From positions 32,001-96,000 of the forward strand of contig CAWEXO010000011.1 in assembly GCA_963813025.1 (NCBI GenBank): DNA of 64,000 bases, in the 5' to 3' direction. Origin of the DNA: an uncultured Verrucomicrobiae bacterium (GTDB taxonomy: Bacteria; Verrucomicrobiota; Verrucomicrobiia; Chthoniobacterales; JAFAMB01). The translations under genes were made by a program, and so were the position numbers. This document shows, in pieces, positions 1 to 64,000 of this stretch. The notes under the pieces were generated by a model. That model saw only the letters and a list, made by a program, of their open reading frames with translations, was not told the DNA's origin and did no database searches. Numbering within the stretch: the stretch's first letter is position 1; the number at the start of each line of letters is the position of its first letter.

Positions 1-240
1 GTCCTGGCGGTGGTTGCCTGTTTGTTCCTGGTGCTCTGCCGTTGGCCGCCGATAACCGACACGGTCGTAAACTGGGCGCCGGCATGGCTGATCGACACAT
101 TGGCGGGAATCGGAGTCATGACGCACTTTGACGGCTTTCAGCGTGGCGTCATCGACACTCGCGACCTGATCTTTTTTCTCAGCGTGATCATCTTTTTCCT
201 TTTCACCACAAGTGTGGTTCTTCGGGCCCGGCGCGCATGA
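1..240 (+). CDS. ABC-2 type permease (GldF-like), 3' part; truncated by window edge
   Basis: Hydrophobic C-terminus with HFDGFQRGVIDTRDLIFFLS motif typical of GldF-like permeases; ATGA overlap with next gene. Confidence 0.75.
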   Translation, partial: VLAVVACLFLVLCRWPPITDTVVNWAPAWLIDTLAGIGVMTHFDGFQRGVIDTRDLIFFLSVIIFFLFTTSVVLRARRA

Positions 241-2141
241 AAAAAAACTGGCTGTATTCGATTATCGGCATTGTTGCCCTGCTGGTGATCCTGGTGGCGA
301 TCAACGTGCTCGGCAACGTCCTCAAGCTCCGATCAGACCTGACGCAGCACCATCTATACACCCTCTCGGACGGCACTCGCAGAATTCTGGATAAGATCGA
401 CTCCGACGTCGAAATCCGGTTTTACTTCAGCAAAGACAACGCGTCCATGCCGGTACCGCTCCGGACCTATGCTCAGCAGGTGCAAGATCTTCTCGCCGAG
501 TATGAGCAAGCGGGTCACGGGCACATCAAGATCAAAAAACTCGATCCAAAACCGGACTCCGACGCCGAGGATTCCGCGAATCTGGATGGGATCGAGGGAC
601 AGACGACAAATTTGAGCGACCGGGTTTACCTGGGCCTGGCGGTGAGCAGCCTCGACGCGAAAGCCACGATCCCTTTTTTGAGCCCGGATCGGGAGCACCT
701 GCTGGAGTACGATATCTCGCGCGCCATTTCGAGCGTGATCAACCCGAAGAAAGCGGTGATCGGCGTAATGAGCCCGTTGCCCGTAGTGGGCCAATCTTCC
801 CCAATGATGATGATGCAGCGGCAACAAGCCAGCGGGCCGTGGGTCTTCCTCAGCGAGCTGAAAGAGAACTACCAAGTGCAGAGTGTCCCGCTGACCACCG
901 ATAAAATTGCTGACAACATCTCGGTGCTTTTGCTGGTGCACCCCAAAGGGCTGACTGAACAGGCACAGTACGCGATCGATCAATTCGTCTTACGCGGCGG
1001 CCGGTTAGTCGCCCTGCTGGATCCTGTTTCGTTTGTCGACATGCAGTTGAGCGGCCAAGGCGGCATGATGGGCGGTGAAAGTTTTTCGTCTAACTTCCCA
1101 AAGCTGTTGAGTGCCTGGGGCCTCACTTTTACGCAAAACCAGGTCGTGGGAGATGAATTGTTTGCTACGCAGATCCAACGTGAGGAGGGCGGCTCATCGT
1201 CCCCCGACCCAACCATTCTTTCGGTAACCCGTGAAGGTATTAACCAGAAAGACCCGCTTGGCGCGGCCACTTCCGACCTCTTGCTTCCATTCTGCGGAGC
1301 CTTCACCGGCCACGCTGCACCGGACCTGAAGGAAGAGACGTTGATCACTTCCAGCGCGAAAGCCGGCCTCGTCGACGCGATGGCAGCACAGATGGGCGCC
1401 GATGCGGTGCGGAAAAGTCTCCAGGCAAAGAATAAGTATACGCTTGGTTTGCGTCTGACCGGCAGATTCAAGACCGCTTTTCCCAACGGAGAACCCGCCG
1501 CGCCAAAGGACACGAATCCATCAAGCACCCCCGCGGCCAATCCGACTCCCTCTCCGGCAGCGGCTCCCGGGCTGAAGGAAGGCAAGGCAGATGCGGTCGT
1601 TATTCTGGTCGGCGATTCAGATTTCGTCTACGACGGAATCGCTGGCCGGGTCGAAAACGCCTTGAATCAAACAGTGTTTGTCCCAGCCAATGGCAATCTG
1701 AATTTCATTGAAAGCTGTCTCGAGGAACTAGCCGGTGACTCCAATCTCATCGGCATCCGCAGCCGAGGGACGGCGAACCGGCCGTTTATCGTGGTCAACA
1801 AGTTGGAGGCGGCGGCGGAGCAGAAATATCAGAGCAAGATCAATCAATTGGAAACCAATCTGACCGAAACGCGCGAAAAACTTTCAGAAATTCAGTCGGG
1901 GAAACAAGCGGATCAGAAGACAGTGCTCTCGCCGGAGCAACAAGCGGAGATCAAGAAATTCCAGGAGACCGAGGCAACCACTAATCGTGAGCTGAAACAG
2001 GTGCGAAAAGATCTACGCCAGGAGATAAACTCTCTGCAGAATAACCTCAAATGGATCAACCTGCTGGCGATGCCGCTCGCGGTCACTTTGCTCGGCTTGG
2101 TGCTAGCCGGCGTGAAACAACGCAACCGGGCTGCTCGATGA
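237..2141 (+). CDS. GldG-family / ABC-type uncharacterized transport system auxiliary protein
   Basis: N-terminal TM, RSDLTQHHLYTLSDGT motif, AIDQFVLRGG, VILVGDSDF, C-terminal coiled coil and TM. Confidence 0.8.
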   Translation: MKKNWLYSIIGIVALLVILVAINVLGNVLKLRSDLTQHHLYTLSDGTRRILDKIDSDVEIRFYFSKDNASMPVPLRTYAQQVQDLLAEYEQAGHGHIKIKKLDPKPDSDAEDSANLDGIEGQTTNLSDRVYLGLAVSSLDAKATIPFLSPDREHLLEYDISRAISSVINPKKAVIGVMSPLPVVGQSSPMMMMQRQQASGPWVFLSELKENYQVQSVPLTTDKIADNISVLLLVHPKGLTEQAQYAIDQFVLRGGRLVALLDPVSFVDMQLSGQGGMMGGESFSSNFPKLLSAWGLTFTQNQVVGDELFATQIQREEGGSSSPDPTILSVTREGINQKDPLGAATSDLLLPFCGAFTGHAAPDLKEETLITSSAKAGLVDAMAAQMGADAVRKSLQAKNKYTLGLRLTGRFKTAFPNGEPAAPKDTNPSSTPAANPTPSPAAAPGLKEGKADAVVILVGDSDFVYDGIAGRVENALNQTVFVPANGNLNFIESCLEELAGDSNLIGIRSRGTANRPFIVVNKLEAAAEQKYQSKINQLETNLTETREKLSEIQSGKQADQKTVLSPEQQAEIKKFQETEATTNRELKQVRKDLRQEINSLQNNLKWINLLAMPLAVTLLGLVLAGVKQRNRAAR

Positions 2142-3286
2142 AACGACAACACTTGTTGGCCCTCGTAATCGTTGCCGCTGTCTTGGCCACGGCCGGTATC
2201 GTTTACCAGCTTATCCGTTCGCAGTCGTGGAACGACGCGAGCGCTGATCGCCGCGTCCTGCCCGATTTACCGGTCAATAATGTCGCGATCATTTCGGTAA
2301 AAACTGGGGGTCAAACTCTCACCCTGAAGAATGAACAAGGTACCTGGCGCGTGATGGACCGGCACGGCTATCCCGCTGATTTCCAGAAGATCCGGGATCT
2401 GCTTCGCTCTCTTTGGGAATTGAAGGCTGGTCAAGTCACTCATGCCGGTCCGGCGCAACATGCTCGTCTGCACATCGAGAAGCCAGGGAGTGCTCCAGCC
2501 GATGGGACCGGCACGGAGATCGATCTCACCTCGGCCGATAATCAATTGCTGGGAAGCCTGATCATCGGAAAAGCGATGGAGCAATCAGGAGATACGGGAC
2601 CAGCTGGACGCTTCGTTTTTAATCCAAAGCAAGGTGACCAGGTGGACTTGGTAACGGACTCTTTTTCCTCAATCGATCCGTTAGTGATCGGTCCCTGGCT
2701 CGACAAGACTTTCTTCTCGGCCGACAACCTGAAAGAGGTGACACAAACCGGACTCAATGAATCCTGGACGCTCTCTCGGTCCGATCCGAAGGCCGATTGG
2801 AAATTGGAAAACGCCGGTCCGGCCGATTCATTGGACAAGGCGTTTACCGCCAATCTGGCTAATTTTAATCCAAGTTTTACGGATGTTCGAACCGCTGATA
2901 CTCCGCCTTCTGAGACTAGTCTCGCCCAGCCGATCACCGTTGATCTGAAAACGTTCGACGGTTTCGAGTACAAACTCTTGCTCGGCAAGGAAGGTCCCGG
3001 CAGCACCCGCTATTTGCGCGTGAATGTCAGCGCGCAATTCCCGGAGCAACGTCCGCCCGAGCCAAATGAGAAACCGGAAGACAAGGCGAAGAAAGACAAG
3101 GCGTTCGCCGAGAACTTGGCCAAGCTGAAAGAGCGTCTCGCGCGGGAGCAGCATTTACAATCGTGGATCTACCTCGTCTCCGATTGGAGCTTGGAGCCAT
3201 TCTTGAAGCGCCGGACCGAGATTATCGCTCACCCGACTCCGTCACCCGCGCCCTCTTCCGCCGCTACCCCGGCTGTACCGCGATAG
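2138..3286 (+). CDS. DUF4340 domain protein
   Basis: ATGA overlap at 2138; N-terminal TM; W..GYPAD motif; usual position after GldG-like gene. Confidence 0.7.
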   Translation: MKRQHLLALVIVAAVLATAGIVYQLIRSQSWNDASADRRVLPDLPVNNVAIISVKTGGQTLTLKNEQGTWRVMDRHGYPADFQKIRDLLRSLWELKAGQVTHAGPAQHARLHIEKPGSAPADGTGTEIDLTSADNQLLGSLIIGKAMEQSGDTGPAGRFVFNPKQGDQVDLVTDSFSSIDPLVIGPWLDKTFFSADNLKEVTQTGLNESWTLSRSDPKADWKLENAGPADSLDKAFTANLANFNPSFTDVRTADTPPSETSLAQPITVDLKTFDGFEYKLLLGKEGPGSTRYLRVNVSAQFPEQRPPEPNEKPEDKAKKDKAFAENLAKLKERLAREQHLQSWIYLVSDWSLEPFLKRRTEIIAHPTPSPAPSSAATPAVPR

Positions 3287-3303
3287 AAGAGACCTTTGTC
3301 CTC

Positions 3304-3478
3304 GCGGGAGGGCGAGAGGGCGACTGGGCAACCTTAGTTAGCCGTAGCGCCGACGGCCCCGTCGGTACTCCGGTGCAGGCCGAAATCGGGGGGGTGAAGC
3401 GCACGGGCCTCGTCGCGCCTCCGAGATACCGACGAGGCCGTCGGCGCTACGGTCCTGGCCACCCCTTCGCCCTCTCGC
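3304..3478. repeat. Inverted pair of GTAG REP-like units (family A, GTAGCGCCGACGG..CGTCGGTA), REPIN-like
   Basis: cgtagcgccgacggccccgtcggtac at 3343-3368 and its inverse at 3427-3451; outer imperfect IR 3304-3320/3462-3478. Confidence 0.85.
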
Positions 3479-3533
3479 TCGATTTATCTCTTCGCCGAAC
3501 CGGCGTTGGATATATTCTACTACTTCTCAAAGC

Positions 3534-4805
3534 GTGAACACCCGGCTCGTCAATCAATTCTACAGCCAGTTTGACTACGCCTCGCGCGAGCCGCGCGGAA
3601 TCGACGACTTTCGCACCCCTTTTCAGACCGATCGAGACCGGATCATTTACAGCTCGGCTTTCCGCCGTCTTCAGGCGAAGACCCAGGTCTTCGTTTCCGG
3701 CGAATTCGATTTCTATCGAACACGCCTGACGCACTCCCTTGAGGTCGCTCAGATCGGCCGCTCAATTTGCTCCTTTCTCAGACAGACCTCTCCCACATTG
3801 AACGACGGGTTCTTTATTGATCCTGATCTGGTCGAGGCGGTTTGCCTTACCCATGATATCGGTCATTCGCCTTTCGGGCACGCTGGTGAACGGACCTTGC
3901 ACGAGTTGATGGAGTCCTTTGGCGGCTTCGAAGGCAACGCGCAAAGTCTCCGCATTATTACCGAAACGATTTACCCGGGAGCCGAGGCCCGGCGAGGGAT
4001 GAATCCGACTCGGGCGTTTGTCGACGGGATTTTGAAATACAAACGTCTTTTTCGCGAAGATCCGTCTGCGCAAAACCATTTCATCTATTCCGAACAAGAA
4101 CAGTTTCGTGAGTTCGTTCTGGATTCGGTGAGTCCGGCAGATATCGGCGAACTGAACGATTTCCGGAGTGTCGAGTGTGAAATTATGGATTGGGCCGACG
4201 ACACGGCTTATTGCCTGAATGACCTGGTCGACAGCATCAATGCCGGATTTCTGCCCGCGGAACGTCTGGAGCGGTGGGCCGAGACGCAGAGTCTGTCGCG
4301 TGAATCGGCCCAACTGATTGAGCACATCCTGTCCGCGATCCGCGAGCGCAAGGCGGAGGCCCGGTTCAGCCGGCGAATCGGTCTCTTTATTCGATCAACC
4401 TCGCTCATCGAGCGTTCCAACCCACTGAGTTTCCGTACGCACAGGTACCGTTTCGGCCTTTTTGTTGATCCGGCGATCCGGGCTGAAGCTGACCTTTACA
4501 AAAAAGTATCTCAGGATCTCGTCTTTGATCACTCGCAACTGCACCAACTGCAGCGGAAAAGCCACATCATTCTCGAAGGCATTTTTCGCGCTTTCGCCGA
4601 AAGTTACTTGGAGAAAAGTCGCTCCGGATCTTCGCTCCGTCTGTTGCCGGAAGGCTTCGATCAAATCCTCCGGTCAAAGTCCGACGCGGCCAGTCGAGCC
4701 CGAATCATCTGCGATTACCTGGCCGGAATGACGGACGGTTTTGCAATTCGGACTTATCGGCGCTTATACGATCCAGAGTTCGGCTCTGTCATGGGGCTCG
4801 GCTAA
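3534..4805 (+). CDS. dgt: Deoxyguanosinetriphosphate triphosphohydrolase (HD family)
   Basis: DRDRIIYSSAFRRLQAKTQVF, RTRLTHSLEVAQI, HDIGHSPFGHAGE, FEGNAQ, DYLAGMTD motifs. Confidence 0.92.
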   Translation: MNTRLVNQFYSQFDYASREPRGIDDFRTPFQTDRDRIIYSSAFRRLQAKTQVFVSGEFDFYRTRLTHSLEVAQIGRSICSFLRQTSPTLNDGFFIDPDLVEAVCLTHDIGHSPFGHAGERTLHELMESFGGFEGNAQSLRIITETIYPGAEARRGMNPTRAFVDGILKYKRLFREDPSAQNHFIYSEQEQFREFVLDSVSPADIGELNDFRSVECEIMDWADDTAYCLNDLVDSINAGFLPAERLERWAETQSLSRESAQLIEHILSAIRERKAEARFSRRIGLFIRSTSLIERSNPLSFRTHRYRFGLFVDPAIRAEADLYKKVSQDLVFDHSQLHQLQRKSHIILEGIFRAFAESYLEKSRSGSSLRLLPEGFDQILRSKSDAASRARIICDYLAGMTDGFAIRTYRRLYDPEFGSVMGLG

Positions 4806-4895
4806 GTGCCAGTGCTAGTTGCAACCGATAGGACCTTTAGGACCTATAGCACGGACAGGCCGTGCCGACCGCAAACTCAACTGTCCTTGTTTCAT

Positions 4896-6032
4896 ATGAT
4901 CGCAAAAGATAGCTCTCCTTCCGTTCTCCCCCATCCCGAGAATCCGCTCTCTGAGAGAGCCGTTCGACTCGGCTACGTCGGTTGCGGCTTCATGGCGCAG
5001 AACGTCCATCTGCCGAATTTTGCTGCACTGGAGAATTGCGAGTTGATTGCTCTTGCCGAAAAGCGTCCGTCACTCGCGAGAAAGGTGGCGGCGCGCTATG
5101 GAATTCCCACAACCTACAATCATCATTCTGAACTGGCTGAGGATTTCAACATTGACGCAGTGGCACTCTCCGCAGGGTACGCCGAGCAGGGAGAGATCGC
5201 GGCTGATCTGCTCGAAGCCGGGAAACACGTGTTCATGGAGAAGCCGATGGCGGTTTCCCTGAACCAAGCGCATCGAATTCTGGAAGGGGCTCGCTCGACT
5301 GGGGCTCGGTTAATGATTGCCTACATGAAGCGTTATGACGCGGGCAACGTGCTCTTGCGGGACACCATCGATCGCTGGAAGAGCGATAAACAAATGGGTG
5401 AAATCCTGTATGCGCGAAATCACGGGTTTTGCGGTGACTGGTTAGCTGCTTTGGAACCGAATCTGCTAATCACTACCGATGAAGTATTGGAGCGTGTTTC
5501 TCCACTAGATCGGTTGCCGCCATGGCTACCGCAAGAAAAGGCATCTGCGTACATCGCCTACCTGCAGCAGTATTCTCACAATATAAATCTGCTACGTTAC
5601 TTGTTAGGAGCTGAGGAGATTGAGCAGGTCAGGGTCGAGAGCGTTAGTCTCGACGAGAATGGTTTGATTGTTGTTGTTGTGCTCAACCTCGCAAACGTTC
5701 GCTGCGTGATCGAGAGCGCCAATACGGATTTTCACGCTTGGGACGAACATACGCAGGTTTACTTTCAGCGAGGCTGGTTGAAGACCGTGGTGCCTCCGGC
5801 ATTCAATAGATCCGCCTATTCGGAGGTGGAAATTTACGAACGCGGATCCGTTCCGTCTTATACTTATCCGGTCCCGGCGCCACTTCCGATGTGGCATTAC
5901 CGGGAAGAAGCCCGGCACTTCGTGACCGCTCTCCGCACCGGCGCCGCGTTTCGGTCCAGCGGTGAAGACGCGCTCCTCGATGTTTGGCTCAACGAGGAGA
6001 TCTACAAACGATTTGTCGGAATCCGAGCATAA
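4896..6032 (+). CDS. Gfo/Idh/MocA family oxidoreductase
   Basis: GYVGCGFMA Rossmann motif, GKHVFMEKPMA, YMKRYD; start chosen at ATG 4896. Confidence 0.85.
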   Translation: MIAKDSSPSVLPHPENPLSERAVRLGYVGCGFMAQNVHLPNFAALENCELIALAEKRPSLARKVAARYGIPTTYNHHSELAEDFNIDAVALSAGYAEQGEIAADLLEAGKHVFMEKPMAVSLNQAHRILEGARSTGARLMIAYMKRYDAGNVLLRDTIDRWKSDKQMGEILYARNHGFCGDWLAALEPNLLITTDEVLERVSPLDRLPPWLPQEKASAYIAYLQQYSHNINLLRYLLGAEEIEQVRVESVSLDENGLIVVVVLNLANVRCVIESANTDFHAWDEHTQVYFQRGWLKTVVPPAFNRSAYSEVEIYERGSVPSYTYPVPAPLPMWHYREEARHFVTALRTGAAFRSSGEDALLDVWLNEEIYKRFVGIRA

Positions 6033-6053
6033 ACACAGGAGCACGGAACGTCA

Positions 6054-7373
6054 TTATCCAATCCCGTATTGTTCTTGCACAAAGGGGAGCAAACCTGCCT
6101 GCTTCAGGGCGGTGAGGGGTGCCAGGAAGGTCACTTGGACGACGCCCGGATGCCGGCCAATCTCGATCCCTCCAGTAATCGTTGCCCGGTTCATTATTTC
6201 CGCCACGCTCATCGATAATAGCTCCGCCGCCCGACGGAGACCGACTTGAGTCGCCCGGTTCAAGTCCGGACCGGATCCTACCACCGAGATAGGCGCCGAT
6301 TCCTCGATCTGGCCGACTCCCCATTTATCCGCTAGCCGGCGTGCTTTCGCTTTTTCAATGTCGTTGAATGGGCGAGCCAAAGGCGGCAGATCCTCGACGA
6401 GTGGGAAAAGCACCGGCCCTTCCAGCGTTCGCCCTTTTAAGACATCGACTTCCAATGTCACCGTTCCGGAAACATCCATCGTGTGGCCGGCGATTTCACC
6501 GTCGCCCTGGAGCGCATGCATATCGCCGAAGTAAATGCCGGCTCCAGCCACCTTGACCGGCGCCAGGAGAATCGCGCCCGGCCGGACCGCATCGATATCC
6601 ATGTGCCCGTCAGTTCGCAGTTCGAGCTGCTCGGCGGTGATCGCATATTCATGCGGAGCGTCAACTAACGCAGAGCCGAAATCTCCGGCATTGTGGGAAT
6701 CGGGCATTCGAATACCCGGAGTTGTTCCGAGTTGACCAAGGAATGGCCGCAGCCTGGCGGCAACGCCAACGAGATCATGCGGAGCAAATGTAAGAATCGA
6801 ATGCTGCGCCGAACTCTCCGGTAATGCGGCAAACTGGTTGGCAGAATGAGCAATCCGTTCGGCCGCTTCTTGCGGGACCGTAACCCCGACCTGTCGCGCG
6901 TCGTCAAAGACCACGGTATAGCCGTGCACGATTTGAAAGGGAGTGACGGGGGTATTGCATTTCACGCAGCGAACCGCTTGTTGACCGATTCCTTCCACAT
7001 ACGTCTCGGGGTAGAGCGTCCCGCAACTCGGACAACGAGGCGCCGCGTAAGGATCTCCCAGATAATGGCCTTCCACCCATCGATCGTGACCCGAGGCGGT
7101 TGCGACCGAAGTGACATTGATCTCGCGAATCCGCAGAATAACCGCGTCTCCTGGCATGGCTCCTTCCACGAATACCGGACGGGTCACTTCGTGACCGCCG
7201 CGGATTTTGGGGGTAATCATCGGACCCCAACATCCCGGCGCCGTGTTACCCATGATCGTTCCACCGGGCACTAAGGGACCGAGCATCGGTTGAGCAGGAT
7301 TCAGGATACCGTCAGTCAATTCCGAAACGAACACTGTCCGTCTCGCTCTGGTCTCAGCTTGCGAGGGATTCAT
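6054..7373 (-). CDS. Acetamidase/formamidase family protein with CxxC...CxxC zinc-ribbon insert
   Basis: GHEVTRPVFVEGAMPGD, GHMDID, GDMHALQGDGEI motifs; CPSC and CVKC; start at MNPSQ (7373). Confidence 0.8.
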   Translation of the reverse strand: MNPSQAETRARRTVFVSELTDGILNPAQPMLGPLVPGGTIMGNTAPGCWGPMITPKIRGGHEVTRPVFVEGAMPGDAVILRIREINVTSVATASGHDRWVEGHYLGDPYAAPRCPSCGTLYPETYVEGIGQQAVRCVKCNTPVTPFQIVHGYTVVFDDARQVGVTVPQEAAERIAHSANQFAALPESSAQHSILTFAPHDLVGVAARLRPFLGQLGTTPGIRMPDSHNAGDFGSALVDAPHEYAITAEQLELRTDGHMDIDAVRPGAILLAPVKVAGAGIYFGDMHALQGDGEIAGHTMDVSGTVTLEVDVLKGRTLEGPVLFPLVEDLPPLARPFNDIEKAKARRLADKWGVGQIEESAPISVVGSGPDLNRATQVGLRRAAELLSMSVAEIMNRATITGGIEIGRHPGVVQVTFLAPLTALKQAGLLPFVQEQYGIG

Positions 7374-7560
7374 GATTCTAGTCCTTTGTTTGGGGATGAG
7401 CGGAAGCCAGCTGGCGCCGTCGTGGGGAGACGACCCCAATTGGCTTGATCCGCCGAATGATTCTAAAAGATTCCTCTTCTTTGTGTACTGTCTTGAGAAT
7501 TCGATCAATTTGGCAAGGATTTTCATGCCGCGACGATTTTGCCCTCGGGTTAAGGCGCAC

Positions 7561-7690
7561 GGCCTCGTGCGTCACCGCCCGGGATACGAACGAGGCCGTC
7601 CGCGCTACGCGAGTGCGCGCACGTGAGCCTTTTTGGCAGCCGGATAATTTCGAGCACGAGCACGATTTGGACGCGGCCCGCCGCCGCTGT
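7561..7690 (-). repeat. REP-like family A variant with conserved downstream extension
   Basis: gatacgaacgaggccgtccgcgctacg followed by a gcagccggata...ttcgag tract shared with 8839-8932 and 41286-41406. Confidence 0.8.
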
Positions 7691-7759
7691 GATCTTCTGT
7701 TCAAATCTCCGGCGAGCTTTGCTCGGTTTTCAAGCAGATGATAATGGCGGCGCGACCTC

Positions 7760-8540
7760 CTACTTTTCAGCTTTTGGCTCGGCACAGAACTGGCTGACTA
7801 AATATTGATAGCTTTGCCGGAGTGAGTCGAACGGGTCTCCCGGCGTAGTATCCTGCTCCACGATAAACAAACTGGTGCCTCCGTTTTCCGCCTCCTGGAT
7901 AATTCGGTGAAAATCCAGGTTACCGTTGCCGATCTCCGCATAATCGGGCTTACCATGCACGATAACATAATCTTTTAAATGGAGCGCGGGAATGCGTCCC
8001 GCGTACTTGCGGCAATAAGCGGTCGGATCACCGCCGCCGTGTTGCACCCAATAAGTGTCGAGCTCAAAAGCAAGATCGGGAGCATGATTAAGAATGAAAT
8101 CCAGAATAGTCATTCCGCCGTATTTCGCGAACTCAAGGGAATGGTTATGATATCCGAGAATCATTCCGGCGGATCGGAATTCTTCGGCGGACTTCTGCAA
8201 TTTTTCGGCGAAGGGAGACGACCGCGTTGTGATCGGCCAGATCAAATCCGGCCGGATAGGGATAGGCGGCGAACTGGCATCCCAGAATAGCCAGCTTTTC
8301 GATCACTTGGGCGGGCTCCTTTAGCAACTGCTGAGCTTGTTCGTGGGTTGCCGCAATCCGCAGACCCTGATCGGCGGCAATCTGCGCCACCTCTTTGGGC
8401 GGGATCGGGCCAATCCCGGAAACCTGGATCGTTTCGTAGCCAATCTCGCGGATCTTTTGCAGGCTGATCGCCAGATCCTGAGCGGTCTGGCAGGTGTGAC
8501 GGACGGTGTACAGGATGACGGCGAGTTGGGAGTTTTTCAT
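7760..8540 (-). pseudogene. Sugar phosphate isomerase/epimerase (TIM barrel), frameshifted near 8210
   Basis: N-half in ORF 8145..8540 and C-half in ORF 7760..8245 (GYHNHSLEF, ELDTYWV, LHLKD, IVEQD); one extra base at VSL/AEKL, which may be a sequencing error. Confidence 0.75.
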
Positions 8541-8838
8541 TGTTGAAGACGCACGTGGTATGAATCGGCGAGTGGGCGAATGGGCGAAGGTTACAGGTCA
8601 GCAAAAGGCACGCCCGGTTCCTCTTTTGTTGCGAGAGGTCCAGGAGAGAGATCGATCAAACATCCTGACGATCCAAGCTATGACCTCGTCGTACGCGTCG
8701 TCAAGCCGCTCAAATGTTTCCTTCGGCCGTGTAGCGCTGTCGAAAGGCGATCTCGAGGTGCACCTGGGTAGTGTCGACTTCGGTTCAGCGTTATTCCGGT
8801 TCACAACGAGAGCTGCCTGGCTAGCGCCGCCTGCGCCA

Positions 8839-8932
8839 GGCCTCGGCGTCGCCTCCCGCGATACGGACGAGGCCGTCCGCGCTACGCCGGTGCGCTCGCG
8901 TGAACCCTTTTCAGCAGCCGGATATGTTCGAG
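8839..8932 (-). repeat. REP-like family A variant copy
   Basis: 8849-8932 matches 41286-41369 at 83 of 84 bases. Confidence 0.85.
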
Positions 8933-8981
8933 CGAGAGCCTACGGAAGACACATCCTTTTGTGGTGCCAACAGTCCGAAAA

Positions 8982-9031
8982 CGGCGCAAACGAGTGCTCG
9001 CTAAGGCTCGAATGAAATTTCACCCTATCGG
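8982..9031 (-). repeat. Degenerate half of family B repeat (GGTAGGGCGAAAATT...)
   Basis: cggcgcaaacgagtgctcgctaaggctcgaatgaaatttcaccctatcgg resembles the right arm at 24211-24260. Confidence 0.7.
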
Positions 9032-9142
9032 CACAGCGCCAAAGTGGCTCTCGACTTCAGTACGCCTCAAGTTGTCCTTTGCAAAGCCGACTTGCGAGAT
9101 AACTTCCCTTACGAAAACCGCCGATGTAAACGGTCTCGCAAG

Positions 9143-9989
9143 ATGTCAATCAGTCGACGCAACTTTCTTCGGATCACTACCGCCGCCACCGTAACCACCG
9201 CTCTCGGTGGAGCAACGCTCAGGTATGCCACCGCCGTCGAGCCGAATGATTTGGTTATCACTCGAACAAACGTGCCGTTAGCGCGGCTGCCGAGTTCGTT
9301 TGATGGCTTCCGAATCGTTCTCCTGACCGACCTGCATCTTCATCCGTTCACGTCGACGGCTCTGATTCAACGAACCATCGAATTGACCAACTCGTTGCAA
9401 CCGGACCTTGTTCTGCTGGGAGGCGATTTTGTCTGCGGCTTTGCCGAAGCTGCTTTCGAACTCGGATCGATGCTCAAAAAGCTTAGTCCGAGGCACGGCG
9501 TGTTTGCCGTGCTCGGAAATTATGATCACTATCGGGGAGCACCCGTCGTCGAGGCAGCCTTTCGCGAGAACGCGATCAAGCTCCTGATGAATGAAGGCGT
9601 TGTCCTGGCATTGGGCGGAAAGTCTATCTTCCTGGCCGGCCTCGGATTCGGCCTCGGAGGGATTTCCCGATCCCGGTAAAGCCTTCGGCTCTCGTCGATC
9701 GGAGCCGGTTACTTTGGCGCTTGTTCACGAACCGGATTATCTTGACACCTTGAGCCGTCTGGCTTCGGTCGACCTGCAGTTATCCGGACACACCCATGGC
9801 GGACAGGTACGGATTCCTTACCTCGGCCCCATCATCCTTCCACCGCTCGGAAGGAAGTACGTGGAAGGCTTGCACCGCGTTGGCGCGAGCCTGGTCTACA
9901 CCAGCCGCGGCATCGGGATGGTAGAGCTGCCTTTCCGCTTCGATTGCCCGCCGGAAATCAGTGAGATCACTCTGGTGGCCTCGTCTTGA
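9143..9989 (+). pseudogene. Tat-exported metallophosphoesterase (YkuE/YaeI-like), frameshifted near 9643
   Basis: SRRNFL twin-arginine motif; DLH, GGDF, GNYD (normally GNHD) in one frame; HEPD, LSGHTHGGQ, SRGIG in the next frame. Confidence 0.8.
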
Positions 9990-10050
9990 GTTGCCGGCCA
10001 GCAACCTCTCGGCTCGGCGACACTCCTGTGCCGGGCGGATCTTCACCAAA

Positions 10051-11937
10051 TCAGATCTCGACTTGGCGACCGATTTCTACCACTGCGCCACGGGGCAGGT
10101 TAACGAATTCACTGACATGGGCGGAGTTGCGCTGCAAGAAGGCGAAGAGCGCTTCTCGCCACATCGGCAGACGCGGCCGATCTGCTCGGCGAAGGACTCT
10201 TTCATGACCAACGTAGTAGGTCACGTCAGAGAGTTCGAGCGTGCACCCGCAGCGTAGGGTCTCCTGCAGCAACGACGGGATGTCGGGCGTTTCCATAAAG
10301 CCGTAGCGCGCCATTCCATTCCAAAAATCAGGCGCAACAAGTTCAATCGTCAGCCGATCGGTCTGCGGTATCCAAGGCCTGGACTCCGTAATCAGGGTCA
10401 GCGCAAGCAGCTTTCGATGGAGCGCCCGATTGTGTTTAACGTGCCAGACCATGACCGGCGGCACTTCGCTCGTCGCTCTCGTAAGAAACACCGCAGTACC
10501 CGGCACTCGGGCAACGCCGGCCTCCTTAATGCGGGCGATGAATTCGGCGGCCGGCTCAGTGCGGCAACGGAGCGCTTCGGAAACCGCGGACGCTCCGCGA
10601 TGCCAGGTCGTCAAGATGCAGTACACTCCAGCCGCGAGCATGAGCGGAACCCAGCCTCCATCCGCGACCTTCAGGAGATTCGCCGCCACGAAGGCGCCGT
10701 CCACACAGAAGAACAAGGCGGCGACCAGAGCGCTGAGCGCCAGGCTCCACCGCCAGATCTCGCGCATCGCAACGAACAGGAGCATTGTTGTCAAAAGCAT
10801 CGTCAGCGATACCGCGATACCATACGCGGCGGCGAGGCGATCTGAGGAGCCAAACCCAACGGTCAAACCGACCGTGACAATCATCAGCAGCCAGTTGACG
10901 GCGCCGACGTAAATCTGACCATAGCCTTCCGATGAGGTCTGGCTGATCCGCAGTCGCGGACACCAGCCGAGCTGTATCGCCTGTCTCGTCATCGAGAATG
11001 CACCGGTGATGATCGCCTGGCTTGCGATGATCGTTGCGACAGTGGCGAGGACGATCAAGGGAAGTAGTAATGGAGCCGGACAAAGGCGATAAAAGATGTT
11101 GTCCTGGATCGACGCGCCCGCCAACACCAGCGCCGTCTGGCCCGCATAGTTCAAGAGCAGAGCGGGAAGCACCAAGGTGTACCACGCCACGCGGATCGGT
11201 CGGACGCCGACGTGCCCCATATCCGCGTAAAGCGCTTCAGCCCCGGTCACGCAGAGGAACACGCCCCCGAGCACAAAGAAACCGCTGGCGCCATGGGTAA
11301 ATAGGAAGGTCAAGCCCAGGCGTGGATCCAAGGCCCGGAGTACCGAAGGATGCTGTATCACCCCCCAGAGCCCAAGGAAGCCAATGCAGATGAACCACAG
11401 CATCATGATCGGCCCGAATACATGGCCGATGCGGGCGGTGCCCTGCGATTGTACGGCAAAGAGCACCACCAGGATAACAACCGAAGCCGGCAGGACAAAG
11501 GGTGTCACCACTGGCTCTACGATCTTCAGGCCCTCGATCGCCGACAAAACCGAGATCGCGGGGGTAATCGCTCCGTCGCCATAAATGAGCGCCGCTCCGA
11601 AAAGGCCGATTGCGATGATCCCCGTCCGATGCCCCTTCTTGACTCCCAGCAGAGACATCAGGGCGAGAATGCCACCCTCGCCATCGTTGTCGACACGCAT
11701 GACCAGGCTGACGTACTTGACTGAGGTCACGATGAGCAGCGTCCAAATGATCAATGACAAGAGACCGAGGGCCACTTGCGGCGACGGCTTGCCACCGGCG
11801 AGTTCGATCACGGTCTTCAGCGTATAAAGCGGGCTCGTGCCGATATCCCCGAAGACGATCCCAAGCGCAGTCAGTGCCAGGGCGGCGACGTTTCCAGTGG
11901 GGCCGGAAGTTCCATTTTTGACCGATAGTTTTTCCAT
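10051..11937 (-). CDS. kup: KUP/HAK/KT potassium transporter
   Basis: GIVFGDIGTSPLY, DNDGEGG, GDGAITPAISVLSAIEG, GAEALYADMGH, VVEIGRQVEI. Confidence 0.95.
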   Translation of the reverse strand: MEKLSVKNGTSGPTGNVAALALTALGIVFGDIGTSPLYTLKTVIELAGGKPSPQVALGLLSLIIWTLLIVTSVKYVSLVMRVDNDGEGGILALMSLLGVKKGHRTGIIAIGLFGAALIYGDGAITPAISVLSAIEGLKIVEPVVTPFVLPASVVILVVLFAVQSQGTARIGHVFGPIMMLWFICIGFLGLWGVIQHPSVLRALDPRLGLTFLFTHGASGFFVLGGVFLCVTGAEALYADMGHVGVRPIRVAWYTLVLPALLLNYAGQTALVLAGASIQDNIFYRLCPAPLLLPLIVLATVATIIASQAIITGAFSMTRQAIQLGWCPRLRISQTSSEGYGQIYVGAVNWLLMIVTVGLTVGFGSSDRLAAAYGIAVSLTMLLTTMLLFVAMREIWRWSLALSALVAALFFCVDGAFVAANLLKVADGGWVPLMLAAGVYCILTTWHRGASAVSEALRCRTEPAAEFIARIKEAGVARVPGTAVFLTRATSEVPPVMVWHVKHNRALHRKLLALTLITESRPWIPQTDRLTIELVAPDFWNGMARYGFMETPDIPSLLQETLRCGCTLELSDVTYYVGHERVLRRADRPRLPMWREALFAFLQRNSAHVSEFVNLPRGAVVEIGRQVEI

Positions 11938-12102
11938 TGGTTTTCTGGCCTCGAGCGAACTGGAACAGGGATGAAAAACGCGGATCGCCGGATTGCAACG
12001 GCGAGCCCCAAGGTAGCAGTCCGAAGAAGAGAAGTCAGGGCCGAGCGAAGTAAATCTCTGTGACCTTTGCGGTCATCTGTGCTAAGTCGTCGCAAGTCAA
12101 CA

Positions 12103-12174
12103 GTCCCCGTAGTTCAACGGATAGAACGGAGGTTTCCTAAACCTTAAATGTGGGTTCGATTCCCGCCGGGGACA
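12103..12174 (+). tRNA. tRNA-Arg (anticodon CCT)
   Basis: Acceptor stem gtccccg/cggggac; anticodon arm gaggt-ttCCTaa-acctt; T-arm ggttcgattcc; CCA not encoded. Confidence 0.95.
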
Positions 12175-12194
12175 GTGTGGGAAGCGGCGGGAGC

Positions 12195-12490
12195 GGTGGG
12201 AGCGGGTTCAGCGGAGGGAGGTAGTTGGACAATTGAGCGTGGTCTACGCCGAGAGTTCGGTTCGGCGTAGACAAGAACGACGCGGTTGATGCGGGGGAGG
12301 CTGGTACATGATTAGCTTGCGGCCTGTCAGCTTCGGTTTGCCGGAGCCGCGGAATGATTGCGCGCTGGCTTCAGTATCGGCGGGCAGTAGACGACAAACG
12401 CCGGTATGCGACCTCTCTTGGAACAAGGGTTGACCAGCTTGCAACTGCTCTGCTCTCGCGCTACCTCCCTCCGCTGAACCCGCTCCCACC
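12195..12490. repeat. Perfect 30-bp inverted repeat pair (12195-12224 / 12461-12490)
   Basis: ggtgggagcgggttcagcggagggaggtag is the exact reverse complement of ctacctccctccgctgaacccgctcccacc. Confidence 0.85.
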
Positions 12491-12824
12491 AGTACCACCG
12501 CTCTCCGAATATGCCATTGGCAGAATCCCCACGGCGCAGGCTGAAGGACGTTATGGATTATCAGAAGAAGCGGCGGACGTTTTTTGAGGTAACTTCGACT
12601 TTTCGAGACATTCTGAGCACGTTGTTGTTCTGCTGCGGAATAGAAATCGCGGAAGTCCCCTGCATGCCTTTTGAACTCGATGCTTTGTGCGGGTAAACAG
12701 CGCTGTTTTGGCTGGTGAGTGCCCGCGTTGACCAGCTTTTTAGTTCCCGTCCCAGTGGAAGGAAGCGGGCTAGACCGAAAGAAAAGGTCAAAGCCATCCG
12801 CCGGACCGGCGCAAGGCTACCTCC

Positions 12825-13421
12825 GTGAATAGTACTCCAGCGCGCTTCGCAGAGTTGGTCGCGATGCTAGGAACTACTAGCGGCAGCAACAAGTTTGACG
12901 TCGGTGAAAACCTTGATATCTCAAGTGATGTGACCTGTGCAGTCGACTTATTTGGGCCGGCAGATTTCACGGCGCCTGAGATGAGTTCTGATGGAGGCGC
13001 CCTCGCTTTGCTGGGAGGCCCGATTCAAGACCATCTCGACGCGGCCCGGTCAACCAGCCCGATTTACTACATTCACGCCGACCAACCTCCCCTGCTTGTC
13101 ATCCACGGAACAGCCGATCACTTAGTTCCATTTCTTCAAAGCGAGCGGTTAGTCGACGCAATGGAAAAAGCTGGTGCACCTTTCTATTTTCACACTGTAG
13201 TTGGCGCAGGGCACAATCCTTATTTTGGACTCAATTTCAATGCATCCAAAACTAACTTCGAAGGAAGCGGGGGCGGTGTCGGCTTGTTTGAAGATCCACT
13301 GGTTGAACCTCTAATTTTTGCCTTTTTCAGACATTATCTTCTCGAAGGTCACAAAGACCTGTTTACGGGCTCGGGATCGAATAACTCTACGATAAAGCCG
13401 GCGAGCGAAATCGGCCGATAG
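12825..13421 (+). pseudogene. Alpha/beta hydrolase (esterase) C-terminal half, 5'-truncated
   Basis: AVDLFGPADF, SPIYYI, PPLLVIHGTADHLVP, GAGH present; N-terminal HGGG and GxSxG absent. Confidence 0.65.
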
Positions 13422-13530
13422 TTGTGGTTGTGCCTGCGGCCCTCGACGAGAGAACCGGCCCGAGGACCGGTTAAGAATTGATTCTCGTCTTCAGGTAAGA
13501 CAAACAAAAAACGATATTGAACATAAAATT

Positions 13531-14721
13531 ATGAACAAGATTACGCGCCTCATTTTACTGACGCATGCCGCGCTCGGTTTTTCGCTAGCACCGGCTCCCG
13601 CCCAAACCCCAGCCCCCGCGCAGCCAACACCCACGCCCAGATTGCGAAATAAATTGACCGAGGTGCTACCGGACAGGCGCGTAACGTTCCGGCTGTTAGC
13701 GCCGAAAGCGAATGCCGTGGACGTCATTATCGGCATCAAAAGCGGACCCTACGAGCCGCAAGGATCCACGACCGCCGCGATGACCAAGGATGTGAACGGC
13801 CTCTGGAGCGTGACGTTGGGGCCCTTAGAGCCGAATCTCTACGCGTACCAATTCAGCCTCGATGGGCGTAAAATTTCTGATCCAGGCAACGACATGCCCA
13901 AACCGCAGCGGCAGGTTGACACGAGCCTGCTGTTAATTCCCGGTACGCCCCCTGATTTCCTGGACGTCCAAAACGGTGCGCATGGAACAATGCGCGATGA
14001 GACCTACTATTCGACCACGCTTGGCAAGAACCGGCGGGTCTTGGTGTACACCCCGCCGAGCTACGACCGTTCTCGCGCTCCCTTACCTGTCCTTTACCTC
14101 TACCACGGCTTCTGGGACACGCGCTACTCCTGGGTAACTGAAGGGAGATTGGCGCAAATCCTGGACAACTTACTTGCTGACGGAAAAGCAGTTCCGATGA
14201 TCGTGGTCGTCCCGGAAGCGCACGCGCTACCTCCTGAGGATATTCCTGGCACGGACAACACACCTTATTTGGCGAAAAATCAGCAGGCGGTGGACGAAGA
14301 GCTTTTCCACGACATCATTCCTTTTGTCGACACCCACTATAACATCAGCCAGGAGCCCCGGGACCGAGCCATTGCGGGGCTATCCATGGGCGGACTCCAG
14401 GCGATTGAGACCGGAATCGTGCACCTGGGCTATTTTCGTTGGATCGGTGCCTTCAGCCCTGGCGTTCGTCCCGCGGCGCTCTCCGAGGAGTTTAAAAACG
14501 CCCTAATGGAGCCGGACAAGATCAATAAAAATCTACTCCTTTTCGACATCGTCACCGGCGATGACGATAAAATCGTCGGAGAAGATGTGAGGAACTTCGA
14601 GGACCAGCTAAAGCAAGCAAACGTCCAACACGTCTATACGCTTTTACCCGGCGGAACCCATAGCATGTTCGTCTGGAGACCTGCGCTCAACAGTTTCCTA
14701 CAACAAGTCTTCAAGTCCTGA
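13531..14721 (+). CDS. Secreted esterase (Ig-like N-domain + Fes/YieL-type esterase)
   Basis: Signal peptide, Pro-rich linker, VTFRLLAPKA, VYTPPSY, LYLYHG, AIAGLSMGG, HSMFVWR. Confidence 0.85.
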   Translation: MNKITRLILLTHAALGFSLAPAPAQTPAPAQPTPTPRLRNKLTEVLPDRRVTFRLLAPKANAVDVIIGIKSGPYEPQGSTTAAMTKDVNGLWSVTLGPLEPNLYAYQFSLDGRKISDPGNDMPKPQRQVDTSLLLIPGTPPDFLDVQNGAHGTMRDETYYSTTLGKNRRVLVYTPPSYDRSRAPLPVLYLYHGFWDTRYSWVTEGRLAQILDNLLADGKAVPMIVVVPEAHALPPEDIPGTDNTPYLAKNQQAVDEELFHDIIPFVDTHYNISQEPRDRAIAGLSMGGLQAIETGIVHLGYFRWIGAFSPGVRPAALSEEFKNALMEPDKINKNLLLFDIVTGDDDKIVGEDVRNFEDQLKQANVQHVYTLLPGGTHSMFVWRPALNSFLQQVFKS

Positions 14722-14797
14722 TGCCGGTACCCCGCGCTATTCACCGAGTTGCTTCAGACTACGCTGGCCAGTTTGACCTGACGAATTCGGGCACTCT

Positions 14798-15640
14798 TTA
14801 ACTTTTGTATGTAAGGATGCGGCCCCAAAGACTCTTGGTTCCCCAGATGCCCGAACGCAGGCATTCGAGCTGGACGATCTGGCTGTGATCCACAAAGAGG
14901 TTTACTTCCGCACCGTAATTTTTGATATACCACGAGAAGACTTCAGGATCCGCCGCTTCAAACATCGGCTTCTCCAGTCCTAGAGCGCTGATGATCCTGG
15001 CGACCACACCGGTTCGCCATGTCTTCACGTTCTCAGTGATGCCCTCCGACTCAATCATAATCATATAGGCACCGGCATCGACAAAACGTTTCGCCTGCGC
15101 GATTGCCCATTCGGGATCGCGCGTTCCTTCGGCTTCCAACTCCACCGCGGCAGTTGCTCCGCCCGCCCCGAACTGGATTCCCACCTCGGGCTTGGCTTTC
15201 AAACCCGCCTTTTGCACTTTCTCCACCAGCCGCAGCCAATCGTCGGTCGGGATCGTGATGAAGCCGGTGGAGACTTCCACGATATCGAAGCCAAGTCGCT
15301 TACATTCTTCAATGTAGCGAGTGACTGCGTCCGGCCCTTGCGTCAGCACGTACTCGATAAAACCGCCAGTGGAGACCAGAACGTTGTGCGCATGGCAGAG
15401 GTCAAGCAGTTCCTTCACCACTCTGGGTGGCATCAAACTGAATGATCCAGCGGCGAACTTGAGCACGTCCACATACGCGCCCATCGTCTCCAGAACATCC
15501 TGCAGGTAGTACTTTCCCATTGGTGTGTAATACGGCCCACGAATCTCTGTTACGCCGCGCGACCGCGGCTTGGCCTGACGCTCATTAATTTTTAGGAAGT
15601 CAAAGGCACGATCCTGGCTGTGAATTTTTGCCTTAGTCAT
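14798..15640 (-). CDS. Phosphosulfolactate synthase (ComA)/Hsa32-like protein
   Basis: KPRSRGVTEIRGPYY, VDVLKF, IESEGITEN, FEAA, LECLRSGIWG. Confidence 0.8.
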   Translation of the reverse strand: MTKAKIHSQDRAFDFLKINERQAKPRSRGVTEIRGPYYTPMGKYYLQDVLETMGAYVDVLKFAAGSFSLMPPRVVKELLDLCHAHNVLVSTGGFIEYVLTQGPDAVTRYIEECKRLGFDIVEVSTGFITIPTDDWLRLVEKVQKAGLKAKPEVGIQFGAGGATAAVELEAEGTRDPEWAIAQAKRFVDAGAYMIMIESEGITENVKTWRTGVVARIISALGLEKPMFEAADPEVFSWYIKNYGAEVNLFVDHSQIVQLECLRSGIWGTKSLWGRILTYKS

Positions 15641-15663
15641 GGTGGCATTCTTCGGTTCATGGT

Positions 15664-17025
15664 TTAGATGCACCCGGTTAGTAGCCCTGTTAAGTCCGCA
15701 ATTTGAATGGATTCCAGACGAGTGACGGCATCCAGAATTTCTTCGCGCAAAGCGGCGTCAGCAAAGTCGCTGCCGAGCCGCTCGTATTTATCGGCCACGG
15801 TCGGCCACGACATCGGCCGAGTGTGAAATCCTTCGTAATCATGTTTTTCCTTGATCAACGTTCGCCCTTCTCGCAGGTGAACGATGATGCGGGATGGCAT
15901 CGCGTTCGGGAATTGAGCGCTAAAGGCTGGAGACGCCCGCACCGCGATTTTCCGCAGCAGATTCTGTACGTCGAAACGCTGAATTCGTTCCGGCAAGTAT
16001 TGTTCGGGCATGACCTGGTCGTCCAGAATGGCAACTGCCACCATGTACTGGAGACTGTGATCGGCTTGCTCTTTTGTGCGTACGATAGTCTTGTCACCTT
16101 CTTCGCCGCCGCCGATGATATTGTAAGCCACGTCGAAAATCTCGATCTCTACTCGATCCATGTCCTTGCCGGCAATCTGGTGTTCGTTTTTGAGTTCTAG
16201 CACGCCTTCGATGGCTGACTGCGAATGGATTTCGGCGTTATACTTCTTGACGATGGTGCGATTCACTCGCTCCAGGTTCTCTTTGGACCAGTCGATTTCG
16301 AAACGGCCGGCGATCGCATCCATAAAACCTTTGTTTCCTTCGAAGACCTCGGGCGGGCCAGTGATGCCCCACTTGGCCAGGAATGCCGCGTGCGTCGCGC
16401 CAAAGGCCGTGTTCGGATAGGCTAACCCTTTCCAATGCGAGAGCGTCCCTGTTCGTGTCGCACGCAACGCATTGAACCCGGTTCCGGCCATGGCGATGGC
16501 ATTTGCAGTTTGCGCTTGGTTCAACCCGAGTGCCTTGGATACCCCGGCGGCAACCGCGTAAGCCCCTTGCGTGGTGTGGTCAAATCCCTTGGCGCGCACC
16601 GGAGCGACTTCACTCAAGCGACACTGCACTTGGTACGCCACGGCCAGTGCCGTGAGCAGGTCGCGTCCGCTTCGACCCGCATACTCAGAGGCGGCCAGAA
16701 CCGATCCGAAGTTATCACTGGGGTGACAGGTCTCGCCGCTGGCTAGAAAGCTGTCGTTGAAATCCAGATAGCGCACCAGTGCGCTGTTGTAGAATGCTGC
16801 GCGATCCGGCGCCGTGCGCCCTCCACCGATCAGTGTGCAATGGCTGACACCGCCGAAATCCTCCGTAAGCGCACGAATTAACTGAATCGGCTCGCCGTTC
16901 AACGCGCCCATCGCGCAGCCAAGCGAGTCCAGGATGCGAATCTTCAATTGATCGCGCGCCGCCGCTGACATTTCATCGTACGAGGCGCGCACCACGAATC
17001 CGGCGAGCTGTTCAACGAGCGTCAT
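15664..17025 (-). CDS. MmgE/PrpD family protein
   Basis: ILDSLGCA, RYLDFND, CHPSDN, ADHSL; GGAGG RBS before MTLVEQ. Confidence 0.88.
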   Translation of the reverse strand: MTLVEQLAGFVVRASYDEMSAAARDQLKIRILDSLGCAMGALNGEPIQLIRALTEDFGGVSHCTLIGGGRTAPDRAAFYNSALVRYLDFNDSFLASGETCHPSDNFGSVLAASEYAGRSGRDLLTALAVAYQVQCRLSEVAPVRAKGFDHTTQGAYAVAAGVSKALGLNQAQTANAIAMAGTGFNALRATRTGTLSHWKGLAYPNTAFGATHAAFLAKWGITGPPEVFEGNKGFMDAIAGRFEIDWSKENLERVNRTIVKKYNAEIHSQSAIEGVLELKNEHQIAGKDMDRVEIEIFDVAYNIIGGGEEGDKTIVRTKEQADHSLQYMVAVAILDDQVMPEQYLPERIQRFDVQNLLRKIAVRASPAFSAQFPNAMPSRIIVHLREGRTLIKEKHDYEGFHTRPMSWPTVADKYERLGSDFADAALREEILDAVTRLESIQIADLTGLLTGCI

Positions 17026-17206
17026 CGGTGCCTCCGAGTTGGTTTGCCGCGCTTTTCGGAGTGAGATGCTCCGCGGCATCGAGGCGATCCTCCGGCTTCC
17101 CTCCACCGGATCCGTTGAGCGGTCCTTGCCTCTGTTTATGCCGGTGTCGTCGGCCATTCATATAACGACGAATTCGAAGAGAACGCCAAAGTATACCACT
17201 GAAACG

Positions 17207-17227
17207 GTATGTCGTTAAACGATATAC
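17207..17227. promoter_or_regulatory. Putative transcription-factor operator (near-perfect palindrome)
   Basis: gtatgtcgtt-a-aacgatatac in the divergent intergenic region upstream of the PrpD-like gene. Confidence 0.4.
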
Positions 17228-17435
17228 ATCCGACGTTCCTGCGGCTCAGACCCGCGGCCTGCGCCGCTTCCTCGATTGACACTTTTTCCCGGTACCGTTG
17301 AAGCGGTAACAATCGTAGCGGTCTGGCCGGCCAGCGTTACAAACTCGACCTCACAGGCGTCGTGCCGAGATACACATGGACAAACAAGCCAACATCGCTA
17401 TGGATTCCCAAAAGGCTTTCGCTACCTTTAAAGTG

Positions 17436-17792
17436 ATGGCAAGTGCAACGTTACAGGACGATACGGTAGTTGTCAGACTTGGGTTTCTCGAGAAGCTTGG
17501 CGCCCTCCATGGCGGGTTACGAGTGCCGCTCTCTGCTATTCGCGAGGTCTCAGTGGCAGATACATTTGTCCCAATACGCGGACTTCGACTCCCGGGGACG
17601 GGCGTGCCTGGAGTGATTGCTCTTGGAACTCGGAGATATCGTGGAGAACGCGACTTCACCGCCCTGTACAAGGGTAGAGAAGCGCTCGTTATGGAACTGG
17701 AGGGCTATAAGTACAAACGCGTCGCCATCTCGATTGCTGATCCGGAGATGAAGAGAGAGCAGATCAAACGGGCGATGAGTCCAGAAAAGTAA
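17436..17792 (+). CDS. Hypothetical protein (possible PH-like fold)
   Basis: Plausible ORF with [17 protein letters not shown]; co-oriented with the macrodomain gene; start uncertain. Confidence 0.55.
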
Positions 17793-17817
17793 ACCAGATT
17801 CCTTCCAGCGATGCTGT

Positions 17818-18336
17818 ATGGCTTCCGAGAATAGAATCCAGATCGTTGAGGCCGATATCACCGAACTTAACGTCGATGCCATCGTGAACGCGGCAAATGA
17901 ATCATTGCTCGGAGGCGGCGGCGTCGACGGGGCGATTCACTACGCTGCCGGCCCGGACTTACTCGCCGAATGCCGAAAACTGGGTGGCTGTCCGACCGGA
18001 CAAGCGAAGATCACCAAGGGATACAATTTACCAGCCAGGCATGTGATCCATACCGTCGGACCGGTCTGGCGCGGCGGTACTAAAAGAGAGCCAGAACTGT
18101 TGGCCAGTTGTTATCGGCACTCGTTAGCGCTGGCTGCCGATCATTCGTTGAAGACAATCGCATTTCCCGCAATCAGTTGCGGCATTTATGGTTATCCAAT
18201 CGATCAGGCGGTCCAAATCGCTGTTCACGAAACGATGGACTATCTCGCCAAACAGGCCGTTCCCGAAAAAGTGATTTTTGCGTGCTTTAACCGGGACATT
18301 TACACCGCGTATCAAAACGCGATCGCGAATGCTTGA
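17818..18336 (+). CDS. Macrodomain O-acetyl-ADP-ribose deacetylase (YmdB-like)
   Basis: [43 protein letters not shown]. Confidence 0.93.
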
Positions 18337-18467
18337 GACGGTGTTCTGACCTTAGCGCGCACTCAGACCGATGCTGCACGCGTGCTGAAGCGCGACGCCG
18401 GGCGTCGGAGGAGGCTGCGCACGAAGGCAGAGAGGCCTTCTTGCGGACAGAAAGTTTCCACCCAGGT

Positions 18468-18519
18468 TTGACAAGGCAAAACCGCAAGCTTACATGATCG
18501 GTCACGTGATTAATCACGT
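18468..18519 (+). promoter_or_regulatory. Putative promoter/operator of the sugar ABC operon
   Basis: TTGACA at 18468-18473; tgatcggtca near-palindrome; perfect 16-bp palindrome acgtgattaatcacgt at 18504-18519. Confidence 0.55.
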
Positions 18520-18612
18520 AACCTAAACCGTCCCCCTTATTTGGTTCTTTGTCGTCTAAGTTTTTCATCACATCCCGCCCAAAATGGGCGTCGCGTTACC
18601 CCCATCCACATC

Positions 18613-19905
18613 ATGAAAACCCTGCTCTCTCCATCAGCTAAGTCACCATGGATCGCGATTATACTGGTGACACTGTTCACTGGCGCTGGCTTTCCCGCGA
18701 TCACCCGCGGCGAAAACCACGTGGATCTTCAGTTTTGGGACATGATCTGGGGACCGCCTGAGTATATCGACACCGGAAAAGCCCTGGTCGCCCAGTTTAA
18801 CCGGGAACATCCGGAAATCACGGTCACCTACCGGTCGGTACCCTGGTCCAATTGGTATCAAACCTTTCTGACCGCCATCGGTTCGGGGACGGCCCCTGAC
18901 TTGAGTACGGGAGCAGGCTACCAGGCCGTCCAGCTCTACGACCAGGGAGCCATCCTGCCGATCGACGACGTCATCGCCGAGTTAAAAGCCAACGGCAAAC
19001 TGAACGACTTTTTACCCAATACCGTCGAAACCCTGAAGTACGACAATCATTATGTGGCGTTGCCGTGGGCGATTGACATTCGGGTGTGGTATTACCGCAA
19101 AGATCTCTTCGAGCAGGCGAACGTCCAGCCTCCAACGAATTGGCAGGAGTTTAAGTCAGCGGTCCTCGCGCTCACCAAAGCTGCCAGCGACCAGTATGGA
19201 CTGGTCGCTTGCGGGGATACCCTGGGATCACATTATCTCTACACCCTGATCCTGAACAACGGAGGAGGCCTGTTCACGACGAATCGGAAAGTCGATCTCG
19301 GCTCCGAGCGAAACGTGGAGGCCTTGCGATTTCTTGCCGATCTGGTGCAAAGTCACGGAGTCTATCCGGCCAGCGCCGGTTATCACGATGAGGATGCGGT
19401 CAGCGCCTTCAGCCAAGGAAAAGCCGCCATCATTTTGCATGCTCCGGGTCTGGGCAACCGGCTGCCAAAATTAAGCGACAAGATTGGTCAGCTAAACCCG
19501 CTCGTTGGGCCGCACAACGACAAAGGAACTATTTTTTGGGTCAACAATATTATGCTCTACAAACAGAGCAAGCATCCCGCCGAAACCAAGGTCTTTCTCG
19601 AATGGTGGTCTGAGCATGAAAAAGATCTCTGGACCAAGGGGCACGTTACTCAGCTGCCTGTAAGAAAATCATTTGCGGCCGACTCCTACTTCACCAACAA
19701 CGCCGAAACTAAATTGATTCTGGAAAACTATTTGCCGGTTGCCAAAACCACGGCAACCCACGCTAAAGAGATTTTCCCGCAACTCAATGACATCGAAGGC
19801 GAAGGCGTAATGCAGACGCTAACTCAAAATATTCTTCAGGGAAAAGACTTAGATACCTCGATCAAGGCGGCTTCCGCTCGGATGAAATCCATCATGGAAG
19901 AATGA
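18613..19905 (+). CDS. Sugar ABC transporter substrate-binding protein
   Basis: Signal peptide, FNREHPEITV, YALPW..D, YYRKDLF, PPTNWQEF. Confidence 0.9.
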   Translation: MKTLLSPSAKSPWIAIILVTLFTGAGFPAITRGENHVDLQFWDMIWGPPEYIDTGKALVAQFNREHPEITVTYRSVPWSNWYQTFLTAIGSGTAPDLSTGAGYQAVQLYDQGAILPIDDVIAELKANGKLNDFLPNTVETLKYDNHYVALPWAIDIRVWYYRKDLFEQANVQPPTNWQEFKSAVLALTKAASDQYGLVACGDTLGSHYLYTLILNNGGGLFTTNRKVDLGSERNVEALRFLADLVQSHGVYPASAGYHDEDAVSAFSQGKAAIILHAPGLGNRLPKLSDKIGQLNPLVGPHNDKGTIFWVNNIMLYKQSKHPAETKVFLEWWSEHEKDLWTKGHVTQLPVRKSFAADSYFTNNAETKLILENYLPVAKTTATHAKEIFPQLNDIEGEGVMQTLTQNILQGKDLDTSIKAASARMKSIMEE

Positions 19906-20027
19906 CCAGCTTTGCCACAGTTGCGGGGCCACGCTTCCTGCCGGAAGAGCTAAGCTTCTTAAGGACGCGGTGGTGCCGCAGCCACATTGGTTGAGCCTGT
20001 GTTCACAAGTCTTTTGTATTAGCAGCG

Positions 20028-20951
20028 ATGTCCTCGGTCACAGCTCGGCCACCCAGTTCGCCCGCTTCCGCGAGCTCGGTTCGCCCGCGTCGAGCACCAC
20101 TGGGACCCGCCTTGCCTTATCTTCTGCTGGCTCCTTCACTCGCTCTCATCTTTATCATCGAATTCTATCCGTTCGTCACCGGCATTTCCTACAGCCTTCA
20201 TAAAGGTTCGCTTCTTGGGACACAGGCCTTCGTCGGGCTTCAGAATTATATACGACTCTTCAATTCCCCGGACTTTTATAACTCGCTCTACTTCAGTTTT
20301 CTCTTTGCCCTCTTCAATGTCGGCTTCAGCTATCTGATAGGACTCGGACTGGCTCTGCTCTTGAACCTTCATTTTCCCGGTCGAGGCTTGTGCCGGGTCC
20401 TCCTCCTTATCCCGTGGATCGTACCCGCGGTCGTTTCGATCGTCAGTTGGAAATGGCTGATTGCCGATCGCGGAGGCCTGGTTAATATCATCCTGACTCG
20501 CTTCGGTTTCGGGCCGATTTATTTCTTGAGCGACAGCAATTGGGCGATGGTCGCGGTAATCGCGATTAAGATCTGGCGGAGCTTCCCCTTCATGATGTTA
20601 AGCCTGCTCGCACAAATCCAGGTGATCGATCGCAACCTCTATGAAGCTGCCAAATTAGACGGCGCTAACCCCTGGAAGCTGTTCTGGTATATTACCCTGC
20701 CACACTTAAAGAATATCTCGATTATCCAGGCCATTCTCATGATCATCTGGAGCATTAATGACTTCGAAACGCCGTACCTCTTGACTCAGGGCGGTCCGTC
20801 CAATGCCACGGAAAATCTGATTTTGCTCTCTTACCGCTATACTTTTGGCAGAAACGATGTCGGTCGCGGATCGGCCGTGGCGCTAGTCAGCTTAGTTTTT
20901 TTGATGATTCTGGCCTGTCTGATGTTGCGCCAACAGCGAAAGATTCTCTAG
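20028..20951 (+). CDS. Sugar ABC transporter permease
   Basis: FVGLQNY, LYEAAKLDGA EAA loop, LTQGGP. Confidence 0.92.
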   Translation: MSSVTARPPSSPASASSVRPRRAPLGPALPYLLLAPSLALIFIIEFYPFVTGISYSLHKGSLLGTQAFVGLQNYIRLFNSPDFYNSLYFSFLFALFNVGFSYLIGLGLALLLNLHFPGRGLCRVLLLIPWIVPAVVSIVSWKWLIADRGGLVNIILTRFGFGPIYFLSDSNWAMVAVIAIKIWRSFPFMMLSLLAQIQVIDRNLYEAAKLDGANPWKLFWYITLPHLKNISIIQAILMIIWSINDFETPYLLTQGGPSNATENLILLSYRYTFGRNDVGRGSAVALVSLVFLMILACLMLRQQRKIL

Positions 20952-20964
20952 CAACCTTTGGAAT

Positions 20965-21786
20965 ATGAAGGCAAGCCACAAATGGCTTTTGTTATTATTA
21001 ACGTTGCTCATTGTTTTCGTCATTGATTTTCCCATTTTGACAGTCGCGCTTAACTCCTTTCGAACGACGGACAACATTCTTTCCTCCAATAACCTCATTC
21101 CGACCGAACCCACTTTGGCGAATTACATCTACATCAACACCAGAACTCGGTTCTGGACGTTTCTGCTCAACAGTTCAATCGTGGCTTTGGCCAGCACCGG
21201 GCTGGGAATTGTTCTGGCCGCCCTGGCCGGCTTTGCTCTGTCAAGATTTCGCGCCCGGCTTCTTGCCTTTTATGATCAAGGCTTACTGATCGTTCAGATG
21301 TTCCCATTAATCCTGGCGATCATCCCGCTATTCATCTTTTTCCGTCGGTTGGACATGGTTAATAATTTCGTGCCGGTCATTCTGATCTATACCGTTACCC
21401 AGTTGCCGTTTGCCACCTGGATGTTGCGCTCCTACTTCGACAGCGTACCCAAAGAACTGGACGAGGCCGCCAAGATGGACGGCTGCTCAGCGCTGAGGGG
21501 GTTTGTCCAGATCATTCTTCCCCTGGCTGCTCCCGGGATCGCGGCAGTAGCGATTTTTTCGTTCCTGTTTTCCTACAACGAATTCTTTATCTCCAGTGTT
21601 TTTTTACGGGACGAAAGCAGGATGACGATGCCGGTCGGAATTCAGTCGTTCATGCAGCAGTATTCCACGGACTGGGGAAGCTTGATGGCATCGGCCACTC
21701 TGGGCATGATCCCGACCCTGATTCTGTTCCTGTTTATCCAGAAATACATGATCTCCGGCGCTACCGCCGGCGCCGTAAAAGGCTGA
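20965..21786 (+). CDS. Sugar ABC transporter permease
   Basis: ELDEAAKMDG EAA loop, DWGSLMA, FIQKY..GAVKG. Confidence 0.92.
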   Translation: MKASHKWLLLLLTLLIVFVIDFPILTVALNSFRTTDNILSSNNLIPTEPTLANYIYINTRTRFWTFLLNSSIVALASTGLGIVLAALAGFALSRFRARLLAFYDQGLLIVQMFPLILAIIPLFIFFRRLDMVNNFVPVILIYTVTQLPFATWMLRSYFDSVPKELDEAAKMDGCSALRGFVQIILPLAAPGIAAVAIFSFLFSYNEFFISSVFLRDESRMTMPVGIQSFMQQYSTDWGSLMASATLGMIPTLILFLFIQKYMISGATAGAVKG

Positions 21787-21802
21787 GACCAGGATATCTA
21801 CC

Positions 21803-22936
21803 ATGCCGAGACAAGCCACCCACCCAGAGACGGAACCTATCAACCTATCTTCCGCAAAACAAAGGATTCGGATTGGTATTATCGGGTGTGGGGAAGTAGC
21901 CCAGATCATCCATTGGCCGACACTGGGCCAATTATCTGATCAATACGAGGTTACCGCTCTTTGCGACGTCAGCCCGGTTATCCTTGAGCAGCTTGGCGGT
22001 CTTTGGAACATCGAGAACTTGACCACAGATCATCGAGAGCTGATCTCACGGACAGACGTCGACGCCGTTCTTGTTGCCAACCCGAACGCATTCCATGCCG
22101 AAGCAACCATGGATGCAATTAACGCCGGCAAACACGTACTGGTTGAAAAGCCGATGTGCATCAACCGGCGGGAGGCGGCGGAAGTTATCGACGCACAAAA
22201 AAGGCACAACGTTGTTGTGCAGGTTGGTTACATGCGCCGGTATGCACCGGCTTTTCTGGAAGCGTGCGCGGCTGTCAAAAGGATCGACGAAATCAAGTTT
22301 GCTCGGGTCCGCGATTTTTTGGGAAGGAACTCGCTAATCATCAATCCAACGTCGCGCGTGGTTCGGGATAAACACTTGCCGAAAGCGGTGAAAGATGAGG
22401 CAAAACGGCGTGAAAAAGATTTGGTGGAGGAAGCGCTCGGCGCGAAATCCACTGGAATACTGATCAAGGCCTATAACCTGATGCTTGGTCTTAGCAGTCA
22501 CGATATTTCCGCCATGCGTGAGTTATTGGGTATGCCGAAGAGCGTACTGTTTGCGGCCTGTCGGGGCAGCGGCCCTTATCTGACGGCCGAATTCGATTAC
22601 GGCAATTACGTCTGTCATTTTGAAACCGGCATCGACCAAATCCCGCGGTTTGACGCACACCTGGAGATCTACGGAGACCGCCAGGTGGTCCGGGTGCAAT
22701 ACGATACGCCTTATATCCGCAATCTTCCGATCCGTTTGTTTGTCACGGAGGAAAACGGACGGGGTGGAGTCTTGCACAAAAACTCTCACCCCTCATGGGG
22801 CGATCCTTTTGTCGAGCAGTGGAGGGCTTTCTATCGAAATGTCACGATGAGGACAGCGCCCAAAAGCAGCCCGCGCGATTTCGCTCATGACCTCGAACTG
22901 TTTGCGGAGATGATTCGCCTGATGCGTGAGTACTGA
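21803..22936 (+). CDS. Gfo/Idh/MocA family oxidoreductase
   Basis: IGIIGCGEVA, GKHVLVEKPM, VGYMRRY. Confidence 0.88.
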   Translation: MPRQATHPETEPINLSSAKQRIRIGIIGCGEVAQIIHWPTLGQLSDQYEVTALCDVSPVILEQLGGLWNIENLTTDHRELISRTDVDAVLVANPNAFHAEATMDAINAGKHVLVEKPMCINRREAAEVIDAQKRHNVVVQVGYMRRYAPAFLEACAAVKRIDEIKFARVRDFLGRNSLIINPTSRVVRDKHLPKAVKDEAKRREKDLVEEALGAKSTGILIKAYNLMLGLSSHDISAMRELLGMPKSVLFAACRGSGPYLTAEFDYGNYVCHFETGIDQIPRFDAHLEIYGDRQVVRVQYDTPYIRNLPIRLFVTEENGRGGVLHKNSHPSWGDPFVEQWRAFYRNVTMRTAPKSSPRDFAHDLELFAEMIRLMREY

Positions 22937-22986
22937 CTAGCAAAGTGCGTGAAATCACTTTGCTGGCTAACCTCGAATTGTCGTTT

Positions 22987-24015
22987 ATGTCTCGCCGCGC
23001 CAAACTCACCATGGACGATGTCGCCCGGGCTGCCCGCGTGTCCAAACAGACAGTTTCGGCTGTAATCAATAACAAGTCCGGGATCTCTGAGGAGACGCGC
23101 GCGCGGATCCGGCGGATCGTCGCAAAACTTGATTACCACCCCAATCTACTGGCCGGTAGCTTGCGGGCGCAACATAGCTTGACGGTTGGAGTGGTTATTC
23201 CCAGTATTACCAACCCGTTCTATCCGGAGTTGGTTCGCGGCGTCGAAGACGAGGCTCAGCGGCAAGGTTATTCGCTATTTTTGTGCAATTCTGACGAAAA
23301 TCCAGAGAAGGAGGTCAGCTACCTTCACCTCCTGCGTCGTCACCGGATTGCGGGCCTGATTGCGGTAACGGTAAAGGTCCATCCAGCCTGGACAGAAGCG
23401 CTGACAAACGTGGCCGCCCAAGGAATTCCGGTGGTTGTCATGCTCGGCGGTTATCGGCCTAATGACAAATTAGTTCAGATAAACGTCGATGACGAAGCCG
23501 GTTTCGTGAAAGCTACATCGCATTTGATCGATCTCGGTCATCGTCGGATCGCGATGATCCTCCCGCCTGAGCCACCCAACGAGAGTCCGAGAGTGTCGGG
23601 CTTTTTGAAGGCGCACGCGCAGTACGCCAGAGCGGTCGCACCCGAATTGCTGGCTCCTGGCGGATATCACGTCGCGGACGGCCAGCGCGCGGCGGCGTAC
23701 CTCATGCAATTGGATCCACCGCCGACGGCTATTGTTTCCGCAAATGACCTGGCCGCCATCGGAGCAATTCTCAAAATCAAAGCGCTCCATCGTCGCGTGC
23801 CGGAAGATGTCGCGGTGGTTGGGTACGACAATATCCAGATTTCTGAGTGGTACGATCCAACGCTTACAACGGTGGATCAGCCACATTATCAAATGGGTCA
23901 AAGAGCGATGCAGGAATTGCTGAAGCGCCTCGGAAACCCAAGAGCGCCGGCTCCGGTCGTGCGCTTCGAAACTTCGTTAATCATCCGCCGCTCATCGGGC
24001 GATCGGAGAGTATAG
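22987..24015 (+). CDS. LacI family transcriptional regulator
   Basis: TMDDVARAARVSKQTVS HTH, YHPN, NPFY, VPEDVAVVGYD, LTTVDQP. Confidence 0.93.
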   Translation: MSRRAKLTMDDVARAARVSKQTVSAVINNKSGISEETRARIRRIVAKLDYHPNLLAGSLRAQHSLTVGVVIPSITNPFYPELVRGVEDEAQRQGYSLFLCNSDENPEKEVSYLHLLRRHRIAGLIAVTVKVHPAWTEALTNVAAQGIPVVVMLGGYRPNDKLVQINVDDEAGFVKATSHLIDLGHRRIAMILPPEPPNESPRVSGFLKAHAQYARAVAPELLAPGGYHVADGQRAAAYLMQLDPPPTAIVSANDLAAIGAILKIKALHRRVPEDVAVVGYDNIQISEWYDPTLTTVDQPHYQMGQRAMQELLKRLGNPRAPAPVVRFETSLIIRRSSGDRRV

Positions 24016-24074
24016 CGAGGAGGCTCAGCAGCGCGAAAGAAAAGCATTTCTCGCGCAGTGGCTTTGATTTGACC

Positions 24075-24260
24075 TTGTGGCGGCAGGGCGAAAAATTTGG
24101 AGAATGTCTCGTAACATCCGCTGACCCACGACCGGTAGGGCGAAAATTCACTCGAGCGCCAGCGAGAACTTGTTTGAGCCGTCTTGGAGGGGTGGCACAC
24201 CCCTTATGTCCGGCTCAAACGAGTCCTCGCTAAGGCTCGGATAAATTTTCGCCCTACCGG
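24075..24260. repeat. Family B composite repeat; intact 129-bp REPIN-like unit at 24132-24260 with CCGGTAGGGCGAAAATT termini
   Basis: Terminal IRs 24132-24148 and 24244-24260; the upstream ~55 bp is shared with 39884-39930. Confidence 0.88.
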
Positions 24261-24353
24261 ACACCGAGCCGTGAGACATTGCGGGAGGGTCTCTTTATAT
24301 ATACTCGCTCGGTTCCAGAACCGCCCAGAGTGCCGGCGTCACGACGGAAAGTG

Positions 24354-24641
24354 TCAGGGCTCCTGCTTCTGTTCTCTGACCTGGAGCTTCCCGACTTGCA
24401 GGGTTTCCACCTCCAAGTCGTCCACCTTCAAGTGCTTGAGATGAATTTCCTGCACGAGAATTTTCCGGACGATCAGCCGCCCAATTACCACAAAGCCAAC
24501 GGCCAGGGTTCCAATCGCCAAGGCGCCCACGGCCGCCGCCCCGGTCGCGCCGGCCGCGAGCGCCTGAGCAAACGTGGCGCGTGCAACCAGCGCTGCGCCG
24601 CGCCGACCGCAACGTTCGGGAGAAGTTTGCAAACGGTTCAT
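24354..24641 (-). CDS. Small hypothetical membrane protein
   Basis: Gly/Ala-rich TM (GALAIGTLAVG) followed by periodic L.V..L.V beta-type repeats. Confidence 0.5.
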   Translation of the reverse strand: MNRLQTSPERCGRRGAALVARATFAQALAAGATGAAAVGALAIGTLAVGFVVIGRLIVRKILVQEIHLKHLKVDDLEVETLQVGKLQVREQKQEP

Positions 24642-24686
24642 GGGTTCGACGTTCGACGTTCAATCTGTGGCATTCAAGGTTCAACG

Positions 24687-26324
24687 TTAAACCGAGTCTC
24701 CGCATTGCTTCCTTGCCGCTGCGACGCTCTGGTCCTCCCCAATGAATCGTTCGACTGGGTCGGATTCCTCGTCTGTCCTTCCAAATAGAAATACGCAACC
24801 CGCACTCAGAACCGCGATCAAGAGGGGCAGGGTGTAACGCGGGTGCCTATAAGCGAACACGCAACTCGCCAGATCAGCGAGAGCCCCGACCGCGATGAAA
24901 CTGAGTGCGACCAGGAATAGATCGGGATTCAACCGACGGCGACGAAGCCGCCAAATGCCGGCAAAGAAAAATAGCAAACACCACAATGCGATTGGCACAT
25001 CTTGCCAGTGGTTGATCAGCAGATCGGAATCTGCTCTCTTCAGCATCGCTTGCGCCGTGCTCAGCTGAAAAATCGGGAGTGGAGGAAGCTGACGCCAATC
25101 CGCCGGCGTCTGGTGGATATCACGGGCGAAAATCCAAGTCGCAAATGGGCCGGACCGGGCAACCCGAAAGTCGCTGGTTGGCGCCCAACTTTGCGCAAAT
25201 TCCTTGGCGATGATGCCAAGCAGCTTTGGCGGCGCCGCCCGGTAAAGGCAGAAGGCTGCTCGCACAATAATGCGATCCTTCTCCGCTTCCAGCTCCTCGC
25301 CGCTCCAACCCTGCGCCAGCAAGGCGTGTGCGATGGCTTGATCACCCCCGCGGTTATACGATCCGAATTTGAACTGCGCTTCAATCGCGAGCCGGACGTT
25401 GGCCTCATTTGTCAGAGCCAGAGCTCTTTCGCGAAATCGAGCATTCCCCTCCGGAGACAGCTCAGCGATAACGCGATTAAACCGGTCGCTGAAAGTTGCT
25501 CCGTCGGTCGGGCGCTCGATGACGGAGAAGTGTTTGCTCAAGAGGAAAACGATCGCGCGCTCACAGCCGGCAACGCTCAGGCCAATCGTCATTCCCAGCG
25601 CGGCAGCGCGCAACCATCGACGCCGGACAAGGTCACTACCGGCACGGACCCAGTGTTCAAACAACCACAAACTTGCGCCGACGGCGGGTAGCCAAAGCAG
25701 CAGGAGTGCATTCACCTTGCGCGATCCGATCGCGAGCAATAATGCAGCCGCATAGACTATCCAGTCGTTCCAGCGAGCCCTCTGAAACAAAGTGCGAAGC
25801 CCCACCGAAAAAACCGCGATCCACGTCAGGGCGGTCCATGCTTCCGATCCGGCCGTGTGCGCGAAAGCGTATAGACTTGCAAAAGAACTGAGTAAAATGG
25901 CCGCCAAACCACGCTGGTGGTTGGAACACCCAAGCGAGAAAAGGAGATAGCGGAGCGAAGCCCAAAGTCCCAAGTGCTGCAGGATAATCAAACTCCGTAG
26001 CGCGAAAAGCGATGGCTCTTGCTTCCCCCAAATCGAGGACAGGGTCCCGTGTTCCAGTGTGCCGGAAATCCAGAATGGAACCCGAGAGAGAAAACCGTAG
26101 AGCGGCGGGAAATGCAAAATGTTCGTCGCGCCGGCCGGCTCAAGCAGTTGCGCAAAGGCGTCGACATCTTTCCAAAACGGATAGTATCGGGCCAACAACC
26201 AGAACGAGGGCAGAGCCAGAACCCCGAGCGGATGTTCTCCTATCCACGTGATAATGGGATCCACCGTCTTACGTACCGCGGAAAAGGTCGTGAACAGGGC
26301 ACGACGCCGTCGATCATTGCTCAT
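24687..26324 (-). CDS. Hypothetical polytopic membrane protein (possible GT-C-like)
   Basis: Many TM segments, HFPPLY early loop, HPRYTLP late motif; start uncertain because it overlaps a heptamer array. Confidence 0.55.
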   Translation of the reverse strand: MSNDRRRRALFTTFSAVRKTVDPIITWIGEHPLGVLALPSFWLLARYYPFWKDVDAFAQLLEPAGATNILHFPPLYGFLSRVPFWISGTLEHGTLSSIWGKQEPSLFALRSLIILQHLGLWASLRYLLFSLGCSNHQRGLAAILLSSFASLYAFAHTAGSEAWTALTWIAVFSVGLRTLFQRARWNDWIVYAAALLLAIGSRKVNALLLLWLPAVGASLWLFEHWVRAGSDLVRRRWLRAAALGMTIGLSVAGCERAIVFLLSKHFSVIERPTDGATFSDRFNRVIAELSPEGNARFRERALALTNEANVRLAIEAQFKFGSYNRGGDQAIAHALLAQGWSGEELEAEKDRIIVRAAFCLYRAAPPKLLGIIAKEFAQSWAPTSDFRVARSGPFATWIFARDIHQTPADWRQLPPLPIFQLSTAQAMLKRADSDLLINHWQDVPIALWCLLFFFAGIWRLRRRRLNPDLFLVALSFIAVGALADLASCVFAYRHPRYTLPLLIAVLSAGCVFLFGRTDEESDPVERFIGEDQSVAAARKQCGDSV

Positions 26325-26357
26325 CGGTCGTCGGTCATCGGCCATCGGTAATCGATG

Positions 26358-28151
26358 TCAAACGGACTCACTAAACCGGTGATACAGGAACGATAGTCCG
26401 ACCAGCACCGCGCCCAAGGCCAGACAGGACAGAACCCGGCAAGGCGTTGACACCTCGGCGGTGTCGAAAGCAAGGACCTTGGCCACAGTAAGCAATAGAA
26501 GGCCGATCCCGGTTACTCGATAAACCCGGCGTTTTCGCCGTAAGCCGTAGCCCAGGAGACCAGCACCAAAAAAGCTCCAGAGAACGGAATACGCCGTTAG
26601 CCATGCGCGCGAAAAAAATTCGACATTGGACCGGGCCGCTTCACCATTCAGAAAACCGAATAGTGTTATCACTCCCAGAAGCTCGAACCAGCCGGCGTAG
26701 CGCCCCGACTGACCCGACGATCGCTCCGAAACGGCGATAAAAATTAAAGAGCCAATCACCACCGCCGCTGTCAGCCAGCGCAAGACCAGGTCAGTCGTGA
26801 ACGGATGATGACCGGCAAAACCGATGGGCCAATCAGCAACTCCCAGCGTATCTGACAGAACAAAACGGAGCGCGACGATCAGCGCTAAAACCGCTGTGCA
26901 ACCTCGCAGGAACCGGTCCTGTGTCCGGACGGCGACCAAAAACAAAACGACCATCTGAGCCGCCCAGAAAGCCGTGATCCACTCGGAGTGCAGAATGGTC
27001 GCGGCCGTAATCAACAGGAAAACCGCACCCTTCCCGATGAGCCAGCTCGCCCGCAGACCGGGCCGTGCCTGACGCCAGGCGCCTACCGCAAGGGAAAAGC
27101 AGAGCAAAGCATACACCAAGGTCACCAGCGAGGTCGGTAACCTCTCAAAGTGAAGCAAATGTCCGGAGTTCTCCGCGCAGAACAACCCGTTGACTACACC
27201 AACAACGAAACACCAAGGGCGCGAATCAAGCTCCGTTTGGAGAAACGGAACAATTGATAGAGAAAGGAAAAGGAACTGGTTAAAGCTGAAACAAAGGAGC
27301 CAGTGGTCCTCCTGACGATGAGAGAACATCCAGGTGCCATAAGCGATCCAGGTCAACGAAAACCGGAAAAAATCGATCCATGGCCAACGCTTCATGAAGG
27401 TCAGCAGCTGTCCGCCAATGTTAAGAACGATCAGGTAGGAAAAGAAAAGGACCTGTTCAACCGGCGAGATATGAAAAAGGATGGTGGCAAGAAATCCGCC
27501 CGCCAGGCTGAGCGCGCCCAAAGCTTGGGAATTCCAGTTCAAGGCCAGCGTGATGCCTAAAGCGGTTCCGGCTAGCATCAACGTCAAAGCCAACCAGGCG
27601 GGCAGCAGATCGTAGATCTGCGAAGCTGCGTACGCGGACAGATAAATCAATCCAAACCCGAGCGCTGCGATGCCAACATCCAGACCACGCAAGTTACGAC
27701 GCCGCAAAACCTCTCCAGAGGCGAGACAGAAGGCGCCAGCCACAAAGCCCGCGGTCACCTGCGTTGTTGGCCCCAACAGCTGAGTATCAAAGGCGTATTT
27801 CAGAAAAAACCCGGCACCGAGCAGCAAGATGAGAACGCCCAGACCGAGAAACCATTTCTGACCGACCGCCAGCTCAGTCGCTCCGGAATCCTTGATTGAA
27901 GGTGGCTGTCTCTTTTCAGAGGACTGGGCGCGCTGGCGATCTTCCGCCGCAGCAGTCGCCGGCGGCGGCTCCGCTTTACCACCAGTCCGGCTCGGACCGC
28001 CGCTCAGAACACTTACAGCGGGTGGAAAGGACTTTTTGAGGGTTTCAAATTCTTCCCGTAGTCGCTGCAGATCTTGCCGCAACCCCAAGTCTAGCCCGCA
28101 ACCGGGACAAAAATCCGCATTAGTCTGGATATGGCAGCGGGGACACTCCAT
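26358..28151 (-). CDS. DUF2339 domain membrane protein
   Basis: N-terminal CxxC zinc ribbon, ELAVGQKWF..LG..GAGFFLKYA, C-terminal KVLAFD..RVLS. Confidence 0.8.
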   Translation of the reverse strand: MECPRCHIQTNADFCPGCGLDLGLRQDLQRLREEFETLKKSFPPAVSVLSGGPSRTGGKAEPPPATAAAEDRQRAQSSEKRQPPSIKDSGATELAVGQKWFLGLGVLILLLGAGFFLKYAFDTQLLGPTTQVTAGFVAGAFCLASGEVLRRRNLRGLDVGIAALGFGLIYLSAYAASQIYDLLPAWLALTLMLAGTALGITLALNWNSQALGALSLAGGFLATILFHISPVEQVLFFSYLIVLNIGGQLLTFMKRWPWIDFFRFSLTWIAYGTWMFSHRQEDHWLLCFSFNQFLFLSLSIVPFLQTELDSRPWCFVVGVVNGLFCAENSGHLLHFERLPTSLVTLVYALLCFSLAVGAWRQARPGLRASWLIGKGAVFLLITAATILHSEWITAFWAAQMVVLFLVAVRTQDRFLRGCTAVLALIVALRFVLSDTLGVADWPIGFAGHHPFTTDLVLRWLTAAVVIGSLIFIAVSERSSGQSGRYAGWFELLGVITLFGFLNGEAARSNVEFFSRAWLTAYSVLWSFFGAGLLGYGLRRKRRVYRVTGIGLLLLTVAKVLAFDTAEVSTPCRVLSCLALGAVLVGLSFLYHRFSESV

Positions 28152-28387
28152 CGCTGGTTTTCTAGTTAGCTGCCGCGTCCGGCCAGCGCCATATCTTTTT
28201 GCGTCCCGAGTCCCGGGTCATGGAGTCCCGAGTCCCGGGTTTGCGAGTTCCGAGTCTTTGAACATCCTCTCGTTCCGGCCAGCGTCACTCAGGAACCAGG
28301 AACGCGCGCACGTCCGTACACGCGTGAGCACGCCCAACGCGTTGTGCGATCCCCTCGATCCCGTGACCCAGCAAGGTGTGTGCGTTG

Positions 28388-28912
28388 CGTAGCGCCGACG
28401 GCCACGTCGGTACTCTGGTGAACACGCCCAAGACGTCGCGCGATCCTCTCGATCCGGTGACGCTCAAGGCCGCGCTATGCAGAAGTCCAGAGCGTGCATT
28501 CATCTGGACTAAAGACCGGCCTTGCCTGGATTCCTTCGAAGATGATCGCGAAACCTTTCCAGCCGGACAGCATCACGAACGATGTGATCAAAGTCTTCCC
28601 GCATCCACAGAGTTCCCGAACCTCGCGGAGTGTGTTGATACGCCAGCAAAAGCAAGACTTTCACCTTTGCACCAATTTCTCTAATGGTTGCCATGGAATG
28701 ACCAGAACATGGACGTGATTCGGCGTCATTACGAAGTATCCAAGAGTTTCTGACTTCTTTTTTGCAAGATTGTCCAGTGGATCCCGCAATGTACCGACGA
28801 CGTCGCCGGCGTTACATATCACACCCACAGTCTCGTGCTCGTTGAGATCGACAGATTGCACAATGTGCTGGGCATCTCCCCCGGTCTACCGACGAGTGCC
28901 GTCGGCGCTACG
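28388..28912 (-). mobile_element. Decayed REP-associated tyrosine transposase (RAYT) locus flanked by inverted family A REPs
   Basis: REPs at 28388-28413 and 28887-28912 enclose the HUH-nuclease remnant. Confidence 0.75.
28509..28770 (-). pseudogene. RAYT/TnpA-REP (Y1 HUH) transposase remnant
   Basis: FVMTPNHVHVLV HUH motif; stop at the expected W of WKS; frameshift; then LW.REDFDHIVR...NPGKAGL; N-terminus missing. Confidence 0.8.
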
Positions 28913-29037
28913 TAAGACGCACGGGCATGCGTTAGCTTTTGCTCACACTGACCGACCATGGCCCGGAGACTCATCTCTAGCGGCGCCCGGCCAAACCACG
29001 TTGGGAACGCGGGATTCGGGACGCAGCTCGGGACTCG

Positions 29038-30474
29038 CTACCCGGAACTCGGGACTCGGGACCTAACAAACAGGTCCATCAGTTCGGCCGCCGTCAGTCT
29101 GGTTAAACTCACCGGATCGTTGAATGCGGCAACAATCCCCTCAACGTGCTCCTGCGAAAAGCGCGTCCCGAGGTTTCGCACGAATTTTTCTTTGAGCAAA
29201 GGAATGCCTTCCTTTCGCCGCCTGCGGTGTCCAATTGGATACTCTACTACCTCGACCGGCGTCTCACTGCCGTCCTGAAATCTTACCTGGACCGAGTTCG
29301 CGATCGACCGTTTGCCCGGCTCCAGGTAATCGCGGGTAAAGCCCGGATTTTCCCGGACCGTCATTTTGGCCCGTAGCTCGTCGATCCGCGGATCGGCGGC
29401 AACACGGTCTTCGTAGTCATCGGCTGACAAGGAGCCTTTAAGCAAAGCGATCGCTACCATGTACTGGAGACAATGATCGCGGTCGGCTGGGTTGCGCAGC
29501 GGCCCGGTCTTGTCAATAATGCGCTTGCCTGACTCTTGCGTCTCGATCGTCACCTGCGAGATCTCGGCGCAGCGCTCGGAAACGATGGGCGCAAGCTTGA
29601 CCGCTGCCTCGACCGCGGTTTGAGCGTGAAACTCGGCCGGATAAGAAATCTTAAAGAGAATATTTTCCATGACGTAGCTGCCGAAAGGCTGCGGGAGCCT
29701 TAAAGGAGCGCCTCGCAGCACAACATCCTGGAAACCCCAGCCAGGGGCGGTGATCGCGTTGGGATAGCCCATTTCTCCGCGCAAAGCTTGATAGGCGTGG
29801 AAGACGCCGCGCCCGGCGGCGTCACCCGCCGCCCAGCTTTTCCGCGATCCCGTGCTGGGGGCTTGTCGATATGTTCTCAAGGCGCCGCCATCGAGAAACG
29901 CGTTCGATACCGCGTTGATGATCTGTTCCCGGCTGCCACCAAGCATCCGAGTGGCTACTGCGGTCGAGGCGATTCGGACCAGAAGAACATGATCCAGGCC
30001 AACCCGGTTGAAACCGTTCTCCAGCGCAAGAACACCCTGGATCTCATGCGCACAGATCATTGCAGTCAGCACGTCAGCTATTCTCCAGGGCCGCCCACGG
30101 CGCGACTCGTAGTCGGCTAGCGCCAGGATCGCTCCCAAATTGTCAGAAGGATGTCCCCACTCGGCTGCCAGCCAGGTATCGTTGTAGTCCAGCCAGCGGA
30201 TCGCTGTTCCGATGTTGTAGGCGGCCCGTTCCGGATCGAGTTCGAATTCTGTCCCCGGCACCCGAGCGCCACCCGCCACCAGGACATCCGGCACGATCGG
30301 CCCCAGGAGTTTCGTGCAAGCGGCGTAGCCGAGAGCCAGGATCGCGCAACCCAGGCTGTCCATCAGACAAAGCGCGGCGGTTTCCCTGGCTAGATCGCTC
30401 CCCACTTCCCATCGGCAGACATAGTCGGCGATCTCTCGCAAGATGAGATCCGGGGAAGGCGTTTCACGTTTCAC
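29038..30474 (-). CDS. prpD: 2-methylcitrate dehydratase
   Basis: IRWLDYNDTWLAAEWGHPSDN, GSRKSWAAGDA, YPAEFHAQTA, NPADRDHCLQY, EYPIGHRRRR; downstream of prpC. Confidence 0.95.
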   Translation of the reverse strand: MKRETPSPDLILREIADYVCRWEVGSDLARETAALCLMDSLGCAILALGYAACTKLLGPIVPDVLVAGGARVPGTEFELDPERAAYNIGTAIRWLDYNDTWLAAEWGHPSDNLGAILALADYESRRGRPWRIADVLTAMICAHEIQGVLALENGFNRVGLDHVLLVRIASTAVATRMLGGSREQIINAVSNAFLDGGALRTYRQAPSTGSRKSWAAGDAAGRGVFHAYQALRGEMGYPNAITAPGWGFQDVVLRGAPLRLPQPFGSYVMENILFKISYPAEFHAQTAVEAAVKLAPIVSERCAEISQVTIETQESGKRIIDKTGPLRNPADRDHCLQYMVAIALLKGSLSADDYEDRVAADPRIDELRAKMTVRENPGFTRDYLEPGKRSIANSVQVRFQDGSETPVEVVEYPIGHRRRRKEGIPLLKEKFVRNLGTRFSQEHVEGIVAAFNDPVSLTRLTAAELMDLFVRSRVPSSG

Positions 30475-30587
30475 GTTTGGCGTTCCTTTAGGAGCTAGGA
30501 GCTAGAATCTGGGAGCTAGTAGATTTAGCAGTCATCAGGGTTTCAACGAAATAAGTCGGAAACTGGCCGCTGCTCCACTCCAAGCTC

Positions 30588-30866
30588 CTAGTGCACCGTC
30601 TCTCATATAATGGTGTCATCGTTGCGTTCAAAATGGGCCGCCGGCAAGGCACGAGGAGGGCGCATCTCTAAATCGATACGTAACCGACGAGCAACGCAGC
30701 CGCCGGCCCATTTTCAACGCAACCCTTTGGGCCGCGGCCAGTTGGCTGTTTTTCGGCGTTGCTCGCTCGACCCGTATGATTCAGATATGGGTGCTTCGCT
30801 CGCGCCTTGAAAAACAGCCAACTGACCTGCGGCGATGGCATCATTATATGAGAGACGGTGCACTAG
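30588..30866. mobile_element. MITE-like element with CTAG-ended 25-bp perfect terminal IR
   Basis: ctagtgcaccgtctctcatataatg (30588-30612) and its inverse (30842-30866); two internal hairpins. Confidence 0.7.
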
Positions 30867-30918
30867 ATCCTTGCTCCTAGCTCCTCGTGAAACGTGAAAC
30901 GCGAAACGCGAAACGTCT

Positions 30919-32049
30919 TCACCGAGCGTCGATCGGCACAAAGGCGCGTTGCGCTGGCCCGACATAATCCGCGTTCGGTCGAATAAGCTTATTATTTTGG
31001 CGTTGCTCCTTCACGTGTGCCGACCAGCCGGTTATCCGGGACATGACGAAAAGCGGGGTGAAATGGGAGGTGGGGATTCCGAGAAACTGATAGAGCGTCG
31101 CACTGTAAAAGTCGGCATTGGCAAAGATGTTTTTTTCTTCCTTCATCACTTGCTCAATCGCCTCCGAAACCCCGAACAAATAGCCATCCGGCGCACCTTT
31201 TGAGAGGGTTTTGGACAAAGCTTTGTTAATCGCATTCCGCGGATCCGAATGTTTGTAAACACCATGACCAAACCCCATGATCTTGGTTTTGGCGGCCAGC
31301 AGTCGGCGTACCCCGGCGCGCGCCTCGTCCGGGGTTTGGAAACGCTGGACCAACTCCATCGCCGCCTCGTTTGCTCCCCCATGCAAAGAGCCGCGCAGGG
31401 TGCCGATCGCCGCAGTAATAGCCGAGTAAAAGTCGGCTAAGGTAGAGGCGCACACTCTCGCGGCGAAAGTCGAGGCGTTGAACTCGTGCTCGGCATAGAG
31501 GATCATCGATACATCCAGAGCGCGTCGCGCCTGATCGTCGGGCTCATGCCCGTGGAGCAAGGTGAGGTAATGGCCCGCGGTCGACTCACTGGATGTCTCC
31601 GTGGAAATTTGCTGTCCGCCCCGGCTGAAATGATGCCAATAGAGTAGCGCACTGGGAAAAATCCCGAGCAGTCTTTCGGCCACGCGATCTTGCTCAGCAA
31701 ACGAGTGTTCCGGTTCGAGGGTTCCTAACATTGAGCAAGCTGTCCGCAGCACATCCATCGGGTGGGCATCACCGGGAATCTGTTCCAATACGGCGCGCAG
31801 AGGACCAGGCAGGCTTCGCCCTTCCTTGAGCCGCTGACGAAAATCCGCGAGTTCGGCGGCCTTAGGCAGTGCTCCGTGTAAAATCAGGTAAGCGACCTCC
31901 TCGAAAGTGGCGCGCTCCGCTAGTTCTTCGATCGCGTAGCCGCGATAGGTTAACCCAACGCCTTCCTTGCCCACGGTGGCAATAGCGGTACTCCCGGCAG
32001 ACTGACCGCGCAGGCCGGTGCTGGCGGGTGAAGAAGATTTTTCATTCAT
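30919..32049 (-). CDS. prpC: 2-methylcitrate synthase
   Basis: [41 protein letters not shown]; between prpB and prpD. Confidence 0.95.
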
Positions 32050-32930
32050 AAATCTTTGCCAAAGAGTGCATCTAACTTTTCCTCGAATTGATAATAGTTG
32101 AGTATCTCATAGAGCTGTTCTCGCGTCTGCATCTCCGGCAACAGGCTCGCCTGGGTTCCCGTCTGCCGGATCGCCGTATAGACGCGCTCGGCCGCGTGGC
32201 CCATGGCGCGAAAAGCGCTGAGTGGGTAGAGCACCAGCCCGACCCCGGTGCTCCGCAGGTCCGCCAGAGAGAACAGGGGCGTTTTGCCGAACTCCGTCAG
32301 GTTCGCCAGCACCGGCACATGGACCGCGCCAACAAACTTGCGTAGTTCGTCGAGTGACGTAAGCGCTTCCGCGAAAATCAGGTCGGCCCCGGCGGCGGCG
32401 TACGCTTGAGCACGAGTGATCGCGGCGTGGAGGCCTTCTGTCGCGACTGCATCCGTTCGCGCCATGACGAGAAAGTCATGGTCCTGGCGGGCGTCAACGG
32501 CGGCTTTGACTCGATCGACCATTTCCTCCGTAGTAACCAGCTCTTTGTTCGGCCGATGCCCGCAGCGTTTGGCGGCGACTTGATCTTCCAGGTGGCAGCC
32601 GGCTGCGCCGGCTCTCCCGAGTTCGCGAATGCATCGGGCGATATTAAAGGCATTCCCCCAGCCCGTATCGGCATCCACGAGCAAGGGAAGTTCGGTTGCT
32701 CCGGTGATTCGGCGGACATCTTCACAGACGTCGTTCAGCGTTGTTATCCCGAGATCCGGCAGGCCGAAGGAAGCATTGGCGACGCCCGCTCCGGAAACGT
32801 AAAGAGCGCGAAACCCAGCGCGCTCGGCCAGCTTCGCGCTAAAGGCATTGATGACCCCGACAATCTGGAGGGGTTGTTCGGCCCTGATTGCCTCACGCAG
32901 CCGGCTGGCAGGGGTGGCCAATTGGCTCAT
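32046..32930 (-). CDS. prpB: Methylisocitrate lyase
   Basis: [45 protein letters not shown]. Confidence 0.96.
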
Positions 32931-33234
32931 TGCGAAATACTAGCATCGAAAAGCATCCCGGGGTTATTGAATTTCACAGCGCGGAATAGCCGCGCTGTGA
33001 ACTGCTGGCAATTGTTTGGTGAGTGATTGTAAAAAAAATGCCACAATCCGAGTTTTTTGGGCTTAAAGCGTGCCTGCACCCGCGGAGGAATCCGATTCGG
33101 CTCGCTTTTCGAGAGAATCTTCGTTGGAATTTTCTCGGAAGAAAATCACTCGTTGGTAAATGAGAGCCAGGACGGGTCCAGCCTGGCAATACCGGCAGCC
33201 CAGTCAGTTTTATTGGTTTAATATGAATTCAGGT

Positions 33235-33777
33235 ATGAAACATAAAATGCATCTAAATACCACGGCAGCCTCGGCCCTCGTTGTCCTGGCCTTGGCAGTA
33301 TGCCAGACGGCGCTTGCTGCGGACAAAGGGGGAGCACAACCTCAGCAGTCCATTTTGCTCGCGCAGAACGCCCCGGCCGCGAAAATGAGGGCGGGTAAAG
33401 TCCGGCCAAACGTCGATAAGCATGGCGTGATCCTGAAGGGTTACGATCCGGTTGCTTATTTCAAAGTAGGCAAGGCGGTTAAAGGGAGTCCGGCTCACAA
33501 GAGTTCCTTTGGAGGAGTCACGTACTTTTTTTCATCCGCTGCCAATAAAGCAGAGTTCGATAAGGACCCGACCAGATACCAGCCCCAATTCGGCGCCTGG
33601 TGTGCTCATTCGATGGCACACGGCAAAATGGCCGATATCGACCCGAACGCGTTCGCGATTTACCAGAACAAACTTTACGTTTGCTCGACACCCGCAGCCG
33701 CGGCTGATTTCAAGGCAAATGCCCCCAAGCTAGTACCTCAGGCGGACGACCATTGGCGGCAATGGGTCTCGGGGTAA
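33235..33777 (+). CDS. Secreted YHS domain protein
   Basis: Signal peptide; GYDPVAYF, YFFSSAANKAEF, P.RYQPQFGAWCA; start uncertain. Confidence 0.82.
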   Translation: MKHKMHLNTTAASALVVLALAVCQTALAADKGGAQPQQSILLAQNAPAAKMRAGKVRPNVDKHGVILKGYDPVAYFKVGKAVKGSPAHKSSFGGVTYFFSSAANKAEFDKDPTRYQPQFGAWCAHSMAHGKMADIDPNAFAIYQNKLYVCSTPAAAADFKANAPKLVPQADDHWRQWVSG

Positions 33778-33860
33778 TCCCGAGTAGCATAAGTTTCCAG
33801 CTTGTGCGAGTCCCGAGTCACTAGTCCCGGGTCCCGAGTAACGAGTGAAACTCTATCAAG

Positions 33861-34353
33861 GTGAGCCGCTTTAACCCCGATTCTCACATGGGGCCGCTCG
33901 TATCGGAAGAACAACTGAACCGGGTACTCGGCTTCCTCGAAGCCGGGAAGGCCAATGGGGTCAAAACGGTGTTAGGCGGCAACCGAATCGGCGATCGAGG
34001 TTACTTCGTCGAACCGACGATTCTCACCGGAACGCGTCCGGGGATGAAAGTCGTCGATGAAGAGATCTTTGGGCCGGTCGTTTGTGCGACGCCCTTTGAC
34101 GAATTGGACCAGGTAGCAACGCAAATGAACCAGACAACTCACGGTCTGGCCGGCGCCATCTGGACAAAACGTTAGCAAGGCACACCGCATGGCTCGCGCC
34201 ATGAAGGCTGGTACCGTCTGGATTAATTGTTATAACGTCTTCGATGCCGCATTACCCTTTGGCGGTTACAAACAGTCCGGTTGGGGAAGAGAAATGGGCA
34301 GAGAAGCGCTCGAACTCTACACCGAAGTTAAATCTGTCTGCCTGAAGGTTTAG
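33861..34353 (+). pseudogene. Aldehyde dehydrogenase C-terminal fragment
   Basis: MGPLVS, GYFVEPT, EEIFGPV, frameshift near 34170, then [23 protein letters not shown]-terminal part absent. Confidence 0.85.
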
Positions 34354-35017
34354 GGTTAACCGCTCTCTTACCGGTTGCAAACTGCCCATTCGACAGGGGC
34401 CATCACAGCTTCGCCTATAGCTTCGGCGAAGCTGTGTTGCGCGTGAAACCAAGCTGGGGACGAGACAACGTAAGAAATTAACAGTAGATCGCGACGTCAC
34501 AGCCCGGCGTAGTCGTAACCGCATTGCTTCTGCCGCCCCGGAGGGGCTGGGGAAAAATAGGCCAACGGGACCCCGGCAAACCAGGTAAGACCGAGCGCCG
34601 ACGTAAGTCGGATTCCCCCGCTTTTGTGACCCGAAAGCGGCAGCTAAATCCACCGTACGCGCCGTCCCGCCGAAATCGACTGAGCTGAAGTCCACGGCGA
34701 TCCCGCCCGTCGAGCTGATAATCGTGAACTGCATTCCGGTCAGCACACTCGCGTAAGCTAGGCTGGCTGACGCCCAGAAGGACTCTAACGCTTGTCAGAA
34801 TACGTCAGTGCCCCTCCACACACACAACCCATGAAAAAGCGTCATAGAGTGATTGGCGGAGCAGTCCGGCGCGACTGCCCCAGGAGACGATGAGACCGTC
34901 GGTGCTATGCAGGCTGCATTTAAAGCTTCCAATTCGTTACTGCAATTGATAGGATTCTTAACGGTTTTTTCTGCACGCATTCCGTGTAACGCAAAGGACG
35001 TACTAACCCTAAGGATC

Positions 35018-38000
35018 ATGATGAACACGCAAGTTCCCCTTCTGCGCATGTCCTCTACCGTTCTGGCCATGACCGTCTTAGCCACGGCCTTCTCGACGAC
35101 GAAAGCGCTCCCCCCGCTAATCGCGCCTCCCAATCTCGGACCTCACATCGATCAATCCTTCAGCTCGACGGATACTTCGACCGTTACCGCGAATTCCAAC
35201 GGAATAATCACGCTGGAGGGTGGAACGGTCACGCTTGATGCCATTAGCGGAGGCCAGATTGCTGCTTTGCTGGCAACGGGCGCTAACGCGCAGATCACCG
35301 CGACCGGCGTCACCATCGTAAACGATAATCTCCAGGGCACTTCCTTTACTTTTGGCGTCAATGCTACCAGCACACCTACCGGTGCCGCGGCCGTCAATTT
35401 GTTCGGGGGAAGTATCGACGCGACGGCGATCGGCAATGGCAGGGCCGTCGGTATCAATGCGGGCGTCGGTGGGACTGTTCGTGCCTCCAACCTCACGCTC
35501 GATTCAACCGGACCAAATGCCCACGCTATTGTATCGGCCGGTGGCACAATTGCTCTGGTAGACGGCGCGATTACCACGAACGGCTCGTTTGCGCTAGGCC
35601 TCCAGGCTAACGGCAACGCAGGACCCGCCACGATCACTGTCGACGGCACTACCATTAGAACACTCGGACCGACGAGCTCTGGCGCTCGGGCGGAAGGTAC
35701 GAATGCTGCAACGATTAGCCTGACAAATGCTACAATCGATACAGAGGGCGATAACGCGACCGGGCTGATTGCAATCGGTACTGGCAAAACGATCACGACT
35801 ACCAATACGAACATCGAAACTGTTGGTTCCTCAGCTTCTGGAGCTGCCGATTTTAATGGAGCCCACATCAATGAGACAGGCGGAACGATGACGACCTCTG
35901 GCAGCAATTCTATCGGTATCTCGTCCAACGGTCTGGGGAGCACCCTAACGGCCGTAGGCTTAACGGTGACAACGACTGGGACGGATAGCAGCGGCGCCTT
36001 AGCGCACGAAGGTGCACTGCTTACCCTGCAAAATAGCATAGTAACGACCACTGGAGACAACGCTGTAGGACTGAAGGTGATTCCTGCCCCAACGCAAGGC
36101 TCGACGTTGATGGCGACGAACAGCACGGTAAGCACTAATGGATTAAACGGGGAAGGAATCCTGGTAAGCGGCCGCGTGCCGCTGACCGTCACGGACGTAG
36201 TCAGTCTGAACAGCACCAACGTGACCACGCAGCAGGGGGATGGAATTGATTGGGACGGCCAGTCCAATACGAATGTCAGCCTGACAAACGGGACTACGGT
36301 GGTTCCCGGGAACGGAGTGTTATTGCGTGCGCTTGCCGGGACCGGAGGCGGCACGCCGCGAGTCTTGAATCTGACAGCGGATGGGACCGTGGCCCTGGAG
36401 GGGGATGTGTTGGTGGGGCCCGACAGCGTGGTGAACGTGAACCTCCTTAGTAATTCGGTGTTAACCGGGGCGATGCAGAACGCAAATAATGTCGCAATCG
36501 AGACGGGTAGCCGATGGGATATAACGGGCAGCTCAACAATCGGATCGTTGACCTTCAACGGCGGGACACTGCAATTCAACAACGCCGTCAACCTGGGAAT
36601 TACGCGCCTCATCACGCTGAATGCCTCAGGCGGAACAATCAACACGAATGGGAATGACGCGACACTCTCACAGGCAATCGTGGGGGTCGGCGGGCTGACC
36701 AAAACTGGCGCCGGCACGCTGACGCTCTCCGGAACGAATACCTATAGCGGCGGCACGAGCTTCAATGGCGGAATTCTTGCAGTAAACAGCGACTCCAATC
36801 TGGGAACCGGGCCGCTCAGTTTTAACGGCGGGACGCTCGAAGCACTCGGAGATATTACTTCAACCAAAGCGGTCATGCTCAATGCCGGGGACGGCACGTT
36901 TTTGGCCGATGCCGGCACGACCTCGAGGCTCAGCGGAGCGATCAGCGGTGTCGGCGGGTTCACCAAGGATGGCGCCGGCGAATTGATTCTGACCGGTGTG
37001 AACAGCTATAGCGGCAGTACGGTCGTGAAGGGCGGCACGCTGAACATCCAAGATGGCGGTAAGGACTCCGATAGCACCGGCGTCGTTGGCACCCTTGGCA
37101 CCGCTACGGAGGCCACTGGGACGGTGAACGTCATCGGTCCAGATTCGACCTGGACCAACTCTGGCCGCCTCCTTGTTGGTGCTGGTAATGGTTTCCATGG
37201 TTTCCTGAACATTCAGAACGGCGGCACGGTGTCAGATAATGCCGGATCTGTCGGCGCTACTCCCGGCTCAACTGGAACAGTGACGGTGGATGGCGCGGGC
37301 TCGATGTGGACAAGCGCTGGCGGGCTGTTTGTCGGCGATTTCGGCACCGGCACCTTGAACATTCACAATGGCGGCCACGTCACGAATTCCCGCGGGGAGA
37401 TCGGCGTTTTCGCCGGCTCGGCTGGTACAGTGGCGGTGGACGGGACGGACTCGACCTGGACAAACACCGGCAATCTCTATATTGGCGGCATCGTAGCCGG
37501 GCCGCGTGGAACCGGTCTTCTGGAGATCACCAACGGTGGTACGGTGAGCGCCGCAGCAACCACGATCTGGAACACCGGGACACTGGCAGTCGGCGCCAGT
37601 TTTAGGTTGATCACCTCGCTAACCGTCAACGGCGGCACAATCCGCACCCTGGCCGATACCACTTTTCCGAACAACGCGACGCTCGTTGGGGGTGGCGTTA
37701 TTCTCGATTCGAACGGTTTTGATTCGGCGTTTTCGGGCGCGTTTACAGGCTCTGGCGGTCTCACCAAGATAAGCCCCGGCCTGGTGATCTTGACCGGGGA
37801 CAACACCTTCTCCGGCGGCACCACAATCCTCGGCGGAACGCTAGAGCTTGGTAACGACGGAACGACCGGAAGCATCAGCGGGAATGTCACCAATAACGGA
37901 ACCCTGGAGTTTGACCGGCGAGATCCTGTGACCTTTAGCGGCGTGATCAGCGGCAGCGGTGATTTGGTGAAGATAGGCGCCGGCACATTGACTCTGACTG

Positions 38001-39637
38001 CCAACAACACCTATAGCGGCGGGACTACCATCCAAGACGGTACTCTGGTTGCAGGGACACCAAACGCCGCTCAAGAAGTATCCTTCGCGCTAGGTGCAGG
38101 AGACGTCTTTTTGCAGGGAGGAACCCTGCGCACGTCAAGTTTGGAGACCGGCAAGCCACTGACAATCAATGTCGGCGGCAATTATACACAAGGTCCCGGC
38201 GGGACGCTGGCGCTCGGAGTCGCTGGCATCAATGGGGAGGATTATGATCACGTGCAGGTTGGAGGTAATGCGAGTTTGAACGGGACGCTGGCCGTGAGTT
38301 CTCTAAATAATTTCCGTCCTTCCACCGGAAACGGCTTTGAAGTACTTCATACCAACGGCGTGCGGAGCGGCCAGTTCTCCCAGGTCAACGATTCTTTGAA
38401 TAACAATTCCAACCTCCAACGGATCGATGTCTACGCGCCAAATGGAGTAGCTTTGGTCTACGTGGCAGCCGCGCCGACACCACCGACGCCTAGTCCAACT
38501 CCAAGGCCACCCATTATAGATGTCATCCCCGAGCCGCTTCCGCCCGTAAATCCCGAGGAACCGTTGCCGATTCCGCCTTTGCTTGCGATTCTGGACCCGA
38601 CTGCCGAACAGTTAACGTCTCTCTTTGAAATCAGCTTTTCGGGAGCCAATTCCCAAAGATTCAATCTGGAAGACCGTCTCGCGGAGATCCAAAGAGGTTC
38701 GACGGGATTTGAGTCCACGATTCCACCAGCGGCTTCGCCTTCCGGTAAGGAGACCATTTTTCAAAAAGATGGGAAGGGCGTCGTCTCTCAACCACCGGTC
38801 TTTCAGCCCACACCGGAAAACCGCTGGGGCGTGTGGGTCAACGGCTGGGGTGATTTCGTCTCAGTCGATAGCGATAACCGCGCAAAGGGCTATGACTTCA
38901 CCACGGGAGGGGCGACCGTCGGCATTGATTACAGGTTCACCGACCACCTGGCGATCGGGCTTTTTGGTAGCTACGCTCATACCTGGACCCATCTTCAACC
39001 CGCTGGAGACATTGACGTCAACACCGGACGCGGCGGTCTGTATGCTACCTACTTCGATCGCGGGTTTTATGTCAATGGCTCGGCGTCTGGCGGCTACAAC
39101 AGCTATGACACCAGCCGGCAAGGTTTGCTGGCGCTGGCCACCGGGAGCACCGAAGGCTACGAATTCAGCACCTTCCTTGAAAGTGGCTACGACTTTCATT
39201 TCGGAAATTTAGCGGTTGGCCCGCTCGCCTCGGTGCAATACACCAACGTGCATGTTAACGGTTTCAGCGAACAGGGTTCGTTATTGCCTTTGCGAATCCA
39301 TTCTGATTCGGAAGAGTCCTGGCGAACAGACCTTGGCCTGCAGGCTTCTTACACCTGGCATTGTGGAAGCATGTTGGTGGTCCCATCCGTACGAGCTGCC
39401 TGGGAACACGAATTCAAATACTCGGCTCTGCCGATAACCGTCAGTTCCGCGGCTTTTCCGGGAGCCACGGCAACGTTTTTCGGCCCGAGCCAAGGTCATG
39501 ATAGCGCTATTATCAATGCAGGTCTCGGGGTTCAATGGACACCGAGAATCTCAACCTATGTCGGCTATCAGGGACAACTAGGCCGGAGCAATTACGAGGC
39601 GAACGGTGTTACGGGTAATATTAGTTTTAGCTTCTAA
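35018..39637 (+). CDS. Autotransporter with beta-helical passenger, PATR and T5SS-associated repeats
   Basis: Repeated GGLTKxGAGTLTLxGxNTYSGGT, repeated TVxVxGxxSTWTN, Pro-rich linker, C-terminal beta-barrel ending ISFSF. Confidence 0.93.
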   Translation: MMNTQVPLLRMSSTVLAMTVLATAFSTTKALPPLIAPPNLGPHIDQSFSSTDTSTVTANSNGIITLEGGTVTLDAISGGQIAALLATGANAQITATGVTIVNDNLQGTSFTFGVNATSTPTGAAAVNLFGGSIDATAIGNGRAVGINAGVGGTVRASNLTLDSTGPNAHAIVSAGGTIALVDGAITTNGSFALGLQANGNAGPATITVDGTTIRTLGPTSSGARAEGTNAATISLTNATIDTEGDNATGLIAIGTGKTITTTNTNIETVGSSASGAADFNGAHINETGGTMTTSGSNSIGISSNGLGSTLTAVGLTVTTTGTDSSGALAHEGALLTLQNSIVTTTGDNAVGLKVIPAPTQGSTLMATNSTVSTNGLNGEGILVSGRVPLTVTDVVSLNSTNVTTQQGDGIDWDGQSNTNVSLTNGTTVVPGNGVLLRALAGTGGGTPRVLNLTADGTVALEGDVLVGPDSVVNVNLLSNSVLTGAMQNANNVAIETGSRWDITGSSTIGSLTFNGGTLQFNNAVNLGITRLITLNASGGTINTNGNDATLSQAIVGVGGLTKTGAGTLTLSGTNTYSGGTSFNGGILAVNSDSNLGTGPLSFNGGTLEALGDITSTKAVMLNAGDGTFLADAGTTSRLSGAISGVGGFTKDGAGELILTGVNSYSGSTVVKGGTLNIQDGGKDSDSTGVVGTLGTATEATGTVNVIGPDSTWTNSGRLLVGAGNGFHGFLNIQNGGTVSDNAGSVGATPGSTGTVTVDGAGSMWTSAGGLFVGDFGTGTLNIHNGGHVTNSRGEIGVFAGSAGTVAVDGTDSTWTNTGNLYIGGIVAGPRGTGLLEITNGGTVSAAATTIWNTGTLAVGASFRLITSLTVNGGTIRTLADTTFPNNATLVGGGVILDSNGFDSAFSGAFTGSGGLTKISPGLVILTGDNTFSGGTTILGGTLELGNDGTTGSISGNVTNNGTLEFDRRDPVTFSGVISGSGDLVKIGAGTLTLTANNTYSGGTTIQDGTLVAGTPNAAQEVSFALGAGDVFLQGGTLRTSSLETGKPLTINVGGNYTQGPGGTLALGVAGINGEDYDHVQVGGNASLNGTLAVSSLNNFRPSTGNGFEVLHTNGVRSGQFSQVNDSLNNNSNLQRIDVYAPNGVALVYVAAAPTPPTPSPTPRPPIIDVIPEPLPPVNPEEPLPIPPLLAILDPTAEQLTSLFEISFSGANSQRFNLEDRLAEIQRGSTGFESTIPPAASPSGKETIFQKDGKGVVSQPPVFQPTPENRWGVWVNGWGDFVSVDSDNRAKGYDFTTGGATVGIDYRFTDHLAIGLFGSYAHTWTHLQPAGDIDVNTGRGGLYATYFDRGFYVNGSASGGYNSYDTSRQGLLALATGSTEGYEFSTFLESGYDFHFGNLAVGPLASVQYTNVHVNGFSEQGSLLPLRIHSDSEESWRTDLGLQASYTWHCGSMLVVPSVRAAWEHEFKYSALPITVSSAAFPGATATFFGPSQGHDSAIINAGLGVQWTPRISTYVGYQGQLGRSNYEANGVTGNISFSF

Positions 39638-39789
39638 CGGCGAAGAACTCTCGCAAGCGCCCAAGGATTGGGAAGAATCGTGTTTGGGGAAACTTCGTGT
39701 CACAAACAGGAATTGTCCGATGCCTCGCACCGAGGTCACAGCGCGGCCGCGCCGCAACCACATCGTCCGCGCAGACTCCACTTACAGGT

Positions 39790-40148
39790 TTCCAGGGCTT
39801 GTCGGACTTTGGAAATCTGCGGCAGCCACCCAAGCGATTGGTCGCCCGAGCGGTTAGAGATCGTCTCAGAATGCCGCACTGTCTTGTGGCTGTAGGGCGA
39901 AAATTTAGAGAATGTCTCGCAACATCCCGAAATCGGTAGGGCGAGAATTCATCTGAGCCTTCGGCGAAGACTCGTTCGAGCCGGGCGCTGCGGCAGGTCA
40001 CACTGAAGACGGCTCAAACAAGTTCTCGCTAAGGCTCGAATAAATTTTCGCCCTACCGGCGCAGGACCAAAGACGCTTTGGGACATGTCTCGAACCTTAG
40101 CTCGATTGCGCGAGCTACAGATTGGCCAAAGTCCGACAGACCCTGGAA
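39790..40148. repeat. Nested repeat: outer IR (39790-39812/40126-40148) enclosing a family B unit (39934-40058)
   Basis: ttccagggcttgtcggactttgg vs ccaaagtccgacagaccctggaa; inner cggtagggcgagaatt...aattttcgccctaccg. Confidence 0.82.
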
Positions 40149-40164
40149 GACGTTCTATTGGTCT

Positions 40165-41280
40165 TCAAGGGAGATTTTGCGCAAATTGGTTGCAATTAAT
40201 TGGTTGGAATTGAAGGACCCAAGAACCGTGTTTGATTTGGTTGCGTTGGTGGAACTCGGGATCATCGGGGGTGCGCTCTAGCCACATTTTGTAGATGATG
40301 TTGAGCCAACGCTGTCCCAGAGAGCGGATGGCGGTGGCATGGGAGTGGTCTTTGGCGCGGTGGGCTTGGTAGTAGGTCCGGGGCCCAGGGACAGCGCCTC
40401 AGACTATGTTGGCTAAACAGATGGATGGCGTGGCGCAGGAACTTGTCACAAGCCCAGCGCTGATGGCATTGGCGATGTTTGCCAGAGATTTTGGTGACCG
40501 GCGCCGTGCCGGCCAAGCACTGGAGACTTTGCGCTCCGCCCTCGAAGCGTTGGCGATCATCGCCGATCTGGGCTAACAAGCGGGGAGCCAGCTTGGGGCC
40601 CGCGCCCGGTAAAGAGCCAAAAAGCTCGTGATCGGGATGGGAGCGAAAAGTTCTTCGATCCGTTGGCGGTATTCGGCCAGCCGATCTTCTAAGGCAAAAA
40701 GCATTTTGAGCAAGCTCAGCGCCAGCAGGCTTTTAGCCTTGGTCGCCGGCTTGCTGCCACAGAACTGGGGTGGCATGGGCAAAGAGTTCCATCCGGCGGG
40801 GGCCGCTTTCGGTACGCCAGCGCCGATGGCTGTGCAGGAATTTTTGCCACTGCCGCGGGCCGGCCTGGGCCAGCAGTTGGGGCGTGGGGAAACGCTGCAA
40901 AAACATCCAGGCTGCAAGGGCACTCCAATCCTCAAAGGCTTCCAGAGCGCTCGGATAGTACTCGGCCAAGGCATGCCGGAGTTGATTGACAAAGGCGGTG
41001 CGCTGTTCAATCAAACTGACCTCATCGCGACACAATAAGCGCAGCTCTTTAATCAGGGGATCCTCCGGCCAAAGCGCCTTCCAGTGCTGACCCTCCATCC
41101 GCAGGGCGTCGGCAAAACTCCAGGCATCGAGCCGGTCGTCTTTAACCCCGCTGGGCGCCTTGCGTTGGCGGTAAGCTTGTGCGCTTTTAGGGTTGAGCGG
41201 ATAAACCTTCATCCCGGCTTCCAATAACTGCTCGACGGCCGCGCCTTGGCTGGTCTCGATCGCAAAAGGGATCGAACCGG
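40165..41280 (-). pseudogene. Degenerate IS110-family transposase (different element from the two intact copies)
   Basis: YPLNPKS, GVKDDRLDA, LPGAGPKLAPRLL, AGTAPVTKISG, WARTYY..RSLGQRW spread across several frames; 5' end lost at the repeat at 41281. Confidence 0.88.
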
Positions 41281-41285
41281 GTGCA

Positions 41286-41406
41286 TCGCCTCCCGGGATA
41301 CGGACGAGGCCGTCCGCGCTACGCCGGTGCGCTCGCGTGAACCCTTTTCAGCAGCCGGATATGTTCGAGAACGAGGACGATTTGGTTGCGGCTACGCCGC
41401 GCTGTA
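41286..41406 (-). repeat. REP-like family A variant copy
   Basis: Near-identical to 8849-8932; tail similar to 7650-7690. Confidence 0.85.
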
Positions 41407-41489
41407 CTACTGTCCGTAAAAATGTTGTTTTCCTGCGAGGATTTGCGAGGAGCTGAACAGTTTGAAGGTTGACCGGCAAGATGCCGGTG

Positions 41490-41790
41490 TCAGGGTGGAA
41501 AAGTGGCACAGGCGGTAACAAAGGCCGCCAGGCCGCCGGTTGAGGTATCAAAAAAGTTAACATGGCCGGCCGAGTTCGTGGTGACGTTCGCATGGTCCGC
41601 CGAACTGCCGTTGCGAAAATCCGTGACCGCCCCGCTCTCGATTAAGATGGTAGCCGTCCCACCAAGCGCCTCATCATGAAAGGTGGTCACACCACCTGAC
41701 ATGGTCGTGATCGTGGAGTTCCCAGCTGTTGAGCCGGTGAAAAAGTCCGTGCTCCCGGCATTCATGATTATGGCGTTTCCCGCAGTCGGG
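41490..41790 (-). pseudogene. Autotransporter passenger-domain fragment
   Basis: STAGNxTI-type G/T/N-rich beta-helix repeats with no start context and no barrel. Confidence 0.55.
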
Positions 41791-42329
41791 GAAGTGCCAC
41801 TCGGCACGCTGCCGCCAGGAGGATTGCCGCGTCGGGGGAATTTGCCGCGAGCGTACCGACTATGCTGAGAGACTGCAATTCCAGAAATTACGGATTTTAC
41901 GGTGCAAAGCGGAACCCTCCGTTGCTGCAGGGGTTGCACAGGTAGATCGTCCTGACATCGCGTTCCTGGTGCTGCGCAATTTGAATGTTCGCCCGGGCTG
42001 ACGGAAAAGCGGAATTCGCGCAATGAGTAGTCACTCCCCGACCAAAGCTTGGCTTTATGATCGGCTTGTGGCTGTTCGGTAAGCGATGAACCGAAAGAAG
42101 AGAACGACGAAGTCACCCCGTGAAAAGCAGCCGAGGAACTAACTTTCGAGCGAGAGTGTGTGTCGCGAATCTTTCGCATATCCGCCCAGAACGCCGGGCA
42201 CAGACGGGGACCGGGCGTGTGGGACTATGGTTCATGGGCGCGCCGATGATCGCCGTCCTGGCGGGATGATGGTGTAGCGTGCTTAGGTAGGCCGTATAGC
42301 TCCTAAAGAGACTGGCAGAGCGCGAGTAT

Positions 42330-42529
42330 GGACCGGCAGGAGCCGGTCCCTACCGGTGCGCAGCTATCATGGTGTGGTAGGGATGAGCTCCTGCTCGTCC
42401 CAGTGACAATTGTCCGGAAGGACAATCCCCGTCCCCGCAGGGACAATGGATTAATAGCCGGCAATTTATTGCTGGCAGTAGGACGAGCAGGAGCTCGTCC
42501 AGAGCTCGTCCCTACCCACTATGATAGCT
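42330..42529. repeat. GTAG REP-like family C cluster (GTAG-GGAyGAGC-TCCT-GCTCGTCC)
   Basis: Units at 42330-42354 (-), 42376-42400 (+) and 42481-42516 (-); extended IR 42362-42390 / 42502-42529. Confidence 0.8.
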
Positions 42530-42632
42530 CCCGGATCCTCGCACGCTAAAGTCCGCGACGCTTCGGGGGGGTCAGTCCGTGTTATTGGACAGGGTTGTTG
42601 GCAAGATTTACGGGGTAACTGAGCGGTGCCTT

Positions 42633-44165
42633 TCACCACAAACTCCGATCAAGCGTCCGGTATTGTACCGCCTCGGAGAGGTGCTCGACATTGATCGATT
42701 CGCTATTGGCGAGGTCCGCAATCGTTCGCGCGACTTTGAGAATTCGATCGTAGGCGCGAGCGCTCAGGTTGAGCGAACTGACCGCCTGTCGCAAGAGGTC
42801 GAGACTAGCAGCGTCGACCGCACAATGCCGCCGGATGAGCCGAGGCGTCATCCGGCTGTTACAACTGATGCGCGGCTCGCGCGCCAATCGTTTTTGCTGG
42901 ATGCAGCGCGCTCGCGCAACGCGCGAACGAATGACTTCCGAATCTTCTTCCGGGTGCGCCGAGGTGAGTTCCTGGAAATCGATGTCGGGCACGTCGATAT
43001 GGATATCGATTCGGTCCAGCAATGGACCCGAGAGCCGGCTCCGATACTTCTGGACCTGTGTGGGCGCGCACCGGCACTCGCGACGGCTATCTCCGAAATG
43101 ACCGCACGGACAGGGATTCATCGCGGCAACAAGCATGAATTCGGCCGGGAAAGTCAGCGACCCGGCAGCGCGCGAGATCGTGACCCGCCCGTCTTCCAAA
43201 GGCTGGCGCATCACTTCGAGGGTCGATCGATGAAACTCGGGCAACTCATCCAGAAACAGGACGCCATGATGAGCCAGACTCACCTCGCCTGGGTTAGGAT
43301 GAGCCGAGCCTCCGAGCAGGCCCGCGTCCGAGATCGTGTGATGCGGGCTGCGAAAAGGTCGTTCGGTCACCAGACCCCTTCCGCTCTCAAGCAAACCGCA
43401 GATGCTGTGTACCTTGGTCGTCTCGATCGCTTCTTCCCGCGTCAGCGGAGGAAGGATGGAAGGAATACGCTTGGCGATCATTGACTTGCCGGAACCGGGC
43501 GGCCCGATCATGAGCAAATTATGAGCGCCCGCGGCCGCGATCTCGACCGCCCGCTTGACGTGCGGTTGACCGCGCACTTCCGCAAAATCGCACTCAGAAG
43601 GGCAGAGAGCGCCATTGACTTCCCGCGGCACCGCCGGTGTCAGCTCAACTTCACCACGCAGAAACTGGACGACCTCAGCCAGACAACTGGCCGGATAAAC
43701 GGTGACGCCGCGCACGATAGCCGCTTCCGCCGCGTTCTGGACGGGAACGACCATAGTTGGCCGGCCGCTGCGCCGCGCTTCGAGCGCCAAGGCCAGCACG
43801 CCTTTGATCGGTCGCAGTGCCCCCGAGAGCGCCAGCTCACCGGCGACAAAGAACGAATCGAGTGGCGGTAACCGGTTTTCCTCCTGAAGTTGCAGCATGG
43901 CCAGCGCGATCGGCAGATCGAAAATCGGACCTTCCTTGCGCAGATCAGCCGGTGCGAGATTAATGGTGAGGCGACGCCCGGAAGGCCAACGCAGACCGCT
44001 ATTACTGATAGCGGACGTGACGCGGTCGCGGCTCTCCTTGACTGCCGTATCGGGTAAACCCACAACGGCAATCCGATCGACATTCCCCCAGCCCGCATGG
44101 ACCTCAATTTCGACTTCGTGCGCATCGACGCCAACTACCGCCGCGGAATAAACCTTTGAGGCCAT
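42633..44165 (-). CDS. comM: YifB/ComM Mg-chelatase-like AAA ATPase
   Basis: [63 protein letters not shown]. Confidence 0.93.
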
Positions 44166-44310
44166 GAACAGCCTGGAGAATGAATGTTCATTACTTTTAT
44201 TGCAAATGTTTTATACATTGTATGTACGCGTTTTAACGTGACGTGGAGCAACATTCGGCAGACCTAGGGCCGGTAGGGCAGTATCTGAGCAGGTCTGGCA
44301 AGGGAAAAAG

Positions 44311-45585
44311 TTAAAGTTTTTCACCGATTGGTGAGTGGCGTTTTTTGAGGACTTGGAGGTAGCGCTCTTCGTCATAAGGGGTGCGGTCCTGCCAGAGCCG
44401 GAAGATGACGCGGATCCATTTAAAGGCCAAGGCGCGCACGGCAGTGTGGTGGGACTTACCGCGGGCCATTTGCTCTTGATAATAGAGCTTGGCCCATTGG
44501 GAATAAGGAATGGAATGAGCCGCGAATTCGTGGAAGCTCTGGCACAGGAATTTGGAGCGAAAGCGCCGCCGCTGGACGCTTTTGGTTTGCCCACTGCGCA
44601 CTTGGACCGGAGCGATTCCGCTTTTTTTCTGTACCTCCAGGGCTTCGGCAAAAGCCTGCCGATTGGAGCCAAAAGCCACCAACAAGCGCGGGGCTAATTG
44701 CGGGCCGGCTCCGGGCAGACTTTCAAAAATGTGCCGATCGGGATGTTTGGCAAACAGAGTGTGGATGGCTTTGTCAAAAGCCTTGATGGAATCTCGCAGC
44801 GGCAACAATTGACTGACCAAACACTTGCAACTCAGCACGGAGGGCTCCAGCAGAGAACGATCCTCGGTGACGGTTTGGGCCCGAGCGATCTTTTCCAGCC
44901 GCTCCTCAATCAAGCTTTGGCTCCGGCTGTGGTGTTGATAGAAAAAGGAGCGCAGGGTCTGGGACTTGGCTTTTTTTAAACTCTGCAGGGTCGGCCAGCG
45001 TTTCAAAAAATGTAGTGCCAGGGTCGTGTCCAGATCGTCGAGGACCTCCAGGGCCAGCGGATAGTAGACTTTGAGTAAGCTGGTGAGTTGGTTTTCGCAC
45101 ACCACGGAGGCCTCGACGGCTTTGCGTCGGTGCTGACCGAGCAAATCCAGTTCCCGCACTACCGGCTCCGGGGGTTGATAAAGCCGGAGCCGATCCCGAT
45201 GGTGATCAACGAGCTCTTCGATCAATTGGCTGTCGAGGGGGTCATCCTTGGCGCCACTGGTAAAGAAGACCTTGCGGTATTCGCTTAAACTCAAAGGATT
45301 GAGCGGATAGAGGTCGATCCAGTCTCCCTGGGTGCGAAGCATTTCAAAGAGTGCTCCCCGATTTTGTTCAAAACCAATGGCCACCCGCCCCTGCGGACCA
45401 GCCAAGCTTTTGAGCTCTTCGAGCCAGGTCCGAACCGAAACGGGATCGGCGCCCAGCTGGAATGTCCGGCATCCTCCCTCCGGACCAGAGCGTTGACAGA
45501 CAGCGTGTTCTTTATCAGCCCAATCGATTCCCACGCTGACCATATAATGGGGATCTGGGACCGGAAACGGATTTGATCGGTTCAT
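44311..45585 (-). CDS. IS110-family DEDD recombinase/transposase
   Basis: GIDW, FEQ, KDDPLD RuvC-like DEDD; LPGAGP, GIAPVQVRSG (catalytic Ser) C-domain; AGGAG RBS. Confidence 0.95.
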   Translation of the reverse strand: MNRSNPFPVPDPHYMVSVGIDWADKEHAVCQRSGPEGGCRTFQLGADPVSVRTWLEELKSLAGPQGRVAIGFEQNRGALFEMLRTQGDWIDLYPLNPLSLSEYRKVFFTSGAKDDPLDSQLIEELVDHHRDRLRLYQPPEPVVRELDLLGQHRRKAVEASVVCENQLTSLLKVYYPLALEVLDDLDTTLALHFLKRWPTLQSLKKAKSQTLRSFFYQHHSRSQSLIEERLEKIARAQTVTEDRSLLEPSVLSCKCLVSQLLPLRDSIKAFDKAIHTLFAKHPDRHIFESLPGAGPQLAPRLLVAFGSNRQAFAEALEVQKKSGIAPVQVRSGQTKSVQRRRFRSKFLCQSFHEFAAHSIPYSQWAKLYYQEQMARGKSHHTAVRALAFKWIRVIFRLWQDRTPYDEERYLQVLKKRHSPIGEKL

Positions 45586-45618
45586 GCTTGCTCCTTTTTT
45601 CTGGTTTTACCCAGCGCG

Positions 45619-45951
45619 AAAAAAGCCGCTTGGCTTTGGCCGTCCGAAATCCGTATAGTTAAGTCGTCGAAGTGTGAAGTGCTCGACCTCAACTAGAGTA
45701 TTCGTTGTGACGAATCAAAGCGCGACCGGCTGGCTCGAAACTCTGCCCTAAAGATCTCGCGGACCCGAAAATCCTATTCGTAGCCAGCCGGCGCGTCCTT
45801 CTTCGCGTGGGCAGCGCGGGATTTTGCCCGACTGCCCTTGGCAATGAAAACCCTTTCTTTTTTCCAAAGCTTTCTTTTCTCCGGGCGGAGTTATTCACAA
45901 GCTGGAGCTCCGACCGGTAGGGCCTCCGACCACAGCTTGCTGAATAACTCC
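45619..45951 (-). ncRNA. Predicted bridge RNA of IS110 copy 1
   Basis: Target-binding loop 45720-45795 with guides at 45766-45772 and 45745-45750; donor-binding loop with guides at 45697-45701 and 45653-45658; terminator-like hairpin 45619-45637; RNA ends inferred. Confidence 0.8.
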
Positions 45952-46408
45952 GGACTTGCTATACGGACTTGCTATACGAAAATTCATTCGAGCCTTGAAC
46001 TTGTTTGAGCCGGGGGTGCAAGTGGCAGCCTGGGTCGTTCCGTCACCGGATTCGCGCCCACGATAGCCCGGAAGCAAGGTACCAATATATGTCGCGAACC
46101 CGGTAAGGGCCGGCTTGAGCGACGCTGTGGCTCATTGGCCATTCCAAGGCGAGGTGACCCCATTTGCTGATTGGTGGTGACGACAAATTCACGGAGATAA
46201 TCTCGAAACCGCCGATCGCCGGATGCGAGCCTTAGCGAAAGCTTATTTGAGGCGTCCCAATTGTGGCGATTCCAATTTCAGATCCCCGAATTCGGTGCCG
46301 TACGACAAAGTTTCCAAGATTGGTCGACATCAATTCATCGGGCGAACGCTTCGCCAGATGATATAAAGTCCAAAACGCCGGGCAGCCTCGAACAGTGGAG
46401 TATCCGGC

Positions 46409-46975
46409 ATGCAAGCGTACGATCTACTTCATCCAGACCAGGCCACACCGTTCGAGGGGAGAGATGTTTTCGACCGGCGAGGCAAAAAGATCGGAGTTGT
46501 GGCGGCTCACTGGTTCAATCCGAGTACCGACCAAGTTGAGTTCCTCGGTGTTCGGCCAGGTCTACTGTTTGGCGGTTGCCATTTGGTTCCGGCACGGAGC
46601 GCATCAATCGATCCAGCCGACGACCGCGTCCACCTCGGCGTGGACGAAGAGATTGTCCTGAAGGCGCCGACTGCCATCCCGCACCAAGGTTTGGCTGAGG
46701 TTGAAAAAGAGGAAGTAAATGCCTATTACCACGAGTTTGTGCCCGTCGAGCGAGTGACTGATATCGCGGAAGTCCGTCCCGAAGAGGCGCTGAAGCCGCC
46801 ACCAGTGACAACCCCACCTCCGGGTAAGCTGGAAAACCAGTTTATTCCCAGCGAGCATACCGCCGTTGAAGAAGGGCTGCCGGCAGATGAGCTGACGGAG
46901 GAACGCCTCGAAAGCGGCCCGCAACCCGTGAAAGAACCGAACCCCAATGATCAACAGATTACCAAAAATTCTTAG
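46409..46975 (+). CDS. PRC-barrel domain protein
   Basis: G.DVFD..GKKIG.V motif, LVPA, AP, YY; GGAG RBS. Confidence 0.75.
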   Translation: MQAYDLLHPDQATPFEGRDVFDRRGKKIGVVAAHWFNPSTDQVEFLGVRPGLLFGGCHLVPARSASIDPADDRVHLGVDEEIVLKAPTAIPHQGLAEVEKEEVNAYYHEFVPVERVTDIAEVRPEEALKPPPVTTPPPGKLENQFIPSEHTAVEEGLPADELTEERLESGPQPVKEPNPNDQQITKNS

Positions 46976-47312
46976 CGTCCTGCTCCTCCTGTTCGGCACG
47001 GGCCTGGCGGTGGCTGCGTTCGAGTTGTCCATCCCAACCGTGATCGCGCAAACCACTCGGCATAGCCATCGAGCCACTCGGATCACCCAAAAACAAGCTG
47101 AACAAATCGCTCTCAGCAAAGTTCCCGGAGGCAAGATTCGAAGTTCCGAGCTGACCGGCGCCGGCCGGCAGCGCTTTTGGGCGGTGTTCGTGCTGAAACC
47201 GAACTCGAAAAACGCGAAGGAAATTCACGTTGACGCGCGATCCGGCCAAGTGCTGAAGTCGCAAACCGAAAAGCCGGAGGACCAGGCAGAAGAACCCGCG
47301 AAGACTCGCTAA
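46947..47312 (+). CDS. PepSY domain secreted protein
   Basis: Signal peptide; ITQKQAEQIALSKVPGG; EIHVDARSGQVL. Confidence 0.8.
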   Translation: MINRLPKILSVLLLLFGTGLAVAAFELSIPTVIAQTTRHSHRATRITQKQAEQIALSKVPGGKIRSSELTGAGRQRFWAVFVLKPNSKNAKEIHVDARSGQVLKSQTEKPEDQAEEPAKTR

Positions 47313-47356
47313 ACGGATAGCCAATAGCCGGATAGCCGATAGCCCCGGATTTGCTG

Positions 47357-48367
47357 ATGAGGTTTGTGGATTATGGATCCGGTGGCGGGCCGGACGCGAT
47401 GGTCCTGGCCGAAATGCCTGTACCTAAGCCGCAAGCAGGGCAGGTGTTAATCGAGGTGGCGTTCGCGGGGGTCAACCGACCGGACACTTTTCAGCGTGCC
47501 GGAAGCTATCCGCCGCCACCAGGAGCGTCGCCGATCCTTGGTCTGGAGGTATCCGGGAAGGTCGTGGACAAAGGTTCCCAGGTGACCTCATGGGACTTCG
47601 GGGACCAAGTCTGCGCACTGGTCGCTGGCGGCGGCTATGCGGAGTTTTGCGTCGCCGACGCCAGGCACTGCCTTCCGGTTCCTGCGGGCCTGAACTTAGC
47701 GGAGGCAGCGGCGCTTCCGGAAAACCTGTTTACGGTTTGGACCAACCTGGTTGATCGGGGCCGCTTGGCGCTGGAAGAAACGGTGCTGATTCATGGCGGC
47801 TCAAGCGGCATCGGATACCAGGCAATTCAATTGTCCAAAAACCGCGGAGCCAAGGTCTTCGCTACCGTGGGCACCCCGGAAAAAGCCAGGTTCTGCCGCG
47901 ACCTCGGCGCCGATTTACTGATCAATTACCAATCCGAAGACTTTGTGCAGGAAACCATGCGCGCGACGGATAACGAGGGCGTCGATATCGTGCTCGACAT
48001 GGTTGGTGGAGATTACATCCGGCGAAATATCCAGATCCTGAAGCTGGAAGGTCGGCTGGTGCAAATCGCGTTTCTCAAGGGCAGCATGGTCGCCGGCCTG
48101 GATTTCCGGCCAATCATGACTCGGCGCTTGACGATAACCGGGTCGACCCTTCGGCCGTTACCGGCGGAACGAAAGGCGGCCATCGCGTCCAATCTGCGGC
48201 AGCACGTCTGGCCGCTCCTGGAGCAAGGCAAGATCCGGGTTTGGATCGATCACGAATTTCCTCTGACACAGGTACAGGAAGCCCATCGTCTGATGGAGAG
48301 TGGCCAACACATGGGGAAAATCGTGCTCAGGGTGGGATGGGGTCAGTGCCAGTGCCAGTGTCGGTAG
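47357..48367 (+). CDS. NAD(P)H-quinone oxidoreductase (zeta-crystallin/PIG3 family)
   Basis: AGVNRPD, GGGYAE, HGGSSGIG, ITGSTLR, HMGKIVL. Confidence 0.92.
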   Translation: MRFVDYGSGGGPDAMVLAEMPVPKPQAGQVLIEVAFAGVNRPDTFQRAGSYPPPPGASPILGLEVSGKVVDKGSQVTSWDFGDQVCALVAGGGYAEFCVADARHCLPVPAGLNLAEAAALPENLFTVWTNLVDRGRLALEETVLIHGGSSGIGYQAIQLSKNRGAKVFATVGTPEKARFCRDLGADLLINYQSEDFVQETMRATDNEGVDIVLDMVGGDYIRRNIQILKLEGRLVQIAFLKGSMVAGLDFRPIMTRRLTITGSTLRPLPAERKAAIASNLRQHVWPLLEQGKIRVWIDHEFPLTQVQEAHRLMESGQHMGKIVLRVGWGQCQCQCR

Positions 48368-48495
48368 GGCGAGAATTTATTCGAGCCTTCGGCGAAGACT
48401 CCTTCGAGCCTGGCGCAGGAGTTGCCACCCGCTCCAGGCGGCTCCGCCTTCGCCAAGGCTATGGCGGACACGTTAAACGGGTTTTCGCCTACCGG
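48362..48495. repeat. Family B repeat copy
   Basis: cggtagggcgagaatttattcgagcc...ttttcgcctaccgg. Confidence 0.8.
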
Positions 48496-48882
48496 CGCAG
48501 GACCATGGCAGTGGCCCCTGATAATCGCTTGACAAGCCGATTTTTATGGTGCTTTGTAGGGGTTCTGCCAAATTTGTGGCGATTTGCGTCGATTTCTAGG
48601 AGAAATCTGCCAGTCTGGGGCGAACTAGCAGGGGGATGGGGATGGCAGAGTGCGTAACCCCCAGACCTGCTGCCGGCTAACAGTCCCGGGGTGCGGCAGC
48701 GGGAGTGCTGTTGCGGCGGCCGTGCACGGGGAAGGGTGGCGGAGGATATTTTAGAAAAATACGTTGAACGCTGCATTGAGCAACGGTGTCAAAGCACAGG
48801 TTGCTTAAGGTAGTTAACCTTTTTGGGTGGGAAACGACGGGATTTCCCAGAAAACAACTGGTCGGTCTACAACAATACACGT

Positions 48883-49737
48883 ATGGCAGGTGAAGATTCA
48901 GATACGGGCATCAAGATTTACCTTCGGGAAATCGGGCAGATTGCACTGCTGACTCCCCAAGAGGAGATTGAGCTGGCCGCACGAATCAAGAAGGGCGATC
49001 GCGAAGCGCGCGCTCTGATGATCAAGGCTAATCTCCGTTTGGTCGTTAAAATAGCCCACGACTACGCAAATTTGGGGTTGCCTCTGCTGGACCTTATCTC
49101 AGAGGGCAATATCGGCCTGATGAAGGCGGTCGAGCGGTTTGACCCGGCAAAAGGTGGTAAACTTAGCACCTACGCCGCCTGGTGGATTAAACAATCCATC
49201 AAACGAGCCTTGGCAAATCAAAGTAAAACGATTCGGCTCCCGGTGCATTTGGTCGATAAGATCTCGAAAATGCGGCGCGTGTCGTTGCAGATGAGCGAGG
49301 AACTCGGACGCGAACCGACCGATGAGGAGCTGGCCGAAGAAATCGGTATCTCCAGCGGAAAAGTTTCCCAGCTTAAGACGGTCTCGATCCGTCCAGCTTC
49401 CTTGGATGCACCGATCAGTGACGATGATTCGACTGAATTTGGTGAAATCGTCGGAGACGAAGAGGCCCAAACGCCTTTCGAACTCTTGCGAGACAAGAAT
49501 CTCCGCGACGAGGTCAGCGATTTGCTCGAAGTGCTCGACGACCGCGAACGGAAGATCATCTTCCAGCGGTTCGGGCTGGATGGCGGCAAGCCAAAGACCT
49601 TGGAGGAAGTAGGAAAAAAATTTGGCGTGACCCGGGAGAGAATCCGGCAGCTGCAAAATATTGCCTTGGCCAAATTGCGTCGGGCTCTTGGAAAAAAAGA
49701 GAGACCGATCGATGTTTTGCAAGAAGCAATGTCGTAA
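48883..49737 (+). CDS. RNA polymerase sigma70 factor, RpoD/RpoS-like (regions 1.2-4, no region 1.1)
   Basis: YLREIG..LLT.EE, NLRLVVKIA, GNIGLMKAVERFD, STYAAWWIKQ, TLEEVG..GVTRERIRQ. Confidence 0.93.
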   Translation: MAGEDSDTGIKIYLREIGQIALLTPQEEIELAARIKKGDREARALMIKANLRLVVKIAHDYANLGLPLLDLISEGNIGLMKAVERFDPAKGGKLSTYAAWWIKQSIKRALANQSKTIRLPVHLVDKISKMRRVSLQMSEELGREPTDEELAEEIGISSGKVSQLKTVSIRPASLDAPISDDDSTEFGEIVGDEEAQTPFELLRDKNLRDEVSDLLEVLDDRERKIIFQRFGLDGGKPKTLEEVGKKFGVTRERIRQLQNIALAKLRRALGKKERPIDVLQEAMS

Positions 49738-49767
49738 ACTGGTTGACTCCTTGTCGAGCGAGTTTCC

Positions 49768-49797
49768 AAAAGGGCCGTCCTGCTGGGCGGCCTTTTT
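49768..49797 (+). terminator. Intrinsic terminator
   Basis: aaaagggccgtcc-tgct-gggcggccttttt hairpin with T tract. Confidence 0.7.
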
Positions 49798-49841
49798 CTT
49801 GAGGAAAGGCAACGCCGAGTTATTCTTCCCTCCACACTTCT

Positions 49842-50576
49842 ATGAGAACTGGTAATCCGATTTTGACCGATTCGACCTTCGAAGCCGGCGGGCGCGCAAC
49901 CGAAACGATGACTTTAAGCGGGGTGATCAACCGCTCGTTGATTTTGCTGTTGCTCGTAGTTTTGTCCTCCATCGCGACTTGGAACGTGGCTGGCGCGCAC
50001 CCTTCGCTGGCCTATACCGCGTCGATCTTCGGCGCACTCGGGGGCCTGGTCGTGGGCGTGATTACGTCATTCAAGAAATCCTGGGCTGCAGTGACCTCCC
50101 CAGTCTACGCGGTGTTGCAAGGTTTCTTTATAGGCGCCATCTCCTGGTCGCTCGAGAGGCGGTTCCCTGGAATCGCGGTCCAATCGGTTTGCCTCACTTT
50201 TGCGGTGATGTTCGCTTTACTTGGTGCTTATCAGACCGGTTTGATTCGGCCGTCGCAAACCTTTCGTTCTATCATCGTTGGCGCGACGGGGGGAATTCTC
50301 GTGGTCTATTTGGTCAACATGGTTGCGGGTTTATTCTTTCACCGTCCCCTTTCTTTCATCACGGGAACGGGCCCGCTGGCTATCGGGTTTTCGGTCCTGG
50401 TGGTCGGCATTGCCGCGCTCAATCTCGTCCTCGATTTCGACTTTATTGCGACTGGCGTGGCGAATGGAGCGCCGAAAAGCCTCGAGTGGTTTGCCGCTTT
50501 CGGACTGACGGTTACGCTCGTTTGGCTCTACATCGAGATTTTGCGTTTGCTGGCCAAAATCCGCAGCAACGATTAG
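49842..50576 (+). CDS. Bax inhibitor-1/YccA family membrane protein
   Basis: MRTGNP, MT..G, seven TM segments, LVLDFDFI..G..GAPK..EW..AFGL.VTLVWLYIEILRLL. Confidence 0.85.
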   Translation: MRTGNPILTDSTFEAGGRATETMTLSGVINRSLILLLLVVLSSIATWNVAGAHPSLAYTASIFGALGGLVVGVITSFKKSWAAVTSPVYAVLQGFFIGAISWSLERRFPGIAVQSVCLTFAVMFALLGAYQTGLIRPSQTFRSIIVGATGGILVVYLVNMVAGLFFHRPLSFITGTGPLAIGFSVLVVGIAALNLVLDFDFIATGVANGAPKSLEWFAAFGLTVTLVWLYIEILRLLAKIRSND

Positions 50577-50876
50577 CGTGCATCGCTGATCGGGCCTAAG
50601 GGCTCTGTCGGACTCTGATCCTGTCCCGAAGGGGTCTGAGATGGTCTGTCGAGTCTTTTGGGGTGGAGTTATTCACTGCGCGAAGGGTAGGGCGATCCGC
50701 CTTGGCGGACGAGCGCCAGGCGCGAACTTGTTTGAGCCGTCCTGGGCGCGGCATATCCCAGGGCAGGGCTGGAACGAGTCTTCGCTGAAGGACTCAGATG
50801 AAGAGATTATGTCATAACGTGTCTCTGACCCTGTTGGGGTAGGGCAGTATCTGAGCAGGTCTGGCAAGGGAAAAAG

Positions 50877-52151
50877 TTAAAGTTTTTCACCGATTGGTGA
50901 GTGGCGTTTTTTGAGGACTTGGAGGTAGCGCTCTTCGTCATAAGGGGTGCGGTCCTGCCAGAGCCGGAAGATGACGCGGATCCATTTAAAGGCCAAGGCG
51001 CGCACGGCAGTGTGGTGGGACTTACCGCGGGCCATTTGCTCTTGATAATAGAGCTTGGCCCATTGGGAATAAGGAATGGAATGAGCCGCGAATTCGTGGA
51101 AGCTCTGGCACAGGAATTTGGAGCGAAAGCGCCGCCGCTGGACGCTTTTGGTTTGCCCACTGCGCACTTGGACCGGAGCGATTCCGCTTTTTTTCTGTAC
51201 CTCCAGGGCTTGGGCAAAAGCCTGCCGATTGGAGCCAAAAGCCACCAACAAGCGCGGGGCTAATTGCGGGCCGGCTCCGGGCAGACTTTCAAAAATGTGC
51301 CGATCGGGATGTTTGGCAAACAGAGTGTGGATGGCTTTGTCAAAAGCCTTGATGGAATCTCGCAGCGGCAACAATTGACTGACCAAACACTTGCAACTCA
51401 GCACGGAGGGCTCCAGCAGAGAACGATCCTCGGTGACGGTTTGGGCCCGAGCGATCTTTTCCAGCCGCTCCTCAATCAAGCTTTGGCTCCGGCTGTGGTG
51501 TTGATAGAAAAAGGAGCGCAGGGTCTGGGACTTGGCTTTTTTTAAACTCTGCAGGGTCGGCCAGCGTTTCAAAAAATGTAGTGCCAGGGTCGTGTCCAGA
51601 TCGTCGAGGACCTCCAGGGCCAGCGGATAGTAGACTTTGAGTAAGCTGGTGAGTTGGTTTTCGCACACCACGGAGGCCTCGACGGCTTTGCGTCGGTGCT
51701 GACCGAGCAAATCCAGTTCCCGCACTACCGGCTCCGGGGGTTGATAAAGCCGGAGCCGATCCCGATGGTGATCAACGAGCTCTTCGATCAATTGGCTGTC
51801 GAGGGGGTCATCCTTGGCGCCACTAGTAAAGAAGACCTTGCGGTATTCGCTTAAACTCAAAGGATTGAGCGGATAGAGGTCGATCCAGTCTCCCTGGGTG
51901 CGAAGCATTTCAAAGAGTGCTCCCCGATTTTGTTCAAAACCAATGGCCACCCGCCCCTGCGGACCAGCCAAGCTTTTGAGCTCTTCGAGCCAGGTCCGAA
52001 CCGAAACGGGATCGGCGCCCAGCTGGAATGTCCGGCATCCTCCCTCCGGACCAGAGCGTTGACAGACAGCGTGTTCTTTATCAGCCCAATCGATTCCCAC
52101 GCTGACCATATAATGGGGATCTGGGACCGGAAACGGATTTGATCGGTTCAT
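50877..52151 (-). CDS. IS110-family DEDD recombinase/transposase
   Basis: Same as copy 1 except E/Q at AFA[E/Q]ALE. Confidence 0.95.
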   Translation of the reverse strand: MNRSNPFPVPDPHYMVSVGIDWADKEHAVCQRSGPEGGCRTFQLGADPVSVRTWLEELKSLAGPQGRVAIGFEQNRGALFEMLRTQGDWIDLYPLNPLSLSEYRKVFFTSGAKDDPLDSQLIEELVDHHRDRLRLYQPPEPVVRELDLLGQHRRKAVEASVVCENQLTSLLKVYYPLALEVLDDLDTTLALHFLKRWPTLQSLKKAKSQTLRSFFYQHHSRSQSLIEERLEKIARAQTVTEDRSLLEPSVLSCKCLVSQLLPLRDSIKAFDKAIHTLFAKHPDRHIFESLPGAGPQLAPRLLVAFGSNRQAFAQALEVQKKSGIAPVQVRSGQTKSVQRRRFRSKFLCQSFHEFAAHSIPYSQWAKLYYQEQMARGKSHHTAVRALAFKWIRVIFRLWQDRTPYDEERYLQVLKKRHSPIGEKL

Positions 52152-52184
52152 GCTTGCTCCTTTTTTCTGGTTTTACCCAGCGCG

Positions 52185-52517
52185 AAAAAAGCCGCTTGGC
52201 TTTGGCCGTCCGAAATCCGTATAGTTAAGTCGTCGAAGTGTGAAGTGCTCGACCTCAACTAGAGTATTCGTTGTGACGAATCAAAGCGCGACCGGCTGGC
52301 TCGAAACTCTGCCCTAAAGATCTCGCGGACCCGAAAATCCTATTCGTAGCCAGCCGGCGCGTCCTTCTTCGCGTGGGCAGCGCGGGATTTTGCCCGACTG
52401 CCCTTGGCAATGAAAACCCTTTCTTTTTTCCAAAGCTTTCTTTTCTCCGGGCGGAGTTATTCACAAGCTGGAGCTCCGACCGGTAGGGCCTCCGACCACA
52501 GCTTGCTGAATAACTCC
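52185..52517 (-). ncRNA. Predicted bridge RNA of IS110 copy 2
   Basis: Target-binding loop 52286-52361, donor-binding loop 52206-52280, terminator-like hairpin 52185-52203; RNA ends inferred. Confidence 0.8.
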
Positions 52518-52631
52518 GGACTTGCTATACGAAAATTTAGCCGAGCTTCAGCGAGGACTCGTTTGAGCCGGACGCCGCGGTTGCCACCATCCAACCCGGC
52601 TCAAACAAGAAATCAAAGTCCGACACGTCCC

Positions 52632-53225
52632 TCAGGCCGGAGGAGCGGTGAAGGCTTTCTCTTTCCGCTCGCAACGTCCGCGTTCGCGGAGATCGATGCA
52701 GGAGGCCTCAATCCGGACGTTCAGTTTCACTGGGATAAAGCCAAAGCTGTTCGCGATAAATCGTTCGCGCAGGGTGACACATTGATCGTGCACCTGGACA
52801 ACTTGCCGGCAATCGGTGCAGATGATGTGGAAAGCGGCCGGCGATTGTTCGCGGTTCACTTCGTAATATCGATGCTCGCGGTTGAGCTCAATCTCACGGA
52901 TCAGCTGACTGTTCAAGAGCATCGGCAGCGTCCGATAAACCGTCGCCAGCGAAGTCAGCCGGTCAAGTTGCCGAGCTTTGGCCAAAAGGTCCTCGGCGTT
53001 AAAAGGCGCGTCGAAGGCAATGGCAGCGCGCACAATGACCTCGCGCGGTTTCGTCACTCGGAAACCGCTGGCCCGCAAGTACTCCAGCGCCTCGCAGAAG
53101 AGATCGTCGGGAAGCTTAGTCGTCTTCTGGTGGACTAATGCGCCGACATGTGCCGGGCGACGTTTCGCAGCAAAACTCCACGGAGAAATCTGATGTAGCG
53201 CACACTCGGTACGTTCAAATGCCAC
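52632..53225 (-). CDS. Fur family transcriptional regulator
   Basis: GFRVTKPR, SLATVYRTL, HIICTDC, distal C..C-like motif; start uncertain. Confidence 0.85.
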   Translation of the reverse strand: MAFERTECALHQISPWSFAAKRRPAHVGALVHQKTTKLPDDLFCEALEYLRASGFRVTKPREVIVRAAIAFDAPFNAEDLLAKARQLDRLTSLATVYRTLPMLLNSQLIREIELNREHRYYEVNREQSPAAFHIICTDCRQVVQVHDQCVTLRERFIANSFGFIPVKLNVRIEASCIDLRERGRCERKEKAFTAPPA

Positions 53226-53297
53226 GCGCGGCCTCCGGCAGTTCGGTTAACACCTAGCACGGTGAATCCAAATGGCGGGCGAGTCAATCGTCCCAAT

Positions 53298-54677
53298 TTA
53301 CTTCAGCTTGATATGGCGGCGGAGGAAGGTTGGCACGTCGAGATCCTGACCATCGATGATAGTTGGTTCACTCTTCTCAAAGCGCCCACGGGAGACGGGT
53401 TCAAACTGCAAAGTCTCCTGCTTTGGTTCGGGCTTTTTCGGAATGGGCGGTTTTGCTACTTCCGGTCGGGCGACAGCTTTCGGCGCGACTGCCCGTTCCG
53501 GTTCAGCGAGCGCAAGCACTCCTTCGATAGGCTTCGAAGGAGCGGGCGGAGCAGGTGCCTCGGTATTTGCCCGGATCTCGACCGCGGGAATCGAATTCAC
53601 CGAGGGCTCGGACCGGAGCGGTCCAAGCGCTGGACGATTCTCTTCGGCTGAACTTGGTTCGGGCAACGCCGCTCGAGCCGGTGGAAGCGGTTTTTCGGAG
53701 TCATCTCCCAGAGAACTTAAAATACTGACGGCCAGCCGTCCTCCCATGCGGGGATCCACGGCAATACCCATGAACAGATGGGTGGCATCGTTGATATGCC
53801 TGTTGAGCTCCTCCATGATGATTTGCACCTCTCCCAGGGTCACATTCGTGCCGCCGCGAATGTGGATAATGGCGTGAAAGGTGTTCTCGAGAAGCTCTCC
53901 GCGGTTCATGAGTGGATTCTTTAAGGCTTTCGCCAATGCCTCATGCGCCCGATTCTCGCCATCGGCGTCTCCGTAGCCAAAGAGCGCGCGCGCATCCCCA
54001 CGCCGGAGGACAGCGGCAACATCGTCGAAACCAATCTTGAGCAAACCAGGCCGCTGCAACAGGCCGGCGAGGGAACGAATGCTTTGGCTGATCGTAAGAT
54101 CGGCCGCGGCAAAGGCTTCATGCACACCCATTCGAGGCAAAGCGATTTCTGCCATTCGATCGTTTTCAAAGCAAACGACCGCATCGCACACCGAGCGCAG
54201 TTCGCGTAAGCCGGCCTCGGCTTGCGCGCAGCGCCGCCGGCCCTCAAATCCGAACGGCAAGGCCGCGAATGCCAGGACGAGCGCGTTTTCTTCACGGGCT
54301 AATCGCGCGACAAAGGGACCTGCACCTGAGCCAGTGCCGCCACCCAGGCCGATACAGAGGAAAATGGCCGTAGCGCCCCGCAGAACCGAGCGAATTTCGT
54401 CGCTGGCCTCATCCGCAGCGGCCAAGCCCATTTCGGGATCTCCTCCGGCCCCGAGTCCGCGCGTGAGGTTGCGCCCAAGTTGTACCTTTTGCGCGGCAAC
54501 CGACGCAGCCAAGGACTGTACATCGGTGTTAATCGCGACCATCTCCACCCCGTCGACACCGTCCAGCATCACCCGATCAAGCACGTTTGACCCTGCGCCG
54601 CCGATTCCGATGACTTTGATTGTCACTGAGCTATCCAGGCTGTCGCCCCGCTCGTACTGCCGATTTAGTTGCACCAT
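53298..54677 (-). CDS. ftsZ: Cell division protein FtsZ
   Basis: IKVIGIGGAG, NTD, GLGAGG, GLGGGTGSG, PF.FEG, C-terminal LDVPTFLR. Confidence 0.96.
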   Translation of the reverse strand: MVQLNRQYERGDSLDSSVTIKVIGIGGAGSNVLDRVMLDGVDGVEMVAINTDVQSLAASVAAQKVQLGRNLTRGLGAGGDPEMGLAAADEASDEIRSVLRGATAIFLCIGLGGGTGSGAGPFVARLAREENALVLAFAALPFGFEGRRRCAQAEAGLRELRSVCDAVVCFENDRMAEIALPRMGVHEAFAAADLTISQSIRSLAGLLQRPGLLKIGFDDVAAVLRRGDARALFGYGDADGENRAHEALAKALKNPLMNRGELLENTFHAIIHIRGGTNVTLGEVQIIMEELNRHINDATHLFMGIAVDPRMGGRLAVSILSSLGDDSEKPLPPARAALPEPSSAEENRPALGPLRSEPSVNSIPAVEIRANTEAPAPPAPSKPIEGVLALAEPERAVAPKAVARPEVAKPPIPKKPEPKQETLQFEPVSRGRFEKSEPTIIDGQDLDVPTFLRRHIKLK

Positions 54678-54684
54678 AGGTCAG

Positions 54685-55902
54685 TCAGTTTCGAAAAATT
54701 CCGCTAAGCTTTTGGAATGTGCGTCGGATCAAGCCGGCGGAAGAGGGTCGATCCAGCTGAACCAGATGCGCATAGCGCACCAGCCCCAGCGCGGTTGCAT
54801 ATTGAGGATTTTCAAAGGCAGATGTCACGCCGGCGATTGGTATCGGGCGCGCAATGCGCACCGGCAGTTCAAAGATTTCTGCGGCCAAGTGTTCCAGTCC
54901 GCGGATCTGGCTGCATCCCCCCGTGATAAACAAGCCTGCCCCAACGTAGTGCAGATTATGTTCGCTCTCGGTCTGGCGTTTGATGATCTCCAGAATTTCC
55001 CGAAGCCGCGCATGAATAATCTGATTCAGCAACTCCCGCTCGATTTCGCGGCCTGCGAATCCGGTTTCATCTTTCAATAAAATAGTTTCGCCCGGGAACG
55101 CCGTTCCTAACGTGGCGCTGCCCTCATCGATCTTGAGTTTCTCGGCCCTGGTCGTGGGTATCTTTAAGCCAATGGAGATATCGTTCGTGATGTGGTCGCC
55201 CCCAACCGCGACCACGCCGCTTTGCTTTACGGCGCCATCGACATAGACCAGGTAATCGGTTGTCCCGCCGCCGATGTCGATCACCAGCGCACCCAACTGT
55301 TTCTCATTCTTATCGAGCACCGCTTGTGCGGTCGCGAAAGAATTGATGACGACGTCCGCCGGTTCCAGCTCCAGCTCCTTGACGCAACGAATCGCATTTT
55401 GCACCCGGGTGCGAATCCCATAGACAATGTGGAAGTCCGCTTCCAACCGCTTTCCCAATAGGCCCACTGGGTTCAGCACTCCGTCCTGCCCGTCGACAAA
55501 ATAATGTTGAATGATCGTATGCAGAATACAATCCTCCGCCGGCAGGCTGACTTCCCGAGCGTTGGTCCGAACATCTTCGAGATCCTGTTCGTCGATCTCC
55601 TCCCGCCCTTCCTCCAGCAAGATTTGGCCCCGATTGTTAAAACTTCGGATATGACCGCCGGTGATGCCCAGATATACTTCGCTGATTTCAACGTCACTTT
55701 TTTCTTCGGCATCGACCACCGCGTCGTGCACGCAACGGCGGGCGGTATCAAAATCAACAATCTCGCCCTTACGGACCCCCCGGGAAGGAGCGCTGCCTAC
55801 CCCGAGCACCTTCAGCGAACCGTCGTGCTTGGCTTCCGCGACCACGACACATATCTTAAAAGTTCCGATCTCCAGGCCGACAAAGATATTTTCTTTACCC
55901 AT
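54685..55902 (-). CDS. ftsA: Cell division protein FtsA
   Basis: VGLEIGT.KI, GVRKGEI, IDIGGGTT, VGGDHITNDI, ITGG, ATALGL. Confidence 0.96.
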   Translation of the reverse strand: MGKENIFVGLEIGTFKICVVVAEAKHDGSLKVLGVGSAPSRGVRKGEIVDFDTARRCVHDAVVDAEEKSDVEISEVYLGITGGHIRSFNNRGQILLEEGREEIDEQDLEDVRTNAREVSLPAEDCILHTIIQHYFVDGQDGVLNPVGLLGKRLEADFHIVYGIRTRVQNAIRCVKELELEPADVVINSFATAQAVLDKNEKQLGALVIDIGGGTTDYLVYVDGAVKQSGVVAVGGDHITNDISIGLKIPTTRAEKLKIDEGSATLGTAFPGETILLKDETGFAGREIERELLNQIIHARLREILEIIKRQTESEHNLHYVGAGLFITGGCSQIRGLEHLAAEIFELPVRIARPIPIAGVTSAFENPQYATALGLVRYAHLVQLDRPSSAGLIRRTFQKLSGIFRN

Positions 55903-57010
55903 TGGCTCGAGCTTTCTCCACCGGCAACGCCCGGCGAACACGGGGTGGTCGGGTCCGCGGCGGTTTGGCTGGTTCCGCCTTCCTTTCCTCTTTCTGGTCG
56001 CCTACGGGAGCTACCGTTTTTGCCGCTTCTTCGGAGTTATCGACAGGCAAGCCCGGGCTCGCGACTGGCTCGGCGGCCTGCACGAAGGTGACTGGAATGT
56101 TGCGCTCGGGCATTAAGTTAACTGACTGCAGTTCCTTGCCGTTGTGTTCGCAATAGTTCAGGATCGGCTCGAGCCGGTGCAACTGCTCCTCGATCTGGTC
56201 AGGACGAAACGTTATGCTCGTGTGTTGTTTGTCCGTCGCAACCAGGGCGTAGGCCTTAGAAACGTCGATCGTCTGGAATTGAAGCCGGCCCGGCAGAATC
56301 TCGGAGGAGGCACGCAATATTTCCAAGGCCGCCTTTACTTCATCGGCCTCGACCGGCTTCCCCGGAAGGCAGCCGGTCACGTTAGCTCCAATGATCAAGG
56401 GCAACGTAAGGTATTCCGGCACCAAGGTTTTGGTCTTCAAGAGAATCCCGCGTCGATCGACGAGATAAGCATTATTGAAATTGAACGAACCGGCGCTTGC
56501 TTCCGGCATCAGCCACGCAACTGGCCGCCGCTCGCGAATCGAGATTACGACCTTATCTGGAAGGACGCGCTCGATACGGCTTTCCTCGACTTGCGGAAGC
56601 CTGCCTAACTTTTCCTGAATTTGTGGCAGGTTGACCGAAAAAATGTTAACTCCTTCATTCAATTTCGCCGCCTGCAAAACTGCGTCACGAGTTAGTTTAC
56701 CGTCGACGCTCACCTCAATGTTTTTGACCGCATAATCCGGGTTGGCGAAAAAAAGCGCATTCAGGGCGTTCTTGGCTCCGAAGACAACGGCGCCCACACC
56801 TGCGCCAAGGAGAATGAACAAACAAAATCCAAAGAACATCTTCTGGGTTCGTTTCGCCGAAGCTTTCCGGGCGCGAACCTTGACATCGAGAAGATGTTGC
56901 TGACGCCGTTGCCGTGAGGTCGACAGGCGTCGATTTTGTCGCCGCGTTGTTTTCTTCGCTATCACTACCTTTACTTCTCTTGCGTGCCTACTCCGCTGCG
57001 CATCTCTCAT
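55895..57010 (-). CDS. ftsQ: Cell division protein FtsQ/DivIB
   Basis: Basic N-tail, single TM, POTRA (LPQV..IERVLPD..ISIRERRPVA); position before ftsA; start uncertain. Confidence 0.85.
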   Translation of the reverse strand: MRDAQRSRHAREVKVVIAKKTTRRQNRRLSTSRQRRQQHLLDVKVRARKASAKRTQKMFFGFCLFILLGAGVGAVVFGAKNALNALFFANPDYAVKNIEVSVDGKLTRDAVLQAAKLNEGVNIFSVNLPQIQEKLGRLPQVEESRIERVLPDKVVISIRERRPVAWLMPEASAGSFNFNNAYLVDRRGILLKTKTLVPEYLTLPLIIGANVTGCLPGKPVEADEVKAALEILRASSEILPGRLQFQTIDVSKAYALVATDKQHTSITFRPDQIEEQLHRLEPILNYCEHNGKELQSVNLMPERNIPVTFVQAAEPVASPGLPVDNSEEAAKTVAPVGDQKEERKAEPAKPPRTRPPRVRRALPVEKARANG

Positions 57011-57122
57011 CGGCTACGCAGGGAACCCTTGCGCGTGCCCGAGGACACCGCCGACTCTCGTCGCTATAACAGAGACCCACCGGATATCCAAGCCTTGATC
57101 GCGTATTTTCCCGCCAACCGCT

Positions 57123-59429
57123 TCAAACTATCTCGTCCGTTCCCACAATCTGAACTTCTGTCTCCAACCGAATGCCGCGGCTTCGTTTGGCGACATCCTG
57201 GATCTCGGAGATTAAATTCAGAATGTCCTGTGCCCTGGCTCCTCCATCATTGACGATAAAGTTACCGTGGACTTCCGATATTCGCGCCAAACCGACCGAG
57301 CGGTTTTTCAGGCCTAGTTCCTGGACGAGACGTCCGGCTGGGCATTCAGCGGGATTCTTAAAAATGCAACCGGCGCTCGCGGCGACAGGTTGGGTCGCTT
57401 TGCGGTGCGCCATCGACTCAGCGAGCAGCCGGTCAATCTCCCGCCGATCGACCGGGACACCGGTAAACGTAGCCGCCACCGCAAACTGCTCCCGGAGCGT
57501 CGGAACGTTCCGATAATGAATCGTCATCTGAGCTGGAGTAAGCGTCTCAAATTCGCCTTTGGCGTTCACCACTTGCACCTCCACAACCTGACCGAACGTC
57601 TCTCGCCCCATGGCTCCGGCATTCATGCGCAAGCTTCCACCAACATTGCCGGGAATACCCTCCATCCACTCAAATCCGCCAAGCCCGGCTGACGTGGCCA
57701 GGGCGGCCAATTGCTTGAGGCGCACACCGGCACCGGCTCGAATACGGTTTCCCTCTACGATCGCTTCGCTGAAGTGACCCCGATTGAGATGAATGACGAC
57801 ACCGGCAATCCCCCCGTCGCGCACCAGCAAGTTCGAACCCCGGCCAACAAAGAAAACCGGCAACCGATTCGCGGAACAATACGCCAGGACGTTTGCTAAT
57901 CCGCCGCGGGTCTCGGGTTCCAGCCAAAACCGCGCGGGTCCGCCGACCCGTAAGGTCGTATGCTTGGAAAGCGGTTCATAAAGGCGCAGCTCGCCCCGGC
58001 CCATGTTCTCCTGGAGTTCCGCGGCAATTTGGAAATCCGCCGCCAGCCGGGCTGCTTCTTCGTGGACGTCACCGGCTCCCAGGCTCAACAGGAGATCACC
58101 CGGGCGAACAATCCGCCCAACTTCACTATGCAGCAGCTCGCGTCGAGCGACGTACGATACCGCCGGATGCTGAGCTGTCTTCACCGCTTGCACGATGATG
58201 TTACCATCGACTCCCGGGATCGGCTGTTCACCAGCGGAATAAACATCGGTGATGTAAACCACGTCCGCCAGGTTAAACGCCTCTCCAAACTGTTCCCGCA
58301 GCGCCTGGGTACGACTGTACCGGTGCGGTTGAAACATCACCACTACCCGGTTGCGTTGCATTGCTCGGGCGGTGGTCAGAGTCGCCCGAATCTCCGTCGG
58401 GTGATGCCCGTAATCATCGACCACCAAAAAGTCCGATGCGCAATAGCGCACCTCGAATCTTCGACGTGCTCCGCGAAACGTCTCGAGTCCGTAAGCGATC
58501 TTCGAAAACTGGATTTCGAGCCGGTCCGCCAGAGCGATCACCGAAAGCGCATTGCTGACATTGTGAACTCCCGGCACTCCAAGACGGACTCTGCCGAGAC
58601 ATTCGCCGCTTCGGCGGTACACTTCGAATTCCGATGCCGCAGTGTCGGCGGTCATCATTTGAAAATGATAGTCGGCCTCCTGGTTACAACCAAATGACAC
58701 GGTGTTGGGAAGACCTCCGCAAATCCGCGTCGAGTGGACATCATCGGCGCAGTAGAAGATCGTGTTGCGGGTTTGCGCGATGAGCTGACAGAATACCCTT
58801 TCGATTGCAGCCAGATCCTCGTAGTAATCGAGATGTTCTTCCTCGATGTTGAGAATGATGGCGTATTCCGGACAGTAGTTCCGCAAGCTACCGTCACTTT
58901 CGTCGCCTTCCGCGACGAACAGTTCGCTCGCTGCTTCCCAGTGTGCATTTGTCCCCAGCAGCGGGATCTCTGCTCCCACGTAGTGGGATGGTTTTGCTCC
59001 ACCCACCCGTAGAACATGAGCCGCCATGGCCGCCGTGGTGGTCTTTCCGTGCATGCCGGCGATGACAACGCCCTTTTTCGTCGACATGACTGCCGCCAGC
59101 GCTTCCGCTCTCCGGATCATCGGCAGACCCAGGCGCTCTGCTTCGTCGTAGGCTGGATTGCCGGATCTGATGGCGGACGAGTAGATAACAACCTCCGCGG
59201 TTCGAACAGTTTCCGCAGTCTGCGGTAGATAAAAGGTCAATCCCATTTGCTCAAGGCGGCGGGTCTCGAGCGTACTGACCCGATCGGATCCGCTGACCTG
59301 GTGACCCAGCTCGAGGAGCAATCCTGCGATGCCGCTCATACCGGAACCGGCAACACCTATCAGGTGGACTCGCCGCGGAACGCCCAGTAGCAGTTTGGTC
59401 GCGCTTATCATTCCGTCGGGTATCATCAT
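57123..59429 (-). CDS. murC: Fused MurC-MurB (UDP-MurNAc-L-Ala ligase / UDP-MurNAc dehydrogenase)
   Basis: GVAGSGMSG, GMHGKTTT, EGDESD, DDYGHHPTE, then HTTLRVGGPA, GSNLL, GIPG.VGG..MNAG, SAGCIFKNP, HGNF in one ORF; ATGA overlap with murG. Confidence 0.93.
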   Translation of the reverse strand: MMIPDGMISATKLLLGVPRRVHLIGVAGSGMSGIAGLLLELGHQVSGSDRVSTLETRRLEQMGLTFYLPQTAETVRTAEVVIYSSAIRSGNPAYDEAERLGLPMIRRAEALAAVMSTKKGVVIAGMHGKTTTAAMAAHVLRVGGAKPSHYVGAEIPLLGTNAHWEAASELFVAEGDESDGSLRNYCPEYAIILNIEEEHLDYYEDLAAIERVFCQLIAQTRNTIFYCADDVHSTRICGGLPNTVSFGCNQEADYHFQMMTADTAASEFEVYRRSGECLGRVRLGVPGVHNVSNALSVIALADRLEIQFSKIAYGLETFRGARRRFEVRYCASDFLVVDDYGHHPTEIRATLTTARAMQRNRVVVMFQPHRYSRTQALREQFGEAFNLADVVYITDVYSAGEQPIPGVDGNIIVQAVKTAQHPAVSYVARRELLHSEVGRIVRPGDLLLSLGAGDVHEEAARLAADFQIAAELQENMGRGELRLYEPLSKHTTLRVGGPARFWLEPETRGGLANVLAYCSANRLPVFFVGRGSNLLVRDGGIAGVVIHLNRGHFSEAIVEGNRIRAGAGVRLKQLAALATSAGLGGFEWMEGIPGNVGGSLRMNAGAMGRETFGQVVEVQVVNAKGEFETLTPAQMTIHYRNVPTLREQFAVAATFTGVPVDRREIDRLLAESMAHRKATQPVAASAGCIFKNPAECPAGRLVQELGLKNRSVGLARISEVHGNFIVNDGGARAQDILNLISEIQDVAKRSRGIRLETEVQIVGTDEIV

Positions 59430-60508
59430 CGACTTTGGCAAATTACTTCCGCGATCCGAGCAGCGGCGTCCGCCGGAGCAAGCACGCGCATGCGTTCGCG
59501 CATCGTCTCTCTTCGGCCCGAATCATTCAGGATGGCCTGGATGCTGCCCGCCAGCGCCCCTCCGTTTACGCGCGACTCCTCTATTACCTCGGCGGCGCCT
59601 CCGCGCGCAAATATTTCCGCATTGAGCAGTTGATGGTTCTCGGCAGCAAAAGGATACGGGATGAGAATACTTGGGACTCCAAAATAAGAAATCTCAGTCA
59701 GACTTGCTGCGCCCGAACGAGCAATCGCGAGATCGGCGACCGAGTAGACTTCCTCCATCCGATGGTAAAAAGCGGAAACATACGCCGGTAAACCGTCCCG
59801 GCGATACTGATCTCGCACAGCGGCTTCATCCTCCTTGCCGGTAAGGTGAACAAATTGAACCGGCCAGCCCAGGAACCGGGGTAGCAGCTGGAGGACAGCC
59901 TGATTTAGCGCATGAGCACCCTGGCTGCCGCCCATCACCAGGACCGTCTGAAGGTTTGGTTTGAGATTCAAAGAAGCGAGACTAGCGCTGCGATCCAGCG
60001 GCCGACGTAACGAACTGCGAATCGGCGTGCCAGTAATTTCGACCGCCGCCTCTGGAAAATGTTTGGCGCACTCAGCAAAGCCGAGGAGGACCCGATCGCA
60101 GAACTGCGCATTTAACCGATTCGCTTTTCCCGGTATCGCATTTGATTCGTGCAGATAGGTGCGCAGCCGGAGTAGCCGGCCAGCGATAATCGGACCGGTG
60201 GACGTAAATCCGCCCATCCCCAGAACAGCCTGAGGACGGAATTTCCGAAACAGAGCCCGGCAGCGAGCGAGTCCGTGCAGGAATTTTCCAGCGAAGCTGA
60301 CCACCTGCAGCGAATTCCAGCGAGGCAGCCCAACCGCCGGGATTTTGTCGATCTGAAATTCCGGCCAGGCGCGCACGGCGGTGGCGTCGATCTCCCTCTC
60401 AGAAATCAATACCAAGACTTGATGCCCCTGGGCGCGCAAAGTTTCCGCTACTGCCAACCCGGGAAACAAATGGCCTCCCGTTCCTCCGCAAGCAATGGCG
60501 ACATTCAT
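59426..60508 (-). CDS. murG: MurG N-acetylglucosaminyl transferase
   Basis: GGTGGHLFP, HESNAIPG.AN, GGSQGA, RSGA.SLTE, HQ..NA. Confidence 0.96.
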   Translation of the reverse strand: MNVAIACGGTGGHLFPGLAVAETLRAQGHQVLVLISEREIDATAVRAWPEFQIDKIPAVGLPRWNSLQVVSFAGKFLHGLARCRALFRKFRPQAVLGMGGFTSTGPIIAGRLLRLRTYLHESNAIPGKANRLNAQFCDRVLLGFAECAKHFPEAAVEITGTPIRSSLRRPLDRSASLASLNLKPNLQTVLVMGGSQGAHALNQAVLQLLPRFLGWPVQFVHLTGKEDEAAVRDQYRRDGLPAYVSAFYHRMEEVYSVADLAIARSGAASLTEISYFGVPSILIPYPFAAENHQLLNAEIFARGGAAEVIEESRVNGGALAGSIQAILNDSGRRETMRERMRVLAPADAAARIAEVICQSR

Positions 60509-60533
60509 TCGGCTTCCTGCTCACTCGGACGTC

Positions 60534-61679
60534 TCAGATGCGTGAGAGATGTCTCACGCGAACCATCATTTGATTCTGCCCTCCGGGCTTCTCCTCTTTG
60601 CCCTGGCGATAGATATTAATGAGGACACCGATACACATGAGGCAGAAAAACAGGTTCGACCCGCCATAGCTGATAAAAGGCAACGGGAGCCCTTTGTTGG
60701 GCAGGAGCGAAGTTGTCACTCCAATATTAATCGCCGCCTGCAAACCAATGATGGATGTACAGCCAAAACCCAGCAGCAGACCGAATCGATCCTTGGCGTT
60801 GAGCGCGATCAATGTGCCAGCCGTGAGTACCAGCAGATAACAAAAGACGATTATCAAGGTAACCCGCAAGCCAAGTTCCTCACCAACAACTGGAAAAATA
60901 AAGTCGGTGTGCGCATAAGGAAGATAGAGCATTTTTTGCCGGCCGTTTCCAAGACCGAGACCCTCAATACCGCCTGAGCCGAATGCAATCAGACCCATCA
61001 ACTGCTGGTGACCTTCTGTCTCCTGGTATCGCTCCGGGTTCAGAAACGCGAGCAACCGGCCTTGTCGTTGCGAGATATGCCAGGCAAGCAGCAGAATTCC
61101 GCCAACTCCTGAGCAGACCAGCGGCCCAAGGAAGCGCAGACTCGATCCACCGACGAACATCATGAGAAAGACCGTCCCTCCGATCAAGAGAGTGGTCCCG
61201 AGATCTGTCTCCATAATGATCAAGGTCAGGACTGCGCCCACCGTCGCCAGCGGATACAAAAATCCTTTGAGTAATTGGTTACGCTCGGTCTCGAACCGGG
61301 AGAACCACCAGGCGACGAAAACGACTATCGCAAATTTGGCCAGCTCCGATGGTTGAAAAGTAACCGGCCCCGCATGAACCCAGCGCCATGACCCATTGAT
61401 CCGCATGCCAATGGGTCGAACAAAACACAGGCTCAGAAAGATGACGGCAGCGAGCAGCCAGATTATCCAGGTCCGTTGCCAGAAATGATAATCGAGAATC
61501 GCGCAAACGACCGCGTTGAGAAAACCGATGACCAACCAGAAACTCTGTTTCTTCAGGAAACTGAATTCATCACCATGGCTATCTGGCGCATACGCGCCTG
61601 TGCTGAACAGCATGACAATCCCGATCGTAACCAGCGTTGCTACCGCAAGGACGAGAAGATAGGCGCTGTGTTTACGCAT
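60534..61679 (-). CDS. ftsW: SEDS peptidoglycan polymerase FtsW
   Basis: FQPSELAK, DLG, LPYAHTDFIF, LLPNKGLPLPFISYGGS. Confidence 0.95.
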   Translation of the reverse strand: MRKHSAYLLVLAVATLVTIGIVMLFSTGAYAPDSHGDEFSFLKKQSFWLVIGFLNAVVCAILDYHFWQRTWIIWLLAAVIFLSLCFVRPIGMRINGSWRWVHAGPVTFQPSELAKFAIVVFVAWWFSRFETERNQLLKGFLYPLATVGAVLTLIIMETDLGTTLLIGGTVFLMMFVGGSSLRFLGPLVCSGVGGILLLAWHISQRQGRLLAFLNPERYQETEGHQQLMGLIAFGSGGIEGLGLGNGRQKMLYLPYAHTDFIFPVVGEELGLRVTLIIVFCYLLVLTAGTLIALNAKDRFGLLLGFGCTSIIGLQAAINIGVTTSLLPNKGLPLPFISYGGSNLFFCLMCIGVLINIYRQGKEEKPGGQNQMMVRVRHLSRI

Positions 61680-61708
61680 TGCTTTCGGTGTTCAAGGACT
61701 CTAGTGCA

Positions 61709-62413
61709 CTAGTTGTTCGATGGTATGAGCAGCTTTTGCCCGATCTGCAATTTCTTCGGGTCGGCGATGTTGTTATTCCTCAATAACTCGGTGTAATTCA
61801 CTTTGAAACGCTTCGCGATCCCGGCGGGGCTATCGCCCCGCTGCACGACATAAGTGCGTTCGAGTTGATCGTTTGCCGGCGGAGAAGTGGTCCCGGACTT
61901 TGCCGCTACTTTTGGTGAATCAATCAACTTTTGCACGTCCAGCGGGACCGGTTTGAGCCTGGACTGGTTGGGAATGACTAGTTCCCGGCCAACCGGAACG
62001 CTGCTCCCCGGCCGTAAATTGTTTGCCTTTTCCAAGTCTCGCACTGCCAATCCGTACTGCGATGCGATGCCAGCCAATGTTTCGCCAGACTTAACCCGGT
62101 GAGTTCTGTTCTCGACCTTGTTGATGCCGCTCGCCTGATCATTGCCGGTGTTTTGGCTTCCTGCTGTTTCTTTTGCCATGGCATTGTTCGCCCCTTCCCG
62201 ATTTTCTGTTTGTTGGCGATCCTTCAGCGCGCTGAAAGCAAAAATTCCGCCGACCGCGACGACGTGCAAAAGAAGGACCACGACAAATGCCCGCGAGAGA
62301 CGCACGTTGGGTTCGTCCAGTTCCTGATCCGCATCGGCGTAACGTGAGGCGGCACGTTGTGCAGCGGTTCGCAATTTTCGTGTTTGACTCATCGGCCTTC
62401 GGGTCATTTTCAC
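61709..62413 (-). CDS. Membrane-anchored protein with two LysM domains
   Basis: Single TM; HRVKSGETL..IA..YG and YVVQRGDS..IA..F...LQIGQKL.IP. Confidence 0.88.
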   Translation of the reverse strand: MKMTRRPMSQTRKLRTAAQRAASRYADADQELDEPNVRLSRAFVVVLLLHVVAVGGIFAFSALKDRQQTENREGANNAMAKETAGSQNTGNDQASGINKVENRTHRVKSGETLAGIASQYGLAVRDLEKANNLRPGSSVPVGRELVIPNQSRLKPVPLDVQKLIDSPKVAAKSGTTSPPANDQLERTYVVQRGDSPAGIAKRFKVNYTELLRNNNIADPKKLQIGQKLLIPSNN

Positions 62414-63735
62414 GGCGTTAACTCCTGAACGATTTTGCGAAATTGATCTCCGCGATCGGCGTAATCGCGAAACATATCGAACGACGACGTACCTGGAGAG
62501 AAGAGCACCACATTTCCGGGCTTGGCTTGGGCGCGGGCTTGAGCGACGGCTTCCCGCAAGCTCTTGGCTCGAGAACTTTTGATCGCTCCAGCCCAGGCCT
62601 CGTCCATCGCCGGTGCCATCTCCCCCAGCAAAACGGCATGCTGGACTTTGGTGCGGATGAGCTCTCTCAACGGCTGGAAGGCAAACCCTTTGTCCTTGCC
62701 GCCGGCAATCAGAATGACCGGCTTGGTTTGAGCTTCCAGGGCCTTGGCCAGAGCGTCCGGATTCGTGGCTTTGGAGTCATTGATATAGAGAACGCCATCG
62801 CTAGTCCGGACCAGTTCGCAGCGATGGGGCGGGAGTTGGTAATCCAGCAGGCCTCCTCTCGCTTCCGACCACGGGATCTTCAAGGCGGCGGCCACCCCCA
62901 GCGCTGCCATAAGGTTCTCGGCATTGTGCGGACCGGTTAAACGCGTCTCGTCAAGGCTCAGAATCGGATCGCCCTGAAACAGAATTCTTTTCTCGTGCAA
63001 ACAAAGGTCTGCTCTCCGGTCATAGGCACTGAAGGTTATCCGAGTCGCCGCAAACGGCGGAAGCCGGTCGTAGGAATTCACCACCGCATAGTCTTCCTTC
63101 GTCAGATTTTCGAAGATACGCAATTTCGCGCGCCGATAGGCATCAATCGAAGGATAACGATCGAGGTGATCCGGAGAAAAATTGAGCCAGACCGCAACAC
63201 GAGGCCGAAACGCGCGGATTGCCTCCAGCTGGAAAGAACTGACTTCGACCGCGAAGAAATCCATTTCGTCCTGGCGATCAAGCGCGGCCGACAGCGGTGT
63301 CCCGATATTTCCGCAAGCGATTGCCCTCCGGCCGGCTCGGTTCAACATTGCCTCGATGAGTTGGGTGGTGGTGGTCTTCCCGTTTGTACCCGTGATCGCG
63401 ACAATGGGTTTCGCACAAAAGCCAAAGGCTAACTCCAGTTCGCCAATGCGCTCGGCCGGCACCCAGTTAAAGGCTTTGACCAAAGGCGAGGTCGGATCGA
63501 TCCCCGGGCTCAAGACAAGCAGGTCAAACTGTCCCGCGTCGATGTTGCGGACTGGACGTCCAATGCGCACGACAACCCCTAACTTCTGCATTCGGGCCAG
63601 CTTTGGCGCCAGCTCGCCTGGATCGCCATCATCAAAGACAGTAACCCGCGCGCCTCGTCGCGCCAGCAGCTTCGCGGCCGCTTCTCCGCTTACGCCGAGT
63701 CCAAGCACTGCCACTGATCTCTGCCGCAAATTCAT
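62410..63735 (-). CDS. murD: UDP-MurNAc-L-Ala-D-Glu ligase
   Basis: [46 protein letters not shown]; start MNLRQ overlapping the mraY stop. Confidence 0.96.
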
Positions 63736-64000
63736 CGCAGTTTTAAGGTGGCCAATCCCAGAAAGGCGAACATGAGCGACATGACCCAAAATCGGACGAT
63801 GACTGTGTTCTCCTTCCAACCTTTGAGCTCGAAATGGTGATGGAGCGGCGCCATCAAGAGAACGCGTTTGCCGCGAAGCTTGAAGCTGCAGACTTGCAGG
63901 ATGACCGACATCGCCTCGATAAAGAAGATCCCACCGACCACAATCAGGAGCAGCTCCTGCTTGCAGCAAATCGCGACCACTCCCAACGTGCTGCCGATCG
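63732..64000 (-). CDS. mraY: Phospho-N-acetylmuramoyl-pentapeptide transferase, 3' part
   Basis: [25 protein letters not shown]. Confidence 0.95.

Follow-up and report, generated by a model that had tools for sequence, protein, structure and literature searches.

Site choice of an IS110-type insertion sequence at a palindromic repeat, and the bridge RNA predicted to direct it, in an uncultured Verrucomicrobiae bacterium

How does an insertion sequence come to lie twice, within one stretch of DNA, at the identical base of the same repeat? That IS110 elements target repeats is known from publications from 2003-2006 onward, and the mechanism was explained in 2024. The present case concerns 64,000 nucleotides from an uncultured Verrucomicrobiae bacterium (GCA_963813025.1 CAWEXO010000011.1:32001-96000; hereafter the window), in which offset self-alignment revealed two copies, 6566 bp apart, of an element called IS-A here.

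Insertion sites of IS-A

Both copies lie on the minus strand, copy 1 at 44280..45977 and copy 2 at 50846..52530. Copy 2 is 1685 bp long, and copy 1 measures 1698 bp, that is, 1685 bp plus a 13-bp tandem duplication of the left end (GGACTTGCTATAC) that is found in this copy only; its two units (45952-45964 and 45965-45977, together 45952..45977, minus strand) read GTATAGCAAGTCC on the minus strand. Apart from the duplication and two substitutions (44646 and 45259), the copies are identical from 44272 and 50838 on, respectively. Copy 1 is preceded by ccGGTAGGGC and followed by GAAAATTCATTCGAGCC, copy 2 by ggGGTAGGGC and GAAAATTTAGCCGAGC. One base (C on the plus strand) can be assigned to either side, and the boundaries are thus defined to +/-1 nt. 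Both copies split GGTAGGGC|GAAAATT at one identical base: the repeat terminus GGTAGGGC lies at 44272..44279 (+) at the right end of copy 1 and at 50838..50845 (+) beside copy 2, and GAAAATT, the inner part of the terminus, at 45978..45984 (+) at the left end of copy 1 and at 52531..52537 (+) beside copy 2. In the orientation of the element these flanks correspond to a right target GCCCTACC and to a left target AATTTT followed by the core C. Outside the shared 8 and 7 nt the two copies have different neighbouring DNA, and they therefore represent independent insertions and not a segmental duplication. When IS-A was excised in silico, the target site was restored with an ambiguity of 1 nt and without any multi-base target duplication; long terminal inverted repeats are absent from the element.

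The original prediction that both copies interrupt the same repeat at the same base was borne out by these junctions and by the rest of the genome, where blastn detected 10 full copies along with a left-end fragment of 215 nt. GGTAGGG (followed by C, or by T in one copy) and GAAAATT flank each of the 10, and the truncated copy has retained GAAAATT as its only flank. A check for copies at unrelated sites found none among the 11; as all lie at the motif, such sites give no ground against a shared target. Across the 38 variable columns of the alignment four copies are identical, the 13-bp duplication aside, which suggests recent activity. The duplication occurs in 3 of the 11 copies. No 13-nt excision scars, as left by use of the inner duplicated end, were found: with up to 1 mismatch allowed, the 13-mer occurs 14 times, always at an IS-A left end. 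Inspection by eye likewise found no guide matches explaining the duplication as an insertion into an internal CG.

The target comprises the terminal 15 nt of a near-perfect palindromic repeat of about 124 bp, which is mostly intergenic, and reads 5'-RAATTTT-CG-CCCTACC-3' in the orientation of the element (minus strand of the window); GGTAGGGCGAAAATT is the proposed target sequence for the recombinase. There are 27 complete copies of the palindrome, and 129 intact GTAGGGCGAAAATT sites (exact 14-mers) are still empty genome-wide. Only 14 of these 129 sites fall into open frames of at least 200 codons, which cover 77% of all genome positions, in line with the earlier proposal that the element uses an abundant intergenic repeat as a landing site. 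Within the window, GTAGGGCGAAAATT is matched 7 times at up to 2 mismatches, compared with 0.5 times in shuffled sequence (0/100 shuffles reached 7). Four intact targets remain empty in the window, as had been claimed: two at the ends of a complete, empty palindromic repeat (24134..24258, with targets at 24135-24148 on the plus and 24244-24257 on the minus strand), one at 39892..39905 (+) and one at 40043..40056 (-). The site at 39892..39905 is a paralogue of an occupied one: the IS-A copy at G000:C16:83670 splits a composite repeat whose paralogue at 39800-40143 of the window is empty and 92-98% identical, allowing a direct before/after comparison. A same-genus genome (G001) was tried as an empty allele and rejected; its flanking genes are 84-88% identical, but the intergenic region contains neither repeat nor IS. 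The stretch is also present as contigs in one soil-metagenome run, the IS being collapsed into contigs without the 13-bp duplication. Contigs of three soil-metagenome runs, which cannot show rare forms, contained neither a joint across the IS nor a circle junction.

Two termini carrying the variant GAGAATT were also present as described earlier, with coordinates shifted by 1-2 nt (39936..39949 and 48364..48377, both +). The variant at 39936..39949 belongs to a class that is never occupied by IS-A: 0 of 47 variant sites carry the element compared with 11 of 140 canonical ones, a marginal contrast (one-sided Fisher p = 0.037).

How far the repeat deserves the name REP-like, and the site the name safe, had to be qualified. 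A GTAG-type head (GGTAGGGC) is present, yet the unit is one near-perfect palindrome of about 124 bp, whose end serves as target, and is probably no classical short REP (an imperfect palindrome of 20-40 nt, often found as inverted pairs). A link to RAYT genes was rejected: the genome contains three Y1_Tnp matches, two of them scoring 68 and 76 bits with the REP-associated transposase model (cut-off 80), and GGTAGGGC is absent within 2.5 kb of all three. With regard to safety, copy 2 indeed lies between convergent genes, but copy 1 is located upstream of a Mg-chelatase/ComM-like gene that is transcribed divergently, at a distance of 115 nt. The same repeat end is also used, 5 bp away, by a second IS110 element that is unrelated (IS-B).

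Recombinase and predicted bridge RNA

Each window copy contains a recombinase gene of 424 aa (44311..45585 and 50877..52151, both on the minus strand) with DEDD_Tnp_IS110 and Transposase_20 domains annotated in copy 1. The N-terminal RuvC-like DEDD domain (PF01548) was matched with E 1.8e-20 by residues 18-176 over profile positions 1-155 of 155, the C-terminal Tnp domain (PF02371) with E 1.3e-8, and the model NF033542, 'IS110 family RNA-guided transposase', scored 148.9 bits at a cut-off of 140. The C-terminal domain could be aligned to the transposase chains of ISCro4 and IS621. In this alignment S331 in the VRSG motif of IS-A falls on the serine of YESG in ISCro4, a serine conserved between xRSG and YESG motifs, and counting along the alignment makes S331 the probable counterpart of S241 in IS621. 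As judged from its sequence, IS-A is an insertion sequence with an IS110-type DEDD/Ser recombinase.

IS1111 elements carry their non-coding region on the downstream side of the gene. IS-A, in contrast, has a long non-coding arm of 379 nt upstream of the recombinase gene and only 31 nt downstream. RNAalifold analysis of 13 orthologous arms yielded a 5' stem-loop, a small hairpin and two long stems enclosing guide segments. Compensatory changes are scarce in this fold (4/93 pairs) and, the orthologues being close, the predicted structure rests mainly on energy and conservation. In copy 2 the 5' stem-loop of the predicted bridge RNA is located at 52452..52518 (-), the predicted target-binding stem-loop at 52287..52360 (-) and the predicted donor-binding stem-loop at 52198..52286 (-). 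Rfam contains no family for the arm and returned chance-level matches only, such as mir-223 (E 0.065) on the 5' hairpin.

The target-binding loop contains a left guide GGAUUUUCG (52340-52332) and a right guide UAGGGCA (52316-52310). When compared with RAATTTTCG, GGAUUUUCG is identical at 7-8 positions, the other 1-2 being G.T wobbles; as its sense is that of left target plus CG, it would pair with the bottom strand. The expectation that the GAGAATT variants would mismatch this guide was correct in so far as pairing is not perfect, but the difference amounts to an rU.dG wobble and not to a hard mismatch. UAGGGCA pairs with the right target and is invariant in all 20 readable orthologous arms, while the right flank equals GCCCTACC in 17 of the 21 right-end junctions read. 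In the donor-binding loop CUAUACG (52224-52218) is complementary at 7/7 positions to CG plus TATAG of the IS left end. AAUACUC (52268-52262), a putative left donor guide, fits the right end over AUACU only, with the second core base mismatched. Finally, GCCCUACCGG in the loop of the 5' stem-loop was considered as a conserved guide and rejected: it is absent from 12 orthologous arms with the same right target, and by our own arithmetic a match of this type is expected by chance at about 5% for 10 nt and about once for 8 nt.

Guide/flank covariation and alternative readings

Relatives of IS-A provided a comparison of guides and targets. Cognate pairs of left guide and left flank were identical at 8.2 of 9 positions on average (n = 18 junctions, 16 of them from relatives), compared with 5.1 of 9 for non-cognate pairs (n = 148). 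Three classes of left guide, GGAUUUU, AGGUUUU and GGAGYCU, pair with the left-flank classes RAATTTT, AGGTTTT and GGAGSYT, respectively; one orthologue (L051) showed a poor fit of 5/9. As right guide and right flank are both invariant, the right side gives no covariation. IS-A is very probably an IS110-type insertion sequence that is active or was so until recently, with its site picked by a bridge RNA from its own 5' arm, and its insertion is most likely of the bridge-RNA-guided type known from IS621, ISPpu9 and ISPpu10.

The covariation across three classes also bears on a different reading, in which the recombinase protein reads the 124-bp palindrome as a DNA hairpin or cruciform, the RNA matches being minor at most. 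The palindrome at whose base the target lies is indeed very stable (-60 kcal/mol as a DNA hairpin), and a preprint on ISPpu10, in its accessible part, describes the target stem-loop as an extra specificity determinant (10.64898/2026.03.19.712850). According to the same text, however, that structure supplements RNA pairing and does not replace it, and some sites occupied by IS-A are composite or half repeats with a different inner sequence. Together with the matching classes of guide and flank, these points make recognition of the hairpin improbable.

Spread of IS-A by homologous recombination or gene conversion among IS-bearing repeats, in place of site-specific transposition, would draw on the two-sided homology that the repeats supply and on the similar left flanks of three copies (C14, C8 and C16). 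Every pair of copies differs, however, on at least one side beyond 8-40 nt, relatives in other phyla occupy the same GCCCTACC junction in unrelated contexts, and a genome search found an intact recombinase frame (431 aa, no internal stop) at all 10 full-copy sites; we regard this route as very improbable. No better chance is given to loose insertion with survival only where a harmless repeat was hit, which agrees with the mostly intergenic position of the repeat but cannot yield the same base at 11/11 sites, is at odds with the existence of many other intergenic repeats and spacers, and sits poorly with copy 1 so close to a gene start.

Core dinucleotides and comparison with known systems

In the favoured reading, a bridge RNA encoded in the 5' non-coding arm would select the insertion site, one internal loop holding the target guides and a second loop the segments matching both ends of the IS. 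On the model of IS621, IS-A would leave as a circle whose RE-LE junction would rebuild a promoter (TTGCCA/17 nt/TATAGC), the hexamers of which were read by eye from the IS ends. Once transcribed, the RNA would bridge circle and target, and the DEDD/Ser recombinase would exchange strands beside the core. The left junction has CG in 18/18 cases and the right junction TG in 21/21, the empty target having CG; only one G is common to the target core (CG) and the donor core (TG) at the crossover. A constant pattern of CG on the left and TG on the right is expected if the top strand is exchanged 3' of the core.

For IS621, the available text of PMC11208160 describes pairing of the left guide with the bottom strand and of the right guide with the top strand, the core lying within both, and that of PMC11208158 a top-strand cut 3' of the core, with the exchanged state favoured by handshake guides. 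In IS-A the two right guides would read the core with ..CA (target) and ..CG (donor), bases complementary to the top strands after, but not before, exchange. We tentatively raise the possibility, itself rather doubtful, that the IS-A clade uses non-identical cores (target CG, donor TG) with a core-extended handshake driving insertion, and is specialised on GGTAGGGC-headed repeats. If true, the handshake logic of the IS621 type would reach into the core and give a thermodynamic push toward insertion, the CG-left/TG-right pattern would be a natural tracer of top-strand-only transfer, and the specialisation of the clade would span Verrucomicrobiota-, Acidobacteriota- and soil-derived contigs. A limited literature search on IS110 core dinucleotides and heteroduplexes returned nothing on non-identical cores, and no novelty is claimed. 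The recombinase is distant from that of IS621 (E 7e-6, C-terminal domain only), so that mechanistic details may differ.

IS-A resembles IS621 of Escherichia coli, as described by Durrant et al. 2024 (PMC11208160) and Hiraizumi et al. 2024 (PMC11208158), in several respects. Both have a DEDD plus serine recombinase and a long 5' non-coding arm composed of a 5' stem-loop, a target-binding and a donor-binding loop, predicted in the case of IS-A; in both, the left guide shares its sense with left target plus core, core and right target are matched by a complementary right guide, and the -35/-10 hexamers, putative in IS-A, are divided between right and left ends. Both insert at the GTAG-headed end of a palindromic repeat that is abundant between genes, and leave many sites unfilled; that IS621 targets REP sequences, as noted in the original prediction, is stated in PMC11208160. 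Apart from the remote similarity of the recombinases, the two systems differ in RNA length (about 330 nt predicted for IS-A, 177 nt for IS621), in the crossover (5 bp inside the GTAG head in IS-A, within the head in IS621), in the cores (CG in the target and TG in the donor as opposed to CT/CT) and in the repeat (a 124-bp palindrome as opposed to a REP of about 35 bp).

Like ISPpu9 and ISPpu10 of Pseudomonas putida KT2440 (PMC12288879, 10.64898/2026.03.19.712850, in the parts available), IS-A and IS-B are two IS110-family elements of one genome that use the same target repeat, and paired or palindromic arrangements are preferred in both systems. ISPpu10 circles form a hybrid promoter, whose counterpart in IS-A is a reading of the sequence, and the left end of ISPpu9 holds a sequence resembling the target palindrome, to which GCCCUACCGG in the 5' stem-loop of IS-A may be compared. 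Unlike the Pseudomonas pair, IS-A and IS-B do not share the same position but are separated by those 5 bp, and their proteins are 22-24% identical; the host of IS-A, an element known from sequence alone, is a soil Verrucomicrobiota-type genome. The seekRNA elements of the IS1111 group (Siddiquee et al. 2024, PMC11187229) likewise use a DEDD transposase that is guided by RNA and selects its sites strictly, and have, according to the accessible text, subterminal inverted repeats that are absent from the IS110 type.

The findings on IS-A leave the current picture of IS110 biology unchanged. With 10 full copies, one fragment and 129 unused sites, they provide a clear case from nature of bridge-RNA targeting beyond the Proteobacteria, and the soil relatives in which guide and flank change together form a small natural re-programming series. 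The 13-bp duplication of the left end may bear on the choice of element ends. The one-base overlap of CG and TG could inform studies of core stringency in bridge recombinases, as could the second IS110 element at the same repeat end.

Insertion of IS-A at one base of a repeat terminus

When the window was compared with itself at an offset, two minus-strand copies of one element, the IS110-type IS-A (copy 1, 44280-45977; copy 2, 50846-52530), were detected 6566 bp apart. Identity starts at 44272 and 50838 and stops after GCTATAC at 45977 and 52530, respectively, and two substitutions separate the copies. Each has GGTAGGGC before it and GAAAATT after it, and because the DNA farther out is unrelated, they represent separate insertions. 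The junction is certain to 1 nt, one base (C, plus strand) being assignable to either side; a multi-base target duplication was absent at the junctions of both copies. The self-comparison thus confirmed the original prediction that both copies interrupt the repeat terminus at the identical base, with sequence text and coordinates correct within 1-2 nt, and its repeat-targeting interpretation is supported.

A blastn search of the whole 4.42-Mb assembly (16 contigs; window at G000:C11:32001-96000) revealed 10 full copies of IS-A and one 215-nt left-end fragment. GAAAATT and GGTAGGGC flank all full copies, except that the copy on contig C4 has GGTAGGGT instead of GGTAGGGC, and the fragment has retained its GAAAATT flank only. 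No copy was found at an unrelated site anywhere in the genome. The window contains four intact copies of the 14-mer GTAGGGCGAAAATT, in line with the expectation that several empty targets remain there, and two GAGAATT variants (7 matches at ≤2 mismatches vs 0.5 expected); genome-wide, 129 exact sites are empty. Occupancy of canonical sites is about 8%; variant termini comprise 47 GAGAATT, 14 AAAACT and others. At 39800-40143 lies an uninterrupted composite repeat, a paralogue (92-98% identity) of the one that the IS-A copy on contig C16 splits precisely between GGTAGGGC and GAAAATT, and the two sites provide a direct before/after comparison within the genome.

None of the 47 GAGAATT sites contained IS-A, compared with 11 of 140 canonical sites (one-sided Fisher p = 0.037), which is only suggestive of avoidance. 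The variant alters a single left-target position. The original prediction expected a mismatch with the left guide; with the predicted bridge RNA, this position would form an rU.dG wobble in place of an outright mismatch, and the lack of IS-A at such sites is statistically marginal.

The genome-wide copy alignment separated two IS-A haplotypes, one represented by 3 copies and the other by 7. Some 20 of the separating substitutions are crowded in a stretch of ~190 bp of the recombinase gene, which, judged from the alignment, looks like a recombination patch and not like even divergence. In the C16 copy (C16:83670-85354) one base is missing near the right end (AGTATCGAG replaces AGTATCTGAG, plus strand), within the segment the donor loop is expected to read, and this copy may be immobile.

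Copy 1, not copy 2, carries a 13-bp tandem duplication of the left end (GGACTTGCTATAC twice, 45952-45977), found in 3 of 11 IS-A copies (also C13:92657-92682 and C1:207973-207998) and in both sequence variants. One duplicated copy equals three unduplicated ones at all 38 variable alignment columns. The duplication fills precisely the span that separates two CG dinucleotides, and its junction, TCCGTATAG, perfectly complements the donor-loop sequence CUAUACGGA. Excision scars of the 13-nt end were not found; all occurrences of the 13-mer (≤1 mismatch) are at IS-A left ends.

The target repeat and other IS110 elements

At 27 loci the 14-mer is present on both strands ~109 nt apart, and these loci yield as consensus a near-perfect palindrome of 124 bp, GGTAGGGCGAAAATTtATTCGAGC..AGCGAGAACTTGTTTGAGCCG..loop..CGGCTCAAACAAGTTCTCGCT..GCTCGAATAAATTTTCGCCCTACC, with a predicted DNA hairpin energy of -60 kcal/mol; half copies and composite arrangements occur as well. 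The terminus can fairly be called 'REP-like' with a GTAG head, but the whole unit is a long, REPIN- or MITE-like palindrome. Of three Y1-transposase matches in the genome, two resemble REP-associated transposases, under the cut-off; the motif does not occur within 2.5 kb of any of them, and no RAYT link of the repeat was found among them. The 12-mer GTAGGGCGAAAA is abundant in two same-family relatives (119 copies in G007, 103 in G008) that lack a strong IS-A match (G007 none, G008 one weak partial, E 3.9e-4); the repeat is therefore wider spread than IS-A.

Only 14 of 129 sites fall within open frames of at least 200 codons, vs 77% of genome positions. The suggested role as a safe landing site stands as a tendency only: copy 2 is bordered by the 3' ends of a BaxI-like and a Fur-family gene, but copy 1 is upstream of two genes, one Mg-chelatase/ComM-like, at 115 nt, and the other a PRC-barrel gene.

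Another IS110-family element, IS-B (~1.34 kb, 385-aa ORF), is unrelated to IS-A (22-24% protein identity) and was found outside the window at C14:164605-165943 (L120), C14:356953, C8:82847, C11:733721, C11:604816, C13:237809 and C4:45461. All 7 full copies are in the same repeat terminus, 5 bp farther out and inside the GTAG head (..TCGCC-CT before, ACCGG after the element), with a CT core like that of IS621; two of them occupy GAGAATT-variant termini. The IS-B left arm holds CUCGCCC and CCGGUAG within one stem-loop. A partial third element (40143-41280; 83% identical to C13:99193-100334), with a recombinase remnant at 40952-41248 on the minus strand, begins directly after the composite repeat. 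Genome-wide, 40 DEDD_Tnp_IS110 matches of several types were counted.

Predicted bridge RNA and core

In IS orientation (window minus strand) the target reads RAATTTT-CG-CCCTACC, the left junction AATTTT-CG-TATAGC and the right junction GATAC-TG-CCCTACC. Alignment of 13 orthologous arms predicted a 5' stem-loop and a small hairpin, then two long stems, one around ACGAAUAGGAUUUUCGGG...UUUAGGGCAGAG and one around ..AAUACUCU...ACUAUACGGAU, with few compensatory changes (4/93 pairs). The guides were read by the IS621 rule, under which the left guide base-pairs to the bottom strand and the right guide to the top strand, each extending over the core (PMC11208160). The predicted left guide GGAUUUUCG is identical to left target plus core at 7-8 of 9 bases, the other 1-2 being G.T wobbles, and the predicted right guide is UAGGGCA. 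In the predicted donor loop, CUAUACG complements CG+TATAG of the left junction; AAUACUC resembles the IS right end over AUACU only.

Relatives with guide AGGUUUUCG adjoin AGGTTTTCG, matching at 9/9 positions at 10 of 13 junctions read (exceptions: L002, 7; L041, 8; L051, 5), and those with GGAGYCUC- adjoin GGAGSYTCG. Guide-flank identity averaged 8.2/9 for cognate (n = 18) and 5.1/9 for non-cognate pairs (n = 148). The right guide and right flank GCCCTACC are constant, which is consistent but yields no covariation. The guide-flank covariation is the decisive evidence for the predicted RNA-guided site choice. In L051, a metagenome contig, guide AGGUUUUCG misfits the flank AGAGCCTCG and the extreme left end resembles another guide class; possible explanations are a chimera and an off-target insertion.

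In both window copies the 5' stem-loop (52452-52518 and 45886-45952, minus strand) carries in its loop GCCCUACCGG, a copy of the right target that also complements right guide UAGGGC. None of the 12 orthologous arms compared has this sequence, and the match could be chance (~5% for 10 nt by arithmetic).

CG was found in 18/18 left and TG in 21/21 right junctions; empty targets read CG, and target and donor core share one G only. In IS621 the top strand is reported to be cut 3' of the CT core, each left part bringing its own core into the product (PMC11208158), and such a cut predicts the CG-left/TG-right pattern exactly. The last two bases are CA in the right target guide and CG in its donor counterpart; we infer that both would pair better with the top strands after exchange than before it, resembling the handshake principle as published (PMC11208158; PMC13626964). 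The fixed pattern is also compatible with top-strand-only transfer and copy-out, as argued in two preprints. At the right-end junction of the C4 copy (C4:2772-4457) TA stands instead of TG, which reflects either a C>T change after insertion or core mismatch repair.

A putative split promoter can be read by eye: TTGCCA is 16 nt away from the right end, and the second base of the left end is the first of TATAGC. A circle would therefore join -35/17 nt/-10 into a promoter, as described for IS621 and ISPpu10 circles.

The recombinase and the standing of IS-A

The 424-aa IS-A protein contains full-length DEDD_Tnp_IS110 and Transposase_20 domains and clears the NCBI model 'IS110 family RNA-guided transposase'; over its C-terminal half it shows a weak alignment to the transposase chains of ISCro4 and IS621 that retains the SG serine. 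The minus-strand gene has 379 nt of non-coding sequence upstream and 31 nt downstream, as in the IS110 group. The nearest relatives detected share 62-72% protein identity and lie on contigs labelled Verrucomicrobiota, Acidobacteriota or soil-metagenome, one of them from a genome of the same family.

That IS621 targets REPs, as the original prediction stated, is long established (Choi et al. 2003); insertion of IS110-family elements into REPs was surveyed by Tobes and Pareja (2006), with ISPpu9 and ISPpu10 as further reported cases. The bridge-RNA mechanism was published in 2024. IS-A belongs to the bridge-RNA IS110 elements as a distant new member, set apart by its longer predicted RNA, the different position of its crossover and its non-identical cores.

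Follow-up and report, generated by a model that had tools for sequence, protein, structure and literature searches.

The 64,000-nucleotide stretch of DNA analysed here (the window) hosts two copies of an IS110-group insertion sequence, in which the non-coding arm upstream of the transposase gene very probably encodes a bridge RNA of the IS621 type. The element is clearly a fresh example of the mechanism described in 2024, and not a new mechanism. Its anatomy and its target are defined by multiple genomic copies and by empty sites, the fold of the RNA is conserved among relatives, and three of the guides change together with the DNA that they would read. The left donor guide is the part of the RNA that fits the element poorly.

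The insertion sequence and its genomic target

Copy 2 of the element, located at 50846..52530 on the minus strand, is 1685 bp long, one of the two flanking Gs being counted. The left end (LE) begins G/TATAGC, and the right end (RE) closes CAGATACT/G. These termini correspond to the points where identity to copy 1 stops, and the same ends are found in 10 genomic copies. Copy 1 (44280..45977, minus strand) is the same element, distinguished by two substitutions and by a 13-bp tandem duplication (GTATAGCAAGTCC) at the LE tip. The two copies are offset by 6566, and the identity along 44272-45965 is broken by just the two substitutions. The LE measures 379 nt (52152-52530) and hosts the RNA region, upstream of the gene; the RE is restricted to 31 nt (50846-50876). 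A genome-wide copy search identified 10 full copies and one left-end fragment. The transposase ORF is intact in all 10, and the element looks active. In the contigs of two runs over 50600-52800, breaks coincide with the IS ends, and joints are found only in the repeated flanks.

The left flank ends TTTTC in all 11 cases (10 full copies and the fragment), and the right flank is CCCTACC in 10 of 10 full copies. The base between ATACT and CCCTACC is G in nine copies and A in one. In copy 2 the left target arm AATTTTC is at 52531..52537, and the shared G followed by the right target arm CCCTACC is at 50838..50845, both on the minus strand and both recognised in copies and empty sites. Uninterrupted TTTTCGCCCTAC sites number 147 in the genome, versus about 0.5 expected by chance, and are nearly always located within one repeated extragenic element. 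The flanks of the copies and the 147 uninterrupted sites confirm both the target (AATTTTC-G-CCCTACC) and the junction of the ends (CAGATACT-G-TATAGC) proposed in a previous sequence-only reading of the region. The element inserts without a scar, one G being ambiguous.

The repeat hosting the target is about 60-80 nt long and fits the pattern …GGCTCAAAC(A/G)AGT(T/C)CTCGC…GCTCG(A/G)AT(A/G)AATTTTCGCCCTACCG…; it is present in about 150 copies in the genome, 10 of which are occupied. Two empty target sites are located inside the window, at 24246-24257 and 40045-40056.

Among the 10 full copies the LE varies at just three sites, all outside the 188-nt RNA core, which is invariant. The copies can be sorted into two variants (3 and 7 members), and their approximately 25 differences are clustered in about 170 nt of the gene (window 51450-51620), which looks like a recombined patch and not like even divergence. 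The 13-bp duplication at the left tip (GTATAGCAAGTCC twice) is found in three of the 11 copies (window 45965-45977, G000:C13 near 92669, and G000:C1 near 207986). It is seen in both element variants, and the TTTTC arm precedes the outer copy every time. The duplication could mark a transposing variant, or could result from re-insertion beside a 13-nt remnant recognised via the right arm only. The left-end fragment (G000:C1:207772-207986) is about 215 nt long, carries the 13-bp duplication, and ends inside the target-binding loop, directly past the left target guide. In another copy (G000:C16:83662-85354) the RE is one base short (CTGCTC-GATACT), within the stretch that the left donor guide should read.

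The transposase

The 424-aa protein encoded at 50877..52151 (minus strand) is an IS110-family DEDD/serine transposase, as indicated by Pfam and NCBIfam matches and by conserved residues. It matches PF01548 (N-terminal RuvC-like DEDD domain, E 1.8e-20), PF02371 (C-terminal Tnp domain, E 1.2e-8) and the NCBIfam model NF033542, denominated 'IS110 family RNA-guided transposase', with 148.9 bits for a cut-off of 140. Residues D21, E73, D115 and D118 are kept in 30-31 of 31 aligned relatives. S289, in the motif ESLPGAG, is serine in 27 of 31 sequences, and aligns to the ISCro4 and IS621 chains. A PDB sequence search returned distant matches only, confined to the C-terminal domain, to ISCro4 (9t56, 1.5e-6) and IS621 (8wt6, E 7e-6).

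Structure and conservation of the left-end RNA

The LE folds better than shuffled sequences, with z scores of -5.3 for the whole 379 nt and -3.3 for a 181-nt segment. A common fold has been derived for 13 left ends of close relatives, whose proteins are 64-72% identical: a 5' stem-loop, a small hairpin, and an outer helix enclosing two stem-loops. In the window element the 5' stem-loop (GGAGUUAUUCAGCAAGCUG...CAGCUUGUGAAUAACUCC) is at 52453..52517 (minus strand), as shown by folding and by a motif found at equal distance from the LE tip in relatives. The core of the RNA, i.e. the outer helix around the target-binding and the donor-binding stem-loops, is at 52185..52372 (minus strand), and is defined by a covariance model and by pair counts. 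In the outer helix GAAGAAG pairs with CUUCUUC or CUUUUUU, and both loops are closed by the same ACGAAU...UUCG motif across the family. The long stem of the target-binding loop is formed by a 5' strand (CGCCGGCUGGCU) that, with the closing ACGAAU, spans 52342..52359, and by a 3' strand (AGCCAGCCGG) at 52292..52301, both on the minus strand and both identified by pair counts.

A covariance model (R1) has been built from an alignment (A3) of the 188-nt core, and searched against 98 loci encoding relatives. The set is exclusive of the own-genome copies L001-L011, L106 and L119-L121, and of loci L018, L023, L025, L057, L109, L115, L116 and L118; some of these, for instance L018, L057, L109, L115 and L116, were dropped because the protein match was partial or cut off. 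In 91 of the 98 loci R1 has a match immediately 5' of the gene (88 full-length, 3 cut at the contig end); E values range from 3e-57 to 4e-4, and loci encoding proteins just 43-52% identical are included. No match was found in the remaining seven (L042, L096, L098, L110, L112, L113, L117). The model also matches both window copies, in agreement with the earlier claim that copy 1 (offset -6566) hosts the same structure. In an Rfam scan of 44000-53500 (E values up to 1) six matches emerged, all weak and unrelated, and none was to a bridge RNA family.

Pairing was measured in a non-redundant alignment of 50 rows (A5). Here 86.9% of cells are paired, versus 29-45% when partners are slid, and both sides are changed in 45 of 59 pairs, figures that are generous because the alignment was fitted to the model structure and its rows are kin and not independent samples. 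The observed values were reached by none of 500 shuffles of the same alignment. Helix 2, the stem of the target-binding loop, has both sides changed in 12 of 17 pairs and 91.7% of cells paired, and its compensatory changes are plain in the raw rows. The two weakest helices have 63% (helix 8) and 69% of cells paired; since they would pair guide segments with each other, they are read as loop and not as stem.

All six strings singled out in the sequence-only reading (the two strands of the stem at 52286-52361, ATTTTCG, TAGGGC, ATACT, and CTATAC at 52219-52224) lie on the minus strand where that reading had placed them. The second stem-loop, which had been drawn at 52206-52280, buries part of the guide region in a helix when the window sequence is folded singly, and this helix (helix 8) is not conserved in relatives.

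Target guides

The left target guide (LTG), AUUUUCG, is at 52332..52338 (minus strand), and reproduces over 7 nt, in the same sense, the left flank and the shared G. The right target guide (RTG), UAGGGC (52311-52316) followed by AG, is at 52309..52316 (minus strand). It reads as the right target arm in reverse complement, matching the target over 6 nt and the right junction over 8 nt. In close relatives LTG sequences follow the left flank: ATTTTCG is found with AATTTTCG in the window element, AGGTTTTCG with GAGGTTTTCG, and GGAGCCTC with GGAGCCTC. One-base misfits are seen in L038, L034 and L029, and a clear misfit in L035. The latter, a metagenome contig, combines the left tip and the flank AGAGCCTC of one subgroup with the guide AGGUUUUC of another, and looks like a chimeric assembly, if it is not an off-target or a recombinant copy. 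Both the right flank G-CCCTACC and the RNA segment UAGGGCAG are invariant in 16 of 17 close relatives; as to deviations of the right flank, L029 shows a single change within the arm (TCCTACC), and L057 is different.

In the wider family each flank arm has been scored against the proper half of the RNA, cognate pairs being compared with non-cognate pairs whose arms differ by 3 changes or more. The ends of the elements in relatives were placed by regular expressions on conserved end motifs, and metagenome contigs may be chimeric; rows L024, L028, L035 and L047 were dropped from guide scoring because right ends were wrong or missing. RTG matches of 7/7 are found in 26 of 51 cognate pairs versus 0 of 727 non-cognate pairs, and matches of at least 6/7 in 50 of 51 versus 33 of 727. 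For LTG, matches of at least 8/9 are found in 21 of 52 cognate versus 50 of 1379 non-cognate pairs. The largest LTG class (flank GAATAAATG, 11 RNA variants) reaches just 6-7 of 9, and in eight singletons (L020, L077, L093, L097, L102, L114, L037, L035) LTG does no better than non-cognate pairs in the ungapped test.

The matches of the window element have been evaluated also against chance, by 100,000 mononucleotide shuffles of 371 nt of LE. A left-target match of at least 7 nt occurs in 1.1% of shuffles, a right-target match of at least 6 in 11%, and a right-donor match of at least 6 in 6.2%. The left-target, right-target and right-donor matches occur jointly in 7 of 100,000 shuffles, and in the observed order in 1 of 100,000. 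This joint figure bears on a different view of the LE, i.e. that it is only a structured leader, through which the translation or the stability of the transposase mRNA is controlled, and that the likeness to the junctions is coincidental. The R1 structure does end about 35 nt before the transposase start codon, a location that would suit a leader. The loop segments, however, change with the flanks over many classes while stems stay paired, and a coincidence of such low frequency would have to be accepted for the window element; a leader function with fortuitous matches is highly improbable. Taking the LE as a bridge RNA, the LTG and RTG assignments, and that of the right donor guide discussed below, are supported by sequence comparison.

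Donor guides

The right donor guide (RDG), CUAUAC followed by GG, is at 52217..52224 (minus strand), and matches the left tip of the element in reverse complement over 6-7 nt. RDG sequences change along with the left tip, and four classes have been recognised: CUAUAC with GTATAG, CUGUAC with GTACAG, CUAUAA with TTATAG, and CAAUAA with TTATTG. Matches of at least 7/8 are found in 40 of 48 cognate versus 3 of 279 non-cognate pairs.

The left donor guide (LDG) is best defined in relatives. In these, the RE closes CTCAGAxG; the second loop has, on its 5' strand, CUC(N)AGAxG immediately following ACGAAU(A/U/C). The base x, beside the crossover, matches the RE for all four nucleotides; a hand count of 22 distinct rows gave 19 exact matches, 2 U-G pairs and 1 mismatch. 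In L102 the RE has CAGATC and the RNA CAGAUC. Ungapped LDG matches of at least 8/9 are found in 7 of 48 cognate versus 0 of 186 non-cognate pairs. The RE of the window subfamily and of L037 is 3 nt longer (…CAGATACT-G) than that of other relatives. The homologous site in the window element (CUCUAGUUGAGG, 52253..52264, minus strand) matches in part the RE sequence CTC-AGATACTG. The fit of CUC-U-AGUUGAGG to CTC-AGATACTG is poor, and past CTC and AG it amounts to 2 Watson-Crick pairs and 1 wobble in 6 positions. The commonest close relatives fit better, as GGUUGAUG compared to AGTTACTG gives 7/8, counting two wobbles.

In L017, in L094 and in the group at 50% identity, the RE resembles the 5' strand of the donor loop over about 13-17 nt, past the guide (ACGGATTACCTCAGAGGT compared to ACGAAUUCUCAGAGGU). 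This extended likeness suggests either a longer pairing or a common origin of both segments.

The sequence-only reading had assigned the LDG to ATACT, i.e. to AUACU at 52263..52267 (minus strand), an assignment that is unsupported. AUACU is part of the conserved sequence ACGAAUACUC, which is kept in relatives whose RE has no ATACT, and since a match of at least 5 is obtained by 22.6% of shuffles, the similarity is no better than chance. It may be argued that the bridge RNA is right and that AUACU, within ACGAAUACUC, became the working LDG of the subfamily after the RE had been lengthened by 3 nt. The five contiguous bases match the last five of the RE, the RE is longer in the window subfamily and in L037 than in other relatives, and the fit of the homologous segment to the window element is bad. 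Yet close relatives with GTTACT or GCTACT ends keep AAUACU, so that covariation is missing; the first A of AUACU belongs to the conserved CGAA/UUCG closing helix, and the base after AUACU is C, mismatched to the shared G. A subfamily-specific guide of this kind is thus unlikely. AUACU is the less likely of the two sites, standing at a low probability, and CUCUAGUUGAGG is a candidate that fits the element only in part. The guide order and polarity of IS621, claimed for the element at the outset, hold for LTG, RTG and RDG, on the evidence of covariation between loops and flanks, and are unsupported for ATACT as LDG. Extending the comparison to relatives has likewise borne out the fold (91 of 98 loci, 45 of 59 pairs) and the same three guides, ATACT being left aside.

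Segments similar to the element ends might alternatively work as DNA, i.e. as subterminal repeats of the ends bound by a protein, and not as RNA guides. RDG is indeed an inverted copy of the left tip, and the likeness of the LDG region to the RE extends in relatives to as much as about 17 nt. Repeats of this sort leave unexplained the matches to the target flanks, which lie outside the element, and the segments are located in loops of a fold kept by compensatory changes. The notion that they serve as DNA sites deserves very little credence, and the matching segments are regarded here as guides of a bridge RNA.

Crossover and handshake bases

The target TTTTC-G-CCCTAC and the donor ATACT-G-TATAG have just G in common, and no identical dinucleotide core. 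The bases beside the shared G are on the left C in the target versus T in the donor, and on the right C in the target versus T in the donor. IS621 recombines at an identical CT dinucleotide, which is read by all four guides, and the top strand is cut after CT (PMC11208158). A CT core of the IS621 type is ruled out in the window element, as the left junction has no CT. LTG, RTG and RDG cover the shared G, and neither LDG candidate does so cleanly.

In all 10 insertions the left junction is G-T and the right junction is G-C, with the exception of one copy (G000:C4:2772-4465) in which the right junction is ATACT-A-CCCTACC, the left junction still having G. This copy is 1.6% diverged, and A replaces G in 3 of 155 sites (empty sites TTTTCACCCTAC); on account of these two figures, a mutation and a variant target are about equally likely sources of the A. 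In relatives, donor and target have in common GT, just T, or, in two singletons, no base at all. Left of the crossover the base changes along with the target, while its counterpart in the right junction is constant.

According to the handshake rule described for IS621, bases located 3' of RTG and RDG are complementary to the left arm of the other partner (PMC11208158). In the window element RTG covers the target G-C; the AG that comes next is complementary to the donor CT (the last CT of the RE) and not to the target TC. RDG covers the donor G-T and is followed by GG, which pairs with the target TC with one wobble, and equally with the donor CT; the first of these Gs complements the C that closes the left flank. 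In relatives, one to three bases after RDG match the left arm of the target, as the rule predicts.

The junction pattern would be explained by a fixed exchange point, mid-way in the would-be IS621 core, and also by a tolerated core mismatch with biased fixation. Tentatively, and with low expectation that it is so, it may be proposed that in this clade donor and target need at most one common crossover base, the fixed junctions keeping the left base with the left DNA and the right base with the right DNA. The pattern would fit an exchange occurring one position earlier than in IS621, or the fixation of just one transferred strand. Two preprints, one of which deals with CazIS110-1 (bioRxiv 10.1101/2025.10.25.684509), argue that IS110 elements transfer a single strand. 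If true, the proposal would imply a natural bridge system with no requirement for a dinucleotide core.

Proposed mechanism and candidate promoter

The 379-nt LE would encode a bridge RNA made of a 5' stem-loop, a spacer hairpin and the 188-nt core. In the core, the outer helix would enclose two stem-loops, each closed by ACGAAU...UUCG and each featuring an internal loop, the first reading the insertion site, and the second reading the joined ends of the element itself. Transposase and bridge RNA would then recombine a circular copy with TTTTCG^CCCTAC, inside the repeat present about 150 times, leaving no duplication. That the RNA is made and bound by the transposase, and that changes in the loops would redirect specificity, which would make the system 'RNA-programmable', is presumed by homology to IS621.

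The sequencing runs listed as containing the sequence include no RNA run, and no promoter was found in a scan for sigma-70-like sequences of the coding strand of the linear LE. In IS621 a junction promoter has been described across RE-LE of the circle (PMC11208160, PMC11208158). The RE of the window element contains TTGCCA, read from the sequence at 50862..50867 (minus strand). Circle formation would place this hexamer 17 nt before TATAGC, and a junction promoter is thus possible; the second hexamer of the candidate is weak, as it has no final T. A TTG hexamer is located 14-18 nt before the LE in all 46 distinct right ends, mostly at a spacing of 14 nt.

Comparison with known systems

The window element shares with IS621, as described by Durrant et al. 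2024 (PMC11208160) and Hiraizumi et al. 2024 (PMC11208158), a DEDD plus serine recombinase, and a long LE featuring a 5' stem-loop, a target-binding loop and then a donor-binding loop. In both, 5' strands of the loops are in the sense of the left arms, and 3' strands are the reverse complement of the right arms. Handshake bases, scarless insertion into a repeated extragenic element and a -35-like hexamer in the RE are also common features. Unlike IS621, the window element encodes a 424-aa protein with detectable similarity to the IS621 transposase in the C-terminal domain only, and has one shared G in place of the identical CT core and a poorly matched LDG. The LE of 379 nt includes an additional hairpin and has both loops enclosed in an outer helix, whereas IS621 is reported to have a LE of 191 bp and an RNA of 177 nt.

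ISPpu10 and ISPpu9 of Pseudomonas (bioRxiv 10.64898/2026.03.19.712850, PMC12288879) are similarly multi-copy IS110 elements inserted in one intergenic repeat. ISPpu10 reportedly needs a GC-rich stem-loop located 5' of the target (bioRxiv 10.64898/2026.03.19.712850), unlike the window element, for which the folding of three target contexts in search of such a structure gave inconsistent results (z -2.3 to +1.0). The seekRNA described for IS1111/IS110 elements (Siddiquee et al. 2024, PMC11187229) conveys the same idea, the choice of the target being left to a non-coding RNA of the element. In the IS1111 group the RNA is located in the RE, downstream of the gene (PMC11208160), whereas in the window element it is upstream, as in the IS110 group. 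CazIS110-1 is likewise an IS110 element with a bridge RNA, for which copy-out and mainly top-strand insertion have been reported (bioRxiv 10.1101/2025.10.25.684509), a subject to which the fixed junctions of the window element are relevant.

Bridge RNAs were predicted in 2024 for 85.7% of IS110-group elements (PMC11208160). A literature search retrieved no report of an IS110 element with a bridge RNA under the term Verrucomicrobi, and the orthologue tables of PMC11208160 may already list the clade. Relatives to which a name could be given come from Verrucomicrobiota and Acidobacteriota MAGs.

Current annotation would already name the protein of the element an IS110 RNA-guided transposase. The element represents a natural bridge-RNA system from a soil lineage, far in sequence from the E. 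coli model. As its own genome features 10 filled and 147 empty sites, it is a convenient orthologue for testing guide rules, and the single shared crossover base, together with the poorly matched LDG, could teach how strict the core and donor rules are.

Follow-up and report, generated by a model that had tools for sequence, protein, structure and literature searches.

The bridge RNA of an IS110-family element whose target and donor have a single G in common, with position 8 as a probable additional handshake position

Background

Can an RNA-guided recombinase of the IS110 type insert its element where target and donor have only one core base in common? This question is raised by a locus of an uncultured Verrucomicrobiae bacterium (GCA_963813025.1, contig CAWEXO010000011.1, positions 32,001-96,000), which we analysed as a single window of 64,000 nt; all coordinates below are those of this window. 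In the stretch 52216-52316 (minus strand) the original prediction had seen, past each right guide, bases complementary to the junctions formed by strand exchange rather than to the substrates, together with a core of a single nucleotide that would relax the constraints on the target.

The system to which such an element has to be compared is IS621 of E. coli (IS110 family, IS110 group). According to the available text of PMC11208158, the IS621 substrates are numbered 1-14, the CT core occupies positions 8-9 and top-strand cleavage falls between 9 and 10. Positions 1-9 are covered by the left target guide, 1-8 by the left donor guide and 8-14 by the right guides. Past each right guide follow two bases, the handshake guides; once the top strands have been exchanged, they pair with positions 7 and 6 of the other DNA. 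In published work, as far as the available text goes, the core is treated as a dinucleotide shared by both substrates, and for IS621 it is described as 'invariant' (PMC13626964). Design rules for bridge-recombinase editors likewise demand an identical two-base core in donor and target, in the available portions of a Perry 2025 preprint and of Hiraizumi 2026, and one recent pipeline, in the available part of its description, admits a 'core of length c' as well as elements for which no core is called. A core of one base, or one that differs between the substrates, is nowhere described in the available text of the literature searched, which included PMC11208160, PMC11208158, PMC11187229, PMC13626964, 10.1101/2025.05.14.653916, 10.1101/2025.10.25.684509 and 10.64898/2026.10.21.760802; the supplementary tables of Durrant 2024 may list core lengths.

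Results and Discussion

The element, its copies and its target

The stretch under study falls within the bridge RNA of an IS110-family element of 1,685 bp (50845-52530, minus strand), in the 378-nt non-coding stretch upstream of the recombinase gene. The gene (50877-52151, minus) encodes 424 amino acids with an N-terminal DEDD RuvC-like domain (PF01548, E 1.8e-20) and a C-terminal Tnp domain (PF02371, E 1.2e-8), and the product scores 148.9 bits with the NCBI curated model NF033542, 'IS110 family RNA-guided transposase', whose cut-off is 140. When it was aligned with six relatives, D21, E73, D115 and D118 were invariant in all seven sequences; S331 lies in an SG motif, is kept in six of the seven, and may be the counterpart of the catalytic S241 of IS621, as read from the motif and not from a residue-by-residue alignment. 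Because phmmer aligns the C-terminal part alone to the solved transposases of IS621 (E 7e-6) and ISCro4 (E 1.5e-6), the recombinase appears to be a distant relative of the studied enzymes; those of its own clade are 37-69% identical to it. The neighbouring genes are ordinary, encoding a Bax-inhibitor-like membrane protein (49842-50576, plus), a Fur-family regulator (52632-53225, minus) and FtsZ (53298-54677, minus).

The genome contains 10 nearly full-length copies of the element at different sites, with 97-100% mutual identity, and one left-end fragment. The aligned copies measure 1,685 bp each, except one of 1,684, and differ at 35 columns; the left end accounts for just three of these and the guide loops for none. 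Outside the element boundaries their similarity ends. Ten full copies at different sites suggest an active IS110-type insertion sequence.

Concerning the target, the uninterrupted empty sequence TTTTCGCCCTACC occurs 143 times in the genome, and 227 sites, 127 of them exact, are found within one mismatch of AATTTTCGCCCTACC. The element was found at one 13-14 nt sequence only. We read the target as AATTTTC-G-CCCTACC and the element's joined ends as ...CAGATACT-G-TATAG..., so that G is the sole common base. The left half of the target, AAATTTTC (52531-52538, minus), which corresponds to IS621 positions 1-8 and belongs to a REP-like repeat, is conserved to the left of all 11 left junctions and in the 143 empty sites; the right half, CCCTACC (50838-50844, minus), is conserved to the right of all 10 copies and in the empty sites. 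Between them the G is present once when the site is empty and at both junctions when the element is inserted, its left copy being at 52530 and its right copy at 50845 (minus; G in 9 of the 10 copies, A in one). Every left junction (11/11) is TTTTCG/TATAG, the slash marking the boundary, and continues as TTTTCG/TATAGCAAG. On the right, 8 of the 10 junctions are CAGATACTG/CCCTA, another has an A replacing the G, and the last has lost an A further upstream by a 1-nt deletion. The original prediction that target and donor (TTTTC-G-CCCTA and ATACT-G-TATAG) have only this base in common is thus borne out by the 143 empty sites and by all junctions. The copy with the A is L004, on contig C4 of the same genome, with the right junction ACTA/CCCTA and a left junction that retains the G; the change is most simply a point mutation, one of the 35 variable columns.

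The repeat that serves as target is REP-like, partly palindromic (...GGCTCGAATAAATTTTCGCCCTACCGG...) and scattered through the whole genome, for instance at 52531-52650 and 50700-50844 of the window. The 13-nt site is present in 143 exact copies, and both flanks of the element are matched over longer stretches dozens of times, in either orientation. A second copy of the same insertion sequence is present in the window at 44272-45980 (minus).

The bridge RNA scaffold

The left end of the element (52152-52529, minus), outside of which the copies diverge, is non-coding and folds better than its shuffled versions (z -5.3). No Rfam family reached its gathering score in the window, and the stretch 52100-52600 gave chance-level matches only. 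We therefore describe the RNA from its relatives: RNAalifold gave, for six related left ends, a consensus structure in which a CGAA:UUCG helix closes each of two internal loops, and a covariance model (R1) was built from these six, L027, which MAFFT had misaligned, being excluded from the seed. The model matches 84 places, corresponding to 67 distinct RNAs, in 95 loci with related recombinases. In the resulting alignment, which is fitted to the model and hence favours the structure somewhat, the scaffold is paired in 94% of cells and compensatory changes occur at 25 of the 29 pairs, a level reached by 0 of 500 shuffles; sliding the partners of the helices lowers pairing to 29-48%. From this comparison the stretch appears to be the guide region of a bridge RNA with a target-binding and a donor-binding loop.

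On the minus strand the RNA begins with a 5' stem-loop (52452-52519), a long inverted repeat whose arms, GTTATTCA and GAATAAC, are also found in close relatives. The predicted target-binding loop with its outer stem and CGAA:UUCG closing helix follows at 52292-52359, as given by RNAalifold and the covariance model, its outer helix being 96.9% paired with compensatory changes at 13 of 15 pairs; the donor-binding loop, closed by the same kind of helix, is placed by the covariance model at 52206-52271, with helix 2 paired at 97.1%.

Two further features of the stem-loop were observed. At its top, GCCCTACCGG (52480-52489, minus) is identical in all ten bases to the right half of the target repeat, and the right target guide UAGGGC is complementary to it; a fragment of the repeat may have been captured here, or the sequence may act as an internal decoy for the guide. 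The sequence of its 3' arm, GTGAATAACTCC, recurs at 50665-50676 (minus), about 170 bp past the right end, where it may be the remnant of another left end.

Guides and register

Three of the four guides match their DNA exactly. The left target guide AGGAUUUUCG (52332-52341, minus) has the same sense as the target top strand ATTTTCG and runs through C8 and G9; the right target guide UAGGG, with the C that pairs G9 (52311-52316, minus), is the reverse complement of GCCCTA at the right junction; and the right donor guide CUAUA, again followed by a C for G9 (52219-52224, minus), is the reverse complement of the left-end GTATAG and keeps the same spacing to the closing helix in the distinct relatives listed. 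The left donor guide ACUCUAGUUGA (52255-52265, minus) was located by homology and is imperfect: by eye it pairs the right-end sequence CTCAGATA only with one bulged U and one mismatch. Its homologous spot in the relatives is ACUCAG plus 3 nt, equal to their right ends. The right end itself (50846-50876, minus), which aligns with those of the relatives, contains the left donor CTCAGATACT and a -35 half, TTGCCA (50867-50862). Another candidate for the left donor guide, CGAAUACU, matches the donor CAGATACT at 6 of 8 bases and was rejected, given that its CGAA is in the closing helix and its AAUACU is conserved despite differing donors; the resemblance of this clade-conserved sequence (within 52255-52271, minus) to the donor is probably due to chance.

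To number the bases as in IS621, the 3' strand of the loops was compared with that of the relatives. There, the first five bases stand for positions 14-10 and are followed by those opposite 9, 8, 7 and 6; one further base precedes the closing helix. The donor loop of our element fits this register exactly (CUAUA-C-G-G-A-U), as in the distinct relatives listed, and the right end aligns with theirs base for base, as CTCAG, 5 nt and position 9. Since the donor-loop register and the right-end alignment agree, the common G would be position 9, at which IS621 and most relatives have a T, and position 8 is then occupied by C on the target side and by T on the donor side. Covariation is also seen in the donor-loop base opposite position 9, which is C with G, U with A and A with T. 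The tail of the target loop, with 5 nt, exceeds by one base the 4 nt of most relatives, and its register consequently depends on the donor side and on the junctions.

This longer tail permits another placement of the crossover, before the G (ACT/GTATAG and TTTTC/GCCCTA), by which the donor would keep CT at positions 8-9, the target would have TC and the two would share no base. The junctions by themselves do not tell on which side of the shared G the crossover lies, and if the target loop is counted from its closing helix as in most relatives, its A and G stand opposite the donor T and C, a canonical CT. Such a placement is nevertheless highly improbable: the donor loop, the left-end start and the length of the right end all put the G at position 9 by homology, and a donor cut after the G, combined with a single G at each junction, implies that the target is cut after the G as well. 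Five-base tails are not unique to this element, being found also in L077 and L102. Moreover, all 41 usable relatives have, opposite position 9, a base that pairs with the target, although the pipeline required the same position 9 at both junctions. With the G at position 9, the crossover would take place directly after it.

Complementarity of the tails in this element

We then considered the bases that follow each right guide. The right target guide with the two bases after it, TAGGGCAG, lies at 52316-52309, and the right junction CTGCCCTA to which the original prediction had compared it lies at 50847-50840 (minus); the right donor guide with three further bases, CTATACGGA, lies at 52224-52216; its counterpart, the left junction TTCGTATAG, is found at 52533-52525 (minus) and has the reverse complement CTATACGAA. 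All four strings are thus located as proposed. In the window CTGCCCTA occurs 4 times against 1.09 expected and TYCGTATAG 5 times against 0.29 expected, every match of either being within one of the two copies of the insertion sequence.

In the target-loop tail AGAG (52307-52310, minus), the A (52310) fits T8 of the donor and mismatches C8 of the target, and the next base, G (52309), fits C7 of the donor and forms only a wobble with T7 of the target. In the donor-loop tail GGA (52216-52218, minus), the bases fit C8, T7 (by a wobble) and T6 of the target, the partners that they would meet after exchange, but the donor itself offers partners for the GG in its T8 (wobble) and C7 (Watson-Crick), and the third base alone, A, separates T6 of the target from A6 of the donor (an A:A mismatch). 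Before exchange, the cognate pairing therefore includes an A:C mismatch at position 8 and a G:T wobble at 7 in the target loop, and a G:T wobble at 8 and a G:C pair at 7 in the donor loop. Counted over positions 6-8 in both loops, two Watson-Crick and two wobble pairs before exchange become four Watson-Crick pairs and one wobble after it. For comparison, positions 6-7 of IS621 have one Watson-Crick pair before exchange and three after, and its authors propose that handshake pairing drives insertion and disfavours excision (both from the available text of PMC13626964). The proposal that these bases fit the post-exchange junctions rather than the substrates can be maintained for both loops, with compensatory changes throughout the clade, but has to be tempered for the donor loop, whose GG fits the pre-exchange donor about as well.

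It should be considered that in a single element two or three matching tail bases occur by chance with a frequency of about 1/16 for each tail, and one shared base with about 1/4. Such matches are weak, and the argument for a handshake comes from the comparison of relatives. The GG is also conserved across the clade and is predicted to pair with the CU of ACUCAG in the free RNA (helix 3, 73.9% paired); its fit to the target may reflect a fixed feature of the RNA that limits the choice of targets.

In the copy at 44272-45980 the left-end start has a 13-nt tandem duplication (TATAGCAAGTCCG twice). The same variant is found in L007 and L011, at three loci in all, one of which is a left-end fragment. 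The internal junction of the duplication, TCCG/TATAG, is complementary at 9 of 9 bases to the right donor guide with its GGA tail, and the boundary looks as if it had been made by the recombinase at a pseudo-site fitting the handshake bases.

Covariation of the tails in relatives

To evaluate the tails over the whole clade, we started from the 67 distinct RNAs, 45 of which had a recognisable left-end start and downstream sequence. In 41 of these 45 the right junction matched the right target guide, and the other four (L026, L123, L100 and L091) were dropped. The 41 usable insertions represent 32 distinct combinations of donor, target and tail, among which related rows are not independent. A combination was counted only if its donor and its target differ at the position scored.

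At position 7 (n=25), the target-loop tail is Watson-Crick complementary to the donor in 20 combinations and to the target in 3; for the donor-loop tail the Watson-Crick partner is the target in 17 combinations and the donor in 7. Position 8 (n=13) gives 11 combinations with a donor-loop tail that is Watson-Crick complementary to the target, against 1 in which it is complementary to the donor. Target-loop tails are divided at this position: they fit the donor in 6, namely our element with L051, L022, L027, L056, L060 and L081, and the target in 7, which are six gammaproteobacterial combinations and L088. Across the relatives the target-loop tail covaries with positions 7-9 of the donor. Matching tails were found also in lineages with unusual donors or targets, for example L119, L062, L106, L105 and L111.

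These counts bear on the explanation that the complementarity is a coincidence, the AGAGU and GGA tails being motifs of the clade's scaffold for binding of the protein or folding of the RNA. Both tails are near the clade consensus, the GG is predicted to pair inside the free RNA, and two or three bases can match by the chance level given above. We regard this explanation as quite unlikely, since the tails change so as to match altered donors or targets, in the target loop of L119, L056, L062, L106, L027 and L105 and in the donor loop of L119, L106, L062 and L111, and since the bias at position 7 is towards the non-cognate DNA (20 vs 3 and 17 vs 7); in addition, the handshake rule was demonstrated experimentally for IS621, according to the available text of PMC11208158 and PMC13626964. 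The comparison of sequences thus indicates that the tail rule is real across the clade and that at position 7 it is the published handshake.

The extension of this pattern to position 8 recurs in several lineages. L022 (position 9 = A) and L027 (position 9 = G) have a C in the target and a T in the donor at position 8, an A in the target loop and a G in the donor loop, and both have a C at position 8 in the left target guide. L056 shows the reciprocal pattern at position 8 with T and A. L051, whose recombinase is 69% identical, has the same guides as our element and the junctions tttttc/G/TATAG and TTACT/G/ccctacc.

Two observations on the taxonomic side can be added. L051 is on a 3.4-kb contig titled Candidatus Acidiferrales, of another phylum, and its insertion site is nearly the same (GTTTTTC-G-CCCTACCG); either the element and the target repeat are common to different phyla or the short contig was mis-binned. 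In a subgroup of Colwellia, Psychromonas, Pseudoalteromonas, Thalassotalea and related bacteria (L069, L072, L075, L067, L090, L080, L086 and L074), position 8 is G in the donor and C in the target in 8 of the 8 insertions listed, and a G is found at position 8 in both loops, so that both fit the target; the shared bases there are TT (positions 9 and 10).

Position 8 in strand exchange

Taken together, these data make it probable that the bridge RNA belongs to an active IS110-family element with a single shared G at position 9 and with position 8 as an extra handshake position. The target loop would read the REP-like repeat at AATTTTC-G-CCCTA, and the donor loop the joined ends of the element. 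On the target's bottom strand, position 8 would be read by the C of the left target guide; on the top strand, the A of the target loop would fit the donor T and the G of the donor loop the target C. Position 8 would in this way shift from the core to the handshake, with poorer pairing before strand exchange and better pairing after it, and the better post-exchange pairing would favour insertion over excision, as in IS621. A bias towards insertion would follow from the same pairing.

The number of bases between the top- and the bottom-strand cuts can be approached from the junctions, whose bases would result from cuts staggered by one base, from a stagger of two bases with a C/T mismatch, or from transfer limited to the top strand. 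If the chemistry of IS621 were unchanged, with cuts two bases apart around positions 8-9, the C:A and T:G heteroduplexes would always have been resolved to the top-strand version. The two-base offset with bottom-strand cleavage is what the IS621 structures show, in the available text of PMC11208158; besides, the two bases at position 8, C and T, are related by a pyrimidine transition, and the G of the donor loop can pair with either. However, unbiased resolution of a two-base heteroduplex would leave swapped junctions (left TTTTTG, right ATACCG) in about half of the cases, and neither the 11 left nor the 10 right junctions include any. Few of the empty sites (3/227) have C>T at position 8, and L051 retains the same arrangement at 69% protein identity. 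We consider the two-base explanation unlikely on these grounds. The C>T changes are not enriched over those at other positions, and taken as excision scars they argue neither way. The absence of swapped junctions fits a one-base offset, a strongly biased repair, or top-strand transfer followed by replication.

A model dominated by the top strand has in fact been put forward. Transfer of mainly the top strand (copy-out, paste-in) was proposed for CazIS110-1 in the available text of 10.1101/2025.10.25.684509, and mainly top-strand transfer also from cell-free work on IS621 in that of 10.64898/2026.08.31.748434. Those experiments used CT-core elements; by analogy, a top-strand copy-out, paste-in model would explain why the junctions always carry the position-8 bases of the top strand.

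In a stronger form, which we put forward only tentatively, the recombinase here, and independently those of L022, L027 and L056, uses one base common to donor and target, the second core position having become a third handshake base. If this is true, the 11 left and 10 right junctions are in vivo evidence either for inheritance of the top strand only (transfer, then replication) or for cuts one base apart, and donor and target need not share position 8 for bridge recombination.

The idea that a one-base core relaxes the constraints on the target found no support. All insertions and the 143 empty sites share one sequence, and the C of the left target guide and the G of the donor loop still specify position 8 of the target; the constraint would rather move from 'same as donor' to 'fits donor loop'.

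The circle junction and a split promoter

The joined ends of the element can be examined also through the promoter that they would rebuild. The left end starts with a -10 half, TATAGC (52524-52529, minus), and the putative promoter would be complete only in the excised circle, where it is joined to the right-end TTGCCA with a spacer of 17 nt if one G is kept. In the relatives a TTG hexamer is found at a spacer of 17 in 9 and of 18 in 5 of 21 distinct rows, some of the others being cut off at the start of the extracted sequence. A promoter reconstituted across the joined right and left ends (TTGCCA, 17 nt, TATAGC), apparently conserved at a spacer of 17 or 18 in 14 of the 21 relatives, is consistent with the circle junction GATACTGTATAG that had been predicted.

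Direct traces of such a junction were also searched for. Neither a circle nor a tandem right-end-to-left-end junction was found in the genome's own assembly. Among sequencing runs the element was found in one soil DNA run, and no RNA run was listed with it; the contigs of that DNA run contain no joint of right to left end, break at 50838 and 52537, and have loose ends that read as empty sites; two further runs of that study gave no contigs for the locus. In metagenome contigs there were 0 matches to the junction pattern with 0-3 bases between the ends, and 0 matches to the 25-nt left-end start.

Comparison with known systems

Our element resembles IS621 in many respects. The recombinase has DEDD and serine domains; the bridge RNA is in the left end, with the target loop before the donor loop; the left guides read the bottom strand and the right guides the top strand; the tails match the non-cognate DNA; each of the two ends, right and left, carries one half of the promoter; and insertion takes place into REP-type repeats. 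The differences concern mostly the core and its surroundings. Position 9 is G instead of the 'almost invariant' T of IS621, and position 8 differs between target and donor, while IS621 has CT in both: the identical two-base core is absent here, with CG in the target and TG in the donor. The handshake would begin at position 8 and not at 7, and the left donor guide, by homology, ends at position 6 and not at 8. The two loops, unlike those of IS621, are each closed by a CGAA:UUCG helix, and the protein is only distantly alike, phmmer aligning the C-terminal part alone (E 7e-6).

The closest comparison is with the IS110 clade L022-L127 from Verrucomicrobiae, Acidobacteriota, Gammaproteobacteria, Planctomycetota and others, which has the same RNA scaffold (R1), a left-end start TATAG and a right end of CTCAG plus 5-6 nt. 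Unlike our element, most members have a two-base CT common to target and donor. By eye, one shared base was seen in our element and in L051, L022, L027, L056, L081, L060 and L088, and a few relatives share three or four.

Conclusions

As far as can be judged from its sequence and that of its relatives, the element appears to work like IS621 but without an identical CT core, a small but real variation on known RNA-guided recombination. Bridge recombinases are under development as genome editors, and a natural, active element with one shared base suggests that position 8 could be set separately for donor and target, provided that the tails of the RNA match, which would enlarge the range of usable site pairs. 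The advance is a modest one, since the logic follows the published handshake principle and pipelines in the field already allow a variable core length. The uniform junctions bear also on a current question about this family, that is, whether the bottom strand is exchanged in cells at all.
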